DNA of 64,000 nt, taken from assembly GCA_963736855.1 (NCBI GenBank), contig CAVTQK010000009.1:160001-224000 (forward strand). Reading direction: 5' to 3'. The notes under the pieces are model-generated. The model was not told the DNA's origin. It ran no database searches and saw only the letters and a list, made by a program, of their open reading frames with translations. This stretch comes from an uncultured delta proteobacterium (GTDB taxonomy: Bacteria; Desulfobacterota; Desulfobacteria; Desulfobacterales; UBA2156). Both the position numbers and the translations under genes were made by a program. Below, one piece after another: positions 1 through 64,000 of the stretch. The first letter of the stretch is position 1; each line of letters starts with the position of its first letter.

Positions 1-3000
1 CATTCCGTTGTTTGGACTCCTTGATGGAATGTATTGTCACGAGTTGTTTCTGTTGCTCATCTTTTTCCAGATTTTTCTGCGAACAAACCGTCACCAAGCT
101 GTCGTATAGTATAGAGGCCTTCACCGGTTTTGTAAGATACGCGGCAAACCCTATTTTTTTGACCCTTGCTCCGTCTCCCAATTGACCCAGAGAGGTGAGC
201 ATGACGAGAATCGTTTTTTTGAGGACTGGGGATTCTTTGATCTTTTTACCGAGTGTTTCCCCGTCCATGTAAGGCATGTGCATGTCAAGGATGGCGATAT
301 GGAAAGGTAATCCCTTTTTTGCTGCTTCGTTGAGTTTCACAAGAGCCTCTTCCGGCCCCGCCGCCTCTTCGAATCTGCAGCCCCATGAGGTTAGCAGTTC
401 TCTCAAGAGGCGACGATTGGTAGCGTTATCGTCCACTATGAGAATCCGCTTTTCTTGAATATCTTCATTAATCACGGTCTCTTTCTCAGCGGCTTTAGGC
501 TGTTTTTCAAGCTTTGCGGTAAACCAGAAGGCGGAACCCTTTCCTTCCTGGCTTTCGACCCCGATCTCGCCTCCCATGAGTTCCGCAAGTTTCTTGGAAA
601 TGCTCAGCCCCAATCCCGTGCCTCCATATCGGCGGGTGGTGGAAGCGTCCACTTGTGAAAAAGAATCAAAAATCAGATTAATCCGTTCCTTCGGTATTCC
701 AATACCTGTGTCCGACACTTTGAAACGGATGAGAGCCGATTGGTCATCTTCCCTTTCAAGGGACGCACGGATGACAACCTCGCCCTGTTTGGTGAATTTG
801 ATGGCGTTGTTTCCCAGATTGATAAGGATCTGACGGAGCCGGCCTGGATCGCCCTTTACCAGCGCAGGAACATCCGGATCCATGGAACAGACAAGTTCAA
901 GGCCCTTTTGGTTGGCCATGACCGCCAAGACATCTACAATGTCCTCCACCGTGGAGCTTAAGTTGAAGTTCAATAAATCAAGGTCCAATTTTCCGGCTTC
1001 AACTTTGGAAAAGTCGAGGATGTCGTTGATAACCCGCAGAAGCGATTCGGCGCTGCTGCGCACTGTTTCTGCGAATTGTCGTTGCGGTGGCGTCAATTCC
1101 GTGTCAAGGAGCAAGCCGGTCATTCCCATGACGCCATTCATGGGTGTGCGAATTTCGTGAGACATGTTGGCCAGGAACTCGGACTTGTATTTACTTGTCT
1201 TTTCCAAATCTCTGGCCTTTTGTTCGATTTCCCGGCGGGCCTTGTTCAATTCCTCGTTTTTCGTCTCCAGTTCCTCTTTTTGTTTGATCAGGATCTGTCT
1301 TTTCTGTTCCAGTTCTTCATTCGTCTGCTGAAGCCGATCTTGCTGGGCCTGCAGCGTTGCTTCCGACTGTTTGAGTTGTATAGCCTGTTCTTCCAACTCC
1401 CTGTTGGAGAGCTGTAATTCCTCTTGTTTGCGCTTGAGTTCTTCCGCCTGAAGCTGTGTTTTCCTTAGCAGTTCTTCCATTCGAAAGTGCGATTGGGCCA
1501 AGTTGAAGGCGATGGCGATACTTTCCAAAACATCTATAAAAAAATCGATCGTCTTGTCTGTAAATGTTTGAAAAGAAGCCAGCTCTATAACGCCCTTTGT
1601 TTCCCCGGCATACATAAAAGGGATCACCAGGATATTTCGGGGGGCCGATTTTCCCAGGCCCGATTGGATCGGCATATAATTCTCCGGGGCTTCTGTGACG
1701 AGAATATGCTTCTTTGCCAGCGCTGCTTGTCCCACGAGCCCTTCGCCGAAATCAATCTTTTTCATCAGTTCCTTTCTCTTTTCATAGGCATACGTACCCA
1801 CCGGTGCAAGTTTGTTTTCATCATCCACCAGGAAGAGAGCTCCCACCTGAGCACCCAGATACTCCGACAGGAAAGAAATGATGCTCTCCGCTAAAGCGGG
1901 TATATTGACTTCACCGCGCATGCGGTTGTAGAGTTCCGACTGTCCTGTTTTCAACCAGTTTTGCTCCTGCTGTTCTTCTGTAGCCGTTCGTAATGTGGCC
2001 GTCATGCGGATAATGGCTCTTCCAAGGAGGTCGTTTTCTCCTTTCTTTTCTATGGACCGTTCGAAGTCTCCTACGGCCACTCCTTCACAGACCGCGATGA
2101 AATCTTGAAGATAGCTTACCAGCCGGTTGAATGAGATAGCGGCTTCTGCGAATTCATCTTTTCCGTGAATGTAAAGCTGTTCTTTAATCTCCCCCTGGCT
2201 CATGTTTTCAAACACTTTGAGAAACTTGTTGAATTTACTCCGTATATCCCAACGGAAAAAGGCGGCCAAGATGATGATGACCAGCGTGCCGATGGCCGCG
2301 ATGGTGATAGAGAAAAAGAGGACGCGCCGGACGCCTGCCATGGTCTCTTTTTCCGGGATAAATGTCGCCAGGCGCAGTTCGGATCCGATACTGTACCCTT
2401 GCAGTAAGCTCGCTGTGCTTTTTACCGGGCTAAAGGTGGTATAGTATGCTTCATTTGTCAGGGTGAATCGCTGAATCCCCTCTTCTGTCGATGAGTGAAA
2501 CCAAGAAATCAATGTATCACTGGTTGGAATCGTTCGGCCGATGAATTCCGGATCGGAGTGACAAACAGCCCGCCACGATTTCACATCGACTAGGGTAACT
2601 TTGGTGCCGCTAAATCCGTTTTCCAGATATCTTCCAAAAATATTGACTACCTTTTCCTGGATTTTGTCCCAATCCAGATATGCCAAGAGAAAACCGTTGG
2701 GCTTACCATCGGTCCCCCTTGTCTTTAGACTAAACAGGTATGTCTGCCGTTGGTTCTGCCCAATCGTGGTCTCTAAAGGATTGCTCGTGTATGTGGCGCA
2801 AAGATCCTGTTTATCTATTAATAGGAGAACATCCTTGATGAGCTGTTCTTTCAACGCGGCCGCATCCCCCTGGTTTTGTTGTCCAAGGGAAGCCGCGAGC
2901 ACCTTGCCTTCCAGGTTAGTCAAGACCAGATTATAGAAGCCCTGATGCGTACGAAGCAAAGATATAAAGTGGTCCTCCAATTCCTTGATGGTTTGAAACT

Positions 3001-3256
3001 CGATGGCCATGCCGTATATGTCTTCTCTGGCCCAGTTGGCAAATATTTCTTCTTGGGATTCGATATAGCTGTTGATCTCCTGGGCTCCCTGCCGGCTCAC
3101 GAGCTTCATGATGCGCTCGTTGTTTTCCAAAGAGTTCTCGCGAATCGTCCGGAACGAGTGGTATGTTATAACCAGCATGGGGACGATCGATAAAAGCATC
3201 CCCAAAAGGATTTTGGAGCGAAGGCTTAAGGACGTGAACCGACGAAAAGGGCCCAT
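1..3256 (-). CDS. Hybrid sensor histidine kinase/response regulator (TM-periplasmic sensor-HAMP-GAF-HisKA-HATPase-REC), 3' end outside window
   Basis: Not in the ORF track because no stop lies in the window. Manual translation from ATG 3256 (SD GGAGAA) gives [26 protein letters not shown]..., H-box [18 protein letters not shown] (~1140-1185) and REC ILIVDDN...ILDMHMP...LTKP (~130-450), all in one frame. Confidence 0.92.
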
Positions 3257-3440
3257 GTAATGACTTCTCCTTGGTTTGCGGCTTGTTGCCGATCAATAAA
3301 GCATCGCGCGCTCTGTATACAACGCCCCCGATCTTGCGATAGCTGGAAACATGCAACCAGGCGATACCTGCTCTTGCCTTATCTTCGAAATATCGACGAC
3401 ACCGTGTCGCTACGTCTACAATCATTGGTCGCCGTGGGGT

Positions 3441-4745
3441 TCATCGATTCGGTTTTTCCCCGGGAAGGGCTTCCAGATACGGAGGTTTGCCTGCGGCTGC
3501 ACGCTCGGCGTTCCACTCTTCTCTGGTTTGCGCCGCCTTCTCTCCAGGCATGCTGCTCAGGATTTCGAAGTAATCCAGTTTATATTTATCTCTGAGCACC
3601 ACGGCTTGGGGATTGCATCTAACGGCATAGACCGTTTGTACGGACTGATGATCAAAATACCGCCAAATTTGTTTATCTTTAAGCAGTACGTATTCATGCC
3701 CTTCCAGCGCCTTGATAACGGCGGGCGTGTCAAACGTACCGGCTCTCTTCACTGCGTCTTTATATTCGTACAAGATGGTGTAGGCGGAAGCGCTGGAAGT
3801 GCTTGGATAGCGGCCATATCTGTCTGAAAACCGCGTGACGAATTTTATTCCTAACGGATAGTTGTACTTGTACGGAACTTTCCAAGTCCAGGGAAGCGCG
3901 CCGATGACACCTTCCATGACTTTTGGCCCTCCACCTTCCGCCATTCCCAATGTGAGATTCGGAACGACAATTTGCATATTGTTTTTTAATCCCATAGCGG
4001 TAGCAATACGGATGGCTGTGGACATGTCAGAACCGAACAGAACCAGTACGAGTACCTCCGGTTTGACTATTTTCGCGAAGGCGAGAGCTTTTTTAAAATC
4101 ATTTTCAGTGGCATTTGGAAAAGGCGTCAGTACGCCTCTGTGTATAGATTTGTCTTCCGTGTTGCTGAATTTCCGCACAGACTCTTCCGTGGTCCAGCCC
4201 CACGTATAATCGGCTGTTATGTAGAAATATTTTTTTCCTGCAAAGTTATCGTTCAAGTAACTGGCGATAGCCTTGGCGCCCATCCATGCATTGTAACATT
4301 CTCGAAAGACATGGCGGTGTCCATCACTTCCCGTTGTCGCGTTGGAGTACGTGAGGGTCCCAAAAAAAATAATCCCTTTTTCCTGGCACACCTTCCCTGC
4401 GGCTATAGCAACACTGCTCGCTGAACCCCCAAAAACCATCTTTACGCCCTCTTTATCGATCATCTCCGTGACATTAAGGGTTGTAACATCATCTCTGGAC
4501 TTGGAATCTCGCCAGACAATCTCCACCGGTCGCCCAAGAATGCCTCCAGCGGCATTGATTTCTCCGACTGCAAGTTCCGCCGCACGCCACTGGTCCAGTC
4601 CCTGTACAGAGTAAGGACCTGTTTTCGGATAGTTTAAACCGATCTTGACGGGTTTACCCCAGGCAATAGCGCAAAAGAAAAATATATGCATGCTCGACAC
4701 CATCGCCATGATGATAATGGACGACTTGTTGATCCTAGTCTTCAT
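3441..4745 (-). CDS. Periplasmic substrate-binding protein, LivJ/branched-chain family
   Basis: Signal peptide, then VKIGLNYPKTGPYS...INAAGGILGRPVEIVWRD and DYTWG. ATG 4745 chosen for SD GAGGTG. Confidence 0.85.
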   Translation of the reverse strand: MKTRINKSSIIIMAMVSSMHIFFFCAIAWGKPVKIGLNYPKTGPYSVQGLDQWRAAELAVGEINAAGGILGRPVEIVWRDSKSRDDVTTLNVTEMIDKEGVKMVFGGSASSVAIAAGKVCQEKGIIFFGTLTYSNATTGSDGHRHVFRECYNAWMGAKAIASYLNDNFAGKKYFYITADYTWGWTTEESVRKFSNTEDKSIHRGVLTPFPNATENDFKKALAFAKIVKPEVLVLVLFGSDMSTAIRIATAMGLKNNMQIVVPNLTLGMAEGGGPKVMEGVIGALPWTWKVPYKYNYPLGIKFVTRFSDRYGRYPSTSSASAYTILYEYKDAVKRAGTFDTPAVIKALEGHEYVLLKDKQIWRYFDHQSVQTVYAVRCNPQAVVLRDKYKLDYFEILSSMPGEKAAQTREEWNAERAAAGKPPYLEALPGEKPNR

Positions 4746-4803
4746 ATTGCACCTCAATTTGGTTGTCGATCATGCAATCTCAGGTTTTGCGCCCCTTATG
4801 CCT

Positions 4804-5400
4804 CTAATTGATTTTTTGAAATAACTTTACCAGATCGAGTCGGTTAACCACTTCAGTTAAAAGTTCCCCAAGAACAACTTCTGCCTGTTCTTTTCCAACA
4901 AGCTCAAAGCGCTCCGCTTCACCGCTGATGATTTCGTTGGACAGCTCTTTACCGTCCTTCATCAAACGGGCGTCATATGCCAGGAACACCCGCCATTTCC
5001 GGTCCAAACGATCTAGTAAAAAGGACCTCAGCGCAAGGGAAATCCCGGCAGATGTCTCCCCTTCCGGAACCACCTGAATTCCTTCATTTCTCAATCGGCT
5101 TTCCATGGCTTCTTTAAGTAGAGCCGGAGCATTATATATCCCTTTTTTACTACCTTCCGCCGCTCCCTTGGCAACGGAGAGTGCAATATCCTCCGATGTC
5201 TTTTCAAACATTTGCCGGGCTCCTTTTCCAAAAGTCTGCTTCTCCTTTCGTATGTCTTCGGCTCTTATAAAAACCTTTTTTCCTGCCAAAGTTTTCCCTT
5301 CTATCGGCAGTCGATAAGTTAAATGGAGATGAGGGATCGTGGCGCATGAAACCAGAAGAAGAAACCCTGCAATGCCGAAAGCGTTTTTCATTCTTTTCAT
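4804..5400 (-). CDS. Putative lipoprotein (YajG-like)
   Basis: Lipobox LVSC after a hydrophobic signal; SD AGGAGG. Confidence 0.65.
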   Translation of the reverse strand: MKRMKNAFGIAGFLLLVSCATIPHLHLTYRLPIEGKTLAGKKVFIRAEDIRKEKQTFGKGARQMFEKTSEDIALSVAKGAAEGSKKGIYNAPALLKEAMESRLRNEGIQVVPEGETSAGISLALRSFLLDRLDRKWRVFLAYDARLMKDGKELSNEIISGEAERFELVGKEQAEVVLGELLTEVVNRLDLVKLFQKIN

Positions 5401-5449
5401 TTGCTTTTTTTCCTCCTTTTCTAAATCCGGTTAAGGGAAAATTCAGAGG

Positions 5450-6328
5450 CTATACTTCTCGGAGTTTATCATGGGCTTGATTTCCGATATCCGTTGAAAA
5501 GCGGTTTGCCATATTCGTGTATCGACCGTATTCCGCATGCCGTCCCCGCTTTAGACACCCGGCGGCATAGACGGTACATTTTTTCCGGAGCATGGCCGCA
5601 GCTGCACGCTTTTGAGATTCAGAAAGTATGCCGGCTTCAATAATTTTGACCAGCGCGCGAATGCGAAACCGATCCAGGCCGGTCGCTCGGGAAAGCTGGT
5701 CAGCGTGTCCTCCGCGTTTGACGGCCAGCGGTTTTGGAATCAAGGCAACGGTGCACCGGCAACTGATCCGAAGCCAAAGGTCGTAATCCTCGCAGGCGGA
5801 AAGGCCTTCGTCGAAAAGCCCCACCTCACCGAAAAGAGACCGTTGCATCATAGCGGCCGAGGGGCTTACCATGCATCGCTCAAGAGATCTTAAAAACAGG
5901 TTATCCGACGATTTGAGATGATATCTCTTGGGATTCACGCGGATCCCCCGGCGGATCCAGATCTCATCGGTCTGGCATACCCGTGCATCCGGATTCGACG
6001 AGAAAAAACCGACTTGGGCCGAAAGCTTTCCCGGAAGCCACAAGTCGTCCGAATCCAGAAACGCGACATACCGCCCAGCGGCTTTTTGAATCCCGGAATT
6101 CCGGGCGGCACTGACTCCCCGATTGGGTTGAAAGTATGCCCGGATGCGAGAGCCGTACGCATCCAGGATTTGACCGGTTTCATCCGTGGAACCGTCATCG
6201 ATGACGATGAGTTCGAAATCGTCAAAATCCTGGCCGATAACGCTATCCAAGGCCTCTTTCAGGATCCATCCCCGATTATACGTCGGGATGATTACACTGA
6301 TCAGCGGGTGTCCATTCTTTTTTTGCAT
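5450..6328 (-). CDS. Glycosyltransferase family 2
   Basis: ISVIIPTYNR, IDDGSTD, AARNSG, FLDSDD, EDYDLWLR motifs. Confidence 0.92.
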   Translation of the reverse strand: MQKKNGHPLISVIIPTYNRGWILKEALDSVIGQDFDDFELIVIDDGSTDETGQILDAYGSRIRAYFQPNRGVSAARNSGIQKAAGRYVAFLDSDDLWLPGKLSAQVGFFSSNPDARVCQTDEIWIRRGIRVNPKRYHLKSSDNLFLRSLERCMVSPSAAMMQRSLFGEVGLFDEGLSACEDYDLWLRISCRCTVALIPKPLAVKRGGHADQLSRATGLDRFRIRALVKIIEAGILSESQKRAAAAMLRKKCTVYAAGCLKRGRHAEYGRYTNMANRFSTDIGNQAHDKLREV

Positions 6329-6351
6329 TCTCGATAGGTATCTGCTAATCT
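6323..6351 (+). promoter_or_regulatory. Putative sigma70 promoter for ORF 6359, possibly leaderless
   Basis: TTGCAT (6323-6328), 17 nt, TAATCT (6346-6351) with TGn extension; 7 nt to the ATG. Confidence 0.45.
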
Positions 6352-6358
6352 TTTTCTG

Positions 6359-6781
6359 ATGATCCTATTCGACGGCACCTATCGCTTGGGAAAATACACC
6401 AAGAAAACGACTCGCCGGTCCAAAGACATGGGGCCTTCCTGGCGGATTCGCATCATCGATTTGTCCTCGGACACCCCGGATTTGCGACATCTCAGGCCCG
6501 TCATCGTGCATGTGACCCGAAACCCGGGTAGCGTCTTTCCATCCGATTGTGCCAATTCCCTCGGAGCCAGAATTCTGCGGGATTTCGATCTTGAAACCAA
6601 AAAGGTACTCTGGATCGAAGAGTGCGGAGATGTCCCTCATGCCGTGAGGGTAGCCATATTCCGGCCGAAACAGTTTTTGGGAGACCAAACATTTTATTCC
6701 ATCGACTGGCGCCCAATCCAAACCAATGAACGTCAGGCACTCCAGAGGTTTATCCCTGAAGCAGGTCTTCCCTCCCTTTAA
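6359..6781 (+). CDS. Hypothetical protein
   Basis: 140-aa ORF filling the gap between the GT2 and IMPase genes; no motif recognised. Confidence 0.65.
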   Translation: MILFDGTYRLGKYTKKTTRRSKDMGPSWRIRIIDLSSDTPDLRHLRPVIVHVTRNPGSVFPSDCANSLGARILRDFDLETKKVLWIEECGDVPHAVRVAIFRPKQFLGDQTFYSIDWRPIQTNERQALQRFIPEAGLPSL

Positions 6782-6790
6782 AGGCCGGGC

Positions 6791-7591
6791 TCACGTTGTT
6801 TCCCGAAGATATTCCAACACCGAGTTCAGATTTTCCGGAGAAACCACCAAAAGCGGTGCATCCACTTTGCCCCGCCCCACATGATCGTTGAGATAGAATG
6901 CGTTTCCATCCATTTGATAAATTTTACCACCCGCCGCCTCGATGATGACCCCGACGGCGGCCAAATCCTGATACGATTCATTGAAAACAATGGCCCCTTC
7001 CGCCGATCCCATGGCCACATAACAAATATGGGCGGAAGTACACCCAAGGCTCCGGATTTTTCCGGGGAATCCGGATCGATATCTCTGGTGGAAGCGGGAA
7101 TAGATCAACAGGAGGCTTTCATTATTCAGTGATTCCTGCTCCGATATCCGAATCTCCTTTTCCCCCAGGTATGCTTTTTGTCCTCCCACTGCATGAAACA
7201 GATCGCCGGTGGCCGGCATATAAAACGCTCCGAAAATCGGCCAGTAATTTTCAAGGATGGCAATGGACATCCCCCAGATGGGGATCCCGGCCTGGAAATT
7301 GGCGACTCCGTCTATGGCATCGAATACCCATAGGAACTTTTCTGCTCCATGGGTGTAGGCTTCGATTTGCTGGTTATTCTTGTAAACCTGATGGGCGGGA
7401 AATCGGTCCTGGATCTGCGTTTCGAATAAGTCCACCAGAAGAATTTCCGCCTGGGTGACCAGTTCGCCATCAAACTTCAGGTGAATCCTCCGATTTCCGT
7501 AAAAAGAAAGGGCTTCATCCCCCAGTTGATGAATCAATTCGGTTGCAAATCGAGTCAATGTCTCCAGATTATCGCCTTGATCCATTGCCAT
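6791..7591 (-). CDS. Inositol monophosphatase family protein (divergent)
   Basis: WVFDAIDGVANF (variant of DPIDGT), RSLG, QDLAA...IIEAAGG; SD AGGAGG. Confidence 0.85.
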   Translation of the reverse strand: MAMDQGDNLETLTRFATELIHQLGDEALSFYGNRRIHLKFDGELVTQAEILLVDLFETQIQDRFPAHQVYKNNQQIEAYTHGAEKFLWVFDAIDGVANFQAGIPIWGMSIAILENYWPIFGAFYMPATGDLFHAVGGQKAYLGEKEIRISEQESLNNESLLLIYSRFHQRYRSGFPGKIRSLGCTSAHICYVAMGSAEGAIVFNESYQDLAAVGVIIEAAGGKIYQMDGNAFYLNDHVGRGKVDAPLLVVSPENLNSVLEYLRETT

Positions 7592-7761
7592 TTTGCCTCC
7601 TTTTACAGCGTTTCAATTAAAAATTTCCAGCATTCATAAAACAAATTATCAAATAACTATCCAATATGAAAATAAAAAATGAAAAATTCGCTGCTGAAAT
7701 GAAAGCCGACAGAATATTTAATTAAACATCCGGAGGCATCGGGTTCATAGGTTTTCGTTTA

Positions 7762-8853
<1,092 letters not shown>

Positions 8854-8948
8854 GCGACAAGACGGAGCGAAAAAATAGATCTACACAGTCTTCAATAGCG
8901 GCAGAGCGTTTTTTAACACCACGGAATCCTCTGATTTTTTATAGTCGA

Positions 8949-9503
8949 TCACCGACCGCCGAACTCGTTCAGATGAATGAACTCTTCCTTTTCCCGGCGT
9001 TTGGGCGCTTCGGTCTTTTTAGCCGGATAGCCAATCGGGATATAGGTCACCAGTTCATAACCTAGGGGCACATTCAGGATCGCTTTCCCCCGATCCTGAT
9101 CGAAGAGGCCCACGATCACTGTTCCCAGTCCATAGCTATGAGCGGTCAGACATAGCGTTTGGGCGACGATGCCGAGATCGAACATGAACCAATCTCCGAA
9201 CTTGGTGGTAACTTGATCCTTATAGTATCCCGAACTCTTCAGCTTAGCGCATAGCGCCAGAACGACCGGGGCATGGACCATGGCGCTTCTCGCCGGGTTT
9301 CCCTTTTCAGGGAGGGTGGCCTGGAGCTTTTCCTTGACGGCGGCATCTTTCACCACCACCACTTCCCAGCATTGGGTATTGGCCCAGGATGGCGCCCATC
9401 GGACGGATTCCAACACCTGACCCAGGGTTTCTTCCGGGATGTCTTTCTCCTCATATTTCCGAACACTTCTACGTTCCTTGACGATTTCCATGAAGTCAAA
9501 CAT
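8949..9503 (-). CDS. Nitroreductase family protein
   Basis: RRSVRKY, APSWANTQCW, LTAHSYGLGT, IPIGYP. Start moved to ATG 9503 (SD AGGAG). Confidence 0.9.
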   Translation of the reverse strand: MFDFMEIVKERRSVRKYEEKDIPEETLGQVLESVRWAPSWANTQCWEVVVVKDAAVKEKLQATLPEKGNPARSAMVHAPVVLALCAKLKSSGYYKDQVTTKFGDWFMFDLGIVAQTLCLTAHSYGLGTVIVGLFDQDRGKAILNVPLGYELVTYIPIGYPAKKTEAPKRREKEEFIHLNEFGGR

Positions 9504-9529
9504 CATTTCTCCTTTTGAATTTCGTTTCA

Positions 9530-9691
9530 TCACGACCGGTCTTTTTGGCAGATGCAATCGTGCTCTCCACAATGGGAACAGGTATAGGTCGCGACTTTTT
9601 CTTTTGACTTTTCCCTTCTCGACAAAGCCAACCACAACAGGATCAACGCGATTGCAAATCCAATGATCGCAAACAGATAACCCCACATCAT
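9530..9691 (-). CDS. Small membrane-anchored Cys-rich protein
   Basis: MMWGYLFAIIGFAIALILLWLAL (TM), then basic linker and CSHCGEHDCIC. Fits between the flanking genes; SD AGGA. Confidence 0.65.
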   Translation of the reverse strand: MMWGYLFAIIGFAIALILLWLALSRREKSKEKVATYTCSHCGEHDCICQKDRS

Positions 9692-9698
9692 CGATTTC

Positions 9699-10601
9699 CT
9701 ATTTTTGCAGAATTTCCCGGAAAGCCGATTCGATATCCGGGTATGTATATTGAAAATCCGCCGAAACGAGCTTTTTGGGAACACATCGTTGGCTGGAAAG
9801 CAAAGCGGAAGCCAATTCTCCCATCACCATTCGGATGGCGAAAGCAGGCGTAGGTATGAAGGTGGGTCGATCCAGGATGCGTCCGATGATCTTTGTCATC
9901 TCTTTGTTGCGAACCGGATTCGGGGCACAGAAATTGACTGGGCCTTTCAATTCCTGATGTTCGGTCACCCAGATCATCGCAGCGCACAAATCATCGATAT
10001 GAATCCATGAGAACCACTGTTCCCCGTTTCCCAAAGGTCCTCCGATGAAAAATTTAAAGGGGGCCAGCATCTTGTTCACGGCACCGCCCTCTTCCCCCAA
10101 GACGATCCCAAAACGCGCACAGACGACCCTTATGCCCTTCTTTTCCCCTTCTAAAGCCGCCGACTCCCAATCCATGCCCACTTCGCTTAAAAAACCAGAG
10201 CCGGGCGGTGCATCCTCGTCCAGGATAGTATCGCCCTGACTCCCGTAAAAACCGACCGCCGAGGCGTTGATCAAAAGACCTTGACGGGACGATTCCAGAC
10301 TCTCTACGATATTGTGGGTTGTCAGAATACGGGATTCACGAATCTGCGTCTTATAGGCTTTGGTCCACCGACGAAAAATGGTATTCCCCACCAGGTTGAC
10401 TACCGCATCGGCTTCCGCCAGGGATTCCTGCCACCGGCCTTTCCGGGTCAGGTCGGCTTGTACGTAACTCAGACGGGGGTGCGCTTTCAGCGGAAAATTG
10501 GAACGGGTCCCTGTTGCCGTAACGCGATTCCCTTGTTCCAGGAGCTTCTTCGTGAGGCATTTTCCGATGAATCCGGTCCCACCTGCAATATAAACATGCA
10601 T
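9699..10601 (-). CDS. TIGR01777/YfcH family NAD-dependent oxidoreductase
   Basis: GGTGFIG, RWT...IRESRILTT, ASAVGFYG, GGPLGNGEQWFSWIHIDD. Confidence 0.92.
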   Translation of the reverse strand: MHVYIAGGTGFIGKCLTKKLLEQGNRVTATGTRSNFPLKAHPRLSYVQADLTRKGRWQESLAEADAVVNLVGNTIFRRWTKAYKTQIRESRILTTHNIVESLESSRQGLLINASAVGFYGSQGDTILDEDAPPGSGFLSEVGMDWESAALEGEKKGIRVVCARFGIVLGEEGGAVNKMLAPFKFFIGGPLGNGEQWFSWIHIDDLCAAMIWVTEHQELKGPVNFCAPNPVRNKEMTKIIGRILDRPTFIPTPAFAIRMVMGELASALLSSQRCVPKKLVSADFQYTYPDIESAFREILQK

Positions 10602-10687
10602 AGATCTCTCTTAGCAAATCTTCGCTTTTTTTGCGAATTTCGTGTACTTTTTTAAACCGATGAGCAAATCAGGTCAGCGATCGGATG

Positions 10688-10725
10688 AAAATGAAACAGG
10701 GGCAGCACTCGCTCATACTGCCCCC
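10688..10725 (-). terminator. Putative intrinsic terminator after the HesB-like gene
   Basis: GGGGCAG...CTGCCCC stem followed by TGTTTCATTTT on the minus strand. Confidence 0.6.
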
Positions 10726-10743
10726 AGTGAGAGAATCGATTGA

Positions 10744-11058
10744 TTAATGTCCGCAGGAATCTGATGAACAACTGCTTCCACAACCGGCATTTAACCGAAG
10801 GTTTGAGGTTAATTTAAATCCAACTTCCTGAAAATCCACCTTGATCGGCTTGGCTTTTTCTATGAAATCCTTGTTCACAAGGTATTTGAATCCATCGATT
10901 TCATAAACATCGTCTGCATCTTTCGGCTCATCCAGAGCCATCGCTAGTGACGGCCCGCCTCAACCGCCTTCGTATAAAAAGATCCTGATGGGGGAAACCG
11001 ATTTCCCCTTGAAATATTCGGCAATCTGGCGGGTTGCTGCTTCTGTGACCTCTATCAT
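10744..11058 (-). CDS. HesB/IscA-like selenoprotein (in-frame UGA = Sec33)
   Basis: ATG 11058 with SD AGGAGG gives MIEVTEAATRQIAEYFKGKSVSPIRIFLYEGG-UGA-GGPSLAMALDEP... UGA at 10960-10962 falls at the conserved Cys position. Hairpin GGCTC-TGGAT-GAGCC starts 20 nt downstream. Confidence 0.9.
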
Positions 11059-11135
11059 GATGATCCTCCTTTTAAACGCCTAACACTTGAATTTTATAAA
11101 AAACCTTTTGAAGGTCGTTTCAAACAAGTAAAGGT

Positions 11136-11164
11136 AAACTAGACACGAAACCCGGGTTTGTCAA
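11136..11164 (-). promoter_or_regulatory. Putative sigma70 promoter of the HesB-like gene
   Basis: TTGACA-17-TAGTTT on the minus strand. Confidence 0.55.
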
Positions 11165-11204
11165 CGGAATTATCTTCATAATTGAATTTGGAAAAAAATT
11201 AGCC

Positions 11205-11747
11205 TTAATTATTAAGAAATATCAAGTAGTTATTGTAAACCTTGGCATCGTCTTCGGAAAACAGGATAAAAATAACCTGTTTGATGCCAGGGTACTTCCC
11301 GAGATGTTCACAAGTCGTATCCATGGCGATTTTACAGGCGTATTCGATTGGGTATCCATATGCCCCGCAGCTGATGGCCGGAAATGCTATGGAAGAAAGG
11401 CCGTTTTCATCAGCCAACTTCAGACTGCCGGCATAACATCGGGAAAGAAGGGTTGCGTCCTGCGCCCTCCCGCGATACACAGGGCCCACTGTGTGGATGA
11501 CATGTAGGGCAGGCAGGTTATATCCCTTGGTGATTCGAGCCTCTCCGGCGGGACACCCGCCCAGGGTCCTGCATTCGGTTTGAAGCCCCGGACCGGCCGC
11601 ATGATGAATGGCGCCATCTACACCGCCTCCACCCAAAAGGGTGGTATTGGCCGCATTCACGATGGCATCCACTCCCAGATGAGTGATGTCTCCCCGGCGC
11701 ACCTCAATGCGGTCTAAAACCATTTTGTCGATTCCCGGCCTTGCCAT
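11205..11747 (-). CDS. Macro domain protein (O-acetyl-ADP-ribose deacetylase, YmdB-like)
   Basis: GDIT, AIVNAAN, GGGGVDGAIH, VIHTVGP, AFPAISCGAYGYP. Confidence 0.93.
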   Translation of the reverse strand: MARPGIDKMVLDRIEVRRGDITHLGVDAIVNAANTTLLGGGGVDGAIHHAAGPGLQTECRTLGGCPAGEARITKGYNLPALHVIHTVGPVYRGRAQDATLLSRCYAGSLKLADENGLSSIAFPAISCGAYGYPIEYACKIAMDTTCEHLGKYPGIKQVIFILFSEDDAKVYNNYLIFLNN

Positions 11748-11773
11748 GACTCCATCCTTCTCTGTTTTAATGG

Positions 11774-12268
11774 CTACAGGTCGTATAGGGTTTCATCCCT
11801 TTTGGGAACAATCCTTCTCATTGCACCGGCCTTACCTTTTTTCTCGGGCATAAGAAATGGTTCCTCTTCTCCCAAAAGATCCCCCATCTCGGCCTCCACT
11901 TGTTCAGGGTCCTCTCCTTTCTCCATACGAGTCAACGCCTCCTGCATTTTTGGGCTCAACTGCATGCCGGTCATATCCGTGAGCTTGCGCATGAGATTTG
12001 CCGCCTGCTTCGGATCATTCTCATCGATTTTATCCGCCTGCCCGGCCAACATGTTCATGGCCTGTTCCATCTTGGACTCGTCAAAGGGCAAATTGTCCAT
12101 CTCCCCGGGTTCCTTTGCCTTTCCGGTAAAAGCAAAGCGCGATATTTGGCGTGTCAGCTTCTGATCTTTGCATTTAGGGCAATTGGGCTTTTTGGAGATA
12201 TTGACGGTTTTTGAATAGAAACTGTAGATGGTGTTACACTGTTTACAGAAAAATTCATAAATCGGCAT
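11774..12268 (-). CDS. FmdB family zinc-ribbon protein
   Basis: MPIYEFFCKQC...CPKC...ISRF. Confidence 0.85.
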   Translation of the reverse strand: MPIYEFFCKQCNTIYSFYSKTVNISKKPNCPKCKDQKLTRQISRFAFTGKAKEPGEMDNLPFDESKMEQAMNMLAGQADKIDENDPKQAANLMRKLTDMTGMQLSPKMQEALTRMEKGEDPEQVEAEMGDLLGEEEPFLMPEKKGKAGAMRRIVPKRDETLYDL

Positions 12269-12312
12269 AGCAGAATCCCCCCAATTCGATCGATGGTCAG
12301 TAGTAGGAAATA

Positions 12313-12341
12313 AAATTAGCTTGGATCTTTTTTTGTGTCAA
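12313..12341 (-). promoter_or_regulatory. Putative sigma70 promoter
   Basis: TTGACA-17-TAATTT upstream of the FmdB-like gene. Confidence 0.55.
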
Positions 12342-12576
12342 CCCCGCTGCTTCCATACAACATCGTGCCGTCTGCGCAAAACGCAAGTTGTTCCGGTCGT
12401 TGACTTGTCATCAGACGTCTGCTATTCCAGCCCAAAACTATACCCTGCAGTTGCATAAAAAACATGACAAAGAATAGAAAAAAGGATGATAACAGGGCAT
12501 TTGAATAAGTTTAGGCATGGCTTGCGAATAAACTTTTGATGACTTCTAAAGCAAATAAAAAATTTATCATGTTTTT

Positions 12577-12701
12577 TACCCGGAGGGAAAGTCGAAAATG
12601 TCCCATCTCCTTCGTTGCCGAGGGCTCGCAGTAAAATACTACGGCTTCGCCCTTGGACGCCTTGGATCCGGGGCATCCTCGGCTTTTACAATAGTAGGGT
12701 A
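12577..12701. repeat. Palindromic intergenic element upstream of ndk
   Basis: Nested imperfect inverted repeats TACCC/GGGTA, AAAGTCGA/TCGGCTTT and ATGTCCC/GGGGCAT. Its left end recurs at 34218-34242 (24/25 identical). Confidence 0.55.
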
Positions 12702-12730
12702 TCTAACCCTTGAGAAAGGAATTGGTCTTA

Positions 12731-13147
12731 ATGGAAAGAACGCTTTCGATCATCAAACCCGACGGGGTGTCCCGGGGGCTGATCGGCGAAGTCATCAGGC
12801 GATTTGAGAAAAACGGCATCCGGATTGCCGCCATAAAAATGATCCATATGACCCGGAAACAAGCACAAGGTTTTTACGCCGTGCACCGGGAGCGCCCCTT
12901 CTTCGACAGCCTCACTCAATTTATGTCCTCCGGTCCCGTGGTCGTTATGGTTCTAGAGGGTGAAAACGTCATCGAAAAAAATCGGGCCCTGATGGGCGCT
13001 ACCGATCCTGCTAAAGCCGCCGCAGGAACGATCCGCCGAGACTTTGCGACGGAAATCGAGAAAAATGTGGTTCATGGATCAGATTCCCCGGAAACCGCTG
13101 CGTTTGAGATCGGGTATTTTTTCAATCGGTTCGAAATCGCCGCCTGA
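12731..13147 (+). CDS. ndk: Nucleoside diphosphate kinase
   Basis: [23 protein letters not shown]. Confidence 0.97.
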
Positions 13148-13911
13148 TGCCGGAAAAGGTGAATCTGAATCATGTAGCCATCGTCTTACACCGGCCCCGG
13201 TATCCGGAAAATATCGGGGCCGCTGCCCGGGCCATGAAGAATATGGGAATCCGGAACCTGGTAGTGGTGGACCCCCAGGATTGCGATCTGACCCGGATCT
13301 TGAAAATGGCCACTCACTCCGCCATCGAGGTGGTGGAGGAGATGGAAGTCGCCGGACACCTGAAAGAAGCCCTTGGGCCTTTCGGATACGTGGTGGGAAC
13401 CACAGCCCGCACCGGAGGCACCCGCCACGGCATCCAATCTCCGTCGAAAATGGCTCAGACTTTAATCCCCATCTCCAAGGAAAACCGTATTGCCGTCGTC
13501 TTCGGTCCCGAGGACAGAGGCCTTAGCAATGCAAACCTCAGACTTTGCCATATGCTGGTCACCATCCCCACTTCCTGCTTTTCCTCCCTCAACTTAGCCC
13601 AAGCCGTGATGATCATCTGCTACGAGCTGTTTTCTGCCGGTTCCCCGAAAGCAACCGAGGTTGCCGACCGCCTGGCCACGCGGCATGAGCTGGACGGCAT
13701 GTATGACCAAATGAAAGACATCCTGGTCCGAATCAATTACATCAACCCGGAGAACCCGGACTTCTGGATGGCCAAAATCCGCCGGTTTTTCACCCGGATG
13801 CAGCTTCGGGCGGGAGAGGTCTCCATCCTCCGGGGAATCTGTCGACAGATCGACTGGTACAGCCGAAAATGTTATCTGGACGGAACGAAAGATAAGGAGA
13901 CGAGGCCATGA
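13147..13911 (+). CDS. trmJ: tRNA/rRNA methyltransferase, TrmJ/LasT (SPOUT) family
   Basis: NIGAAARAMKNMG, VFGPEDRGLSN, SLNLAQAV. Confidence 0.88.
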   Translation: MPEKVNLNHVAIVLHRPRYPENIGAAARAMKNMGIRNLVVVDPQDCDLTRILKMATHSAIEVVEEMEVAGHLKEALGPFGYVVGTTARTGGTRHGIQSPSKMAQTLIPISKENRIAVVFGPEDRGLSNANLRLCHMLVTIPTSCFSSLNLAQAVMIICYELFSAGSPKATEVADRLATRHELDGMYDQMKDILVRINYINPENPDFWMAKIRRFFTRMQLRAGEVSILRGICRQIDWYSRKCYLDGTKDKETRP

Positions 13912-14747
13912 GACTGATCCGATTCGGACCCAAAGGACAAGAGAGACCGGGACTTCTTAAGGGAAATCGCATCGTGGATCTGTGGACGCGTTTCCCGGAT
14001 ATGCCGGATATTGGAGAAGATTTTTTTCGACGTGGCTGGCTGGAAAAAGTCCGCAGGACAACAGATCCCGGCAAACCCCTGGATACCCGTTGGGGATGCC
14101 CCGTCATTCGACCCTCGAAAATCATTTGCCTGGGTAAAAACTATCCTGAACACGCCCGGGAAGGCGGTTTTGCACCTCCAAAAGCTCCGCTTCTGTTTGC
14201 TAAAGCCCCTAGCGCCCTTACCGGTCCCGGGGATCCCATCCTGCTTCCTATCAGCAGCGGCCAGGTGGATTGGGAGGTGGAACTGGCTGTTATCATCGGA
14301 AAAGAAGGGAAGCGGATTTCAAAAGAGTCCGCCTTGGAATTTGTTGCCGGTGTCTCGGTCATGAACGACGTGTCCGCAAGGGAGGCCCAGTTCGGCGACT
14401 CCCAGTGGTTCCGGGGTAAATCCTTCGATACCTTTGCACCCCTCGGCCCATGTCTGGTCACCCTCGATGAGATCCCGGATCTTCCCAAGCTTAAACTGAC
14501 CACAAAAGTGGACGGGGTCCTCATGCAGGAAGGTCTTGCCGGAGAGATGCTCTTCGATATCCCGATGCTGCTTTCGTTCATCAGCCAGGACATCACGTTT
14601 TTGCCCGGAGATGTTCTATCCACCGGAACGCCGAGCGGGGTGGGGATTTTCCGGGATCCGCCCATTACGCTCAGGGCCGGAAACGTGGTTGAATGTCACA
14701 TTGAGGGGATCGGATCCCTGGTCAACCCGGTTGTCTCGGAAACGTAA
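13908..14747 (+). CDS. Fumarylacetoacetate hydrolase family protein
   Basis: KIICLGKNY, DWEVELAVIIG, NDVSAR, GKSFDTF, TGTPSGVG. Confidence 0.93.
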   Translation: MRLIRFGPKGQERPGLLKGNRIVDLWTRFPDMPDIGEDFFRRGWLEKVRRTTDPGKPLDTRWGCPVIRPSKIICLGKNYPEHAREGGFAPPKAPLLFAKAPSALTGPGDPILLPISSGQVDWEVELAVIIGKEGKRISKESALEFVAGVSVMNDVSAREAQFGDSQWFRGKSFDTFAPLGPCLVTLDEIPDLPKLKLTTKVDGVLMQEGLAGEMLFDIPMLLSFISQDITFLPGDVLSTGTPSGVGIFRDPPITLRAGNVVECHIEGIGSLVNPVVSET

Positions 14748-14868
14748 TCCCTGAACCCTTTAAACTACAACAACGAGCCCATTTCCCCGTTTCTGAATTT
14801 ATGTTCCAAAGGTTGGATTGAAATAATCTGCATGGCATGATGAAAAGACTGGGGGTTATGAACCCTTT

Positions 14869-16665
14869 TTAGTCTTTTCCAGATTTCAGAACCGAAAGGA
14901 AGGCGGACTGGGGAATCATGACCTGACCCACCATCTTCATCCGTTTTTTTCCTTTTTTCTGCTTCTCTAAAAGCTTCCTTTTTCGCGTGATGTCCCCCCC
15001 GTAGCATTTTGCCGTGACATCTTTGCGGAAGGGCGAAATGGTGGTCCGGGAGATGATCTTGGAACCGATGGCCCCCTGAATGGCCACCTTGAACATCTGC
15101 CGGGGGATCTCCTCTTTGAGGCGTTCGCACGCGAATCGAGCCCTTTCTTCGGCCCGCTCCCGATGAACCAGCTGGGAAAGGGCATCCACCCGCTCGCCGT
15201 TGATGAGGATATCCACCTTCACCAGTTCGGTCCCCCGCCAGTCGAGGATATCGTAATCGAAGGATCCGTAACCCTGGGTGACGGACTTGAGCTTATCATA
15301 AAAGTCGTAAATGACTTCAGCAAGAGGAAGTTCGAAGCTCATCTCGAGGCGTTCACTGGTCAGATACTGATAGTTGATACTGATCCCCCGACGATCCATG
15401 CACAACTTCATGATCGCTCCCATATATCGTTCGGGGGTAATGATGGTGGCCCGGATAAAGGGTTCTTTTGTTTTTTCGATTTGACTCGGATCCGGATACA
15501 ACGCCGGATTATCGATCATGACCGTTTCGCCGCTGCGCATAATGATCTCATAGCGAACCGTAGGGGAGGTCAAAATAAGGGAAAGGCCGTATTCCCGCTC
15601 CAAGCGCTCCTGGACCACCTCCAGATGAAGCAGCCCGAGAAACCCGCATCGAAATCCAAAGCCGAGTGCCGCCGAGGTGTCTTTTTCGTAAGTCAATGCA
15701 GCATCGTTGAGCTTGAGCTTTTCGATTGCAACAGCCAACTCTTCATAATCGTCGGACTGGATCGGATAGATCGATGAAAAAACCACCGGTTTCGATGCCT
15801 TGAATCCAGATAAGGCTTTGTCGCACGGCTGATCCCGGTGGGTGACGGTATCCCCGCACCGCGTATCACTGACGGTTTTGATCCCCGCGATAAAATATCC
15901 CACCTGACCCGCTTTCAGTTCCTTTTGGGGGACCCGAACGATCTGAAAAATCCCCGCCTCTTCAACCCGGTAGACCGCCTGATTGGACATGAAGAGGATG
16001 GAATCTCCTGGCTTCAGGATCCCCTCAAAAATGCGAATGTGGACAATGGTACCCCGGTAAGGGTCGTAGTTGGAATCGAAAATCAGCGCCTTCAAGGCGG
16101 CCTCGGGATTCCCTGTCGGCGGAGGAAGCTTTTCAACGATCCGTTCGAAAACCGCCTCGATGCCGATCCCCTCCTTGGCTGAAATGAGGAGGACATTTTC
16201 GGCATCGAGCCCAAGATCTTCTTCAATCTGCTTTTTGGTCCGCTCAATGTCCGCAGACGGGAGATCGATCTTGTTGATGACCGGGATGACTTCGAGATTG
16301 TGCTCCAGGGCCAGGTAGAGATTGGCCAGAGTCTGGGCTTCGACTCCCTGACTGGCATCGATCAAGAGGAGCGCGCCTTCGCAAGAGGCCAGGGCGCGGG
16401 AGACCTCATAGGTGAAATCCACATGACCAGGAGTGTCGATGAGGTTGAGGATATACGATTTTCCGTCTTGGGTCGCGTAGGGCAGGCACACGGTCTGGCT
16501 CTTGATGGTGATGCCTCGCTCCCTTTCGATATCCATGTTATCCAGAATCTGATCGTAAAAATCCCGATCCGAGACGATATGCGCCTGCTGGATCAATCGA
16601 TCCGACAGGGTGGATTTGCCGTGATCGATATGGGCAATGATGCTGAAGTTGCGGATATTTTCCAT
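14869..16665 (-). CDS. lepA: Elongation factor 4
   Basis: IRNFSIIAHIDHGKSTL, DTPGHVDF, KCYGGDITRKRKLLEKQK. Confidence 0.98.
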   Translation of the reverse strand: MENIRNFSIIAHIDHGKSTLSDRLIQQAHIVSDRDFYDQILDNMDIERERGITIKSQTVCLPYATQDGKSYILNLIDTPGHVDFTYEVSRALASCEGALLLIDASQGVEAQTLANLYLALEHNLEVIPVINKIDLPSADIERTKKQIEEDLGLDAENVLLISAKEGIGIEAVFERIVEKLPPPTGNPEAALKALIFDSNYDPYRGTIVHIRIFEGILKPGDSILFMSNQAVYRVEEAGIFQIVRVPQKELKAGQVGYFIAGIKTVSDTRCGDTVTHRDQPCDKALSGFKASKPVVFSSIYPIQSDDYEELAVAIEKLKLNDAALTYEKDTSAALGFGFRCGFLGLLHLEVVQERLEREYGLSLILTSPTVRYEIIMRSGETVMIDNPALYPDPSQIEKTKEPFIRATIITPERYMGAIMKLCMDRRGISINYQYLTSERLEMSFELPLAEVIYDFYDKLKSVTQGYGSFDYDILDWRGTELVKVDILINGERVDALSQLVHRERAEERARFACERLKEEIPRQMFKVAIQGAIGSKIISRTTISPFRKDVTAKCYGGDITRKRKLLEKQKKGKKRMKMVGQVMIPQSAFLSVLKSGKD

Positions 16666-16790
16666 AGTGTGTTGTGTCTTGACCCAAAAGCCGATTGACA
16701 CCCTCTGCGCTTTCGGTTATCAGTCGGGGAGTTTTCTCTATCAGAGGCGGAGACGTTGTGTCAACCTAAACCCGGGAAGCCTGCAACATA

Positions 16791-17720
16791 ATGGAATCAC
16801 GAATCCTCATCGTCGAAGACGACGCTATTTTATTGAACTTTTTAAGCGACTACCTCGAAATCGCAGGATTTCAGCCCACTGCGGTCACCAACGCTGAGAC
16901 CGCCCTAAAGCTCTTGGATGAAAACGGGTTCGAAGTCGTCGTCCTCGATATCATTCTTCCAGGAATGAGCGGCCTGGATATGACGACAAGCATCAAGAAA
17001 AAATGTGATGTAGACGTGATCCTCATGACTGGGTACCAGGACGATCACTCCTATGAGATGGCCATTAAAAGCGGAGCAAGCGACTTTATCATCAAACCTT
17101 TTCGAGCAGAAGAGCTTTTACTGCGCATCAAACGTGTCATCCGGGAAAGGGAGCTGAACAAGGAACGCGGCCGGATCATGGAAAAATTGAAAAAACTGGC
17201 CACAACCGACGGTCTCACCAAGCTTTTCAACTCCCGGCATTTCTACAATCAGCTTCGACTGGAAGTGGAGCGCACCATCCGATACGCCCACCCCCTTTCC
17301 CTGCTGTTCATCGATATCGACAGGTTCAAGGTTTACAATGACCGGTACGGCCACCTGGAAGGAGACAAGGTCCTTGCCAGGCTCGGTGAAATCATTAAGT
17401 CTTGTCTTCGGAGGATGGATTCTGCGTATCGGTACGGGGGCGAGGAATTGACGGTAATCCTTCCTGAAACCCCGGCCGACGAGGCCCGGGTGGTGGGCGA
17501 ACGGATCCGATCCACTATCGAAAATGAGCTTTTCATGGTGGGATCCGAGGTAACCGGAAAAATCACAGTGAGTATCGGCGTTACGGAGTATCGGCCCCCC
17601 GAACCTATCGCCGAGTTCATCAACCGATCCGACCGGGCCATGTATGATTCAAAACTCCAGGGTCGAAACCGGATTTCGATCCATACCGCAAAAATCGGCT
17701 CCACGCAGGATCACTCCTGA
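16791..17720 (+). CDS. Response regulator diguanylate cyclase (REC-GGDEF)
   Basis: REC ILIVEDD...LDIILP...KP; DGLT...DIDRFK..ND.YGH; I-site RRMD; GGEEL. Confidence 0.92.
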   Translation: MESRILIVEDDAILLNFLSDYLEIAGFQPTAVTNAETALKLLDENGFEVVVLDIILPGMSGLDMTTSIKKKCDVDVILMTGYQDDHSYEMAIKSGASDFIIKPFRAEELLLRIKRVIRERELNKERGRIMEKLKKLATTDGLTKLFNSRHFYNQLRLEVERTIRYAHPLSLLFIDIDRFKVYNDRYGHLEGDKVLARLGEIIKSCLRRMDSAYRYGGEELTVILPETPADEARVVGERIRSTIENELFMVGSEVTGKITVSIGVTEYRPPEPIAEFINRSDRAMYDSKLQGRNRISIHTAKIGSTQDHS

Positions 17721-17737
17721 CACTATTGAGCGCTTCT

Positions 17738-18709
17738 TTAGGATTCTATCTCGACTGTCAATAACAGGTCTCCCCGGGTGCCGTCCGGCATCTGCTTTCC
17801 CATGCCCTTGAGTCTCAGCCGGCCTCCTTGACGGGTATCAGCCGGAATCGAAACCCTGAATATCCGCTTTTGAAACCCCCATGGAACATTGACCAGCTTC
17901 CGAGTCCCTACCAGGGCTTCGAAGGGGGTGATCCTCATCGTCCCGTAGAGGTTGGGATCCTCCCCGGTCCCGGTGGGCTGTACCATTTGAAGGCGATGGC
18001 CGGTCTTTTTTTCCGTGACGCGGTTGACTATATTGCTGATGCCCGTCAACGGCAATGCATCAAAGAGTTTCAAAAAGAGCATGCCGAAGACAAACCCTCC
18101 GATGTGGGCCCACCAAGCGATACCGCCCCCGGCACCCTGGCTTCCGGCAGCACTTAAAAACTGAAAAAGAAACCATATGCCCAAAAACAGGTACGCCGGC
18201 ACCTCGATAAAATATGGGATAATCAAGATGGGGATCAATGTCAGCACTTTGGATCCCGGAAAGGCTATAAAATAAGCGCCCATGACCCCGGCGATGGCGC
18301 CACTGGCCCCGATGGTGGGAACATTCGAATGGTAGTTGATCAACAGATGTGAAATGCCCGAGGCCAGTCCGCAGAGAAGATAAAAAAACAGGTACCGCAG
18401 GGACCCAAGCCGGTCTTCCACATTATCTCCGAAGATATATAAAGACCACATGTTCCCCAGAAGGTGGAAAAACCCGCCGTGAAGAAACATGAATGAAACC
18501 AGGGAAAAAAGCTGCTGTCCTGTGGAAAAATGGGCGGCAATCTGGTCCACGGAATATCTGGCCGGTACCAAGCCGTAAAAATAAACGAACCGATTCAGCC
18601 CCGGGCCCAGCCCCGTTTGGATGAAATAGACGAAAACATTAAGCGTAATAATGCCGTAGGTAACGACAGGATATTTTCTGGAAGGAATGGTGTCTCGAAT
18701 CGGAATCAT
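17738..18709 (-). CDS. Rhomboid intramembrane serine protease with DnaJ C-terminal-like domain
   Basis: MFLHGG..HLLGNM, GASG, AHIGG; C-terminus ITPFEALVG...VSIP...GGRLRLKGMG...GTRGDLLLTV. Confidence 0.9.
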   Translation of the reverse strand: MIPIRDTIPSRKYPVVTYGIITLNVFVYFIQTGLGPGLNRFVYFYGLVPARYSVDQIAAHFSTGQQLFSLVSFMFLHGGFFHLLGNMWSLYIFGDNVEDRLGSLRYLFFYLLCGLASGISHLLINYHSNVPTIGASGAIAGVMGAYFIAFPGSKVLTLIPILIIPYFIEVPAYLFLGIWFLFQFLSAAGSQGAGGGIAWWAHIGGFVFGMLFLKLFDALPLTGISNIVNRVTEKKTGHRLQMVQPTGTGEDPNLYGTMRITPFEALVGTRKLVNVPWGFQKRIFRVSIPADTRQGGRLRLKGMGKQMPDGTRGDLLLTVEIES

Positions 18710-18730
18710 GGACCTTGGCCCCTGTTTGGG

Positions 18731-19570
18731 TCAAGCAATCGGTACAATATCCATGCTCAGGTCAACGGATCGCGCCGAATGCGTCAAGGCGCCGATGGAA
18801 ATGAGATCCACACCGCATTCGGCAAGAAGAGGAAGATCCTTTTTCTGGACCCTTCCCGAGACCTCCACCAAAGCCCTGCCGGCAATCAAGGCTACCGCGT
18901 CGCGGATCTTCGGAATATCCATATTATCCAGCATGATCACGTCGGCTCCGGAATCCAGGGCTTCCCGGACTTGATTAAGATCGGTCGCTTCAACCTCGAT
19001 CTTGTGCAAGTGAGAGACGTGTTTTTGGATCTGTGTGACAGCCTCGCGAACTCCGCCGCACATCTGGATATGATTGTCCTTGATCAGGATCCCGTCATAA
19101 AGGCCCATCCGGTGGTTTTGCGCTCCTCCCATCCGAACGGCATATTTTTCAAGGTAACGCCAGCCCGGTGTGGTTTTTCGGGTATCCACGATCTTGGCTT
19201 TCTTTCCCTTAACCGCCTTCACGTAGCCGGCGACATGGGTAGCGATCCCGCACAGACGCTGGAGAAAATTGAGCGCCGTGCGCTCTCCCGTAAGTAGGGC
19301 GCCCAGATTCCCTTCGGCCTCAAAAACCACCGATCCGGCCTGCACGGATTCCCCTTCCTTTCGGGAAGATCGAACTTGGACGCCGGCATCCAGCATGGAA
19401 AAGACCTTTGTTACCACAAAAAGTCCTGCCAGAATCATGCGTTCCTTTGCAACGATTTTAGCAAGTCCTGTCTGATCAGGGGAAACCAGCGGGAGCGTAG
19501 TAATATCCCCCGGTCCGATATCCTCTTCCAACGCCATTTCAATCAACCGTCGAAGGGCCGGGCTGTCCAT
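18731..19570 (-). CDS. nadC: Nicotinate-nucleotide pyrophosphorylase (carboxylating)
   Basis: GERTALN, DTRKTTPG, HRMGLYD, IKDNH, IMLDN. Confidence 0.97.
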   Translation of the reverse strand: MDSPALRRLIEMALEEDIGPGDITTLPLVSPDQTGLAKIVAKERMILAGLFVVTKVFSMLDAGVQVRSSRKEGESVQAGSVVFEAEGNLGALLTGERTALNFLQRLCGIATHVAGYVKAVKGKKAKIVDTRKTTPGWRYLEKYAVRMGGAQNHRMGLYDGILIKDNHIQMCGGVREAVTQIQKHVSHLHKIEVEATDLNQVREALDSGADVIMLDNMDIPKIRDAVALIAGRALVEVSGRVQKKDLPLLAECGVDLISIGALTHSARSVDLSMDIVPIA

Positions 19571-19571
19571 T

Positions 19572-22235
19572 TCAGCGGATAATCTCCTGGATGCGTCTTA
19601 GATTTGTTTCGAGCTTCAGATGTCGTTCAGCCATAAGCTCGCGCTTCTCTTCAACCTTTTTTACGATTTCCGGAGGTGCTTTCCTCAAGAAATCCTCGTT
19701 GTTGAGCTTTGCGGATAGAGTTCCCATCTCGCCGGTCAGTTTGCCGATCTCCTTTTCGAGTCGTTGGCCTTCCTTGGAAAAATCGACCACGCCCTCCAGG
19801 AGCGTGAAGACCGTGGCACCATCCACAACCGTGATGGCCGCCATTTTAGGCTTCGGGCCATCGACAGACAGAGAAAGTTCTTTCAGTTTGGCCAGGTTAA
19901 CGAGGATATCCCGATGATCCTGAAGGGAATCCAACAACTCTGCGTCATTGGCATGTATCACGACTTCGAGAGGCATAGAGGGTGGAAGCCCCATCTCTCC
20001 GCGAACATTACGCACCCCGGAAACGATCTCCATGATACGAATCATCCGACTTTCCGATGACGGATCGAAAAATGCATCGGTCGGATCCTTTGAATCTCCC
20101 GGGAACCGGGCCTTCATGATGGAACCCGTTACACCGGGAAGCTTGTTCCAGATCTCTTCTGAGATAAAAGGCGCAAAGGGATGGAGCAGGATCATCACTT
20201 CACCCAGGACATGGTACAAAACAGCCTGGGTCTCGAGTTTTTTCTTTTCATTAACTTTCCCGTAGAGAACCGGCTTGACGATTTCGATGTACCAGTCGCA
20301 GAACTCATGCCAGACAAACTGGTAAAGAATCCCCGCACCATCATTAAAACGATAAGTGTCCAGCGCCTCGGCGATTTCCCCGGCAACGCGGTTCTTCCGG
20401 GATAGGATCCATCGATCGGGAAGGGAAAGTGTTTCCGGATCCGAAACAGGTAACTCCTTTTCGATGTGCATTAGGGAAAATCTCGCCGCGTTCCAGAGTT
20501 TGTTCATGAAGTGTCGATAACCTTCCACGCGTTTTTCAGACATCTTGATGTCTCTCCCCTGTGCTGCAAAGGCCACCAGGGTGAAGCGAAACGCGTCGGT
20601 GCCATACTGTTCGATGATGTCGATGGGGTCGATAACGTTGCCCGAAGATTTGCTCATTTTCTTCCCCATCTCGTCGCGTACCAACGCATGAACATAGACA
20701 TCATGGAAAGGGACCTCTTTCATGAAATGAAGACCCATCATCATCATCCGCGCCACCCAGAAAAAGAGGATGTCGAAACCGGTGACGAGAACGGATGTGG
20801 GGTAAAACGTCTTCAGAAGAGGGTTTTCCTCGGGCCATCCCATGGTGGAAAAGGGCCACAGCGCAGAGGAAAACCAGGTGTCCAGCACATCGGTCTCCTG
20901 AACCAAGCGGTCGGACCCGCAAGAAAGGCACCTTGCAGGTGTTTCCATTGCTACCGTCACTTCCTCGCAGGATGCGCAGGTCCAGGCAGGGATTTGGTGC
21001 CCCCACCAGATCTGGCGTGAAATGCACCAGTCCTTTATATTACGCATCCAGTCGAAATAGGTCTTGGTCCAGACCTCCGGTATGATGCGGGTCTTTCCGG
21101 TTTCAACCGCAGCAATGGCTTTTTCCGCCAAAGTTTTGGTCCGGACAAACCATTGCCTGGAGAGATTCGGTTCGATGAGGGTGCGGCAACGGTAACAATG
21201 CCCGATGCCGTGCTGATAGGGCTCCATTTTTTCGAGCAGCCCCTCTTTCTTAAGCGCCTCCACAACGGCTTTCCGGCAGGCAAACCGGTCCATTCCAACA
21301 AACCGACCTGCCTCTTTTGTCATGATGCCGTCGTCTCCGATGACTTTAACGGAGGCAAGATTGTGTCGAGCGCCGATATCGAAGTCGTTGGGATCGTGGG
21401 CCGGGGTGATCTTGAGGGCACCGGTGCCGAAGGCACGGTCCACGTAATCGTCCTTGATGATGGGCAGTATCCTTCCGACCAGGGGGAGGCGAACAGCGGC
21501 AAAAGGCAGATTTTGATATCTTTCATCCTCAGGGTTGACGGCCACGGCCGTATCTCCCAGCATGGTCTCCGGCCGCGTGGTGACGACCACTAAACCTCCC
21601 TCGCCGGTCTCGGACGGATATCGGACATGGTAGAGGTGTCCTTCGTGCACTTCGTGTTCCACTTCTAAATCCGCCAGTGCCGTCCGGCATCTGGGGCACC
21701 AGTTGATGATATAGTCGCCGCGATAAATCATTCCTTCCCGGTAAAGCTCCACGAAAACCTTGCGCACAGCTCGGGAGAGTCCCTCATCCATGGTGAACCG
21801 TTCACGCTTCCAATCGCAGGACGCACCCAGACGTTTTAGCTGGTTGATGATGGCGCTCCCGTATTTTTTCCGCCACGCCCAGACCGCCTCGATGAATTTC
21901 TCCCTTCCCAGCCGATGGCGATCCGTTCCTTCCTCGGCGAGTTTCTTTTCAACCACATTCTGGGTGGCGATTCCCGCATGATCGGTGCCGGGCATCCATA
22001 GGACATTATCCCCGCGCAACCTCCGATAGCGGCAAAGCACGTCCTGCAGGGTGTTGTTAAGGGCATGCCCCATGTGGAGGACCCCTGTCACATTAGGCGG
22101 GGGGATCACGATGGAGTAAGCAGGCGCTGAGGATTTCTCTTTTGCCTCAAACAATCCCTCTTCTTCCCAAAAGGCATACCAGCGCTTTTCCACAGCATGC
22201 GGATCATAACTCTTTTCTAGCATATTGATACTCAT
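19572..22235 (-). CDS. valS: Valine--tRNA ligase
   Basis: PPPNVTGVLHMGH, DWCISRQ, KMSKS. Confidence 0.98.
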   Translation of the reverse strand: MSINMLEKSYDPHAVEKRWYAFWEEEGLFEAKEKSSAPAYSIVIPPPNVTGVLHMGHALNNTLQDVLCRYRRLRGDNVLWMPGTDHAGIATQNVVEKKLAEEGTDRHRLGREKFIEAVWAWRKKYGSAIINQLKRLGASCDWKRERFTMDEGLSRAVRKVFVELYREGMIYRGDYIINWCPRCRTALADLEVEHEVHEGHLYHVRYPSETGEGGLVVVTTRPETMLGDTAVAVNPEDERYQNLPFAAVRLPLVGRILPIIKDDYVDRAFGTGALKITPAHDPNDFDIGARHNLASVKVIGDDGIMTKEAGRFVGMDRFACRKAVVEALKKEGLLEKMEPYQHGIGHCYRCRTLIEPNLSRQWFVRTKTLAEKAIAAVETGKTRIIPEVWTKTYFDWMRNIKDWCISRQIWWGHQIPAWTCASCEEVTVAMETPARCLSCGSDRLVQETDVLDTWFSSALWPFSTMGWPEENPLLKTFYPTSVLVTGFDILFFWVARMMMMGLHFMKEVPFHDVYVHALVRDEMGKKMSKSSGNVIDPIDIIEQYGTDAFRFTLVAFAAQGRDIKMSEKRVEGYRHFMNKLWNAARFSLMHIEKELPVSDPETLSLPDRWILSRKNRVAGEIAEALDTYRFNDGAGILYQFVWHEFCDWYIEIVKPVLYGKVNEKKKLETQAVLYHVLGEVMILLHPFAPFISEEIWNKLPGVTGSIMKARFPGDSKDPTDAFFDPSSESRMIRIMEIVSGVRNVRGEMGLPPSMPLEVVIHANDAELLDSLQDHRDILVNLAKLKELSLSVDGPKPKMAAITVVDGATVFTLLEGVVDFSKEGQRLEKEIGKLTGEMGTLSAKLNNEDFLRKAPPEIVKKVEEKRELMAERHLKLETNLRRIQEIIR

Positions 22236-22542
22236 AGAGCTTCACTCCCGTTCATCCGGTAAAAAATCCCGGCCAAACGGATGGATTCCATGAATCTGAT
22301 CATTTTCATATTCCCTCTTTTTACCACGCCGCCGTCAAGAAACCTCTCTGACGAAGCCTCTCTTTTCCCGGGTCATGGCGTGGTCGTTGATATCAAGGCA
22401 TCTTTTTAGGGGTAAACCTCCACCGCACTCCGTATCGGGTTTTCAAATCTCTCCGCCTCGAGGTTTCCTAGGATCTGGTCGGGTCACCGGGATAATTCAG
22501 CTTGTCCATATCAACGATAAATCCGTTAAAATGAATCGAAAA

Positions 22543-22571
22543 ATGCTATCAAAGAGACTTTTTGGTGTCAA
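22543..22571 (-). promoter_or_regulatory. Putative valS promoter implying a ~300-nt 5' leader
   Basis: TTGACA-17-TAGCAT with TGn extension. Confidence 0.55.
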
Positions 22572-22637
22572 GGTATTTGCTTTTTGAACTCGTTCCCTGT
22601 TAATTTACCTGTCACTGTTTCGTTTAGGAAATTAGCC

Positions 22638-23393
22638 ATGCGCCGCTTTTTCATTTCACCGGAAGAACTCAATGCAAACCCTCCAGCCATAAGCGGTCCA
22701 GAGGCCACCCACATCACAGCCGTGCTTCGCATGAAGGTGGGTCAACGGGTCACTCTGTTCGATGGAACCGGTCGCGATTACGATGCGGCAATCCTTTCTA
22801 TGTCTAAAAAGCGCGTGGTATTTCGGATTTTGGGACAGGGTTCTTTCCCCGGAAAGCCATTCGCTCCCGTCACCATCGCCCAGGCCTTGCTTAAAGACGG
22901 GAAGATGGACCTCTTGGTCAGGCAGCTAACCGAACTGGGAATTTTCGAACTGCTCCCCTTTTCCTCCGAACGCTCCGTTGCCAACCCTGATCCGGTACGC
23001 ATGGCCACCCGTCGAAACCGATGGGAAAAGATCGTGCTTGAGGCCATGAAACAGTGCGGAAGAAATATACCGCTACACATCGGGCCCTACACTTCTTTCC
23101 CGGAAATACTTGTCCAGGGAAATCAATTTGTCCACAAGATCCTTTTTTGGGAAAAAGGGGAAACACCCCTGCAATTCCCATCCCCGTCATTTCAGAATGA
23201 AACCGGACTTGTTCTTGCCGTCCTGGGTCCGGAGGGCGGCTTCAGCGATCGGGAAGTGTCTTGTGCCCGGGAATACGGATTCGTTACGGCATCCCTCGGG
23301 CCCCGCATTTTGAAGGCCGAGACCGCTGCGGTGGCCGCCTCGGCCATCCTCCAATATCTGTTCGGAGATTTATTCCCGAAGGGTCTTTCTTAA
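22638..23393 (+). CDS. rsmE: 16S rRNA m3U1498 methyltransferase
   Basis: MRRFF, HITAVLR, EAMKQCGR, GPEGGFS, LGPRILKAETA; SD AGGA. Confidence 0.95.
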   Translation: MRRFFISPEELNANPPAISGPEATHITAVLRMKVGQRVTLFDGTGRDYDAAILSMSKKRVVFRILGQGSFPGKPFAPVTIAQALLKDGKMDLLVRQLTELGIFELLPFSSERSVANPDPVRMATRRNRWEKIVLEAMKQCGRNIPLHIGPYTSFPEILVQGNQFVHKILFWEKGETPLQFPSPSFQNETGLVLAVLGPEGGFSDREVSCAREYGFVTASLGPRILKAETAAVAASAILQYLFGDLFPKGLS

Positions 23394-23448
23394 TTTAGTA
23401 TGCTTTTCTTCGTGCCTCTTTACCCTGCAGTTGCAGCAGGGTTTATCG

Positions 23449-23477
23449 TTGACATCTCTTAAGGCCATTGTTAATGT
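23449..23477 (+). promoter_or_regulatory. Putative sigma70 promoter of hsp20-lon
   Basis: TTGACA-17-TAATGT with TGn extension. Confidence 0.55.
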
Positions 23478-23517
23478 AAAATTATAATGGTTTCATGATG
23501 ATAGGGAGGAAGCACCC

Positions 23518-23958
23518 ATGTACGGTCTGACTGCTTGGAAGGAAAATGAAATCAACCGGCTGCGTAAAGACCTGGATGCCATTTTCAAAAGGCGCTGCAA
23601 GGACTTTGGGATTCCGATTTTCATCGAAGGCATGGAAATACTCTTCGATTTAGCGGAAACCGACACCGAGCTGATCCTAAGCGCGCAGATTCCCGGAATC
23701 CGTCCGGAAAACATTGACATTTCTGCCTCAGATGACAGCATCACCATTGAGGCCACGTCCCAATCCCGAAACGTTACGGAAAACAGGCAGTTCCGAAAAA
23801 TCGAAGAACAATCCAATACGTTCAGGCGCCGCATTGCCCTGCCGGTCCGTGTCAGAGTCGAAGACATCAAGGCCGTTTACGAAAACCAGAGCTTAAAGAT
23901 CGTCATTCCAAAATGCGACTCATCCAGAAGACGCAGCATCAAACTTCAGGTCCGATAG
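23518..23958 (+). CDS. Hsp20/alpha-crystallin family protein (divergent)
   Basis: IPGIRPENIDI, FRRRIALP, IKAVYENQSLKIVIPK; SD GGAGG. Confidence 0.85.
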   Translation: MYGLTAWKENEINRLRKDLDAIFKRRCKDFGIPIFIEGMEILFDLAETDTELILSAQIPGIRPENIDISASDDSITIEATSQSRNVTENRQFRKIEEQSNTFRRRIALPVRVRVEDIKAVYENQSLKIVIPKCDSSRRRSIKLQVR

Positions 23959-24003
23959 CACGGCCTTTTTTCTTCTTTTTCAGCCCCGGTAAGGAGGATG
24001 TAC

Positions 24004-26475
24004 ATGACGGATACGATTGAACGTTTTAAAGTCGCTATTGAAAACCTCAGATGGCGTCTGGACCCCAAAACACTCCCCTTTGACTCCACGGAAGAGTTAC
24101 AACCCCTCAAGGAAATCATCGGGCAGGAAAGAGGCGTTGAAGCCTTTCGCTTCGGCAGCCAGATGAAGAAGTCCGGATACCACATCTTTGTTACCGGCCA
24201 ACCGGGTTCGGGAAGACGAGCAACCGTAAAGCAACTCCTGGAAGAGATCGCCGGCGAAGAAAACCGGCCCGATGATTTGTGCTACGTCAACAATTTTCAA
24301 AACCCAGAGGCGCCGATATTGCTACGTTTGAAAGCCGGAGAAGGATCTTCCTTGAGACAAGAAGTCAAGGACTTGATCCATGTCATTAAGAGAGAGATAC
24401 CCAACCTGTTTTCCAGCGAGGAATATATCAACGCTAAAAAAGAGATCGTTGAGACTTCTGAGCGTAAAGCCAAAAACTTTTTTAAAAGCCTGGATCAAAA
24501 AGTCAAAGAGGAAGGATTCGCCCTAGTTGACATTCAGGTAGGCCAGATTAAAAGACCGGAGCTGATGCCCATAGTCGACGGTCAACCCATGCATATAGAC
24601 CAACTCGAAGAACTGACGGAAAAAGAGCGGTTTCCCAAGGAAGAATATCAGGAAAAACGGGAAAAATACGAACAACTGAAAGAGCAAATCGAGCACATCT
24701 TCAAAGAGCTGCGAGGACTTCAGAAAGAGGTCCAGGCCAATGTAGAGAAAATGGATCGGGCCGCTTTTGTAAAAACGGCATCCGATCTTACAGAACCCAT
24801 CGTCAAGAAATACGAAAATGCAAAGGTGCAGGAATACCTGGGATCCATGATTCAAGACATGGCCGATAACCTGAGCCTCTTCCAAGAGCAACCCCAGCCT
24901 CAGATCATGGGGTTTTTTCCTCTCATGCCGGAGACCGACCGTTTTGCTCCCTACGCAGTCAATGTCCTGGTCGATAACAGTAAGCAGCATAGGCCACCGA
25001 TCCTTATCGAAGAATTTCCTACTTATAAAAACATCTTTGGGAGCATCGATCGGATCGTGGACCGTTCCGGGATTTGGCGTTCTGATTTTTCGAAGATCAG
25101 GGCCGGCTCACTAGTGAAGGCAAACGGCGGTTTTCTGGTGCTTTACCTCAACGATGCCATCGTCGAACCGGGAGTCTGGCAGGGATTGAAACGAGCACTG
25201 AAAAGCAAGAAGCTGGAATTCCACACCTATGATCCATTTTACTTCTTTTCGGCCAGCGGCCTAAAACCTGAAGCCATCGACCTGGATGTGAAGGTTGTGC
25301 TCATCTCCGATTTCTATCTCTATCAGCTTCTCAGATATTATGATGCGGATGTGGGTAAAATCTTTGAGGTCAGGGCTGATTTTGCCACCATCATGGATAA
25401 AACGGATGAAAACATTACCCGCCTGACGGAATTCATCAAAACCATCACCGAAGAAGACCAGCTTCGCCCCTTTGACCGATCTGCGGCGGCGGCTCTCATA
25501 GAAGAGGCGGTGCGCATGACCGGACGACAGGAAAAAATTTCCAGCATGTTCCCGACTCTAAAGCACCTCATTCTGGAAGCCGACTATTGGGCCGGCCAGG
25601 GCGGATCCGAACGCGTTCAAGCCTCCCACGTGGATAAAGCGGTCGCCGCTAAAATCTACCGTTCAAACCTTATCGAAGAACAGATTCAGGAAATGATCAC
25701 CCGTGGAACCCTGATGATCGACGTAGACGGAAAGGCGGTAGGCCAGGTCAATGGGCTTGCAGTTTACTCTTTGGGTGATTTTTCCTTCGGCAAACCTTCA
25801 CGAATTACCGCCACCACATCCATGGGTCGGGCCGGTGTCATCAACATCGAGCGTGAAGCCGACCTTTCCGGGAACACTCACAACAAAGGTGTTCTTATCT
25901 TAAGCGGGTATCTGAGGGGGAAATATGCCCAGGACAAACCGCTGACTATGAGCGCCAGTATCGCCTTTGAACAATCTTACAGCGGGGTGGACGGTGACAG
26001 CGCCTCATCTACAGAAGTTTATTCGCTGCTCTCGAGTCTTTCCGGAGTCTCCATCCATCAGGATATCGCCGTCACCGGTTCCGTAAACCAAAAGGGGGAA
26101 GTCCAGGCCATCGGGGGTGTCAATCAGAAAATCGAGGGTTTCTTCGACTGCTGCAAGTGTTTAGGATTCACCGGAAAGCAGGGAGTGATAATCCCCAATG
26201 CCAATATCAAGGACCTAATGCTCAGAAAGGATATCGTCGAAGCGGTCAAGGAAGGCCGGTTCCACATTTATTCCGTAAAAACCATCGATGAAGGAATTGA
26301 AATCCTCACCGGTCAATCCGCCGGCGAAAAAAGAGAAGACGGCACCTTTCCTGAAGGCACCATTAATGCTCTGGTAGATAGCAAATTGAGAGCCCTTGCC
26401 GAGGGACTCAAAGAGTTCGGTACCTTTGAAGAAGGAGAAAATCGGAAGGAAAAAAAGAAAAATCATACCGACTGA
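24004..26475 (+). CDS. Lon-like S16 protease (LonC/AAA_32 type)
   Basis: IGQERG, GSLVKANGG, VGQVNGL, catalytic DGDSAS and GGVNQKIEGF. Start ATG 24004 after AGGAGG. Confidence 0.92.
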   Translation: MTDTIERFKVAIENLRWRLDPKTLPFDSTEELQPLKEIIGQERGVEAFRFGSQMKKSGYHIFVTGQPGSGRRATVKQLLEEIAGEENRPDDLCYVNNFQNPEAPILLRLKAGEGSSLRQEVKDLIHVIKREIPNLFSSEEYINAKKEIVETSERKAKNFFKSLDQKVKEEGFALVDIQVGQIKRPELMPIVDGQPMHIDQLEELTEKERFPKEEYQEKREKYEQLKEQIEHIFKELRGLQKEVQANVEKMDRAAFVKTASDLTEPIVKKYENAKVQEYLGSMIQDMADNLSLFQEQPQPQIMGFFPLMPETDRFAPYAVNVLVDNSKQHRPPILIEEFPTYKNIFGSIDRIVDRSGIWRSDFSKIRAGSLVKANGGFLVLYLNDAIVEPGVWQGLKRALKSKKLEFHTYDPFYFFSASGLKPEAIDLDVKVVLISDFYLYQLLRYYDADVGKIFEVRADFATIMDKTDENITRLTEFIKTITEEDQLRPFDRSAAAALIEEAVRMTGRQEKISSMFPTLKHLILEADYWAGQGGSERVQASHVDKAVAAKIYRSNLIEEQIQEMITRGTLMIDVDGKAVGQVNGLAVYSLGDFSFGKPSRITATTSMGRAGVINIEREADLSGNTHNKGVLILSGYLRGKYAQDKPLTMSASIAFEQSYSGVDGDSASSTEVYSLLSSLSGVSIHQDIAVTGSVNQKGEVQAIGGVNQKIEGFFDCCKCLGFTGKQGVIIPNANIKDLMLRKDIVEAVKEGRFHIYSVKTIDEGIEILTGQSAGEKREDGTFPEGTINALVDSKLRALAEGLKEFGTFEEGENRKEKKKNHTD

Positions 26476-26661
26476 TCTTTCCTGCTCAATCTCTTCCTCG
26501 AGCCTTACCCGCCCTTTTTTGTGCGATGCCTGCGGATAACCTGCCCTTTCCGCTAATCAAAGGTTACGCCCGATTGACTTTTGATCTATCTTGCTTATTT
26601 TTTATCCCAATGATCCGGATCCCTTCTATCCCTTATCAAAGGATCAAAAAGCAGGTGAATC

Positions 26662-27789
26662 GTGAAAAAACGAAGACGTTTCTTTATGGTGGCGTTATCA
26701 ATTGCCGGAGCCTTGGTTATTGGTAGCGTTGCTCTTGATAAAGCAGGTGAATCTATGGATAAAGCACTGCAAACAGAGCTTGAAAGCGCGGTTTTCGCCG
26801 GAGGTTGTTTCTGGTGCATTGAGTCGGACTTTGAAAAAGTAGCCGGCGTGATCGAAGTCTTATCCGGGTATACCGGAGGTAGCAAGGAAAATCCATCCTA
26901 TGAAGAAGTGTCGTCGGGGGGAACCGGCCATGCGGAGGCAGTCCTGGTACGATACGATCCGAAAAAAATTACTTATGAAGCGCTTCTGAAAGTCTTCTGG
27001 AGGCATATCGATCCCACCGATTCCGGGGGGCAGTTTGTGGATCAAGGAACCCAATATCGATCCGGTATATTTTATAAGGACGACTCGCAAAAACGCCTGG
27101 CAGAAAAATCCAAAAAAGAACTGGAATCCTCCGGACGATTCGATAAACCCATCGTCACCCAGATTCTCCCATTGACACACTTTTATCCGGCCGAAGACTA
27201 CCACCAGGACTACCACAAGAAAAACCCCATCCGATACACGTGGTACCGACGCGGATCCGGGAGAGATGCCTTTCTGGAAAAGACATGGAAAAAACGATGG
27301 GAGAGCGAGAATCCATCGGCCAAGACTGCTTATACCAAGCCGGGGAATGCCGAACTTCGAAAACGATTGACGCCCATGCAATACAACGTCACCCAGGAAG
27401 AGGGGACCGAACCCCCTTTTAAAAACACTTATTGGGACAATAAGAAGGCGGGCATTTACGTGGACATCGTATCCGGAGAACCGCTCTTTTCGTCTCTGGA
27501 TAAATTCGACTCCGGCACCGGCTGGCCCAGTTTTACCCGTCCCCTGGTTTCCGAAAATATCGTTGAAAAGACGGACCGCAGTCTTTTTACGGTGCGAACC
27601 GAAGTTCGCAGCAAACACGGGGACTCACACCTCGGTCATGTGTTTACCGATGGTCCGGCCCCCACCGGGCTTCGTTATTGCATCAATTCTGCGGCATTGC
27701 GGTTCATACCGGCCGAAAACCTGGAAAATGAAGGATATGATCAGTTTGTCGGCCTCTTTTCCGGCTCATCAAAGACGGCTGGGCAGTAA
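26662..27789 (+). CDS. msrAB: Exported bifunctional peptide-methionine sulfoxide reductase
   Basis: Signal peptide, [34 protein letters not shown]. Confidence 0.96.
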
Positions 27790-27797
27790 CGACGGAT

Positions 27798-29110
27798 TTA
27801 ACTCCGAAGGCTGAGGTTCCTGACACGGACCTCGGTGAAAAAGTCCACCAGGTCCTTGCGGGACAGATCCTCCGTCTCCAGGGCGAAGGCCGAAGACCGA
27901 TACAGTTCCCAGTTATCTTTAAGGGTTTCAGGCAAAAAGAGGCGATCGTATAGAGCGCTTCCCGGGGGAAGATAGAAAATCGACGGGCCGACTAAAACCT
28001 TTTGGTCAAAAAGATAGTCAATGGTATCCTGGATCTCCTTTCTGGTCTGTCCCGGAAGCCCGATGATGAGATACACGGTGATATAGAATCCGAGCCGGTG
28101 GGCTTCCCGGATGAGCGATTCTATGTGTTGACCACTCCCCGGCCTGCGGAAGATTTTCTGTAAAGCATCATCCCGGGTGACAAGAGAAAGATTGAGCCGT
28201 TGAAACCCGGCTTTTTTCATCCAAACGAGTATTTCTTCATTCAGTGTGGAATGGCACAGGCCGTTCATTGCGGTCAGCTCGACGTCCTTCAGGTCGGATT
28301 CCTTTGATACCGCCTCCAGGAAAGCGCAAAACCATTTCTGGTTAAAGGAAAGATTGTCGTCTTCGAAATTGAAAACCGATGTCTGATTCTGCACCCGGCT
28401 TGTCCGCATTTCATCGATAACCGCATTCGGATCCCGATACTCGATGCGTCGGCCGAACATGGCCGCTACACTGCAAAACTCACAGGCAAAAGGGCAGCCT
28501 CGGCTGGCGGAAAGGGAGATGTAGGCTCTTTTCCCGATTCGGTATGCCCCGCCGGAAATCAGCCCCCGGTCCGGCAAGATTTCCTTCCAGTCAATCCTCG
28601 ACGCGGCTACTCCCATTTCCTCCAGGAATCCGGGAATGCAGGTTTCCGCCGGACCGGCAAGCACCCGGTCGATGTGGGGGCAGCGCGTAAGGATCTTGTC
28701 GGCAAAAACCGTGGCATGGTTTCCGCCGATAAATACGGGAAGATCGAAATGCGCCTTGATGGCAGCCGCCACATCGGCGACACTCTTGAAATAAGCCGTA
28801 TACTGGGATGAGATGCCCACGGCATCGGGGCCAAATGACCGGATCTCCTTTAAGACCTTTTCCTCCTCAATACCGAACCGGTAGTATCCTTTAAAAAAAT
28901 AGGGGTTTTCCTTTAAAAAAGGCTCAAGATACCCAAATGTCGAGGGCAGCGGAATCCGACGTTTCTTTAGGGGATTAAGGCAATCGAGGATCCGTACATC
29001 GACACCGTTGAGCTGAAATACTTTAGCTGCATATAGAGTCCTAAAGGATAAAGACGGATGGGGGTGGTGTAGAAATCCTCAAGGGGCGGCTGGATCAAAA
29101 GGATCTTCAA
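27798..29110 (-). pseudogene. B12-binding radical SAM protein, frameshifted as sequenced (missing base near 29035)
   Basis: TTG 29110 gives MKILLIQPPLEDFYTTPIRLYPLGL; the sequence continues in another frame as YAAKVFQLNGVDVRILDC...GISSQ...SRGCPFACEFC. Confidence 0.8.
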
Positions 29111-29124
29111 GGTTCAGGCTTTTT

Positions 29125-29899
29125 CTAAGACTCTGCATTCAAGAGGGCTAAGAAGTCTTCCCACGAAGCGATTCTTGGAATTTCATCGTCGGAATTCTTC
29201 GGACTTTCGGAAAAGACTCCCGATGTAAACGGTAGACTTCTATCCCACGCATAGGTCATCCATACAGGGGACAAGTCCTGATTTCATGGCTCCGGTGAGA
29301 TCCGCTTCAGGGTCGTCTCCCACGAAAAGGATCCGTTCTTTCTTTTCTGAAAGACCCTCGGCCAAGGCATTGAAAACGCTCGAATGGGGTTTCCGGTATC
29401 CGTTCTCTCCGGAGATGACAATCGTTGTGAAATATTTGTCGATATCCAGTATCGTCAGGATTTTTCGGGCAGCCGGCGCATGGGTGAAATTGGAAAGAAG
29501 CCCTAAGGGGAAGCGCTTCTGAAGCTCTTTCAGCATCGCTTCCGTTCCGGGAATCAGTCGGACATTGGAATAAAAAGCGCTGAAATACGCTTCGACGGCT
29601 GCGGCAATCCGGGGATCATCCGGAGGAAGTCGGTTCCCCAATCGATTAAGAGTATCGCAGATCCAGAATTGATTGTGAGTCTCCTTCCCGCTTTCCCGGG
29701 AACGTTCAATATGCCAGGCAACGATCGTTGCGTAATGCTCATCGAACGCTTCCTCGTCCATATCAAACCCGCTTTGTCTTAAGCTTCGAATCAGGCGATC
29801 CATGGCTTCGTCGAGGGTATGCTCTTCGGCAAAAACCAGGGTATTGAAAAGGTCGAATCCGATCGCCCCGATGCCATCCCGGTCATTTTTAATCTTCAT
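29125..29899 (-). CDS. HAD family hydrolase; C-terminus frameshifted as sequenced (extra base at 29267-29270)
   Basis: FDLFNTL, LLSN, RKP, VGDD...D motifs. The read frame stops at 29240; the shifted frame gives VPVWMTY...IPRIASWEDFLALLNAES* ending at 29125. Confidence 0.82.
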
Positions 29900-30788
29900 G
29901 GGTCAATCCGGCCTCCATTAAAATAGCGGCAAGCTTTTTTTTCTCATCTTCTTCTAGAGGCATCAGGGGTGACCGAACTTCGCCTCCGAAATATCCCAGC
30001 AAATCCAGGGCCGCCTTCAACCCCGCAACTCCGAAAATTGCTGTTACGGCCTTGTCCACAGGGATCATCCTGATCTGAAGGGATCTTGCCGCCTCATAAT
30101 CACCGGCCTGAGTCCGTTCGAGTATCCTTACACACGCTTCCGGTGCAATGTTGGCAAGGGCCAGAATTCCCCCGGCACACCCAAGAGAAAGTCCGCCGAA
30201 AAGCGCTCCGGCAGTCCCCACGAGAACGTTAAATCCATCCGCTGATCGGCGGAGATACTCGCCTATAAGGCTCACATCTCCCGAGCTGTCTTTGATTCCG
30301 ATGATGTTGGGATGTTCGGAAAGCCTGAAAACAAGATCCGGCGTCAATACCAGGTGAACGAATTTGGGAACATTATAAAGCAGCAAGGGGATTGCGGCCT
30401 CATCGGCTGTCTTCCGATAATGGCTATAAAGAGCCTTATCATTCATTTTGGCCCCGAAGAAGTGCGGAGGAATGACCAGGGCGGCCTTGGCGCCCAACCT
30501 GGCGCAATCGTTAGTCAGTCGAATGGTTTCCGACGTGGATTCGCATCCCGTACCGGCGATGACGAGAATGTTCTTCGGCGACACGGATACCGCAGCTTGC
30601 ATCAGTTCCCGCTTTTCCGATTCCGAAAGATAGGCGGCCTCGCCGTTCGAACCGAGAACCACGATCCCTTTGATCCCTGTTTTCGACCACCGGGTGATGT
30701 TGCTCTCCAGCTTCTCCAATGCCAATTTCCCATCGATAAACGGCGTGGCAATGGGTGGGAAAATACCCTTTAAATCGAGAGAATTCAT
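29889..30788 (-). CDS. DapA-family aldolase (4-hydroxy-2-oxoglutarate aldolase-like)
   Basis: TPF, GSNGE instead of GTTGE, LYNVP, GIKDS Schiff-base Lys. Confidence 0.88.
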   Translation of the reverse strand: MNSLDLKGIFPPIATPFIDGKLALEKLESNITRWSKTGIKGIVVLGSNGEAAYLSESEKRELMQAAVSVSPKNILVIAGTGCESTSETIRLTNDCARLGAKAALVIPPHFFGAKMNDKALYSHYRKTADEAAIPLLLYNVPKFVHLVLTPDLVFRLSEHPNIIGIKDSSGDVSLIGEYLRRSADGFNVLVGTAGALFGGLSLGCAGGILALANIAPEACVRILERTQAGDYEAARSLQIRMIPVDKAVTAIFGVAGLKAALDLLGYFGGEVRSPLMPLEEDEKKKLAAILMEAGLTHED

Positions 30789-30832
30789 TCCTTAGACCTC
30801 TTTTTATTTAAGGAATCCGTGGAACGGCGGTT

Positions 30833-31225
30833 TTATGGATTTAAGATACGTTGCGCGGCTTTGTTATCTGAAAAACGGAAAACCATTACTGCGGTCCCGG
30901 ATTTCGTGCCGGCAGCGATATAACTGTACTCGATCCGAATGTCGGAATCTTTGAAAAGTTCCAGCATCCGACTCAATCCACCGGGTTTGTCATCCGTTTC
31001 AATAATCACCACTTCATTGGTCACAGCGGCCAGCTTGTTTGCGCTTAACACTTCCAGGGCCTTATCCGGATCGGATACGACCATCCGCAATTTGCAATAT
31101 CCGTCGCCGTTGTCTACAAGGCAATGACCACGGATATTGATCCCTTCCCGGCCCAAAACCGAAAAGACATTTCCCACCCGCAGGGCGGAGTTACCGGTTA
31201 ATACGGTCAGTTGTTTTCCGATCAT
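30833..31225 (-). CDS. ACT domain-containing protein
   Basis: KQLTV...GINIRG...DDKPGGL...IEYSY, a tandem ACT pattern. Confidence 0.8.
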   Translation of the reverse strand: MIGKQLTVLTGNSALRVGNVFSVLGREGINIRGHCLVDNGDGYCKLRMVVSDPDKALEVLSANKLAAVTNEVVIIETDDKPGGLSRMLELFKDSDIRIEYSYIAAGTKSGTAVMVFRFSDNKAAQRILNP

Positions 31226-31454
31226 GACGTTTTCCTCTTAACACTTTTCTCCATCGCTTTTCTAATGGCAGGCGGCCTGATTGGGCTGGGCTTTTATAAC
31301 CTGTCCCGTATTGATTTTGCAATGCATTTCCCTTCGGATCATAAACACATCGAAAACGCATAAGCTTTCTTTTGGTATCGAAAATTTTGTGACTTCCGGG
31401 TATTTTAATCGCGATTTTTCTGTTAGATTAATCTAAAAATGGTAAGGAAATAAT

Positions 31455-32618
31455 ATGCGATCTCGGCACCAAATCTATTTTTCAGATTCCCGTCACATGG
31501 AGGATGTCCCTGATGAAAGCATAGATCTTATCGTCACTTCCCCTCCCTATCCGGTGATTGAGATGTGGGATCCGGTTTTTATCAAACAGGACCCCAAGAT
31601 CGGGACGGCTTTTCAAAACAGAAAATTCGGGGAAGCTTTTGAAGGGATGCATCAACAACTCGACGGGGTATGGAAGGAAAGTTTCAGGGTATTAAAAAAG
31701 GGAGGGCTGGCCTGCATTAACGTGGGGGATGCCACCCGCACCCTCAACGACGATTTTGCCTTGTATTCGAACCATTCCAGGATCCTTGCCTGTTTGCAGA
31801 AACTCGGTTTCACCGCCCTTCCATGCATCCTGTGGCGCAAACAGACTAATGCTCCCAACAAATTCATGGGATCGGGAATGCTTCCTCCCGGCGCCTATGT
31901 CACCCTGGAGCATGAATACATCCTGATCGCACGAAAAGGGTCCATCCGGGAGTTTAAAAACGCCGTGGAAAAGAAACACCGGCGTGAAAGCGCCTTTTTC
32001 TGGGAAGAGCGAAACGTTTGGTTTTCCGACATTTGGACGGATCTAAAAGGGGCATCACAAGATCTTTTTGATAAAAATACCCGGAAACGCAGTGGGGCTT
32101 TTCCTTTTGAGCTGCCCTACCGGCTGATCTCCATGTTCTCCGTCAAGGGAGATACGGTCCTGGATCCTTTCCTCGGTATCGGCACGACCCTTATGGCTGC
32201 TATGGCTGCGGCTCGAAACAGCATCGGATACGAGTTCGACCACCATTTTCAAAAGGCAATCCGCTCCGGAATCGCAGGAATTGAAGACCTTGCAAACCGC
32301 CGGATTCTGGAACGTCTTCGAAATCACATTCGATTTGTTGAAAACCGTTTAGAAGAAGGAAAATCCTTAAAGCACCAAAACGTGTATTACAGCTTTCCTG
32401 TCATGACGCGGCAGGAAACCGAGCTGATCCTAAACGAGGTGGTCTTTGTAGAAAAATCGACCGGGAACCGCTTTGAAGTAGAGTATACAGATAAACCCAT
32501 AGGTGATAACGAGGATGCGGCGGCATGGGAAAAACCCGGTATGGAGGGGAAAACTCTTAGCCTGTCAAGATCGAAATCAAATCGGTCCCGAACGCCGAAA
32601 CAAAGATCTCTTTTTTAA
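31455..32618 (+). CDS. Site-specific DNA methyltransferase (beta class, probably N4-cytosine)
   Basis: Catalytic TSPPY precedes SAM-binding VLDPFLGIGTT. Confidence 0.9.
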   Translation: MRSRHQIYFSDSRHMEDVPDESIDLIVTSPPYPVIEMWDPVFIKQDPKIGTAFQNRKFGEAFEGMHQQLDGVWKESFRVLKKGGLACINVGDATRTLNDDFALYSNHSRILACLQKLGFTALPCILWRKQTNAPNKFMGSGMLPPGAYVTLEHEYILIARKGSIREFKNAVEKKHRRESAFFWEERNVWFSDIWTDLKGASQDLFDKNTRKRSGAFPFELPYRLISMFSVKGDTVLDPFLGIGTTLMAAMAAARNSIGYEFDHHFQKAIRSGIAGIEDLANRRILERLRNHIRFVENRLEEGKSLKHQNVYYSFPVMTRQETELILNEVVFVEKSTGNRFEVEYTDKPIGDNEDAAAWEKPGMEGKTLSLSRSKSNRSRTPKQRSLF

Positions 32619-32845
32619 TGCGGGGAAACGCCGGGGGGCTGCTTGGGGAGCATCATTTCCTCATGTATCTTTTTGGCACACGAGTAGCAGACCCAGTAAT
32701 CGACATAACGGTTGCGACCGCTTGCTCCTTCTATAAAAGGTTGCCGGAGGATGTCCCCGACACTGATATGTTTTCCACAGGAGGGGCAAGAACCGGGCCA
32801 GAAGGCGATTTTTCGAAGCATCTTATCATAAACGTTCTTTTTCAT
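32615..32845 (-). CDS. Small CxxC...CxxC zinc-binding hypothetical protein
   Basis: ATG 32845 with SD GGAGG; CPSC...CYSC; 76 aa. Confidence 0.6.
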   Translation of the reverse strand: MKKNVYDKMLRKIAFWPGSCPSCGKHISVGDILRQPFIEGASGRNRYVDYWVCYSCAKKIHEEMMLPKQPPGVSPH

Positions 32846-33130
32846 TTGAACCTCCGTCAAAACGGAGCATTGGTTTATCGGCCGTTCTTGCCTTGAGCAT
32901 CTTTCTGAAATACTTTTACGGATATAAATACCGTATTATGGATCGGTAGTCAAATCCCTTTTTCAACCCTCTGGTTTTAAGAAATGAGCATGGAACCATA
33001 GTGCATAAGCCGTTCAAGAAAAATGACCTTTCCTTCACCCCCTTGACGTTTTAGGCGCCCTGCTGATAAAGGGTTCGAAGTAATTTTCACGATCTCTGCC
33101 GTCAAAATCTGATCTCTGGAAAGAACCGGG

Positions 33131-34093
33131 ATGCTTTTTCACACCTCCGGGGTTGAAGTCTCCGTTTGGGTGCCCCCTGTAATCGCGTTTGTGATTTCAT
33201 TTTTCACTTCCATGGGAGGTGTTTCCGGTGCCTTTCTCCTGTTGCCGTTTCAAATTTCGGTTTTAGGATATACCCATCCTTCAGTGAGCGCTACCAATCA
33301 GTTGTTCAACGTCGTGGCCATCCCCAGCGGCGTCTATCGGTATTGGAAAGAAGGGCGAATGGTCTGGCCGCTGGCCTGTGTGGTGGTGGCCGGAACCCTC
33401 CCCGGAGTTTTCATCGGCGCAGTCATCCGGGTGGCTTATTTTCCGGACCCGAAAAACTTCAAGATGTTTGCTGCAGGGGTCCTGCTCTATATCGGCCTTA
33501 AAATGGTATATGACCTGCTTCGAAAAAAGGGGGAAAGATCCGTCCAGGCTGTTCTTGAGGACCGCTTTCAAAAACAGGTTCGAAGCTTACGGAAAACAAC
33601 CGACACATCAGCGGAAACTCAAGAGGACTTTCGATCGGCTGTCCAGGTCACCCATTTCAACCTGAAGAGGCTCGAATATCTTTTTTATGGCCGGTCTTTC
33701 AATGTCTCTTTCTGGGGCATTTTTTTGCTCAGCCTTGTCGTCGGCATCGTCGGCGGCATTTACGGCATAGGCGGAGGAGCCATCATCGCCCCATTTTTCG
33801 TCACCTTTTTCGGCCTTCCGATCTACACCGTTGCAGGTGCCGCCCTGATGGGGACATTCGTAACCTCGGTTGCAGGTGTTGTATTCTACCAAGCCATAGC
33901 TCCGCTGTATCCGAACCTGTCGGTGGCCCCGGACTGGCCCCTAGGGGTCCTTTTCGGAATCGGAGGCATGGCCGGCATGTACCTGGGAGCCCGCTGCCAG
34001 AAATTCATTCCCGCCAAGGTCATCAAATGGATGCTGGCCGGCATCCTCCTGTTCACAGCGGCAAAGTATGTGGGGGGCTTTTTCGGAATTTAG
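33131..34093 (+). CDS. Sulfite exporter TauE/SafE family membrane protein
   Basis: Duplicated GGVSGAFLLLP / GIYGIGGGAIIAP motifs; multiple TM segments. Confidence 0.88.
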   Translation: MLFHTSGVEVSVWVPPVIAFVISFFTSMGGVSGAFLLLPFQISVLGYTHPSVSATNQLFNVVAIPSGVYRYWKEGRMVWPLACVVVAGTLPGVFIGAVIRVAYFPDPKNFKMFAAGVLLYIGLKMVYDLLRKKGERSVQAVLEDRFQKQVRSLRKTTDTSAETQEDFRSAVQVTHFNLKRLEYLFYGRSFNVSFWGIFLLSLVVGIVGGIYGIGGGAIIAPFFVTFFGLPIYTVAGAALMGTFVTSVAGVVFYQAIAPLYPNLSVAPDWPLGVLFGIGGMAGMYLGARCQKFIPAKVIKWMLAGILLFTAAKYVGGFFGI

Positions 34094-34253
34094 AGGGCTT
34101 CCTTGCAGTCTTTTTAACCCCACCTCCGATGTTCGCCGCTTTTTCATATCTAGAGACCACGGTAGGGGAAATTCTGGAGCAAATCATCCGGATGGTGCCG
34201 CCTGCAGCAGGGGCCATTTTTTTACCCGGAGGGAAAGCCGAAGAAGTTTTGGG

Positions 34254-35789
34254 CTATCGGATCATGGCCTTTTCTATGCGGACCCACCATTGCCGCATTT
34301 CTTTTTTATCGGATACCTTTATCGCAGTGGCCACTCTATAGTAACCATTGGGGGCGATCTCTTGCTGGACCTGCATACGAACCTTGTCTTTTTCTTTCCA
34401 TCCTTTTGATAAAACGACGGTAAGATTGGATACGGCCACCGTGGTCGGGTTGTTGATGAAGACATGGATCCGACCATCCTTTTCTTCGAGATAAGACGTC
34501 AGGTAGCGATCCGGGTTTTTCGGAAGATCGAGTCTATGCAGCATCCCTTTCGCCTCCTGCCCAGCGGCAGATCGGGAACCTGCGGCTTTTTCGAAATTGT
34601 CGATGGCTTTTTGCACATCCCCTTCGGCAGCAAACATGCGTCCGAGGGATAAATGAGCATCGGCTGTGGGAAACAACTCGAGACTCTGTTGCAGGTCTTT
34701 TCGGGCAAAGATCTCATTTTTCATTGCCTCGTAAAGCTGACCCCGCTTGAGGTAATACCGGAAATAATTCGGGTCTTTTTCGACGGCGCTGTTGTAAGCA
34801 TTCAACGCACCGCCCTGATCTCCTTGAAGGAACAGCGACTCCCCGAAAAGACAATAAAACAGAGCTTCCCGCGGTTCCATTCGGATTGCCTCTTTCGCCG
34901 ATGAAAACGCTTCCGCAGGCCTTGATTGATGGATCGCCTTTACCCCTTTTTCGTACAGCGCATAGGCCGGCCGGACTTTCAACAGGAAAGCGGTTTTTTC
35001 TCGATAGCGCTCTGAACCGGTTTCACCATCCCCGAAAGATAGGTTGATAAGTCTTTCCCTGTTTTTGTCCACCCGTTCTTCCGAGGGCGGATGACTGGCA
35101 AAAAGGCCATCGAGCCAGTTGGATTTCTTCTCTTTGGACAGCTTCACGAATTTCTCCTGAAGATCCACGGCCGCCTTGGGGTCGTATCCGGCCCGGACCA
35201 TGTACAACATGGAGTAATGATCGGCTTCAAGTTCATCCTCGCGTGAGTATGTTTGTTTGATCAGGCTTGCGCCGACGACGGCGGACCCGACAGCCAACGC
35301 AGAAAAGTCACTGCTTCCGGCAGCGATAGCTACGATGGCCACAAGTCCTTGCAGGATCAGATGTCGCTCCGCACTTTTCGCACCGTGTCTGGCGGCCGCA
35401 TGTACGATCTCATGGGCAAGCACTGCCGCCAGCTCCGCCTCATTTTGCAGCTCCACCAGTAATCCCCTATTGATAGCGATCTTCCCCCCGGGAAGTGCCC
35501 AGGCATTTGGGGTTCCGTTATTGAGAATCGCGAATTCATAGGGGAGCTTACGATCGCTCACGGCCACGATCCTGTTGCCGACTTCGCTGACATACCGGTT
35601 GAGTTCGGGATCCAAAATATAGTCGCCACCCTGCATCTGCCGGGAAGGGGCGTACTGTTTTTGCCCGATGCCCATTTCCATCGATTCGGAAACCAGCACC
35701 AGTTCTCTGTTTTGCGTCACCGGATTGATGGCGCATCCGTTCGGAAAGAAAAGAATGAGGGCAAGAATCATCAGGCGGAATATTTTCAT
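34254..35789 (-). CDS. M48 family metalloprotease lipoprotein with TPR repeats (BepA/YfgC-like)
   Basis: NAWALPGG, HEIVH, YSREDELEAD, SHP; TPR-like helices; SD AGGAG. Confidence 0.92.
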   Translation of the reverse strand: MKIFRLMILALILFFPNGCAINPVTQNRELVLVSESMEMGIGQKQYAPSRQMQGGDYILDPELNRYVSEVGNRIVAVSDRKLPYEFAILNNGTPNAWALPGGKIAINRGLLVELQNEAELAAVLAHEIVHAAARHGAKSAERHLILQGLVAIVAIAAGSSDFSALAVGSAVVGASLIKQTYSREDELEADHYSMLYMVRAGYDPKAAVDLQEKFVKLSKEKKSNWLDGLFASHPPSEERVDKNRERLINLSFGDGETGSERYREKTAFLLKVRPAYALYEKGVKAIHQSRPAEAFSSAKEAIRMEPREALFYCLFGESLFLQGDQGGALNAYNSAVEKDPNYFRYYLKRGQLYEAMKNEIFARKDLQQSLELFPTADAHLSLGRMFAAEGDVQKAIDNFEKAAGSRSAAGQEAKGMLHRLDLPKNPDRYLTSYLEEKDGRIHVFINNPTTVAVSNLTVVLSKGWKEKDKVRMQVQQEIAPNGYYRVATAIKVSDKKEMRQWWVRIEKAMIR

Positions 35790-36124
35790 GGTACTCCTGA
35801 CTATAACATCCCTTAATGGTTTGACTTTTCCCAAGAGGATGATTCTCGATGGCCATCCTTAACCATGCCTCACCCCTTGGGAGCGGAATTGCCTCAAGAG
35901 GACTGACTTTAATCCCTTACGATAGACATGACAATAAAAACAACCGTAAACCATGTGTTGTCATCAAACATTATATTATCAAATATAAATAATATAAATA
36001 GTAATGATACGTTCATTGACACTGATTCGTATGTGATTATTTTTCGCTCAAAAAGACAGGGAATTGCCCGATGCAAACGAATAGCCAAAGAAAGGTTTTA
36101 AAGAATTGATCAAGAAGGCGTATA

Positions 36125-36259
36125 ATGGCCATTACCTATAAGGATTATTATAAAACACTGGGGATTTCCCAAAACGCTTCTCAGGAGGAAATCCAGCGCG
36201 CCTATCGGAAATTGGCCCGAAAATACCATCCGGACATCAACAAGGCCCGGCGAGCTTGA
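36125..36259 (+). pseudogene. Truncated DnaJ/CbpA J-domain fragment (44 aa)
   Basis: [44 protein letters not shown]. Has HPD, then stops 18 nt before the clpB start. Confidence 0.85.
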
Positions 36260-36277
36260 TCATTGGAGGAGATTACA

Positions 36278-38905
36278 ATGGACATGAACAAACTGACCGT
36301 AAAATGTCAGGAAGCACTTCAAGCGGCTCACACAAAAGCGGTCCGCTTCAACCACCATGAAGTGGACGGCGAGCATCTGCTCCTTGCGCTGTTGGAACAA
36401 ACGGACGGATTGGTCCCCCGTCTTCTGAAACGCATGGAAATTCCGGAGACGGATGTTCGACGGCGGCTTGAGCAGGAACTGGACAAAAAACCCAGGATCA
36501 GCGGACCCGGAATCGAACCGGGGAAGGTATATATCACCCAGAGACTGAGCCGACTGCTGGTGCAAGCCCAAAACGAAGCCGACAGCCTGAAAGATGAATA
36601 CGTCTCTGTTGAGCATATCCTTTTGGCCTTCATAGAAGAAGGGAAAAAGACAGCCTCCGGTAAGATCCTTACTGAATTCGGCATCACGCGGGAATTGTTG
36701 CTTAAAACGTTGACCGCTATCCGAGGCCACCAGCGCGTGACAAGCGCTGATCCTGAAGGGACTTACGAGGCGCTGCAGAAATATGGACGGGACCTGGTCG
36801 AAGAGGCCCGATCCGCCAAGCTGGATCCGGTGATCGGGAGGGACGGCGAGATTCGGCGCGTGATCAGAATCCTTTCCCGAAAAACCAAGAATAATCCGGT
36901 TCTGATCGGTGAGCCGGGTGTCGGGAAAACCGCCATCGTCGAAGGACTGGCCCATCGGATCGTTCGCCAGGACGTCCCGGAAGGCTTAAAAAACAAGACC
37001 ATCTTCGCCCTGGACATGGGGGCCCTGGTGGCCGGCGCCAAGTTCCGCGGCGAATTCGAGGAGCGTCTGAAGGCGGTCTTAAAGGACATCAAGGAATCCG
37101 AGGGAAGGATTCTGCTTTTCATCGATGAGCTGCACACCATTGTAGGGGCCGGCAAAGCCGAAGGCGCCATCGATGCCGGCAACATGCTCAAACCCATGCT
37201 GGCGAGAGGCGAACTCCATTGTATCGGAGCCACGACTCTGGATGAGTATCGGAAATACATCGAAAAAGACAAAGCTTTGGAACGACGGTTTCAGCCGATC
37301 GTGGTGGATGAGCCCTCGGTGGAAGATACCATCTCCATCCTGCGCGGGCTGAAAGAACGTTACGAAGTGCACCACGGAGTGAAAATTCAGGATAGCGCCT
37401 TGGTCACTGCTGCGGTCTTGTCCAATCGGTACATCAGCGACCGCTTCCTTCCGGATAAAGCCATTGATCTGGTGGATGAAGCCTGCGCCATGATCCGAAC
37501 CGAAATCGACTCCATGCCCACGGAACTGGACGAGGTGTCCCGAAGAATCATGCAACTGGAAATCGAAGAAGCCGCCCTTAAAAAAGAGACGGATCGTTCC
37601 AGCCACGAGCGTTTGAAGGCTCTCCAAAAAGAACTGGCCGACCTCAGGGAAAAAGCCCATGGGATGCGTGCACAGTGGGACATTGAAAAAGAAGCCATTA
37701 AAAAGATCCAGGTCATCCGGGAGGAAATCGAAAAGATGCGCCATGACCTCGAGATGGCTGAACGCAGCTACGACTTGAACCGCGCCGCGGAATTGCGGCA
37801 CGGCAAGCTTCCGGAGTTGGAGCGTAACCTGAAGGCAGAAGAAGAAAAACTGGCCGAAAAGGAGACCGGAGAGCGGTTGCTTCGGGAGGAAGTGACCGAA
37901 GAAGAGATTGCGGAAATCATTTCGCGCTGGACCGGCATCCCGGTTGCCCGCCTCATGGAAGGCGAGCGCCAGAAGATCCTCCGCCTCGATGAGGTGTTGC
38001 ACGAGCGTGTCATCGGACAGGATGAGGCGGTCCAACTGGTGGCAGATGCGGTGATCCGTGCTCGTTCCGGTGTCAAGGATCCCCGAAGACCCATCGGAAC
38101 CTTCATCTTCCTGGGTCCTACGGGCGTCGGAAAGACGGAACTGGCTAAAACACTGGCCGAAGCCTTGTTTGATACCGAAGAGAACATGATTCGGATTGAC
38201 ATGAGTGAATACATGGAAAAGCATACCGTTGCCCGGCTGATCGGCGCACCCCCGGGGTATGTGGGGTTCGAGGAAGGCGGACAGTTGACCGAGGCCGTGC
38301 GAAGAAAACCTTATTCCGTGATTCTCTTTGACGAAATCGAAAAGGCGCACCAAGATGTCTTCAATGTGCTGCTCCAGATTTTTGACGATGGCCGGCTCAC
38401 GGACGGTCAAGGCCGCACGGTCGATTTCAAAAACGCCGTCATCATCATGACCAGCAATATCGGGTCGCATCATCTCCTGGAAGGGATTACCGAAAGCGGA
38501 ACCATCAAAAAGGGGGTGGAAAGCCGGGTGATGAGCGAACTCCGCCATCATTTCCGTCCGGAATTCCTCAACCGCGTCGATGACATCGTGATGTTCAAAC
38601 CGCTGACTCTCGAAGAAGTGCAACGGATCGTAACCTTGCTGACCCGGGATCTTTCCAAGCGGCTCAAAGATCGAAATGTGGCCGTTGAAATTACGGATAC
38701 CGCCCGGGAATTCATCGCAAAAACCGGCTACGATCCGGTTTACGGTGCGCGACCCTTGCGACGATACATTCAACGGGAGCTGGAGACGCGCATTGGCCGG
38801 GCTCTCATTGCCGGAGACATCCCCGAAGGAGCCGTCATCAGGGTGGACATGAAAAACGACGCGCTGACTGTCAGCCACGCAGTCAAGCCTCCGGAGCAAT
38901 CGTGA
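36278..38905 (+). CDS. clpB: ATP-dependent chaperone ClpB
   Basis: GEPGVGKT and GPTGVGKT Walker A motifs, coiled-coil M domain, [16 protein letters not shown]. Confidence 0.98.
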
Positions 38906-38949
38906 CTTCAAGACCAGGCTTTACCGTCCGATAGATCGAGGATCCCGAC

Positions 38950-40632
38950 ATGACTGCATCACACCGTGATCCGAAAAAGAGAATATTTCCTGGAAATTTT
39001 TGGCGCTGGCTGACTCAGGATTTTTTCGGCATTTTCCGGGAAATGCGGACAAGCTATATTCCACCGCTTATGGTGTACCTGGCCGCCGGAGTCTCGGGCT
39101 TCACGGGAATCATCGAGAGTTTCTACGTCAAAGAGGAATTGGGGCTTTCCGCCGCCTTCTTAGCCGGACTGGGGTTCTGGGCCGGTCTTCCCTGGGCTCT
39201 GAAAATGCCGCTGGGCCACCTGGTCGATCTGTTTTGGCATCGAAAAGCCCTTTTTGTTTATCTGGGCGCCCTGCTCATGGCCATAAGCCTTATTATCATG
39301 CTGGGTTTGACCGGGTACAAGACGTGGATGGAAGCGATGCTGCCGGCCGGGACATGGTACGTCCTCGCGGTGCTCTTGTCTCCTGTCGGATACGTATTGC
39401 AGGACGTCGTCGCCGATGCAATGACCGTGGAAGCCGTTCCTCGGTTCCAATCGGACGGCACGGCATTTCCGGATTCCGAGCTGCAACGGATGCATATCAC
39501 CGTGCAGACGCTGGGACGGATCGCGATCCTCGGAGGAAGCGCAGCGGTAGCCGGTCTGGGAGGATGGCTGGCCAAAACTCTTTCTTACTCAGCCATGTAT
39601 CGGATTTCCCTGATCATCCCGGTGATCTCCGTGGTGGGTGTGCTATTCGGAGGCCTGATGGTGAACATGCAGCGCAGAGCATTTCAACGCAAAGGGTTTT
39701 CCGAAACGGACATCTTTAAGATGATGCGGCCGGAAAAGACCGACTTAAAACCGAGCATTTCCATATTGGGGGGAAGCGGCATTTTTATTCTCATGACTTT
39801 ATCCATCGGGCTTTCCGGACTCCCTCTGAAAGAAGAAATCATCTTCTTCGGTTCTCTGCTGATCATCGGATACCTTATCCACCAGCTGCTCCAGCCCCTT
39901 GAAACCGAAAAGCGCCGGGAGATCATCGGTATCGCAGTGATCGTCTTTGTCTTTCGGGCCATGCCCACCCTCGGGGCCGGTGCGTCCTGGTGGGAGATCG
40001 ACGCGCTGGGATTCGACGAAGCATTTTTCGGTACCCTGCGCCAGGTCTCGTCGCTGTTGGCCATCATGGGAATGTTTGCCCTGCGGGCCTGGATGAGCAG
40101 GCGGCCGATACCTTATCTGGTCGTGTTCCTGTCCATATACAGTACCGTCATGTTTCTCCCTTATGTGGGAATGTTTTACGGCATGCATGAGTGGACCGAG
40201 GCGCATCTTGGATTCGGCGCGCAAACCATCGCCATCGTGGATACCATGGCCGACTCCCCCCTGGGGCAGGTCGCCATGATCCCCATGCTGGCCTGGATCG
40301 CCAAGGAAGCTCCTGAAAATCAAAAAGCCACGTACTTTGCCATCATGGCGGCGTTCACAAACCTGGCTCTTTCCGGCAGTCAACTGTTCACTCAGGCGCT
40401 GAATACCGTGTTCGTAATCGAACGCGGCCGGTATGCTGAATTGGGCACGCTGATGTTAATCGTCCTCGCCATCGGACTGATCGTCCCCATCGTCACGGTG
40501 TTCTTTTTCAATCCCAGCTCTAAGAAACTCTCAACTGCTCAATGCATGAAACCATGGACATCCCTTATTACGATTCTTACGACCGGCGATAAAATATCTC
40601 AACGCATTGACATCGCTAAACAATCGGAATAA
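38950..40632 (+). CDS. MFS transporter, folate-biopterin (BT1)-like
   Basis: About 12 TM segments; LPWALKMPLGHLVD, DVVADAMTVE, ATYFAIMAAFTNL. Confidence 0.75.
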   Translation: MTASHRDPKKRIFPGNFWRWLTQDFFGIFREMRTSYIPPLMVYLAAGVSGFTGIIESFYVKEELGLSAAFLAGLGFWAGLPWALKMPLGHLVDLFWHRKALFVYLGALLMAISLIIMLGLTGYKTWMEAMLPAGTWYVLAVLLSPVGYVLQDVVADAMTVEAVPRFQSDGTAFPDSELQRMHITVQTLGRIAILGGSAAVAGLGGWLAKTLSYSAMYRISLIIPVISVVGVLFGGLMVNMQRRAFQRKGFSETDIFKMMRPEKTDLKPSISILGGSGIFILMTLSIGLSGLPLKEEIIFFGSLLIIGYLIHQLLQPLETEKRREIIGIAVIVFVFRAMPTLGAGASWWEIDALGFDEAFFGTLRQVSSLLAIMGMFALRAWMSRRPIPYLVVFLSIYSTVMFLPYVGMFYGMHEWTEAHLGFGAQTIAIVDTMADSPLGQVAMIPMLAWIAKEAPENQKATYFAIMAAFTNLALSGSQLFTQALNTVFVIERGRYAELGTLMLIVLAIGLIVPIVTVFFFNPSSKKLSTAQCMKPWTSLITILTTGDKISQRIDIAKQSE

Positions 40633-40780
40633 TATCAATTCAAAATCAATCTCAAACAGATCTGCGTAGCAGCTCTTTTTCTTCCAGCTACATTCAAAAA
40701 GGCACCAAACGCCTTCCTGAAGCTCTCCGGATTTCCACTGCTATTTGGTGTGTGTTTTTCAAAACTGAAAGGAGGGTTAT

Positions 40781-41728
40781 ATGAAGATAAGAGTGACGCC
40801 ATTGTTCATTTTAAGCCTGCTTTTTTCGATGATCCCCGGCATCGAATCGGCATTTGGGCGGGGGTTTGTTTCCAATCAGACAGGAAACTACCTTTCGGTT
40901 TTTGAAACACCCGGGAATACGATTGTCGCTCAAATCCCGATAGGGAGCGGTCCGAACTTTTTGGACATCACCCCGTCTCATTCAAAGGTATTTATCGCCA
41001 ACCGGGATTCAGGAAATATCTCGATCGTTGAGACAACCGGCTATTCCGTCATCGGAACCGTCTCCGTGGGCTTATATCCTTACAGTGTGGCGATATCGAC
41101 GGATGGATCATGGCTTTACGCGAGCTGCTGGATGGGCGGGTTATATGGCATTCATACCGCAGACCACGGCGTCTATTTCAATATCGACGGCGGTTATGGC
41201 TACTCGGATTTGGAGGTCTCTCCAACCGGAAACCCGCTTTATATTGCCGATGCGGGAAGCAATGCCGTCGTCGTTTTCGACACGGCCGCACGATCCGTTT
41301 CAGGACGAATCCCAGCCGGGCAGGGTACAATGGGAATCGCCATCAACCCGACCGGAACCCGCGTATATGCCATCAATAATGGGGATTCTTCCGTAACCGT
41401 CATCGACACCGCCTCGAATTCCGCCATCGCCACAGTCGGAGTCGGCAAATGCCCGATTGACGGAGTAGTCCATCCGTCTGGGAGTCCCGTCTATGTGACC
41501 AACGGAGACAGCGGCACCATATCGGTTATTGACGCCATCAACAATACCGCAACCTCCGAAATTCCTGTTGGAGTCGCACCAAAAGGACTCGATATCACCC
41601 GGGACGGAACGCTGCTTTATGTCGCTGTCGCAGGCGATGGTGTAGCCGTCATCGACACGGCCACGCTCCAGGTGCTTCGCAATATTCCCGTCGGGAGCGG
41701 CTCGGTAGGGGTTGTGCTTGAAAAATGA
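40781..41728 (+). CDS. Secreted YVTN/YncE-type beta-propeller protein
   Basis: Signal peptide and ~42-aa repeats YVTNGDSGTISVID...IPVG..P; SD GGAGG. Confidence 0.88.
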   Translation: MKIRVTPLFILSLLFSMIPGIESAFGRGFVSNQTGNYLSVFETPGNTIVAQIPIGSGPNFLDITPSHSKVFIANRDSGNISIVETTGYSVIGTVSVGLYPYSVAISTDGSWLYASCWMGGLYGIHTADHGVYFNIDGGYGYSDLEVSPTGNPLYIADAGSNAVVVFDTAARSVSGRIPAGQGTMGIAINPTGTRVYAINNGDSSVTVIDTASNSAIATVGVGKCPIDGVVHPSGSPVYVTNGDSGTISVIDAINNTATSEIPVGVAPKGLDITRDGTLLYVAVAGDGVAVIDTATLQVLRNIPVGSGSVGVVLEK

Positions 41729-41735
41729 TGTAAAC

Positions 41736-41759
41736 CTAAATTGAACGTTTTCAATTTAG
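41736..41759. terminator. Perfect 10-bp inverted repeat between convergent genes
   Basis: CTAAATTGAA-CGTT-TTCAATTTAG just after the YVTN stop. Confidence 0.4.
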
Positions 41760-41951
41760 CAAAAAAGAATTGTGTTTGAATATCCTTTTCTTGGAACGGA
41801 GTTGAGCATTCGAGTAGCCCACTCGTCGGGTGTACTATAAAAGGCATGCAGTGGAATGATTTGCCAAATTGAAAACCCTTTGGGATTGCGGAATGAAATG
41901 GTGTTCTGAGGAAACGGGTTTTCGACGCATACGAATCGCTTTGTACAGGTG

Positions 41952-42452
41952 CTATTGATCTGATGTCATGAGTACGCGACCCCGAGAGGTGAAAGAAACG
42001 CCTTGCTGAGATTGGGTTCCGATCATGATGCATTCAACGATAGGTGGATTTACTTTCTTTTCGGACTTCCACTCAACCATAAAATTTGCACCGGATCCCC
42101 CGGCCTTATCTCTTTCCGCTATGACATAACGTATCGATCCAAGTGGATCTAAAGAAACCGGGTTTTCGAGATATTTTTTTAAGAGCTTCCCCTGCGTATC
42201 ATAGTAATCGACCAAGGTGATATGGATAGATCCTTTTGGATCAATATTTCGAATGCTAAGTGTTACCGCCAATAAAAAAGGTATTTCACGATCGCCGCTG
42301 TAGATATGGGAATAAGCTGGAACATAAATCTTCTGTCCGTCGGATAACCCTTTTACCTCATTAGCGTCTAAAGACATGGGATAAAAAAACAAAGGGCGAA
42401 CAAAAAAAGCCGGCAAGCAAAAGGATAAGGCTTTTTCATACTTTTTCTCCAT
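41952..42452 (-). CDS. DUF3124-like protein
   Basis: GQKIYVPAYSHIY, TLSIRNID, GGSGANFMVEW, GVSFTSRG. Confidence 0.8.
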   Translation of the reverse strand: MEKKYEKALSFCLPAFFVRPLFFYPMSLDANEVKGLSDGQKIYVPAYSHIYSGDREIPFLLAVTLSIRNIDPKGSIHITLVDYYDTQGKLLKKYLENPVSLDPLGSIRYVIAERDKAGGSGANFMVEWKSEKKVNPPIVECIMIGTQSQQGVSFTSRGRVLMTSDQ

Positions 42453-42647
42453 TTTTACTTATTATATCTCTCGATAAACGAGGATGCGGATTCGCGGAGG
42501 TCATATTTACCAAGTGCTGCATTGTTCTAAATTTATAAAGGAAAGTTTTTTCGATGTCAAAATTTTTATATTTTGAAAGGGATGAAGGGATTTGGAAAAT
42601 CCCGATTTGAAAGAAGCTACTGTGGTTCGATCAAAGCGAAGCTCGCT

Positions 42648-43271
42648 TTATGTTTTCAGTTGCCCAATCCGTCTCATCAGCTCTTCGACAAGAGCGAGAT
42701 CCTTTTGTCCCGGACGCTTTTCGACACCGCTGTTGACATCAACGGCATAGGGTCTGACCATCCGAACGGCTTGTTGAATGTTTTCAGGGGTCAGCCCGCC
42801 TGATAGAATGATCGGGATACCATGTTTCCGGGCTTTAACGGCGAGCTTCCAGTCGAAGGTTTCCCCGGTACCCCCCATTTTTACACTGTGGTAGGTGTCC
42901 AATACAGCTCCTTTGACAACCCCGCGGTAAGAATTTATCGCTGAAAGGCTTGAGGGGTTCTGTATCCGAAATGCCTTGATTGCCGAAAAAGGCAGATTGC
43001 GACAATAATCGGGGGTTTCTTCTCCATGAAGCTGAACCAGATCCAGACCACAGAATGTCGCAATATCGAGAAGCGTCCTGGGCCGCTCATCCACAAAGAC
43101 TCCTACAGACCGGACAAACGGCGGGAGGTTATCGATGATCGCCTTCGCTTTTTCCGGAGACACCCGCCGGGGGCTTTCGGCGAATATGAATCCCAGTGCG
43201 TCGACTCCGCAGCGCACGGCCCATAACGCATCCCGGATGCGGGTGATCCCGCAGATTTTGACTCTGACCAT
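42648..43271 (-). CDS. trpF: Phosphoribosylanthranilate isomerase
   Basis: VKICGIT, SPRRV, VQLHGEE, GGTGETFDW, DVNSGVE. Confidence 0.96.
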   Translation of the reverse strand: MVRVKICGITRIRDALWAVRCGVDALGFIFAESPRRVSPEKAKAIIDNLPPFVRSVGVFVDERPRTLLDIATFCGLDLVQLHGEETPDYCRNLPFSAIKAFRIQNPSSLSAINSYRGVVKGAVLDTYHSVKMGGTGETFDWKLAVKARKHGIPIILSGGLTPENIQQAVRMVRPYAVDVNSGVEKRPGQKDLALVEELMRRIGQLKT

Positions 43272-43274
43272 ACC

Positions 43275-44057
43275 CTACATTTTTCCTGCATGGACAAGGG
43301 AACGAGTTTTCGAAACGATATCCTTGCTGTCCATGAGTGAAGTCCCGACCAAAACAGCCTGAATCCCCAACGGCTTCAACTTCTCGATATCCTCCGCACT
43401 CCGGATTCCGCTTTCACTGACGATAACGCAACCCTTAGGGATCAGGGGAGCAATCCGGATCGAGACGCCGATATCGACCTGGAAGGTATCCAAATTGCGA
43501 TTGTTGATCCCGACAACGAAGGCGTTGCATGCCATGGACTTTTCAAGATCTTTTTCATCGTGAATCTCAACCAAAGCCGCCATCCCGAAGTTTTTGCAGA
43601 TGCCGAGCATTTCCTCCAATTGCTCCTTGGATAAGATCCGGGCGATTAAAAGAACTGCATCTGCGCCGTTTATAAAAGATTGAGCAATTTGCACCTCATC
43701 GATAATGAAATCCTTCCGCAAGACCGGAAGGCAAACCGCTTTCTTCAGGACAGAAATATCCCGGATATCCCCTTCGAAAAATCGCTTATCCGTCACTAGG
43801 GATATCGCGGCCGCCCCGGCGGTTTCATAGGCTTTTCCGATCCGGGAGCTGTCCCGCTTTATAAAAAAACGACCCGAAGAAGGAGAGGCGTATTTGACTT
43901 CCGCGATCAGATTGATCTGTCCGGTCCTGCATACGGCCTCCTTGAAATCGCGGACGGGAAGCAAATCGGCGTTCCGGTTTTCTCCGACGCCTTTCGCTCT
44001 GAGCATTTTGACTTCTTCGACTTTTTCATCCATGATCTTTTTCAGAATGGGGTTCAT
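43275..44057 (-). CDS. trpC: Indole-3-glycerol phosphate synthase
   Basis: IAEVKYASPS, LRKDFIID, GINNRNL, SESGI. Confidence 0.96.
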   Translation of the reverse strand: MNPILKKIMDEKVEEVKMLRAKGVGENRNADLLPVRDFKEAVCRTGQINLIAEVKYASPSSGRFFIKRDSSRIGKAYETAGAAAISLVTDKRFFEGDIRDISVLKKAVCLPVLRKDFIIDEVQIAQSFINGADAVLLIARILSKEQLEEMLGICKNFGMAALVEIHDEKDLEKSMACNAFVVGINNRNLDTFQVDIGVSIRIAPLIPKGCVIVSESGIRSAEDIEKLKPLGIQAVLVGTSLMDSKDIVSKTRSLVHAGKM

Positions 44058-44064
44058 AACTCTT

Positions 44065-45147
44065 TTATGCTCTTTTTCTTAAAAATGGGTTGCATTGTTT
44101 TGTAAAGGCGATGAGTTGGTCAAGCTTTTGCTTCGCACATCCGGAATCGATGGATTCTTTGGCCCTCTCAATGCCGCCCGGAAAATCATCTTCCAGGCCT
44201 GCTGCCATGAAAGCCGCAGCAGCGTTGAGAAGGACCATATCCCTCTTCGGCCCCTTTTCGCCGTTTAAGATCTCCCGGATGATTCGGGCATTCTCTGTCG
44301 CATCGCCTCCCTTGATGGTTTCCGGTAAAGCCCTCGTCATCCCCACGTCTTCAGGTATCATAAAAGAGGTGGTCACGCGGCCTTCTTCCAATCTGGAGAT
44401 TTTGGTGGAGCCGCAGATACTGATTTCGTCGAAGGTCCCTTCTCCGCAAACCACAAACCCGGCCTTGGTTCCCAACCTCTGCAGGACATGCGCGATCTTT
44501 TCCGTTAAATCCATGTCATAAACACCGACTACCTGGGCGTTGGCGCCTGCCGGATTGCACAGCGGTCCCAGGAGGTTGAAAATGCTCCTCAGGCCGATTT
44601 CCTGTCTCGGCCCTGCAACAAATTTCATGGCGCCATGAAACAAGGGCGCATACAAGAAACCGATTCCCACCGTATTGATGCAGCTTTCCACATCGGAGGT
44701 ATTGAGATCCAGGTTGAGGCCCAGACCGGCCAGGACATCGGCGCTGCCGCATCGGCTGGAAACCGCTCGATTGCCATGCTTGGCGACTTTAACGCCGGCC
44801 CCGGCTACGACTAAGGCTGTGACAGTGGAAACATTGAAGGTATTTGTCCCGTCCCCTCCGGTTCCGCAGGTGTCAAGAACGGTCTCCTCCTCGATGTTGA
44901 TTTCATCGCGGTCGATACTCACGCTCTTGCAATGGTTTCGGGCATTGACCGGGGTCGCGTGGGCCCGCATCATCCTGGCTGCCCCGGCGATCTCCTCGAC
45001 GGTCTCCCCCTTCATCCTCATGGCGGTCATGAATGCACCGATTTGCGCCGGCGTCGCTTGTCCCGTCATGATGATTTCCATGACGCGCCCCATCTCCTGT
45101 TCCGTCAGATTCTCGTGCTTGACGAGCTTGGCAATGGCTGTTTTCAT
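44065..45147 (-). CDS. trpD: Anthranilate phosphoribosyltransferase
   Basis: DTCGTGGDG..TFNVST, KHGNRAVSSRCGSAD, FNLLGPL.NP; SD AAGGAGG. Confidence 0.96.
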   Translation of the reverse strand: MKTAIAKLVKHENLTEQEMGRVMEIIMTGQATPAQIGAFMTAMRMKGETVEEIAGAARMMRAHATPVNARNHCKSVSIDRDEINIEEETVLDTCGTGGDGTNTFNVSTVTALVVAGAGVKVAKHGNRAVSSRCGSADVLAGLGLNLDLNTSDVESCINTVGIGFLYAPLFHGAMKFVAGPRQEIGLRSIFNLLGPLCNPAGANAQVVGVYDMDLTEKIAHVLQRLGTKAGFVVCGEGTFDEISICGSTKISRLEEGRVTTSFMIPEDVGMTRALPETIKGGDATENARIIREILNGEKGPKRDMVLLNAAAAFMAAGLEDDFPGGIERAKESIDSGCAKQKLDQLIAFTKQCNPFLRKRA

Positions 45148-45730
45148 TGTTTTTTTCCTCCTTGTTGATGAGTTGAACAAAGTTTTGAATGATTTGAAAG
45201 CCTCCGTCGGTTAGGATCGACTCCGGATGAAATTGAACACCTTCAACTCGGTAGCGTTGATGCCGAAGGCCCATGATTTCATCATCTGAAGTCCATGCAC
45301 TCACCGTGAGACATGCCGGCAGGCTTTTATGATCCACGATCAGGGAATGATAGCGCGTGGCTTCAAAAGGGTTGGGCAGAGTCCGATACAGCAAACTCCC
45401 GTCATGATGAATCCGTGATGTTTTTCCATGCACGAGACGTGCTGCAGAGACTACCTTGCCGCCGAAAGCCTGGGCGATGGCCTGATGCCCCAGACAAACA
45501 CCCAGAATCGGAACCTTTCCGGAAAATTGATGAATGACCGCCATGGAGATTCCGGCTGTATCCGGACAGCCGGGACCCGGCGATATGACGATTGCAGACG
45601 GCTTCATGTCGGCAAGGGTATCGACGTCGATGGCGTCGTTTCGAAATACCCGTACATCCGAAATCAATTGCCTGAAATATTGAACCAGGTTGTAAGTGAA
45701 TGAATCATAGTTATCGATAATCGCGATCAT
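44903..45730 (-). CDS. trpG: Anthranilate synthase component II; as sequenced it runs ~80 codons into trpD
   Basis: IIDNYDSFTYN, SPGPG, GVCLGHQ, RYHSL, QFHPES. The recognisable domain ends near 45170. Confidence 0.93.
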   Translation of the reverse strand: MIAIIDNYDSFTYNLVQYFRQLISDVRVFRNDAIDVDTLADMKPSAIVISPGPGCPDTAGISMAVIHQFSGKVPILGVCLGHQAIAQAFGGKVVSAARLVHGKTSRIHHDGSLLYRTLPNPFEATRYHSLIVDHKSLPACLTVSAWTSDDEIMGLRHQRYRVEGVQFHPESILTDGGFQIIQNFVQLINKEEKNNENSHCQARQARESDGTGDGARHGNHHDGTSDAGANRCIHDRHEDEGGDRRGDRRGSQDDAGPRDPGQCPKPLQEREYRPR

Positions 45731-45758
45731 GTTTTCCTTCCCCATCTGCAGATTTTAA

Positions 45759-47231
45759 TTACCGAATCAGCTTAAGGGCCTGATTCATGGCCTCGGCCTT
45801 GTTGACCGTTTCCGTCCACTCTTTTTCGGGATCCGAATCCGCTACGATTCCGGCGCCGGATTGAAGAACCAATCTTCCCTTTTCGATCTGTGCGGTCCTT
45901 ATGGTAATGGCCAGATCCATGTTGCCTGAAAAAGAAATATAGCCTACGGCGCCCCCATAGGGCCCTCGAGATGACTGCTCCATCTCATTGATGATTTCCA
46001 TGGCGCGAACCTTAGGCGCGCCTGTCAAAGTTCCTGCCGGGAAAACAGACCTCAATAAATCCCAAGCATCGGTTCCCGGAGATAAATTGCAGCAGATATC
46101 GGATACCAGGTGCATGACATGGCTGTATCGCTCCACGTGCAGCAGTTGGGTCACGTGAACGCTTCCGGTCTCCGCCACACGGCCCAAATCGTTGCGACCA
46201 AGGTCCACCAGCATGATGTGCTCTGCTCTTTCCTTTTCGTCTTTGAGGAGATCTTTGGCCATGGCTATGTCTTCTTCCTCGTCGATTCCCCGCTGCCGGG
46301 TGCCGGCGATGGGACGAAGAAAGGCTTTTCCGTGTTCCAGTCTCACCATGGTTTCAGGAGAAGAACCGATCAGCATCGTTTCTCCCATGTCTAAATAAAA
46401 AAGGTACGGAGAAGGGTTCACGTAACGAAGGGCCCGATAAAGCTTTAAAGGATCCGGCGGATTTTCACATATAAAAGGATGGGAGATTACTGTCTGGATG
46501 ACATCTCCGGCACGGATGTAGGATTTGACTCTCCGGACTTTTTCAAGAAAGACTTCTCTTTTAAGGGTCGGCATGAGCGTATGACCCGTATCCGATCTAT
46601 TCGCTTCGATTTCAGGAGACGGATTTAATGCTGTTTCACACAGATCACTCAGTCGCTTCCTGAGTAGACGGTAATCGGCGGAGGCATGTCGGCCCGGTGT
46701 TACAAAGTATAGGATCAAAATGGAGATTGTCTTCCGGACATTGTCGAAAATGATCAGAGCATCCGGTACGATGAACTGGGACAATTCCACTTCCGGATCC
46801 ATTCGATTCGGAATCTTTTCAAAAAAAGAGACCATCTCGTAATTCAGGTAACCGACCATTCCGCACCAGAACCGAGTGGACTCAAAGACCGGCGCCGGCT
46901 TGAACTGTCTTGTGAACGCCTTCAGATAGCCCAAAGGATCCCCCTGGTGATTGTATTTATGGATCCGGCCGTTTTCTTCTACCTGGATCCGATCTGAAAA
47001 AATCCGGATCCGACTCCTGTTCGAAATCCCCATGAAACTGTATCTTCCCCATTTTTCCCCTCCGGTAACGCTTTCAAAAAGAAAAATCGGGGTCTTCAGG
47101 CGGCAGAATTTGCTCAACAGGGTAATTGGAGTCTCGGTATCACATAAAATTTCCATACAAAGTGGAATCACATTATATTGTGATGCCATCCTATTAAATG
47201 TGGTTTCATCCGGAAATTCTTTCAGGTACAT
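45759..47231 (-). CDS. trpE: Anthranilate synthase component I
   Basis: LFESV.GGEKWGRYS, NPSPY, GSSPE, EHIMLVDLGRND, GTLTGAPK. Confidence 0.96.
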   Translation of the reverse strand: MYLKEFPDETTFNRMASQYNVIPLCMEILCDTETPITLLSKFCRLKTPIFLFESVTGGEKWGRYSFMGISNRSRIRIFSDRIQVEENGRIHKYNHQGDPLGYLKAFTRQFKPAPVFESTRFWCGMVGYLNYEMVSFFEKIPNRMDPEVELSQFIVPDALIIFDNVRKTISILILYFVTPGRHASADYRLLRKRLSDLCETALNPSPEIEANRSDTGHTLMPTLKREVFLEKVRRVKSYIRAGDVIQTVISHPFICENPPDPLKLYRALRYVNPSPYLFYLDMGETMLIGSSPETMVRLEHGKAFLRPIAGTRQRGIDEEEDIAMAKDLLKDEKERAEHIMLVDLGRNDLGRVAETGSVHVTQLLHVERYSHVMHLVSDICCNLSPGTDAWDLLRSVFPAGTLTGAPKVRAMEIINEMEQSSRGPYGGAVGYISFSGNMDLAITIRTAQIEKGRLVLQSGAGIVADSDPEKEWTETVNKAEAMNQALKLIR

Positions 47232-47267
47232 CGCCGAATTCCTTCCTTGTATCGGTTATGCTCAAAT

Positions 47268-47343
47268 AGAAAGGGCCGCGATTTTCTCACGGCCCTTTCT
47301 TGAAAAAAATAAAACCGTGAGCGTCTTCCCTGCCTACGGTTTT
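47268..47343 (-). terminator. trp attenuator terminator plus downstream hairpin
   Basis: AAAACCGT...ACGGTTTT stem (47311-47343) with U-tract ATTTTTTT; second stem AGAAAGGGCCG...CGGCCCTTTCT (47268-47300). Confidence 0.75.
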
Positions 47344-47384
47344 TATCTGTTTTATTTTTTTGCTTCTTTACTTTAGATCAAAAA

Positions 47385-47480
47385 TTACCTCCCGCCGACA
47401 AGGCTCCAATTTTCGCCTTGCCATCGCCAGAATCCATCTCCATTCAGCGAGGATGGATTTATGAATATCCTTTTCTTCAA
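47385..47480 (-). CDS. trpL: trp operon leader peptide
   Basis: TTG start; MKKRIFINPSSLNGDGFWRWQGENWSLVGGR* (3 Trp), directly upstream of the terminator and trpE. Confidence 0.65.
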   Translation of the reverse strand: MKKRIFINPSSLNGDGFWRWQGENWSLVGGR

Positions 47481-47541
47481 AGCTTTATATCTCTTTATAT
47501 CTTTCGTAAAATATAACCCTCATGGGTGTCAAGTAAAAAAA

Positions 47542-48003
47542 TCATTTGTTTTCGGAAATCATATCGCCCATGGCCCGAAGCGCCATCCGATAGCCCTCTG
47601 TTCCGAACCCCGAAAGAGTTGCTGTGGCAATATCGGAAATCATGGAGCGATGTCGAAAAGGCTCTCGTTTATAAATATTGGATATGTGCACCTCCACAAT
47701 GGGGATATCCAGACAAAGCAACGCGTCTCGAATCGCGATGCTGGTGTGGCTGAAAGCAGCAGGATTGATAATGACCCCGGCATAGCCCTCTCTGGCTTCC
47801 TGGATTCTGTCGATGATAGCGCCTTCATGGTTGGACTGAAACATCTCAACCTCAATCCCCAGCCGCCTGCTGTCATTTTCCAATTCTTTCCGGATGGTCT
47901 CCAGTGTCTTTTTTCCATAGAGGCGGGGTTCTCTTTTGCCTAAAAGATTCAGGTTGGGACCGTGAATCACCAATACCTTGGCTTTTTGTTTCTTCACTTT
48001 CAT
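47542..48003 (-). CDS. aroQ: Type II 3-dehydroquinate dehydratase
   Basis: HGPNLNLLGKREP.LYG, QSNHEG, NPAAFSHTS, EVHISN...REPFRH. Confidence 0.96.
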   Translation of the reverse strand: MKVKKQKAKVLVIHGPNLNLLGKREPRLYGKKTLETIRKELENDSRRLGIEVEMFQSNHEGAIIDRIQEAREGYAGVIINPAAFSHTSIAIRDALLCLDIPIVEVHISNIYKREPFRHRSMISDIATATLSGFGTEGYRMALRAMGDMISENK

Positions 48004-48016
48004 CAATTCTCCAATT

Positions 48017-48874
48017 TTAAAGCACCTTCCTCTGATTTTTTTCCTGCCTGGCATCACCGACTGCCTTGGTGTAGCTCCCTAAAATTTTCACAAACAAAGC
48101 ATGGGATGAAAGCTCCTGAACGGCACCGGCGACAGCAGATGAATCCCCCCCGGCTTCAACATCCGCGTAAAAAACGTACTCCCAGGGATTATCCGGTATG
48201 GGCCGGGATTCCAGCTTGGTCAGGTTCAATTGATTTTCCTGAAAGATTTTAAGGCAATCCACAAGCGCCCCAGGCCGATGCCGGGTTTTAAAGGCCAATG
48301 AAGTCTTTTCCTGAAAATCACTGATTTCCCCCTTTTGATTTTTTGCGATGACAAGAAAACGCGTCGTGTTGGTCTGAGTGGATTGAATATTCTTTTTCAG
48401 GATATCCAGGCCGTAGATCTCCGCGCATAGTATGGAAGAAATGGCCGCCCACTTTTTTGAAGAGCGCTTCGCGACCTCCTTTGCCGCACCGGCCGTATCA
48501 TAGGCCGGGACCGCTTTGAGGCCATGCTGTCTGAGAAACGCCTTGCATTGATTAAGCGCATGGGGATGGGAAAGCACGCGGGAAATATCGACGAACCGCG
48601 CTCCTTTTTTGGCTAAAAGCATGTGGGCAATAGCCATATAGACCTCCGCCCGGACCACGACATCATGACTCAGCAAAAGATCGTAGTTTTCTACTACCGT
48701 CCCCGCAATGGTGTTCTCGGCAGGAACGAATCCGAATTCCACCTTTGCTTCCATGACGGCCTTAAATACTTCTTCAAAGCTCGCACAACTCACCGGTTGC
48801 GCCTCTGATTTGAAATGCCTTTTCAGCGCCATTTCACTGTAGGCTCCGCGGATTCCCTGAAAGGCGACTCTCAT
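48017..48874 (-). CDS. pheA: Monofunctional prephenate dehydratase (PDT-ACT)
   Basis: VAFQGIRGAYSE, ENTIAG, SHPHAL.QC, NTTRF, LTKLESRP; no chorismate mutase domain. Confidence 0.93.
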   Translation of the reverse strand: MRVAFQGIRGAYSEMALKRHFKSEAQPVSCASFEEVFKAVMEAKVEFGFVPAENTIAGTVVENYDLLLSHDVVVRAEVYMAIAHMLLAKKGARFVDISRVLSHPHALNQCKAFLRQHGLKAVPAYDTAGAAKEVAKRSSKKWAAISSILCAEIYGLDILKKNIQSTQTNTTRFLVIAKNQKGEISDFQEKTSLAFKTRHRPGALVDCLKIFQENQLNLTKLESRPIPDNPWEYVFYADVEAGGDSSAVAGAVQELSSHALFVKILGSYTKAVGDARQEKNQRKVL

Positions 48875-49596
48875 GCTTCCAGCTCTTTTGCAATCTCCTG
48901 CATGGCATTCACGAATGCCATGCGGATTTTCCCGGCAAAGGGGTTATATCGGTGCATGTCGTAAAAAAGCTCCCAAGTATCGTTTTGAACTACATTCAGG
49001 ATATGCAGCAGGCGTTTGTACCCCTCGGTGTCCATCTGCAAGGGTTTTGCTCCGCAGGCAGAGAGACTGCGTCCGATGAAGTGCGTTAAAGAAAGGCTGA
49101 AAGCAACCTCACGGTCGTGGGCTTCTGGAGTGGATTCGATGAGGACCAGCCCCTTCGCTTCCAAGTATGCTTTGATTTTCCGGTAATCCGGAGTCTTGAG
49201 CCGAACCGGACAAAGGAATATTTTATGCCCGACCAAGGAATCCGCAGCGCTGTCCGGACCGAACATGGGATGACACGCCAGTATGGACGTAAAATGGGGC
49301 AGGATCCTTTCCATCCATTGAACCGGATAAGTCTTGACGGAGCACACATCGATTACCAATGCATCCTCCTTCAAGTGCGGTGCCATTTGTTCGAGTAAAA
49401 GCTTCATCTTGGAAATGGGAACGGCCAGTATCACCACATCCTGTTTGCAGACCTCGGGAAGGTCGACAGGAATCGCGCCGAGGGAGCGAATAGAATCCGC
49501 CGAATCGATTTCATCATAAATATAAATTTTAAAATCTTCCATCAGATGTCTGGCCATGAAGCGACCGAACCGGCCGAAACCGATGATGCCGATCAT
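48871..49596 (-). CDS. tyrA: Prephenate/arogenate dehydrogenase (stand-alone)
   Basis: GIIGFGRFG, DVCSVK, HPMFGPDS, HD. Confidence 0.9.
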   Translation of the reverse strand: MIGIIGFGRFGRFMARHLMEDFKIYIYDEIDSADSIRSLGAIPVDLPEVCKQDVVILAVPISKMKLLLEQMAPHLKEDALVIDVCSVKTYPVQWMERILPHFTSILACHPMFGPDSAADSLVGHKIFLCPVRLKTPDYRKIKAYLEAKGLVLIESTPEAHDREVAFSLSLTHFIGRSLSACGAKPLQMDTEGYKRLLHILNVVQNDTWELFYDMHRYNPFAGKIRMAFVNAMQEIAKELEA

Positions 49597-49648
49597 TATC
49601 GCCTTTCGATTCTTTCCGATTCCTTCCAATTCAGAACCTCCAGCCAAG

Positions 49649-50725
49649 TCACCGGATCTTTTGCCTTGCGGCCAAATCCGCAAGGACCAAAGCCGCCATG
49701 CCTTCAACGATCGGCACGGCCCTCGGGAGGACACAAGGATCATGCCGGCCGGCCCCTTTCAGCACCACAGGATTGCCGTCGTAATCCACAGTTTCCTGGG
49801 GCTTGGCGATGGTCGAAGTAGGTTTGAAGGCCGTTCGAAAATAAATGGCTTCTCCGTTGGTGATTCCTCCCTGGACTCCTCCGCTGAAGTTGGTTTTTGT
49901 TCCCAGACGACCGTTGCGCTTGACAAACAAGTCGTTGTGTTTCGAGCCCGGCATTCGGGTTCCCTCAAATCCCGAACCGATGTCGAACCCCTTGCATGCC
50001 GGTATCGAGAGCATGGCTTGGGCCAGCATGGCCTCGGTCTTATCAAAGACGGGTTCTCCGAGGCCTGCGGGAACACTGCGGCACACACACATGATGATGC
50101 CGCCCAGAGACTCGCCGGCATCACGGGCTTCACGGATGGCCCGGGCCATTTTTTCGGCGCAGGGCCCTTCCGGGCACCGCACCGGGTGGCGATCCGCATC
50201 AGCCCGTGTGACGATCTCAGGATCCACGGTTTCGCACGAAATGGATCCGACAGCCATAACCCATGCCACGATCTGTGTTCCATAGCTCTCAAAAAGGATT
50301 TTTTCGGCTACGGCGCCGGCGGCGACCCTGGCTGCGGTCTCTCTTGCGCTGGCCCTTCCCCCACCACTTTTTGACTGGATGCCGTACTTTAAGCGATAAG
50401 TGTAGTCGGCATGCGATGGACGGGGAATGTTCGCTAATTCCCCGTAGTCGGACGGGCGGCTATCCTTATTATCGATATAAAGGGCCACAGGCGTTCCCAG
50501 CGTCTTTCCGTCCTCTACACCGGAAAGAATCCTTACCCGATCCGCCTCTTTTCTGGGGGATGTAAGCGTGCTTTGTCCGGGGCGACGCCGATCGAGTTGG
50601 GGCTGGATATCTTTTTCCGAAAGGTCGATCCGGGGAGGACACCCCTCGATGACCACTCCGATGCCCGGCCCATGAGATTCACCGAAGGTCGTGATTCGGA
50701 ACAATGTGCCGAAGGAACTGGACAT
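49649..50725 (-). CDS. aroC: Chorismate synthase
   Basis: [30 protein letters not shown]. Confidence 0.97.
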
Positions 50726-50750
50726 GATATTATTCCTCAAGAACCGTTAC

Positions 50751-50832
50751 TGATGGCTTCGTAAAAAGTCCATCTCTCGCTTGCAAAAGCTTTTTACGAA
50801 GCCATCAATTTTGAGTTTTTACGATTTCATCA
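50751..50832. mobile_element. MITE-like element, short copy
   Basis: Ends TGATGGCTTCGTAAAAAG / GAGTTTTTACGATTTCATCA shared with 57888-58042; TTAC duplicated on both flanks. Confidence 0.75.
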
Positions 50833-51398
50833 TTACTGACGTCGCAAAGGTTTTTTGGTTTAACCGGATGGATCGACTCCCGATTTCGGATCAGACAAGC
50901 CAGAATTTCTCCGGCCGTTGCCGCCGCAGAGCGTACGTCGGTGGAAATTGAAATATCCGCAGCCCATGCGTACAGCGGCGTTCGTCCGGCCAGCTCCAGA
51001 TCGATTTCTTCTGCAGCCCCTTGTGAAGTTAAGGCCGGACGGAAAGCATCTGTTGCCGGATCCGCCATCATTCGGGATCGGATGGTTTCGGATCTGGCTG
51101 TCAGCCAGATGATTTTTCCGTTTTTTTTCATGAGAGTGATGTTTCGGTTCTCCAGGACAATCCCTCCGCCGGTGGCCACGACCTGCCGATTTTTCTGAAT
51201 GATGTCTATCAAAGCCCTTTGTTCCCAGTACCTGAAAACCGGCCATCCTGAGATTGTGACGATCTCTTTGATGCTGCATCCGGAAGCCGCTGTCACCCAA
51301 TCGTCGGTATCGACAAAAGACCATTCCATTCGGTCGGCCAGGACTTTTCCGATGCTCGTTTTTCCCGAACAACGGTATCCGATAAGAAAAAGGTTCAT
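50805..51398 (-). CDS. aroK: Shikimate kinase
   Basis: GYRCSGKT, DTD, GW..FR..E, ATGGG, RP.L. Confidence 0.92.
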   Translation of the reverse strand: MNLFLIGYRCSGKTSIGKVLADRMEWSFVDTDDWVTAASGCSIKEIVTISGWPVFRYWEQRALIDIIQKNRQVVATGGGIVLENRNITLMKKNGKIIWLTARSETIRSRMMADPATDAFRPALTSQGAAEEIDLELAGRTPLYAWAADISISTDVRSAAATAGEILACLIRNRESIHPVKPKNLCDVSNDEIVKTQN

Positions 51399-51399
51399 C

Positions 51400-52659
51400 T
51401 CAATGCAGCCCTTCCCAAATTTTCCAGAAATCCGGAAACGATTTTCCTACGCAGGCATCGTTATCGATATAAACACCTGGTGTCTTTAGGCCGGCTGCGG
51501 CAAAGCTCATGGCGATCCGGTGGTCATCCTGCGTAGCAATAACCGCCCCATGCGGAATACCCCCTTGAATGCTTAACCCGTCCTCATGGGCCGTAGCCTC
51601 AATGCCCATCTTCCGAAGCCCGGTAACCACCGTATCGATACGGTCGCTCTCTTTTCCCTTCAAGTGGCCCACGCCTTTAATGACGGTCCGGCCCTTTGCA
51701 TAGGCCGCAACCACCGCAATCGTCGGCACTGCGTCCGGGAGATCCGACATATCGGCCTCGATGGCATGCAAGGATCCACCGATCACGCATATCCCATCGG
51801 GTTCTCTCACAACCGTGCAGCCCATCTCCTCCAGCAAACTTACAATCCGCAAATCCCCTTGCCGGGTATCCGGATCGATACCGGTTGCGGTGATAGTTCC
51901 GCCGCTGATGGCCGCAGCCCCCCAGAAGTATCCGGCCTGGGAGCAATCTCCTTCCACCCAAAACCTTCGTGAGCGGTAATGCTGGCTTCCCGGGACGATG
52001 AAACGATCGTACCCGATCCGCTGAGAATGCACTCCGAAGGCTTCCATGACTTCTAGTGTGAGGTCTACATAGGGTTTGGATACCGGTCCGTGTGTGACCT
52101 CTATCTCGAGTCCTGCGGGTATACAAGGTGCCATGAACAAAAGACCGGAAAGGAACTGGCTGCTTCTTCTGCAATCGAGTCGAACCCTGGAGGCCAAATG
52201 GGAGCCGGCGACGATTTCAACCGGCGGGCATCCGTTTTCAGCCAGAGAGCGGGCCGGAACCCCCAGCTGATTCAAGCCGTCGATGAGCTCTTGGATGGGT
52301 CGCTGTTTCATGCGGTTGTTTCCCGTGAGCCGATAAATTCCCTCTCCAAGTACCACAAGGGCTGTCAAGAGCCGGATGGACGTTCCTGAATTCCCGAGAT
52401 CCAGAGTTTCCCTGCAGGATCGAAAGCGGCCATCGCATCCGACAACTTGAAGCCGATTTTCGTCTGTTTGTGTAATAGAGACACCGAGACGATCCAAAGC
52501 CTGAATCGTCAGGTTTGTATCTTGGCAGGATAAGGCATTGTCGATAATGGAAACGCCATGGGCCAGTCCCGCCGCCAACAAGGCCCGATGCGTCAGGCTC
52601 TTGGATCCCGGCACCGTGATTCGGTTTTCCGTTATGGGGCGAGGCTCTATGGGCTTCAT
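51400..52659 (-). CDS. aroA: 3-phosphoshikimate 1-carboxyvinyltransferase
   Basis: PGSKSLTHR, GNSGTSIR, SSQFLSG, KESDR, DDHRIAM, KSFPDF; ATGA overlap with the upstream gene. Confidence 0.96.
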   Translation of the reverse strand: MKPIEPRPITENRITVPGSKSLTHRALLAAGLAHGVSIIDNALSCQDTNLTIQALDRLGVSITQTDENRLQVVGCDGRFRSCRETLDLGNSGTSIRLLTALVVLGEGIYRLTGNNRMKQRPIQELIDGLNQLGVPARSLAENGCPPVEIVAGSHLASRVRLDCRRSSQFLSGLLFMAPCIPAGLEIEVTHGPVSKPYVDLTLEVMEAFGVHSQRIGYDRFIVPGSQHYRSRRFWVEGDCSQAGYFWGAAAISGGTITATGIDPDTRQGDLRIVSLLEEMGCTVVREPDGICVIGGSLHAIEADMSDLPDAVPTIAVVAAYAKGRTVIKGVGHLKGKESDRIDTVVTGLRKMGIEATAHEDGLSIQGGIPHGAVIATQDDHRIAMSFAAAGLKTPGVYIDNDACVGKSFPDFWKIWEGLH

Positions 52660-53837
52660 GTATTTTTCCCCGCAACGCACAGATGCTCCAATACGACCTT
52701 GCGCATCTCAGCCACAGGAGCCTTTTGACCGGTCCATAATTCGAATTGCCGGGCGCCCTGATGGACGAACATAGAGACACCGTCGATGGGGATCGCCCCG
52801 TGTTTTTCCGCCGCCTGGAGCAGCCTTGTCCGGACCGGATTGTAAACGATATCCATGACCACGCTGCCCGGCCGTATCGCCTTTTCCGGAATCGGCATCT
52901 CTGCTTCATGGGGCCACATCCCCACCGGAGTGGCATGGATCAGAATATCCGGGTCCTTGCCGTCGAATTCCGACAGCAAGCGGAAGTCGGCCCCTAGGTT
53001 GCGGGCCAGCGCTTCTCCCTTGGTCCTGGAACGGTTGTAAAGAATCAGCTGCGCCCCGAAGCGGACGAGTTCCAAGCCGATAGCCCGGGCTGCGCCCCCG
53101 GCTCCGATGATCGCCACGATCTTCCCTTTGACCGGCGTCTTTTCGAGCAAAGCCCTTATCGAGGCCTCGCCGTCCGTATTATATCCGATCAGGCGTCCCC
53201 CATGATTCAAAATCGTGTTTACAGCTCCGGCCGATTCGGCCGATTCATGGAGTTCGTCCAGATACTCCATGACGGCGATTTTAAAAGGAAGTGTCACACT
53301 GATCCCTTTCGCATAGAGGCTTCTTAATCCTTGGATAGCCGTAGCAATTTCCTTTACCTGAAACGCCAGGTAGACGCCGTTATATCCCGTCACTTGCATA
53401 GCTCGGTTGTGCATGACAGGGCTCAGGCTGTGGAATACCGGGTTCCCGATGACGCCAAAAAGCTCTGTCCGGGCATCTGCCGGATGCAGATTGCAGGATA
53501 TGGGTCTTTCGCTTTTCTCCGGCCTCGGATCACGACAGTTCGATCCGTTTTCTTCCTGGACCGCGCGGGAAGCGTCTATGAGGATGCGCATGATTCGTTC
53601 CAGGTGGTCCTCTTTCAAAGGTCCCCGGTTTTTAGACGCCAGGCACCTGACAATCTCTTCTTCCCGTTTGGGATCGATAACGACATCTCCACATTGCTTC
53701 TTGAGCTTCCCGATCCTTCCGGCGATCCGGAGTCGACGATTGGCCAGTTCCAGAATCTTTTCGTCGATGGCGTCGATGGATTTACGCAGATCCGACAGAC
53801 TGCCAAGCCCGTCCAGATGGTCTTTAGGATTTTCCAT
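52656..53837 (-). CDS. aroE: Chorismate mutase (AroQ class)-shikimate dehydrogenase fusion
   Basis: N-terminal LRKSIDAID...NRR...KLKK...DPKRE...ASRAVQ; then GNPVFHSLSP.MHN, VTLPFK, GAVNT, NTD, GAGGAA. Confidence 0.92.
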   Translation of the reverse strand: MENPKDHLDGLGSLSDLRKSIDAIDEKILELANRRLRIAGRIGKLKKQCGDVVIDPKREEEIVRCLASKNRGPLKEDHLERIMRILIDASRAVQEENGSNCRDPRPEKSERPISCNLHPADARTELFGVIGNPVFHSLSPVMHNRAMQVTGYNGVYLAFQVKEIATAIQGLRSLYAKGISVTLPFKIAVMEYLDELHESAESAGAVNTILNHGGRLIGYNTDGEASIRALLEKTPVKGKIVAIIGAGGAARAIGLELVRFGAQLILYNRSRTKGEALARNLGADFRLLSEFDGKDPDILIHATPVGMWPHEAEMPIPEKAIRPGSVVMDIVYNPVRTRLLQAAEKHGAIPIDGVSMFVHQGARQFELWTGQKAPVAEMRKVVLEHLCVAGKNT

Positions 53838-54861
53838 GGATATCCGACATCAACCGTTTCAGTTTTTCCATTGAAATGCGTTCAACCCGGGCCTCTCCGA
53901 GTCGGTTTAAAAACACGAAGTGAATCCCATCTCCTTCGCGTTTCTTGTCCTTTCCGAGCACTGGAAATAAGCGATCACTCTCCAAATCGATGGCTACAGG
54001 CAGGTCCAAACGTTGCAAGAGTCGGATCAGCCGCTGGACCTCGGTTTTACTTAAAGATCCTTCTTGAACCGAAACCCCGGCAGCCATGACCATGCCGATG
54101 CTCACCGCATGGCCGTGAGGCAAGCCCGTGATTGTCTCAATGGCATGGCCGAACGTGTGGCCGAAATTCAGCTTTCGGCGTTCTCCGGCTTCCCTTTCAT
54201 CGGCCTCGACGATCGATGCCTTGATCTGAACGGATTCATAAATCAGTTTCTCAAGAATCGGGGGCTCCAAGGCCAAAATTTCATGCGCGTGGTTTTCCAT
54301 GAAGCTCAACAAGGGTTCATGAGCAATGGCCGCGTGTTTGACGATCTCGGCCAACCCACAAGACACTTCCTTTTCAGGCAATGTTTTTAACACTAAAGGA
54401 TCACACAGGACGAATTCCGGCTGACGGATGGTCCCCACCATATTCTTGTAGCCTTCGAAATTCACCCCGTTTTTTCCTCCGATGGCGGCGTCCACCTGGG
54501 CCAAAAGGGTCGTTGCAACAAGACCGAACCGGACGCCCCGCAGGAAAGTCGAGGCTGTAAATCCCGCCACATCACAAACGATCCCTCCGCCGATACCCAC
54601 CATAAAACTGGAGCGGTCCGCCTGCAGCCGGATGAGTCGGTCATAAAGATCGTAAACGGTCTTTAAAGTTTTAGCGGATTCTCCGATGCCGATCGGAATT
54701 ACCTGTCCCTTTGGAAACCGATTTCCATAATACTTTTGCACCGTGGAATCCGTGATGAGGATGGGATTTTCGACGGGGATATGCCGGGCCAGATCAACGA
54801 GCCCTTCGCCGATCAAAAGACGTGAGGAATTCGGATATCCTTTTAATTGAATTGTCGGCAT
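53824..54861 (-). CDS. aroB: 3-dehydroquinate synthase
   Basis: GESAKT, GGGIVCD, TTLLAQVDAAIGGKNG, LNFGHTFGHAIE, HGHAV, DKK. Confidence 0.95.
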   Translation of the reverse strand: MPTIQLKGYPNSSRLLIGEGLVDLARHIPVENPILITDSTVQKYYGNRFPKGQVIPIGIGESAKTLKTVYDLYDRLIRLQADRSSFMVGIGGGIVCDVAGFTASTFLRGVRFGLVATTLLAQVDAAIGGKNGVNFEGYKNMVGTIRQPEFVLCDPLVLKTLPEKEVSCGLAEIVKHAAIAHEPLLSFMENHAHEILALEPPILEKLIYESVQIKASIVEADEREAGERRKLNFGHTFGHAIETITGLPHGHAVSIGMVMAAGVSVQEGSLSKTEVQRLIRLLQRLDLPVAIDLESDRLFPVLGKDKKREGDGIHFVFLNRLGEARVERISMEKLKRLMSDIHGKS

Positions 54862-54866
54862 TGCTT

Positions 54867-55925
54867 TTAGGCTCTTGATGAGGTCTGCATCAAACGATCG
54901 TGCGTGTTCGTAATGAGTGCTTCCGTCGTTTCCCATGAGATGCATTCATCGGTAATCGATACGCCGTACCGGAGGGTGCTCCAGTCGCCGTTGAACGTCT
55001 GGTTTCCTTCATGCAAATTGCTTTCGAGCATGAGCCCGATGACGGCCTCGCTTCCGGCAAGGCACTGGGCGATGACGTTTTTCCATACTACGGGTTGTCC
55101 CTGATATTTTTTCATGCAGTTGCCATGGGAACAATCCACTATGACGGCCTCAGGCAGCCCTTTTTCGATCAGTTTCAACCGGGCCTCTTCAATGGTGATG
55201 GGGTCGTAGTTTGGCCGCTTTCCCCCTCTCAAGACGATGTGGCCCCAGGGATTGCCGGCCGTTTTCACGACACACGTAGTGCCTTCCTGATCGATTCCCA
55301 GAAAACTTTGGGGGGCCTTCGCCGCAAGCATCGCATTAATGGCCGAGGTCGTATTCCCGTCGGTACCGTTCTTGAAGCCTACCGGCATGGACAGGCCGCT
55401 GGCCATTTCCCGGTGGGTTTGAGATTCAATGGTGCGTGCTCCCACCGCGGCCCAACAGATTAAATCGGCTACGTATTGAGGGGTGATGGGGTCTAAAAAT
55501 TCGGTGGCGGTGGGAAGTCCCATTTCGGTGACCCGAAGCAACAGCCACCGGGCCATGCGCAATCCCTCCGACATATTGCAGGTTCCGTCCAGAGAAGGAT
55601 CGTTGATGAAGCCTTTCCAGCCGATCGTAGTACGCGGTTTTTCAAAATAGACCCTCATCACCAGAAAGAGGGTCTTTTCAACCTTCTCCTTTAAAACAGA
55701 TAGTCTCTGGGCATATTCCAGGGCGGTCTTTTCATCATGGATGGAGCACGGGCCAACAATCACCAAAAGCCGCTTATCTCTTTTGGAAAGTATACCCTCG
55801 ATGGATTCTCGCCCCCGGTGCACGCAATCGACCGCCCGATCGCTGAGCGGCATCTGTTTCTTTAAGACACTTGGAATCATCAACGGATGGTACCCTTTCA
55901 CCCTCAGGTCTTCTGTTGATTTCAT
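54867..55925 (-). CDS. DAHP synthase, class I-alpha (AroF/G/H type)
   Basis: GPCSIHD, RVYFEKPRTTIGWKG, GARTIESQTHRE, DCSHGN, SITDEC. Confidence 0.96.
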   Translation of the reverse strand: MKSTEDLRVKGYHPLMIPSVLKKQMPLSDRAVDCVHRGRESIEGILSKRDKRLLVIVGPCSIHDEKTALEYAQRLSVLKEKVEKTLFLVMRVYFEKPRTTIGWKGFINDPSLDGTCNMSEGLRMARWLLLRVTEMGLPTATEFLDPITPQYVADLICWAAVGARTIESQTHREMASGLSMPVGFKNGTDGNTTSAINAMLAAKAPQSFLGIDQEGTTCVVKTAGNPWGHIVLRGGKRPNYDPITIEEARLKLIEKGLPEAVIVDCSHGNCMKKYQGQPVVWKNVIAQCLAGSEAVIGLMLESNLHEGNQTFNGDWSTLRYGVSITDECISWETTEALITNTHDRLMQTSSRA

Positions 55926-55993
55926 AATACACACCCTTTGCCGCTTGTTTTTTCGTTGAAAAATCGGATCACGCATGATCCCCATGAAGCCCT

Positions 55994-56043
55994 AAAAAGC
56001 AAAAAAGCCGTGGGGGCTTTTTTCATCCACCCACGGCTTTTTT
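55994..56043 (-). terminator. aro attenuator intrinsic terminator
   Basis: AAAAAAGCCGTGGG...CCCACGGCTTTTTT followed by GCTTTTT. Confidence 0.85.
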
Positions 56044-56060
56044 CTTAAAAGGCTATGCCA

Positions 56061-56132
56061 TCAATCCATGGGCAGATGTCTCCTGCTAAAATAAAACCAA
56101 TAAAAATTCTGCCAGGATCGATAAATATACAT
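56061..56132 (-). CDS. Aromatic (Phe/Tyr/Trp) leader peptide of the aro operon
   Basis: SD AAAGGA; MYIYRSWQNFYWFYFSRRHLPMD* (4 Tyr, 3 Phe, 2 Trp in 23 aa). Confidence 0.88.
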   Translation of the reverse strand: MYIYRSWQNFYWFYFSRRHLPMD

Positions 56133-56161
56133 TATAAGATTCCTTTAACTGATGATGGACC

Positions 56162-56189
56162 TTTATATGAGCGTCGATCCCCCTGTCAA
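56162..56189 (-). promoter_or_regulatory. Putative aro operon promoter
   Basis: TTGACA-16-TATAAA, about 30 nt upstream of the leader ATG. Confidence 0.65.
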
Positions 56190-56369
56190 GAGAAAAATGT
56201 ACTTTGTAAAAAATTCTCTGAAAATTCCGAACCGTTTCATACGGATTTAAGATGAACAGGACTTGCAGGTCTTAGGAAGTGGAAACATACCATTCGCATG
56301 CTGTTGTCGATAGGGAGCGGGGTTGGCTTGGTGTCAATAGGTCGAGGACCAGCGACTTTTTCTGGGAGA

Positions 56370-56407
56370 GGAGAAAGCCCCAAGAAGGGATTTTCCTTCT
56401 TGGGGCT
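56370..56407 (-). terminator. Intrinsic terminator of the lipoprotein gene
   Basis: 13-bp stem AGCCCCAAGAAGG/CCTTCTTGGGGCT just after the stop at 56425. Confidence 0.7.
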
Positions 56408-56424
56408 GGAAAGTTAAAAGCAGT

Positions 56425-57057
56425 TTATTTTTTCTTTTGGGGTAGTTTGGTGGCGGCAGCCTTTATCAATTCTTCAGCCTTGACCTTGGCGTCGGCGATT
56501 CCCTGCTCCAACTGTCCGAGCTGATCTTTGATCGCGGTGGCTTTACCCTTGACTTCATTAAATTTTCCTTCGGAAATCATCCCGCTTAACTCGCCGATCT
56601 CCGTTTCTGCCGCAACCAGTTGATCTTTAATGGGTTGCAGCAAGTCAGCGGGTATCTTTGCAGCCTCCGCCTCCGTAATGAGACCTTTCGCTTTTTCAAC
56701 TCCCTGGTTGATTTCATTCACAAGGGCATCGGAGGTTTCCTTGGCTTTTGCCTTCCCCGCCTCGATGGCCGCTTTTGCTTTATCAGCGGCGTCTTTTACC
56801 TGAATTGCAGTTTGCTTTGCCGCTTTATAATCCTTCTTTTCAATCTGCGAATCCAGTTTGACCATCAAATCCTGTGCCGCTTTCAACGCATCGGGAGCGA
56901 ACTGTTCCGCTCCACCGGATATGGCCGCCTGGAGGGCTGCCTTGGATGCATCAATTTCTTGTTTCGGCGGTTGGCCTCCGCAAGCTGAAATGAAGGCGAT
57001 CGTCAGTATACAGCAGAAAAATACGCTTAATTTCCGGATGAAACTTTCCCTTTTCAT
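56425..57057 (-). CDS. Ala/Lys-rich helical lipoprotein (DUF4398-like)
   Basis: Lipobox ISAC, then PPKQEIDASKAALQAA..GAEQFAP. Confidence 0.75.
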   Translation of the reverse strand: MKRESFIRKLSVFFCCILTIAFISACGGQPPKQEIDASKAALQAAISGGAEQFAPDALKAAQDLMVKLDSQIEKKDYKAAKQTAIQVKDAADKAKAAIEAGKAKAKETSDALVNEINQGVEKAKGLITEAEAAKIPADLLQPIKDQLVAAETEIGELSGMISEGKFNEVKGKATAIKDQLGQLEQGIADAKVKAEELIKAAATKLPQKKK

Positions 57058-57375
57058 TGTGATCTTCCTTTCGCAATTTATAATGGTTACAGTTACATAA
57101 AACGACCGGGATCTGGATTTAAAAAAATAGATTCGGAGGGGGCCTTTCCTGCATGACCTTGGAATTTCGAATGAATAAAAGCATGAGAAGTATCCATGAA
57201 AAGCAGGTTGTTGAAGCTTCCATCTTTATCCGTTTCAATCAGTTGCTCAGGCTAAATACACCTATCAAGAATTAAGAGTCAAGTTTATTAAGATTCAATA
57301 GCGGCAGACGGCTTGAGTCCTTAGCCGAATTGGTTCAGCCGTCCGGTTTTCATGCACACTGAAAAAGCTTCTTCC

Positions 57376-57753
57376 CTATTTTCCACAGATCGCTGAAATC
57401 TCAACCCGTGCATCCTTGGGAAGCCGGGAGACTTCTACGGTTTCCCTGGCTGGAGGATTGTCCCCGAAATGCCTGTCATAGACGGCGTTAAATCGGGCAA
57501 AATCGTTCATATCAGCCAAAAAACAGCTGCATTTCAACACATTCTGCAGAGTCAAATCCGCCGCCTCGATGATGGCCTTGAGGTTTTTTAGAACCTGTTC
57601 GGTCTGCTTTTCAATATCTCCCTGGATGAGATTTCCGGTTCCGGGATCGATGGCAATCTGACCCGAGACGAAAAGGAGTCCTCCGCAAACGACAGCCTGG
57701 GAATATGGACCGATGGCTGCCGGCGCCTTATCCGTGGCAATGATCTTTTTCAT
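57376..57753 (-). CDS. ridA: RidA/YjgF family enamine deaminase
   Basis: APAAIGPYSQA, VSGQI, PARETVEVSRLPK...VEI; SD GGAG. Confidence 0.93.
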   Translation of the reverse strand: MKKIIATDKAPAAIGPYSQAVVCGGLLFVSGQIAIDPGTGNLIQGDIEKQTEQVLKNLKAIIEAADLTLQNVLKCSCFLADMNDFARFNAVYDRHFGDNPPARETVEVSRLPKDARVEISAICGK

Positions 57754-57887
57754 ACTCTCCACCCTTTGCCTCTGGATGTGATACCTATGCACCAATATTC
57801 CCTTCAACCATAAGAACATCTATTTTTCAAGACCTATTGCAAGATTTTTCCCCTCACTTGTTTGCTGATCGGTTGCAAGGTTAAAAT

Positions 57888-58042
57888 TGATGGCTTCGTA
57901 AAAAGTCCATCTGCCGCGTTTCACTGCATCCTTCGTCATTGCGGCGTACCCATATGTACACCTCATTCCTCAGGATTTGCGCGCCTTGCATCTGAAGCTT
58001 TTTACTTTGCCATCCTAATTTTGAGTTTTTACGATTTCATCA
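57888..58042. mobile_element. MITE-like element, long copy (155 bp)
   Basis: Same termini as 50751-50832; AAAT duplicated on both flanks; structured interior. Confidence 0.78.
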
Positions 58043-58123
58043 AAATTGCCGTGCTGAAAAAAACTCAGACAGATTCTTCCGGGTCGTTGTAGGGTTCAGA
58101 AATGACACCCCGGACAAAGCGGG

Positions 58124-59743
58124 CTAATCGTACAAACGGGTCAGTTCATCCCGTTCAAAACAGGGCCAGGCCACACGGGTCCCGCCGGATACCGCTTCCA
58201 CGCCCAAGCCCGTCTCCAGAACCTCACCGATACAAGCAACCGGAACCCCGGCCTCCTCTATCCCTTTTATTAGTTTTTCAAAATCCACCGGGCTGCAGGC
58301 GATGAGCAGGCTCCCCGAACCGATGAGTCCCAAGGGGTCTAGTCCCAGGACCCGACAGATTTTTTCGGTTTCCGGAAAGACGGGAATTTTATCCACCTCG
58401 ATGCGGAGGCGGTGCCCACCGGCTGCACTCAGCTCGGCTGCCGCCGTTGCCGCACCCCCCTCGGTGATGTCGTGCATGGCATGAACCCCTTTGAAACCGG
58501 ATGCGATAGCAGCCTCCTTCAGGATGCTGATCCCTGAAATCAGATTCCGACATTTTTGGATCTCTTCTTGCGTCATTCCGGATTCTGCCAGTCGATCCGG
58601 AAATTCGCGGGCAATGATGGCCGTTCCTTCTAAAGCCACCGACTTGGTGAATAACAGCAGATCACCGGTTTTCATATTTTTCTTGTCGATGAACCGAGCA
58701 CTGGAAACGGTCCCTACCACCATCCCCGTCACCACGGGCCGAGTCACGGCATCGGTGATCTCCGTGTGACCTCCGACCAGGGCGATTCCGCACTCCCGGG
58801 CGACCCCGGCCAGTTCCGTCATCACTCCCCGGATCTCCCAGGGAGTCACATGAAGGGGAAACAGCAGCGTTGTCAATAACCAGCGGGGGGTTGCTCCGCA
58901 GGTGGCGATGTCATTGGCATTAGCTGCAACCGCGTAGCGACCCATGGATTCGGTGACAAAGGTGATGGGATCTGATTTGAGAACGATCAAATCCATCGCG
59001 GACCCGTCAACCACCGCCACATCTTCGCCCACTCCGGGAAAAAGTACCACCGAGGGATCGTCACGGGGCAGGATTTTGAGAAAGGTGTCCAGAATGTCGT
59101 TGGGGAGTTTGCCGGCTGTCAGAGGGAGTCCCAGGCGCACGATTCCGGCAAGTTCCGCAAGGCTGGAGATGGTGAAATCACTTTGGAGATCATCGGGGAT
59201 TTGCTTATCTTTGCTTTTCAACAAAGCCGTCCAGGCCCCTGCACGATTTCCGGCCTCTACGTCAAAAATATAATCTCCTACCATGAGAGTCTGCCAAACT
59301 TCGGCATTCAACCTTTGGGCGGCGAGGAACACCGAGTCCGGACTCGGTTTAGGTGCCACCGATTCTTCCCTTGAAAGGATAACGTCGAAATCCGAAGCGC
59401 TTAGATTTTCAAAGTTTTCAAGGCTGCGCAGGATGGAGCGCCTGCTGTTGCGGCTGATGATACTGATTTTCAGACCAATGGCCTTGAGGGTCCGGATCAA
59501 GTCCTCGGCTCCTTCATTCGGAACGGCTCGGATCGCTGCTTGCGCTTCGAATTCGTCCAGCATCCGATGAGCCCTTTCTCTTTCGAAGGCCGTGGGAAGA
59601 GATGCAATAAACTCCAACAACGGCTGGTCTAAAGGACATCCGATAGCCTTTTTAATGCCGGGAAAATCGAGGGCACCCGGCCTGGTGAGGGTACCGTCGA
59701 AGTCAAAAAGAACCGCTTTAAGTCTGAAGGACTTGGGCTTCAT
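58124..59743 (-). CDS. HAD hydrolase fused to an AIR synthase (PurM/HypE)-like domain
   Basis: FDFDGTL...PKP...VGDYIFD; then GKLP, GVGEDVAV, SDPITF, NANDIATCGA, GGHTEIT, MHDITEGG. Confidence 0.88.
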   Translation of the reverse strand: MKPKSFRLKAVLFDFDGTLTRPGALDFPGIKKAIGCPLDQPLLEFIASLPTAFERERAHRMLDEFEAQAAIRAVPNEGAEDLIRTLKAIGLKISIISRNSRRSILRSLENFENLSASDFDVILSREESVAPKPSPDSVFLAAQRLNAEVWQTLMVGDYIFDVEAGNRAGAWTALLKSKDKQIPDDLQSDFTISSLAELAGIVRLGLPLTAGKLPNDILDTFLKILPRDDPSVVLFPGVGEDVAVVDGSAMDLIVLKSDPITFVTESMGRYAVAANANDIATCGATPRWLLTTLLFPLHVTPWEIRGVMTELAGVARECGIALVGGHTEITDAVTRPVVTGMVVGTVSSARFIDKKNMKTGDLLLFTKSVALEGTAIIAREFPDRLAESGMTQEEIQKCRNLISGISILKEAAIASGFKGVHAMHDITEGGAATAAAELSAAGGHRLRIEVDKIPVFPETEKICRVLGLDPLGLIGSGSLLIACSPVDFEKLIKGIEEAGVPVACIGEVLETGLGVEAVSGGTRVAWPCFERDELTRLYD

Positions 59744-59794
59744 TGGTATAATTTCGCAGAAAACGTTTTCCCTATCCGGCCGACAGAAGTTTTC

Positions 59795-60571
59795 TTAATT
59801 CAGGATCTGGCTTAAAAAAAGTCGGGTCCGCTCATGGCGGGGATTCTTGAAAAATTCATCGGGGGTATTTCCTTCTACGATCTGTCCGTAATCCATGAAA
59901 AGTACCCGGTGCGCCACGCTTTTCGCAAACCCCATTTCATGGGTGACCACGATCATGGTCATCCCTTCCCGGGCCAGCTCGATCATGACATCGAGAACCT
60001 CCTTGATCATTTCAGGGTCCAAAGCTGAGGTCGGTTCGTCGAAAAGCATCACCTTAGGGCTCATGCACAAACTCCGAGCGATGGCCACACGCTGCTGTTG
60101 CCCGCCGGAAAGCTGCCCTGGATATTTTTGCGCCTGGTCTGCAATATGGACCTTTTCCAGGACATGCATGGCCAGATCCTCGGCATCTTTTTTCGGTGTC
60201 TTGCGCACCCAGATAGGGCCCAGCGTGAGGTTGTCCAGGATGGTCAGGTGTGGAAACAGGTTGAAGTGCTGAAATACCATTCCCACTTCCTGCCGAATGC
60301 GTTCGATATTCTTCAGGTTATTGATCAATTCGATGCCGTCCACAACGATTTTACCGCGCTGATGTTCCTCCAGACGATTGATGCACCGGATCAGAGTGGA
60401 TTTCCCCGATCCGGATGGACCGCAGATCACAATTCGTTCCTGCTTTTCAACGGTCAGATCGATCCCCTTAAGCACATGAAATTCGCCGAACCATTTGTGC
60501 ATTCCGACGATCTCGATCATAACCTCTTTTCCAGAGGGCTGACTCTCGGGTGTGCCTGGCAGTCGATTCAT
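59795..60571 (-). CDS. aapP: Amino acid ABC transporter ATP-binding protein (AapP/BztD-like)
   Basis: [31 protein letters not shown]. Confidence 0.93.
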
Positions 60572-60591
60572 GCTCTTCCTTTTGAAAGCGG

Positions 60592-61686
60592 TTATCGTCC
60601 GGTGGAAAGTTCCTTTTCCAGTTTTCGACTGTAATTAGCCATGGAAAAACAGCCCAGGAAATACAAGATGGCGATAAATATATAAGCCTCCTTGCTGAAT
60701 CCCATCCACTCAGGGTTGGACAGCACCGATTGGGTCGTCTTCAGCAGATCGAAGAGTGCGATGATCACCACCAGGGATGTATCTTTGAATGCGGAGATCA
60801 GGATGCTTACCGTCGGCGGAATCACGATCTTGAGTGCCTGAGGCAGGATAACCAGCCGCATGGTCAAATAGTAATTCAATCCGATGGAATCCGCCGCCTC
60901 ATATTGGCCTCGGGACATCCCCTGCAACCCGCCCCGAACGACTTCGGCGATATAGGCCGCTGTAAAAAGGATGATGGCAACCTGAGCCCTCAGGATCTTG
61001 TCGATGGTGATCCCTTCCGGTAAAAAAAGCGGGAAGATGATGGAACCCATGAAGAGAAGGCTGATGAGGGGAACGCCCCGGATCAGTTCGATATAGACCA
61101 CGCAAAGGGATTTGATCATGGGCATCTTAGACCGTCGACCCAGCGCCAGGAGAATCCCCAGCGGATATGCAGCCGTAAGCCCGAAAACCGACAAAAGGAG
61201 CGTCAAAGGCAATCCACCCCATTTGGCACTCTCCACCTCGGAAAGTCCGAAAAACCCACCTTTCATGAGGAATCCCATGGCCAAAAGTCCGAAAAGCCAG
61301 GCATATCCTAAACGCTTGCTCCAGCGGCTTCTATCGTGGCTATAGAAAAGTAGTCCAAAGAGGATCAGCATCGCTGCGAGGGGCCGCCATTGCTGGTTGT
61401 AAGGGTAAAATCCGAACAGGATAAACCGTAAATTAGACGTAATAATAGACCAGCAGGCGCCGGTGACCTGACGGCATTCCTGGGATGAACCGACCCATAC
61501 ACTGTCAATGAACATCCATCGAAAAAGCGGGGGGATGACCCGGTACAGGAAATACATGATCAGCAGGGTCAGAAGGGTGTTCAACCACCCATCGAAGAGA
61601 TTCTGCCTGATCCAGCCGATCATACCTACGCTGGTCACCGGCGGTTTGATTTCGCTATCCCGGCTTCGCGGCGTTTCAGGTTGCAT
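60592..61686 (-). CDS. aapM: Amino acid ABC transporter permease (AapM/BztC-like)
   Basis: GACW...GFYP...[29 protein letters not shown]. Confidence 0.9.
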
Positions 61687-61689
61687 TTT

Positions 61690-62874
61690 TCAGCGCTCTA
61701 CCAGCGCCACCCGCCGGTTGTACCAGTTCATGAGAGCCGAAGTGGCCAGACTGAAAAAAAGGTAAACGACCATGATCAATGCAACCCCTTCGATGGATTG
61801 GCCTGTCTGGTTGATAGTGGTATTGGCTACGGAGACAAAGTCCGGAAAGCCGATAGCCACAGCCAACGAACTGTTTTTGGTCAGGTTAAGCATCTGGCTG
61901 GTCAAAGGCGGCAAGATGACTCTTAAAGCCTGGGGCAGGATCACCAGAGTCAATAACTGTCCGGATTTTAACCCGATGGACATGGCGGCTTCCCTCTGGC
62001 CTTTCCCTACTGATTGGATTCCGGCCCTCACCACCTCCGCCACGAACGCCGCCGTATAAAGAGTCAGCCCCATGAGCAACGCCATGAATTCCGGGCTCAA
62101 GGTCCATCCGCCTTCAAAATTGAAACCTGAGAGTCTAGGAATATTCATCTTCATGGGTGCGCCGAATGCCGACCAGACGATCAGCGGAAGGCCGATGATC
62201 ATCAGTACGGAGGATTTGAATACCGGAAAGAGCTTTCCTGTCATCTCCTGCCGCTTCCTGGCCCAGTGCCTCAGACAGAAAGATAGGAAGACGCCCAGAA
62301 TAAAAGCCGACAGCATATATAAATAGGCCGCGTGGAATTCAGGGACCGCGAACATGACGCCGCGATTGCACATAAATACACCGCGCATGGGATTCAGGGC
62401 TTGCCGCGGCGGAGGGAGGGATTCGTAAAAGATGGCATACCAGAAAAAGAGCTGGAGGAGGACAGGAATGTCCTGCATGACTTCGATGAAAGATCCGGCG
62501 AGCCTGGAAACCAGCCAGTTTTTCGACAGACGGGCAATCCCGATCAATGTCCCGAGAAAAATCGTCAGCACGATCCCGACGAAGGCCACCTTGACCGTGT
62601 TCAAGACTCCCGCCAACAAAGCCTTTGCGTAAGTGTCGGCGGCGGAATAGGAAATCAGGGATTCCCCGATTTCAAATGCCGACTCCTTTTTTAAAAAACC
62701 GAAACCGGTGGCGATATTCTGTTTTTCAAGATTGTTGAGAACATTGGAAATGAGGTACCAGGAAAGCAGTCCCACCAGGCATAACGTGCCGATCTGGGCC
62801 GCAACCGACCGCTTTTTCGGATCGAACCAGAAGGGAACGCTTTCAGGAGACATTCTATTTGTCATCCTGGCCAT
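61690..62874 (-). CDS. aapQ: Amino acid ABC transporter permease (AapQ/BztB-like)
   Basis: TGFGFL, IARLSKNW, PVLLQL, AEVVRAGI, KNSSLAVAIG. Confidence 0.9.
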   Translation of the reverse strand: MARMTNRMSPESVPFWFDPKKRSVAAQIGTLCLVGLLSWYLISNVLNNLEKQNIATGFGFLKKESAFEIGESLISYSAADTYAKALLAGVLNTVKVAFVGIVLTIFLGTLIGIARLSKNWLVSRLAGSFIEVMQDIPVLLQLFFWYAIFYESLPPPRQALNPMRGVFMCNRGVMFAVPEFHAAYLYMLSAFILGVFLSFCLRHWARKRQEMTGKLFPVFKSSVLMIIGLPLIVWSAFGAPMKMNIPRLSGFNFEGGWTLSPEFMALLMGLTLYTAAFVAEVVRAGIQSVGKGQREAAMSIGLKSGQLLTLVILPQALRVILPPLTSQMLNLTKNSSLAVAIGFPDFVSVANTTINQTGQSIEGVALIMVVYLFFSLATSALMNWYNRRVALVER

Positions 62875-62908
62875 TTCTTAAAATCGGGTGATCAAACAAG
62901 AAGGATTT

Positions 62909-62941
62909 AGCCTGCCTCCATCCTTCTGATGGAAGCAGGCT
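62909..62941. other. Intercistronic stem-loop after the binding-protein gene
   Basis: AGCCTGCCTCCATC-CTTCT-GATGGAAGCAGGCT. Confidence 0.6.
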
Positions 62942-62992
62942 TTTGATCCAATCAACTCAGAAGATGCCCGGAAGGCACCCCCGGCTCATCGA

Positions 62993-64000
62993 TTATCTTA
63001 AGGGCGCGGCATACATTAGGCCGCCTGCCGTCCAGATGGCATTGAGTCCGCGCTCCAGTTTCAGCGGCGTATTGACACCCACGTTTCGCTCAAAGATCTC
63101 CCCATAGTTACCCACCTGCTTGATGATATTGTATGCCCAGTGCTCATCCAGCCCCAGGGCCTTGCCCAGGCCGGGCGTTACACCGAGAAAACGCTGGATT
63201 TCAGGATCATTGCTCTTGAGCATTTCATCGATGTTCTTGGAGGTGATGCCGAACTCTTCGGCCTGAATTAGCGCCATCACCGTCCAGTTGACGATGTCGA
63301 ACCACTGATCATCTCCATGACGAACCACAGGAGCAAGGGGTTCCTTTGAAATGATTTCCGGAAGCAATACATAATCATTCGGATTGGGAGCCACCGATCG
63401 CTGGGCAGCAAGCTGGGAGGCGTCGGAAGTGAGACAATCGCACCGGCCGGCAAAAAACGCCTTATTCAGTTCCGCGTTCTGCTCGATGACAACCGGTTTC
63501 CACTCCATCTTATTCTTTCGGAAAAAATCTGCTGCATTCAATTCGGTGGTTGTGCCCGGCAGAACGCAAACAGTGGCCCCCTTGAGTTCTTTGGCACTTT
63601 TTACACCCAGCTTTTTCGGGACTAAAAATCCTTGGCCGTCGTAATAAGTGACATGCACAAAGTTCAGTCCGTTAATGGTTTCCCGGGTAAGGGTCTGGGT
63701 GGTATTCCGGCACAGCACATCGATTTCCTTGGATTGAAGGGCAGGCAGACGCTGCACAGCGGTCATTGCCGCATACTTTACTTTCCCGGAATCTCCGAAA
63801 ACAGCAGCAGCAATGGCCTTGGCCGTGTCTACATCGAGTCCCTTCCAGACCCCCTTTTCATCGGGCATGCTGAAACCGAACACTCCGCCATTAACCCCGA
63901 CGATGAGATGCCCCCTGGCCTTGACCTCCTCCAGGGTACCCGAGTATGCCTGACCAGCGGTAAAAATCATTACCGCCAATCCCAAAACGAAAAAGAACGC
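62993..64000 (-). CDS. aapJ: Amino acid ABC transporter substrate-binding protein (AapJ/BztA-like), start outside window
   Basis: GLDVD, RNTT.T.TR, YYDGQGF, GTTTE, ISKEPL, VGNYGEIFERN. Confidence 0.92.
   Translation of the reverse strand, partial: AFFFVLGLAVMIFTAGQAYSGTLEEVKARGHLIVGVNGGVFGFSMPDEKGVWKGLDVDTAKAIAAAVFGDSGKVKYAAMTAVQRLPALQSKEIDVLCRNTTQTLTRETINGLNFVHVTYYDGQGFLVPKKLGVKSAKELKGATVCVLPGTTTELNAADFFRKNKMEWKPVVIEQNAELNKAFFAGRCDCLTSDASQLAAQRSVAPNPNDYVLLPEIISKEPLAPVVRHGDDQWFDIVNWTVMALIQAEEFGITSKNIDEMLKSNDPEIQRFLGVTPGLGKALGLDEHWAYNIIKQVGNYGEIFERNVGVNTPLKLERGLNAIWTAGGLMYAAPLR

Follow-up and report, generated by a model that had tools for sequence, protein, structure and literature searches.

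A conserved Tyr- and Phe-rich leader, probably a ribosome-mediated attenuator, before the aromatic amino-acid operon of Desulfobacterales

On the minus strand of the window—that is, the whole 64,000-nucleotide stretch analyzed here, from an uncultured delta proteobacterium of the order Desulfobacterales—a nine-gene aromatic amino-acid operon is preceded by a short leader that we read, with good confidence from sequence comparison, as a classical ribosome-mediated transcription attenuator, in which a shortage of Tyr or Phe tRNA would switch on the operon. An earlier note on this DNA, made from its letters alone, had proposed attenuation, and that reading is now strongly supported in silico by the conservation of the leader, by the covariation of three mutually exclusive helices, and by ribosome geometry. 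The leader contains a Shine-Dalgarno (SD)-led ORF, clustered codons for end products of the pathway, a terminator before the first gene, and an antiterminator exclusive with that terminator; in silico, a stalled ribosome frees the 5′ arm of the antiterminator (segment 2), and a ribosome at the stop codon covers it. The leader is real and conserved, and it is very likely functional. Furthermore, neither TrpR nor TyrR scored over the cut-off in the genome, which is 100% complete, and this absence is counted in favor of attenuation. Some caution about arguing from anatomy comes from the Streptomyces ilvB leader, in which control-codon substitution is described in PMC1262725 as having had no effect.

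Anatomy of the leader

The promoter, SD motif, leader ORF, and aromatic codons that the earlier note had described were all recovered on the minus strand. The predicted promoter, TTGACA-16-TATAAA, spans 56162..56189 (TTGACA at 56189-56184 and TATAAA at 56167-56162), and the SD motif AAAGGA at 56146-56141 lies 8 nt before the ATG at 56132 of a predicted 23-codon leader-peptide ORF (56061..56132). Nine of the 23 codons are aromatic (Y2, Y4, W7, F10, Y11, W12, F13, Y14, and F15; 4 Tyr, 3 Phe, and 2 Trp), and codons 10-15 (56088..56105) form the uninterrupted run of control codons FYWFYF, with the last aromatic codon ending 12 nt before the core of segment 2. A consensus promoter scan of the window returned 0 promoters, the −10 box at 56167-56162 being without its final T. 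This lack is a trait common to the relatives described below: a −35-like hexamer (best of three spacings) was found in 86 of 93, and the best −10 box among those 86 begins with T in 80, has A as its second base in 81, and ends with T in only 23. Across these 86 loci, the family promoters combine a near-perfect −35 with a −10 that rarely ends in T.

Segment 1 (56108..56118; codons 5-9, with the W7 codon inside) is predicted to pair with segment 2 if the ribosome is absent, forming a 1:2 hairpin (56118-56108 with 56076-56064) that joins codons 5-9 to codons 19-23 and that is absent from the earlier note. Segment 2 (56066..56078; codons 19-22/23), identified by folding and by covariation of helix 2:3, is the 5′ arm of the antiterminator, and segment 3 (56024..56036), identified by folding and covariation, is common to antiterminator and terminator. 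The antiterminator 2:3 (56078-56066 with 56036-56024) has 13 bp, 3 of them G-U, and −21.3 kcal/mol for the span, and the predicted intrinsic terminator (55994..56043; −23.8 kcal/mol) consists of the 3:4 hairpin at 56043-56001 and a U tail, the U's continuing past the hairpin to 55994. The U-tailed terminator and the competing 13-bp helix had both been proposed before, and folding bears them out. The folding z-score of the leader is −3.9, with 0 of 200 shuffles equally good, and its lowest-energy fold holds the terminator together with the 1:2 hairpin.

Only 1 of the 17,693 SD-led short-ORF starts in the genome has at least 7 aromatic residues in 10 with a terminator behind, and this is the aro leader; with at least 6 in 10, the number is 32, of which 5 have a terminator. 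A search of the window with Rfam at the gathering score (Phe, Trp, His, Thr, and Leu leaders, T-box, and riboswitches) gave 0 matches, and an NCBIfam search with the leader peptide gave no match. Farther upstream, a strong hairpin at 56376..56407 (minus strand; 13-bp stem, −25.4 kcal/mol) closes the preceding gene, likely as its terminator, and likely sets the leader apart from upstream transcription. The ORF just upstream of the leader (56425-57057, minus strand) encodes 210 aa, is rich in Ala and Lys, has a lipoprotein-like start, and has no NCBIfam match.

The operon

The nine genes from DAHP synthase to aroQ that had been placed downstream of the leader were confirmed by profile matches, some of which score under curated cut-offs yet have a clear best family. 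The first, aroF (54867..55919, minus strand), encodes a class I DAHP synthase, the sole class I copy found in the genome, and is followed at 47542..54945 on the same strand by aroB, a chorismate mutase-aroE fusion, aroA, shikimate kinase, aroC, prephenate dehydrogenase, prephenate dehydratase, and type II dehydroquinase. The earlier name of "shikimate operon" fits the trunk genes but is too narrow, since chorismate mutase, prephenate dehydrogenase, and prephenate dehydratase are also present; the nine genes thus cover the shikimate trunk together with both the Phe and the Tyr branch. A hairpin-plus-U scan of the operon detected a single weak candidate, within aroB, and none between the operon genes or in the interval from the last of them to the trp leader downstream. 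The fusion of chorismate mutase to shikimate dehydrogenase lies at 52656-53837 (minus strand). A second DAHP-family match in the genome was rejected as a DAHP synthase, being a KDO8P synthase, and dehydroquinate synthase II was not found in this genome.

Proposed switching

In the proposed mechanism, the polymerase would pause once hairpin 1:2 has been made and wait there for a ribosome to load. The switch would be triggered when charged tRNA-Tyr or tRNA-Phe runs short: a ribosome stalled at any position up to codon 14 would cover segment 1 and leave segment 2 free, so that 2:3 would form and the operon would be transcribed, whereas a ribosome past codon 15 would cover segment 2, so that 3:4 would form and transcription would stop near 55995-56001. 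When the leader was folded with a ribosome mask, the antiterminator probability was 0.97-1.0 for A-site codons 1-14, borderline at codon 15, and at most 0.07 from codon 16 on; with no ribosome, 1:2 formed (0.88) and then the terminator, with the antiterminator at 0.01. Of the 93 relatives, 88 switch alike, with an at-stop state that is largely imposed by the mask. With half of segment 4 present, the equilibrium model favors the terminator for several stall positions, and the switch must therefore be kinetic. With no ribosome, the antiterminator 2:3 still prevails in 66 of 93 relatives, and helix 1:2 is therefore weak in many of them. As for the pause, the consensus G-10/Y-1/G+1 given in PMC9291695 recurs behind segment 2 in 71 of 93 leaders, G-10 being missing here, although these positions were included in the anchor motif.

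Conservation and covariation in relatives

The search of relatives for DAHP synthase gave matches in 17 of 41 and 106 of 301 genomes, from which 97 order-level loci were examined, the 19 weakest remaining rows of the 301-genome search being left out; 76 unrelated DAHP synthase loci, taken from the matches listed in a scan of named genomes, and 291 shuffles served as controls. The earlier note had suggested looking in related genomes for a Phe/Tyr/Trp-rich upstream ORF before DAHP synthase. Such an aromatic-rich ORF followed by a terminator is present at 90 of the 97 order loci versus 5 of 76 unrelated loci and 3 of 291 shuffles or, at the stricter threshold of at least 6 aromatic residues in 10, at 86 of 97 versus 0 of 76 and 0 of 291, the shuffles being 350 nt long and the real loci up to 700 nt. 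The closest named relatives with the same leader among the matches listed are Desulfobacteraceae and kin. No leader was found at the other 7 of the 97 loci: one is an internal gene, one a second copy that is also internal, and one a divergent paralogue, and the remaining four are L111, L147, L159, and L171, where the search covered about 700 nt upstream of DAHP synthase. With four named loci added to the 90 and one duplicate removed, a set of 93 leaders was obtained.

An SD-like motif precedes the ORF in 72 of the 93 leaders. The last aromatic codon lies 6-12 nt from the segment-2 core in 84 of 93, a spacing that would match the ribosome reach of up to 12 nt given in PMC4833913. The segment-2 core is in the frame of the leader ORF in 87 of 93, with one exception, L020, being an anchor error, and the distance from core to stop is 18 nt in 75 of 93. 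The stop codon falls 7-11 nt short of the segment-2 core in L012, L123, L129, and L131, where a ribosome that has reached it may leave the core uncovered; these leaders may rely on ribosome release and refolding of 1:2.

Covariation was assessed on a sequence-only alignment of the 93 leaders, and compensatory changes, for which the earlier note had proposed a check, were found in all three helices. Helix 1:2 is paired in 82% of cells with 24 two-sided changes, helix 2:3 in 92% with 36, and helix 3:4 in 96% with 63, levels reached by 0 of 500 shuffles in each case, the related sequences not being independent; slid-helix controls were 11-60% paired. The counts of pairs or of pair types are unexceptional for 1:2 and 2:3 (24-203 of 500 shuffles).

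Amino acids sensed

Tyr and Phe each occur in 93 of 93 leaders, with means of 4.5 Tyr and 3.4 Phe, whereas Trp occurs in 44, is absent from 49, and is present two or more times in 6. The ten control codons of each leader (930 in all) comprise 389 Tyr, 246 Phe, 41 Trp, 15 Cys, and 12 Leu, and the one-step neighbors Leu (1.3%) and Ile (0.6%) are rare in frame. As an input, Trp is not conserved across the leader family; it has its own gate downstream, in the trp leader. Within the control codons, Trp appears from the alignment to be tolerated or mildly favored: it is present in 36 of 93 leaders, with 19 state changes on a quick DAHP synthase tree, at least 12 of which are forced by well-supported branches. 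In two of three congeners, Tyr takes the place of W12, and W7, lying within segment 1, may owe its presence to pairing. The Trp codon might be imposed by an inner hairpin that requires GG; pairing at the columns concerned is patchy, with G-C in 47 of 93 and 26 of 93. In mask folding, both W7 and W12 fall in the range of codons at which a stalled ribosome frees the antiterminator. The OR gate over all three aromatic amino acids that had been suggested earlier is thus possible at this locus but does not hold as the function of the family, and a third, probably weaker, Trp input in this genome is quite conceivable while falling just short of probable. Natural leaders with and without Trp codons bear on how few codons are needed to add an input to an attenuator.

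Several other explanations of the leader were weighed. It could be an attenuator with one effective amino acid, Tyr or Phe, the remaining aromatic codons being tolerated fill; the aroR leader of Corynebacterium glutamicum, with Phe-Tyr-Phe, is described in PMC11802643 as responding to Phe only, and Tyr dominates the control segment here (389 Tyr to 246 Phe and 41 Trp, of 930). Tyr and Phe are nevertheless both present in 93 of 93 leaders, with Leu and Ile as rare neighbors. Nearly pure runs stand before other genes (Tyr before 2 acyl-CoA ligases and Phe before 2 transporter operons, described below), and the codon mix therefore appears tuned. Dependence on one amino acid is improbable. An arrest peptide of the ribosome-tunnel type, like TnaC, would sense a free aromatic amino acid or an intermediate through the C-terminal motif G-L-P-x-V-R, and both a C-terminal pattern and the stop position do recur (18 nt from core to stop, 75 of 93). 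We consider such a peptide very unlikely: the motif nucleotides persist in L012, L110, L123, L129, and L131 although they lie outside the reading frame or beyond the stop codon there, the stop lies inside them in L176, and Leu is replaced by Pro where base pairing stays. The constraint on the C-terminal pattern acts on the RNA, with the peptide pattern as a by-product.

Little credence is likewise given to a protein or metabolite that chooses between antiterminator and terminator, with the ORF incidental. The U-rich run could serve as a binding site, but conservation extends to the SD, the start codon, and the phase, the window matched no Rfam T-box or riboswitch, and the share of aromatic codons is 73% in the ORF frame versus 20% and 22% in the two alternative frames, a comparison that is partly circular, the ORFs having been chosen so. 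Finally, that the terminator is constitutive or the arrangement due to chance is hardly credible in view of the helix covariation, the excess of leaders over control loci and shuffles, and the uniqueness of this leader among the short ORFs of the genome.

Relation to known attenuators

The nearest precedent for attenuation by this Tyr- and Phe-rich leader, going by published description, is the Phe-Tyr-Phe leader aroR before aroF in C. glutamicum (Neshat et al., 2014, as cited in PMC11802643 and PMC7356990). In both cases, a short Phe/Tyr leader ORF precedes a DAHP synthase operon, and ribosome stalling is described as raising transcription for aroR. In contrast to the three control codons and Phe-only response described there, the present leader has 6-9, dominated by Tyr and with optional Trp, and heads all of the trunk genes as well as those of the Phe and Tyr branches. 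The attenuators trpL, pheL, and pheM of E. coli share with it the four-segment 1:2 / 2:3 / 3:4 logic and the intrinsic terminator but, as outlined in PMC11802643, sense one amino acid each, and the window has no match to an Rfam family. With regard to sulfate-reducing bacteria, a putative pheL before pheA has been predicted in Desulfobacterium autotrophicum (PMC3082878) and a putative attenuator before an aroA′-aroB′-pheA-tyrA-trp supraoperon in Desulfovibrio vulgaris (PMC1173090, Table 7). These predictions likewise place attenuation before aromatic genes, and aroA′-led operons carry the leader family in our RNA-model search; unlike here, the portions of those two reports consulted mention neither a Tyr/Phe/Trp leader nor an RNA family.

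The mechanism is a textbook one, and the leader family is uncatalogued in Rfam. The ilvGMEDA leader reads Ile, Leu, and Val. The earlier statement that classical attenuators sense one amino acid was overstated, as E. coli thrL is described in PMC9291695 as responding to two, Thr and Ile. The OR logic proposed for the aro leader resembles these two in that one leader serves several end products of a branched pathway, though thrL and ilvGMEDA belong to other pathways with unrelated RNA. Neither an Rfam family nor a paper was found for the Desulfobacterales aro leader family, which comparative attenuation surveys may already list. The family supplies a well-covarying RNA missing from Rfam, and it likely explains the regulation of aromatic amino acids in a large group of anaerobes without recognizable TrpR or TyrR.

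The trp leader and the wider RNA family

Downstream of the nine genes on the minus strand lie trpE, trpG, trpD, trpC, and trpF (42648..47231), identified by profile matches except for trpG, which was assigned from sequence and position only. A second, unannotated leader ORF before trpE (47385..47480) has 31 codons from TTG with 3 Trp, has its own TTGACA at 47532-47527, and is followed at 47262..47345 by a terminator and a second hairpin (47300-47268) on the same scaffold as the aro leader. All 5 relatives that were checked retain this Trp run, one of them being cut by the contig end. No Rfam match was found for 47480-47262. A covariance model built from 47 of the 93 leaders ranks the aro leader best and the trp leader second-best in this genome, the latter at E 3.4e-4, which suggests that the two share a common scaffold. 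A loose search of the genome for the scaffold pattern gave 70 matches, with a convincing leader ORF only at the aro and trp leaders. The trp genes may be under nested control through the trp leader. A second hairpin with a similar arm after the terminator occurs at many loci (e.g., L005, L006, L010, and L208); within the window, it is present behind the trp leader and absent behind the aro leader.

The model recovered 7 of 7 held-out leaders and L020 at E <1e-8; the five trp leaders scored weakly, and 0 of 16 unrelated DAHP synthase loci matched. Using RNA only, it matches 88 of 151 genomes of the phylum at E ≤0.001, though the E-values are rough and weak matches may be generic terminators. 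The 29 new loci that were read are the best of these matches; a Phe- or Tyr-rich ORF is present at 29 of 29 and includes Trp in 14. The next gene, readable at 27, encodes a DhnA-type aldolase at 15, a DAHP synthase at 5, a shikimate kinase at 3, a periplasmic binding protein at 2, and an acyl-CoA ligase at 2. All 5 of the DhnA-type aldolases checked are ADH synthase, the enzyme of an alternative first step of the pathway, and both of the ADH-synthase operons read go on with dehydroquinate synthase II, aroE, and aroA.

We tentatively combine these observations into a reading that we hold possible but somewhat doubtful, namely, an ancient, reprogrammable scaffold with a codon run for each gene, spread across a phylum of sulfate reducers and their kin, together with a true three-input OR gate at this locus in series with a Trp-only gate. 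If the scaffold is of this kind, Tyr plus Phe (plus Trp) runs would stand before three kinds of first enzyme for making aromatic amino acids, Trp before trpE, Phe before transporters, and Tyr before acyl-CoA ligases; if the gates are in series, aro read-through transcripts must pass the Trp-only gate to reach the trp genes. The codon run may also hint at the function of the gene downstream, as for the acyl-CoA ligases behind Tyr runs and the transporters behind Phe runs. Runs of Tyr only, 8 and 5 codons long, stand before genes for ADP-forming acyl-CoA ligases in two genomes, at L202 and L218 (L226 and L227); it may be speculated that these ligases activate an aryl acid for Tyr salvage. At L211 and L217 (L228 and L229), the leaders are Phe-rich and almost Tyr-free, and the operons behind them encode a periplasmic binding protein, an ABC ATPase, and an AMP-binding enzyme, which suggests uptake of Phe or of an aryl acid.
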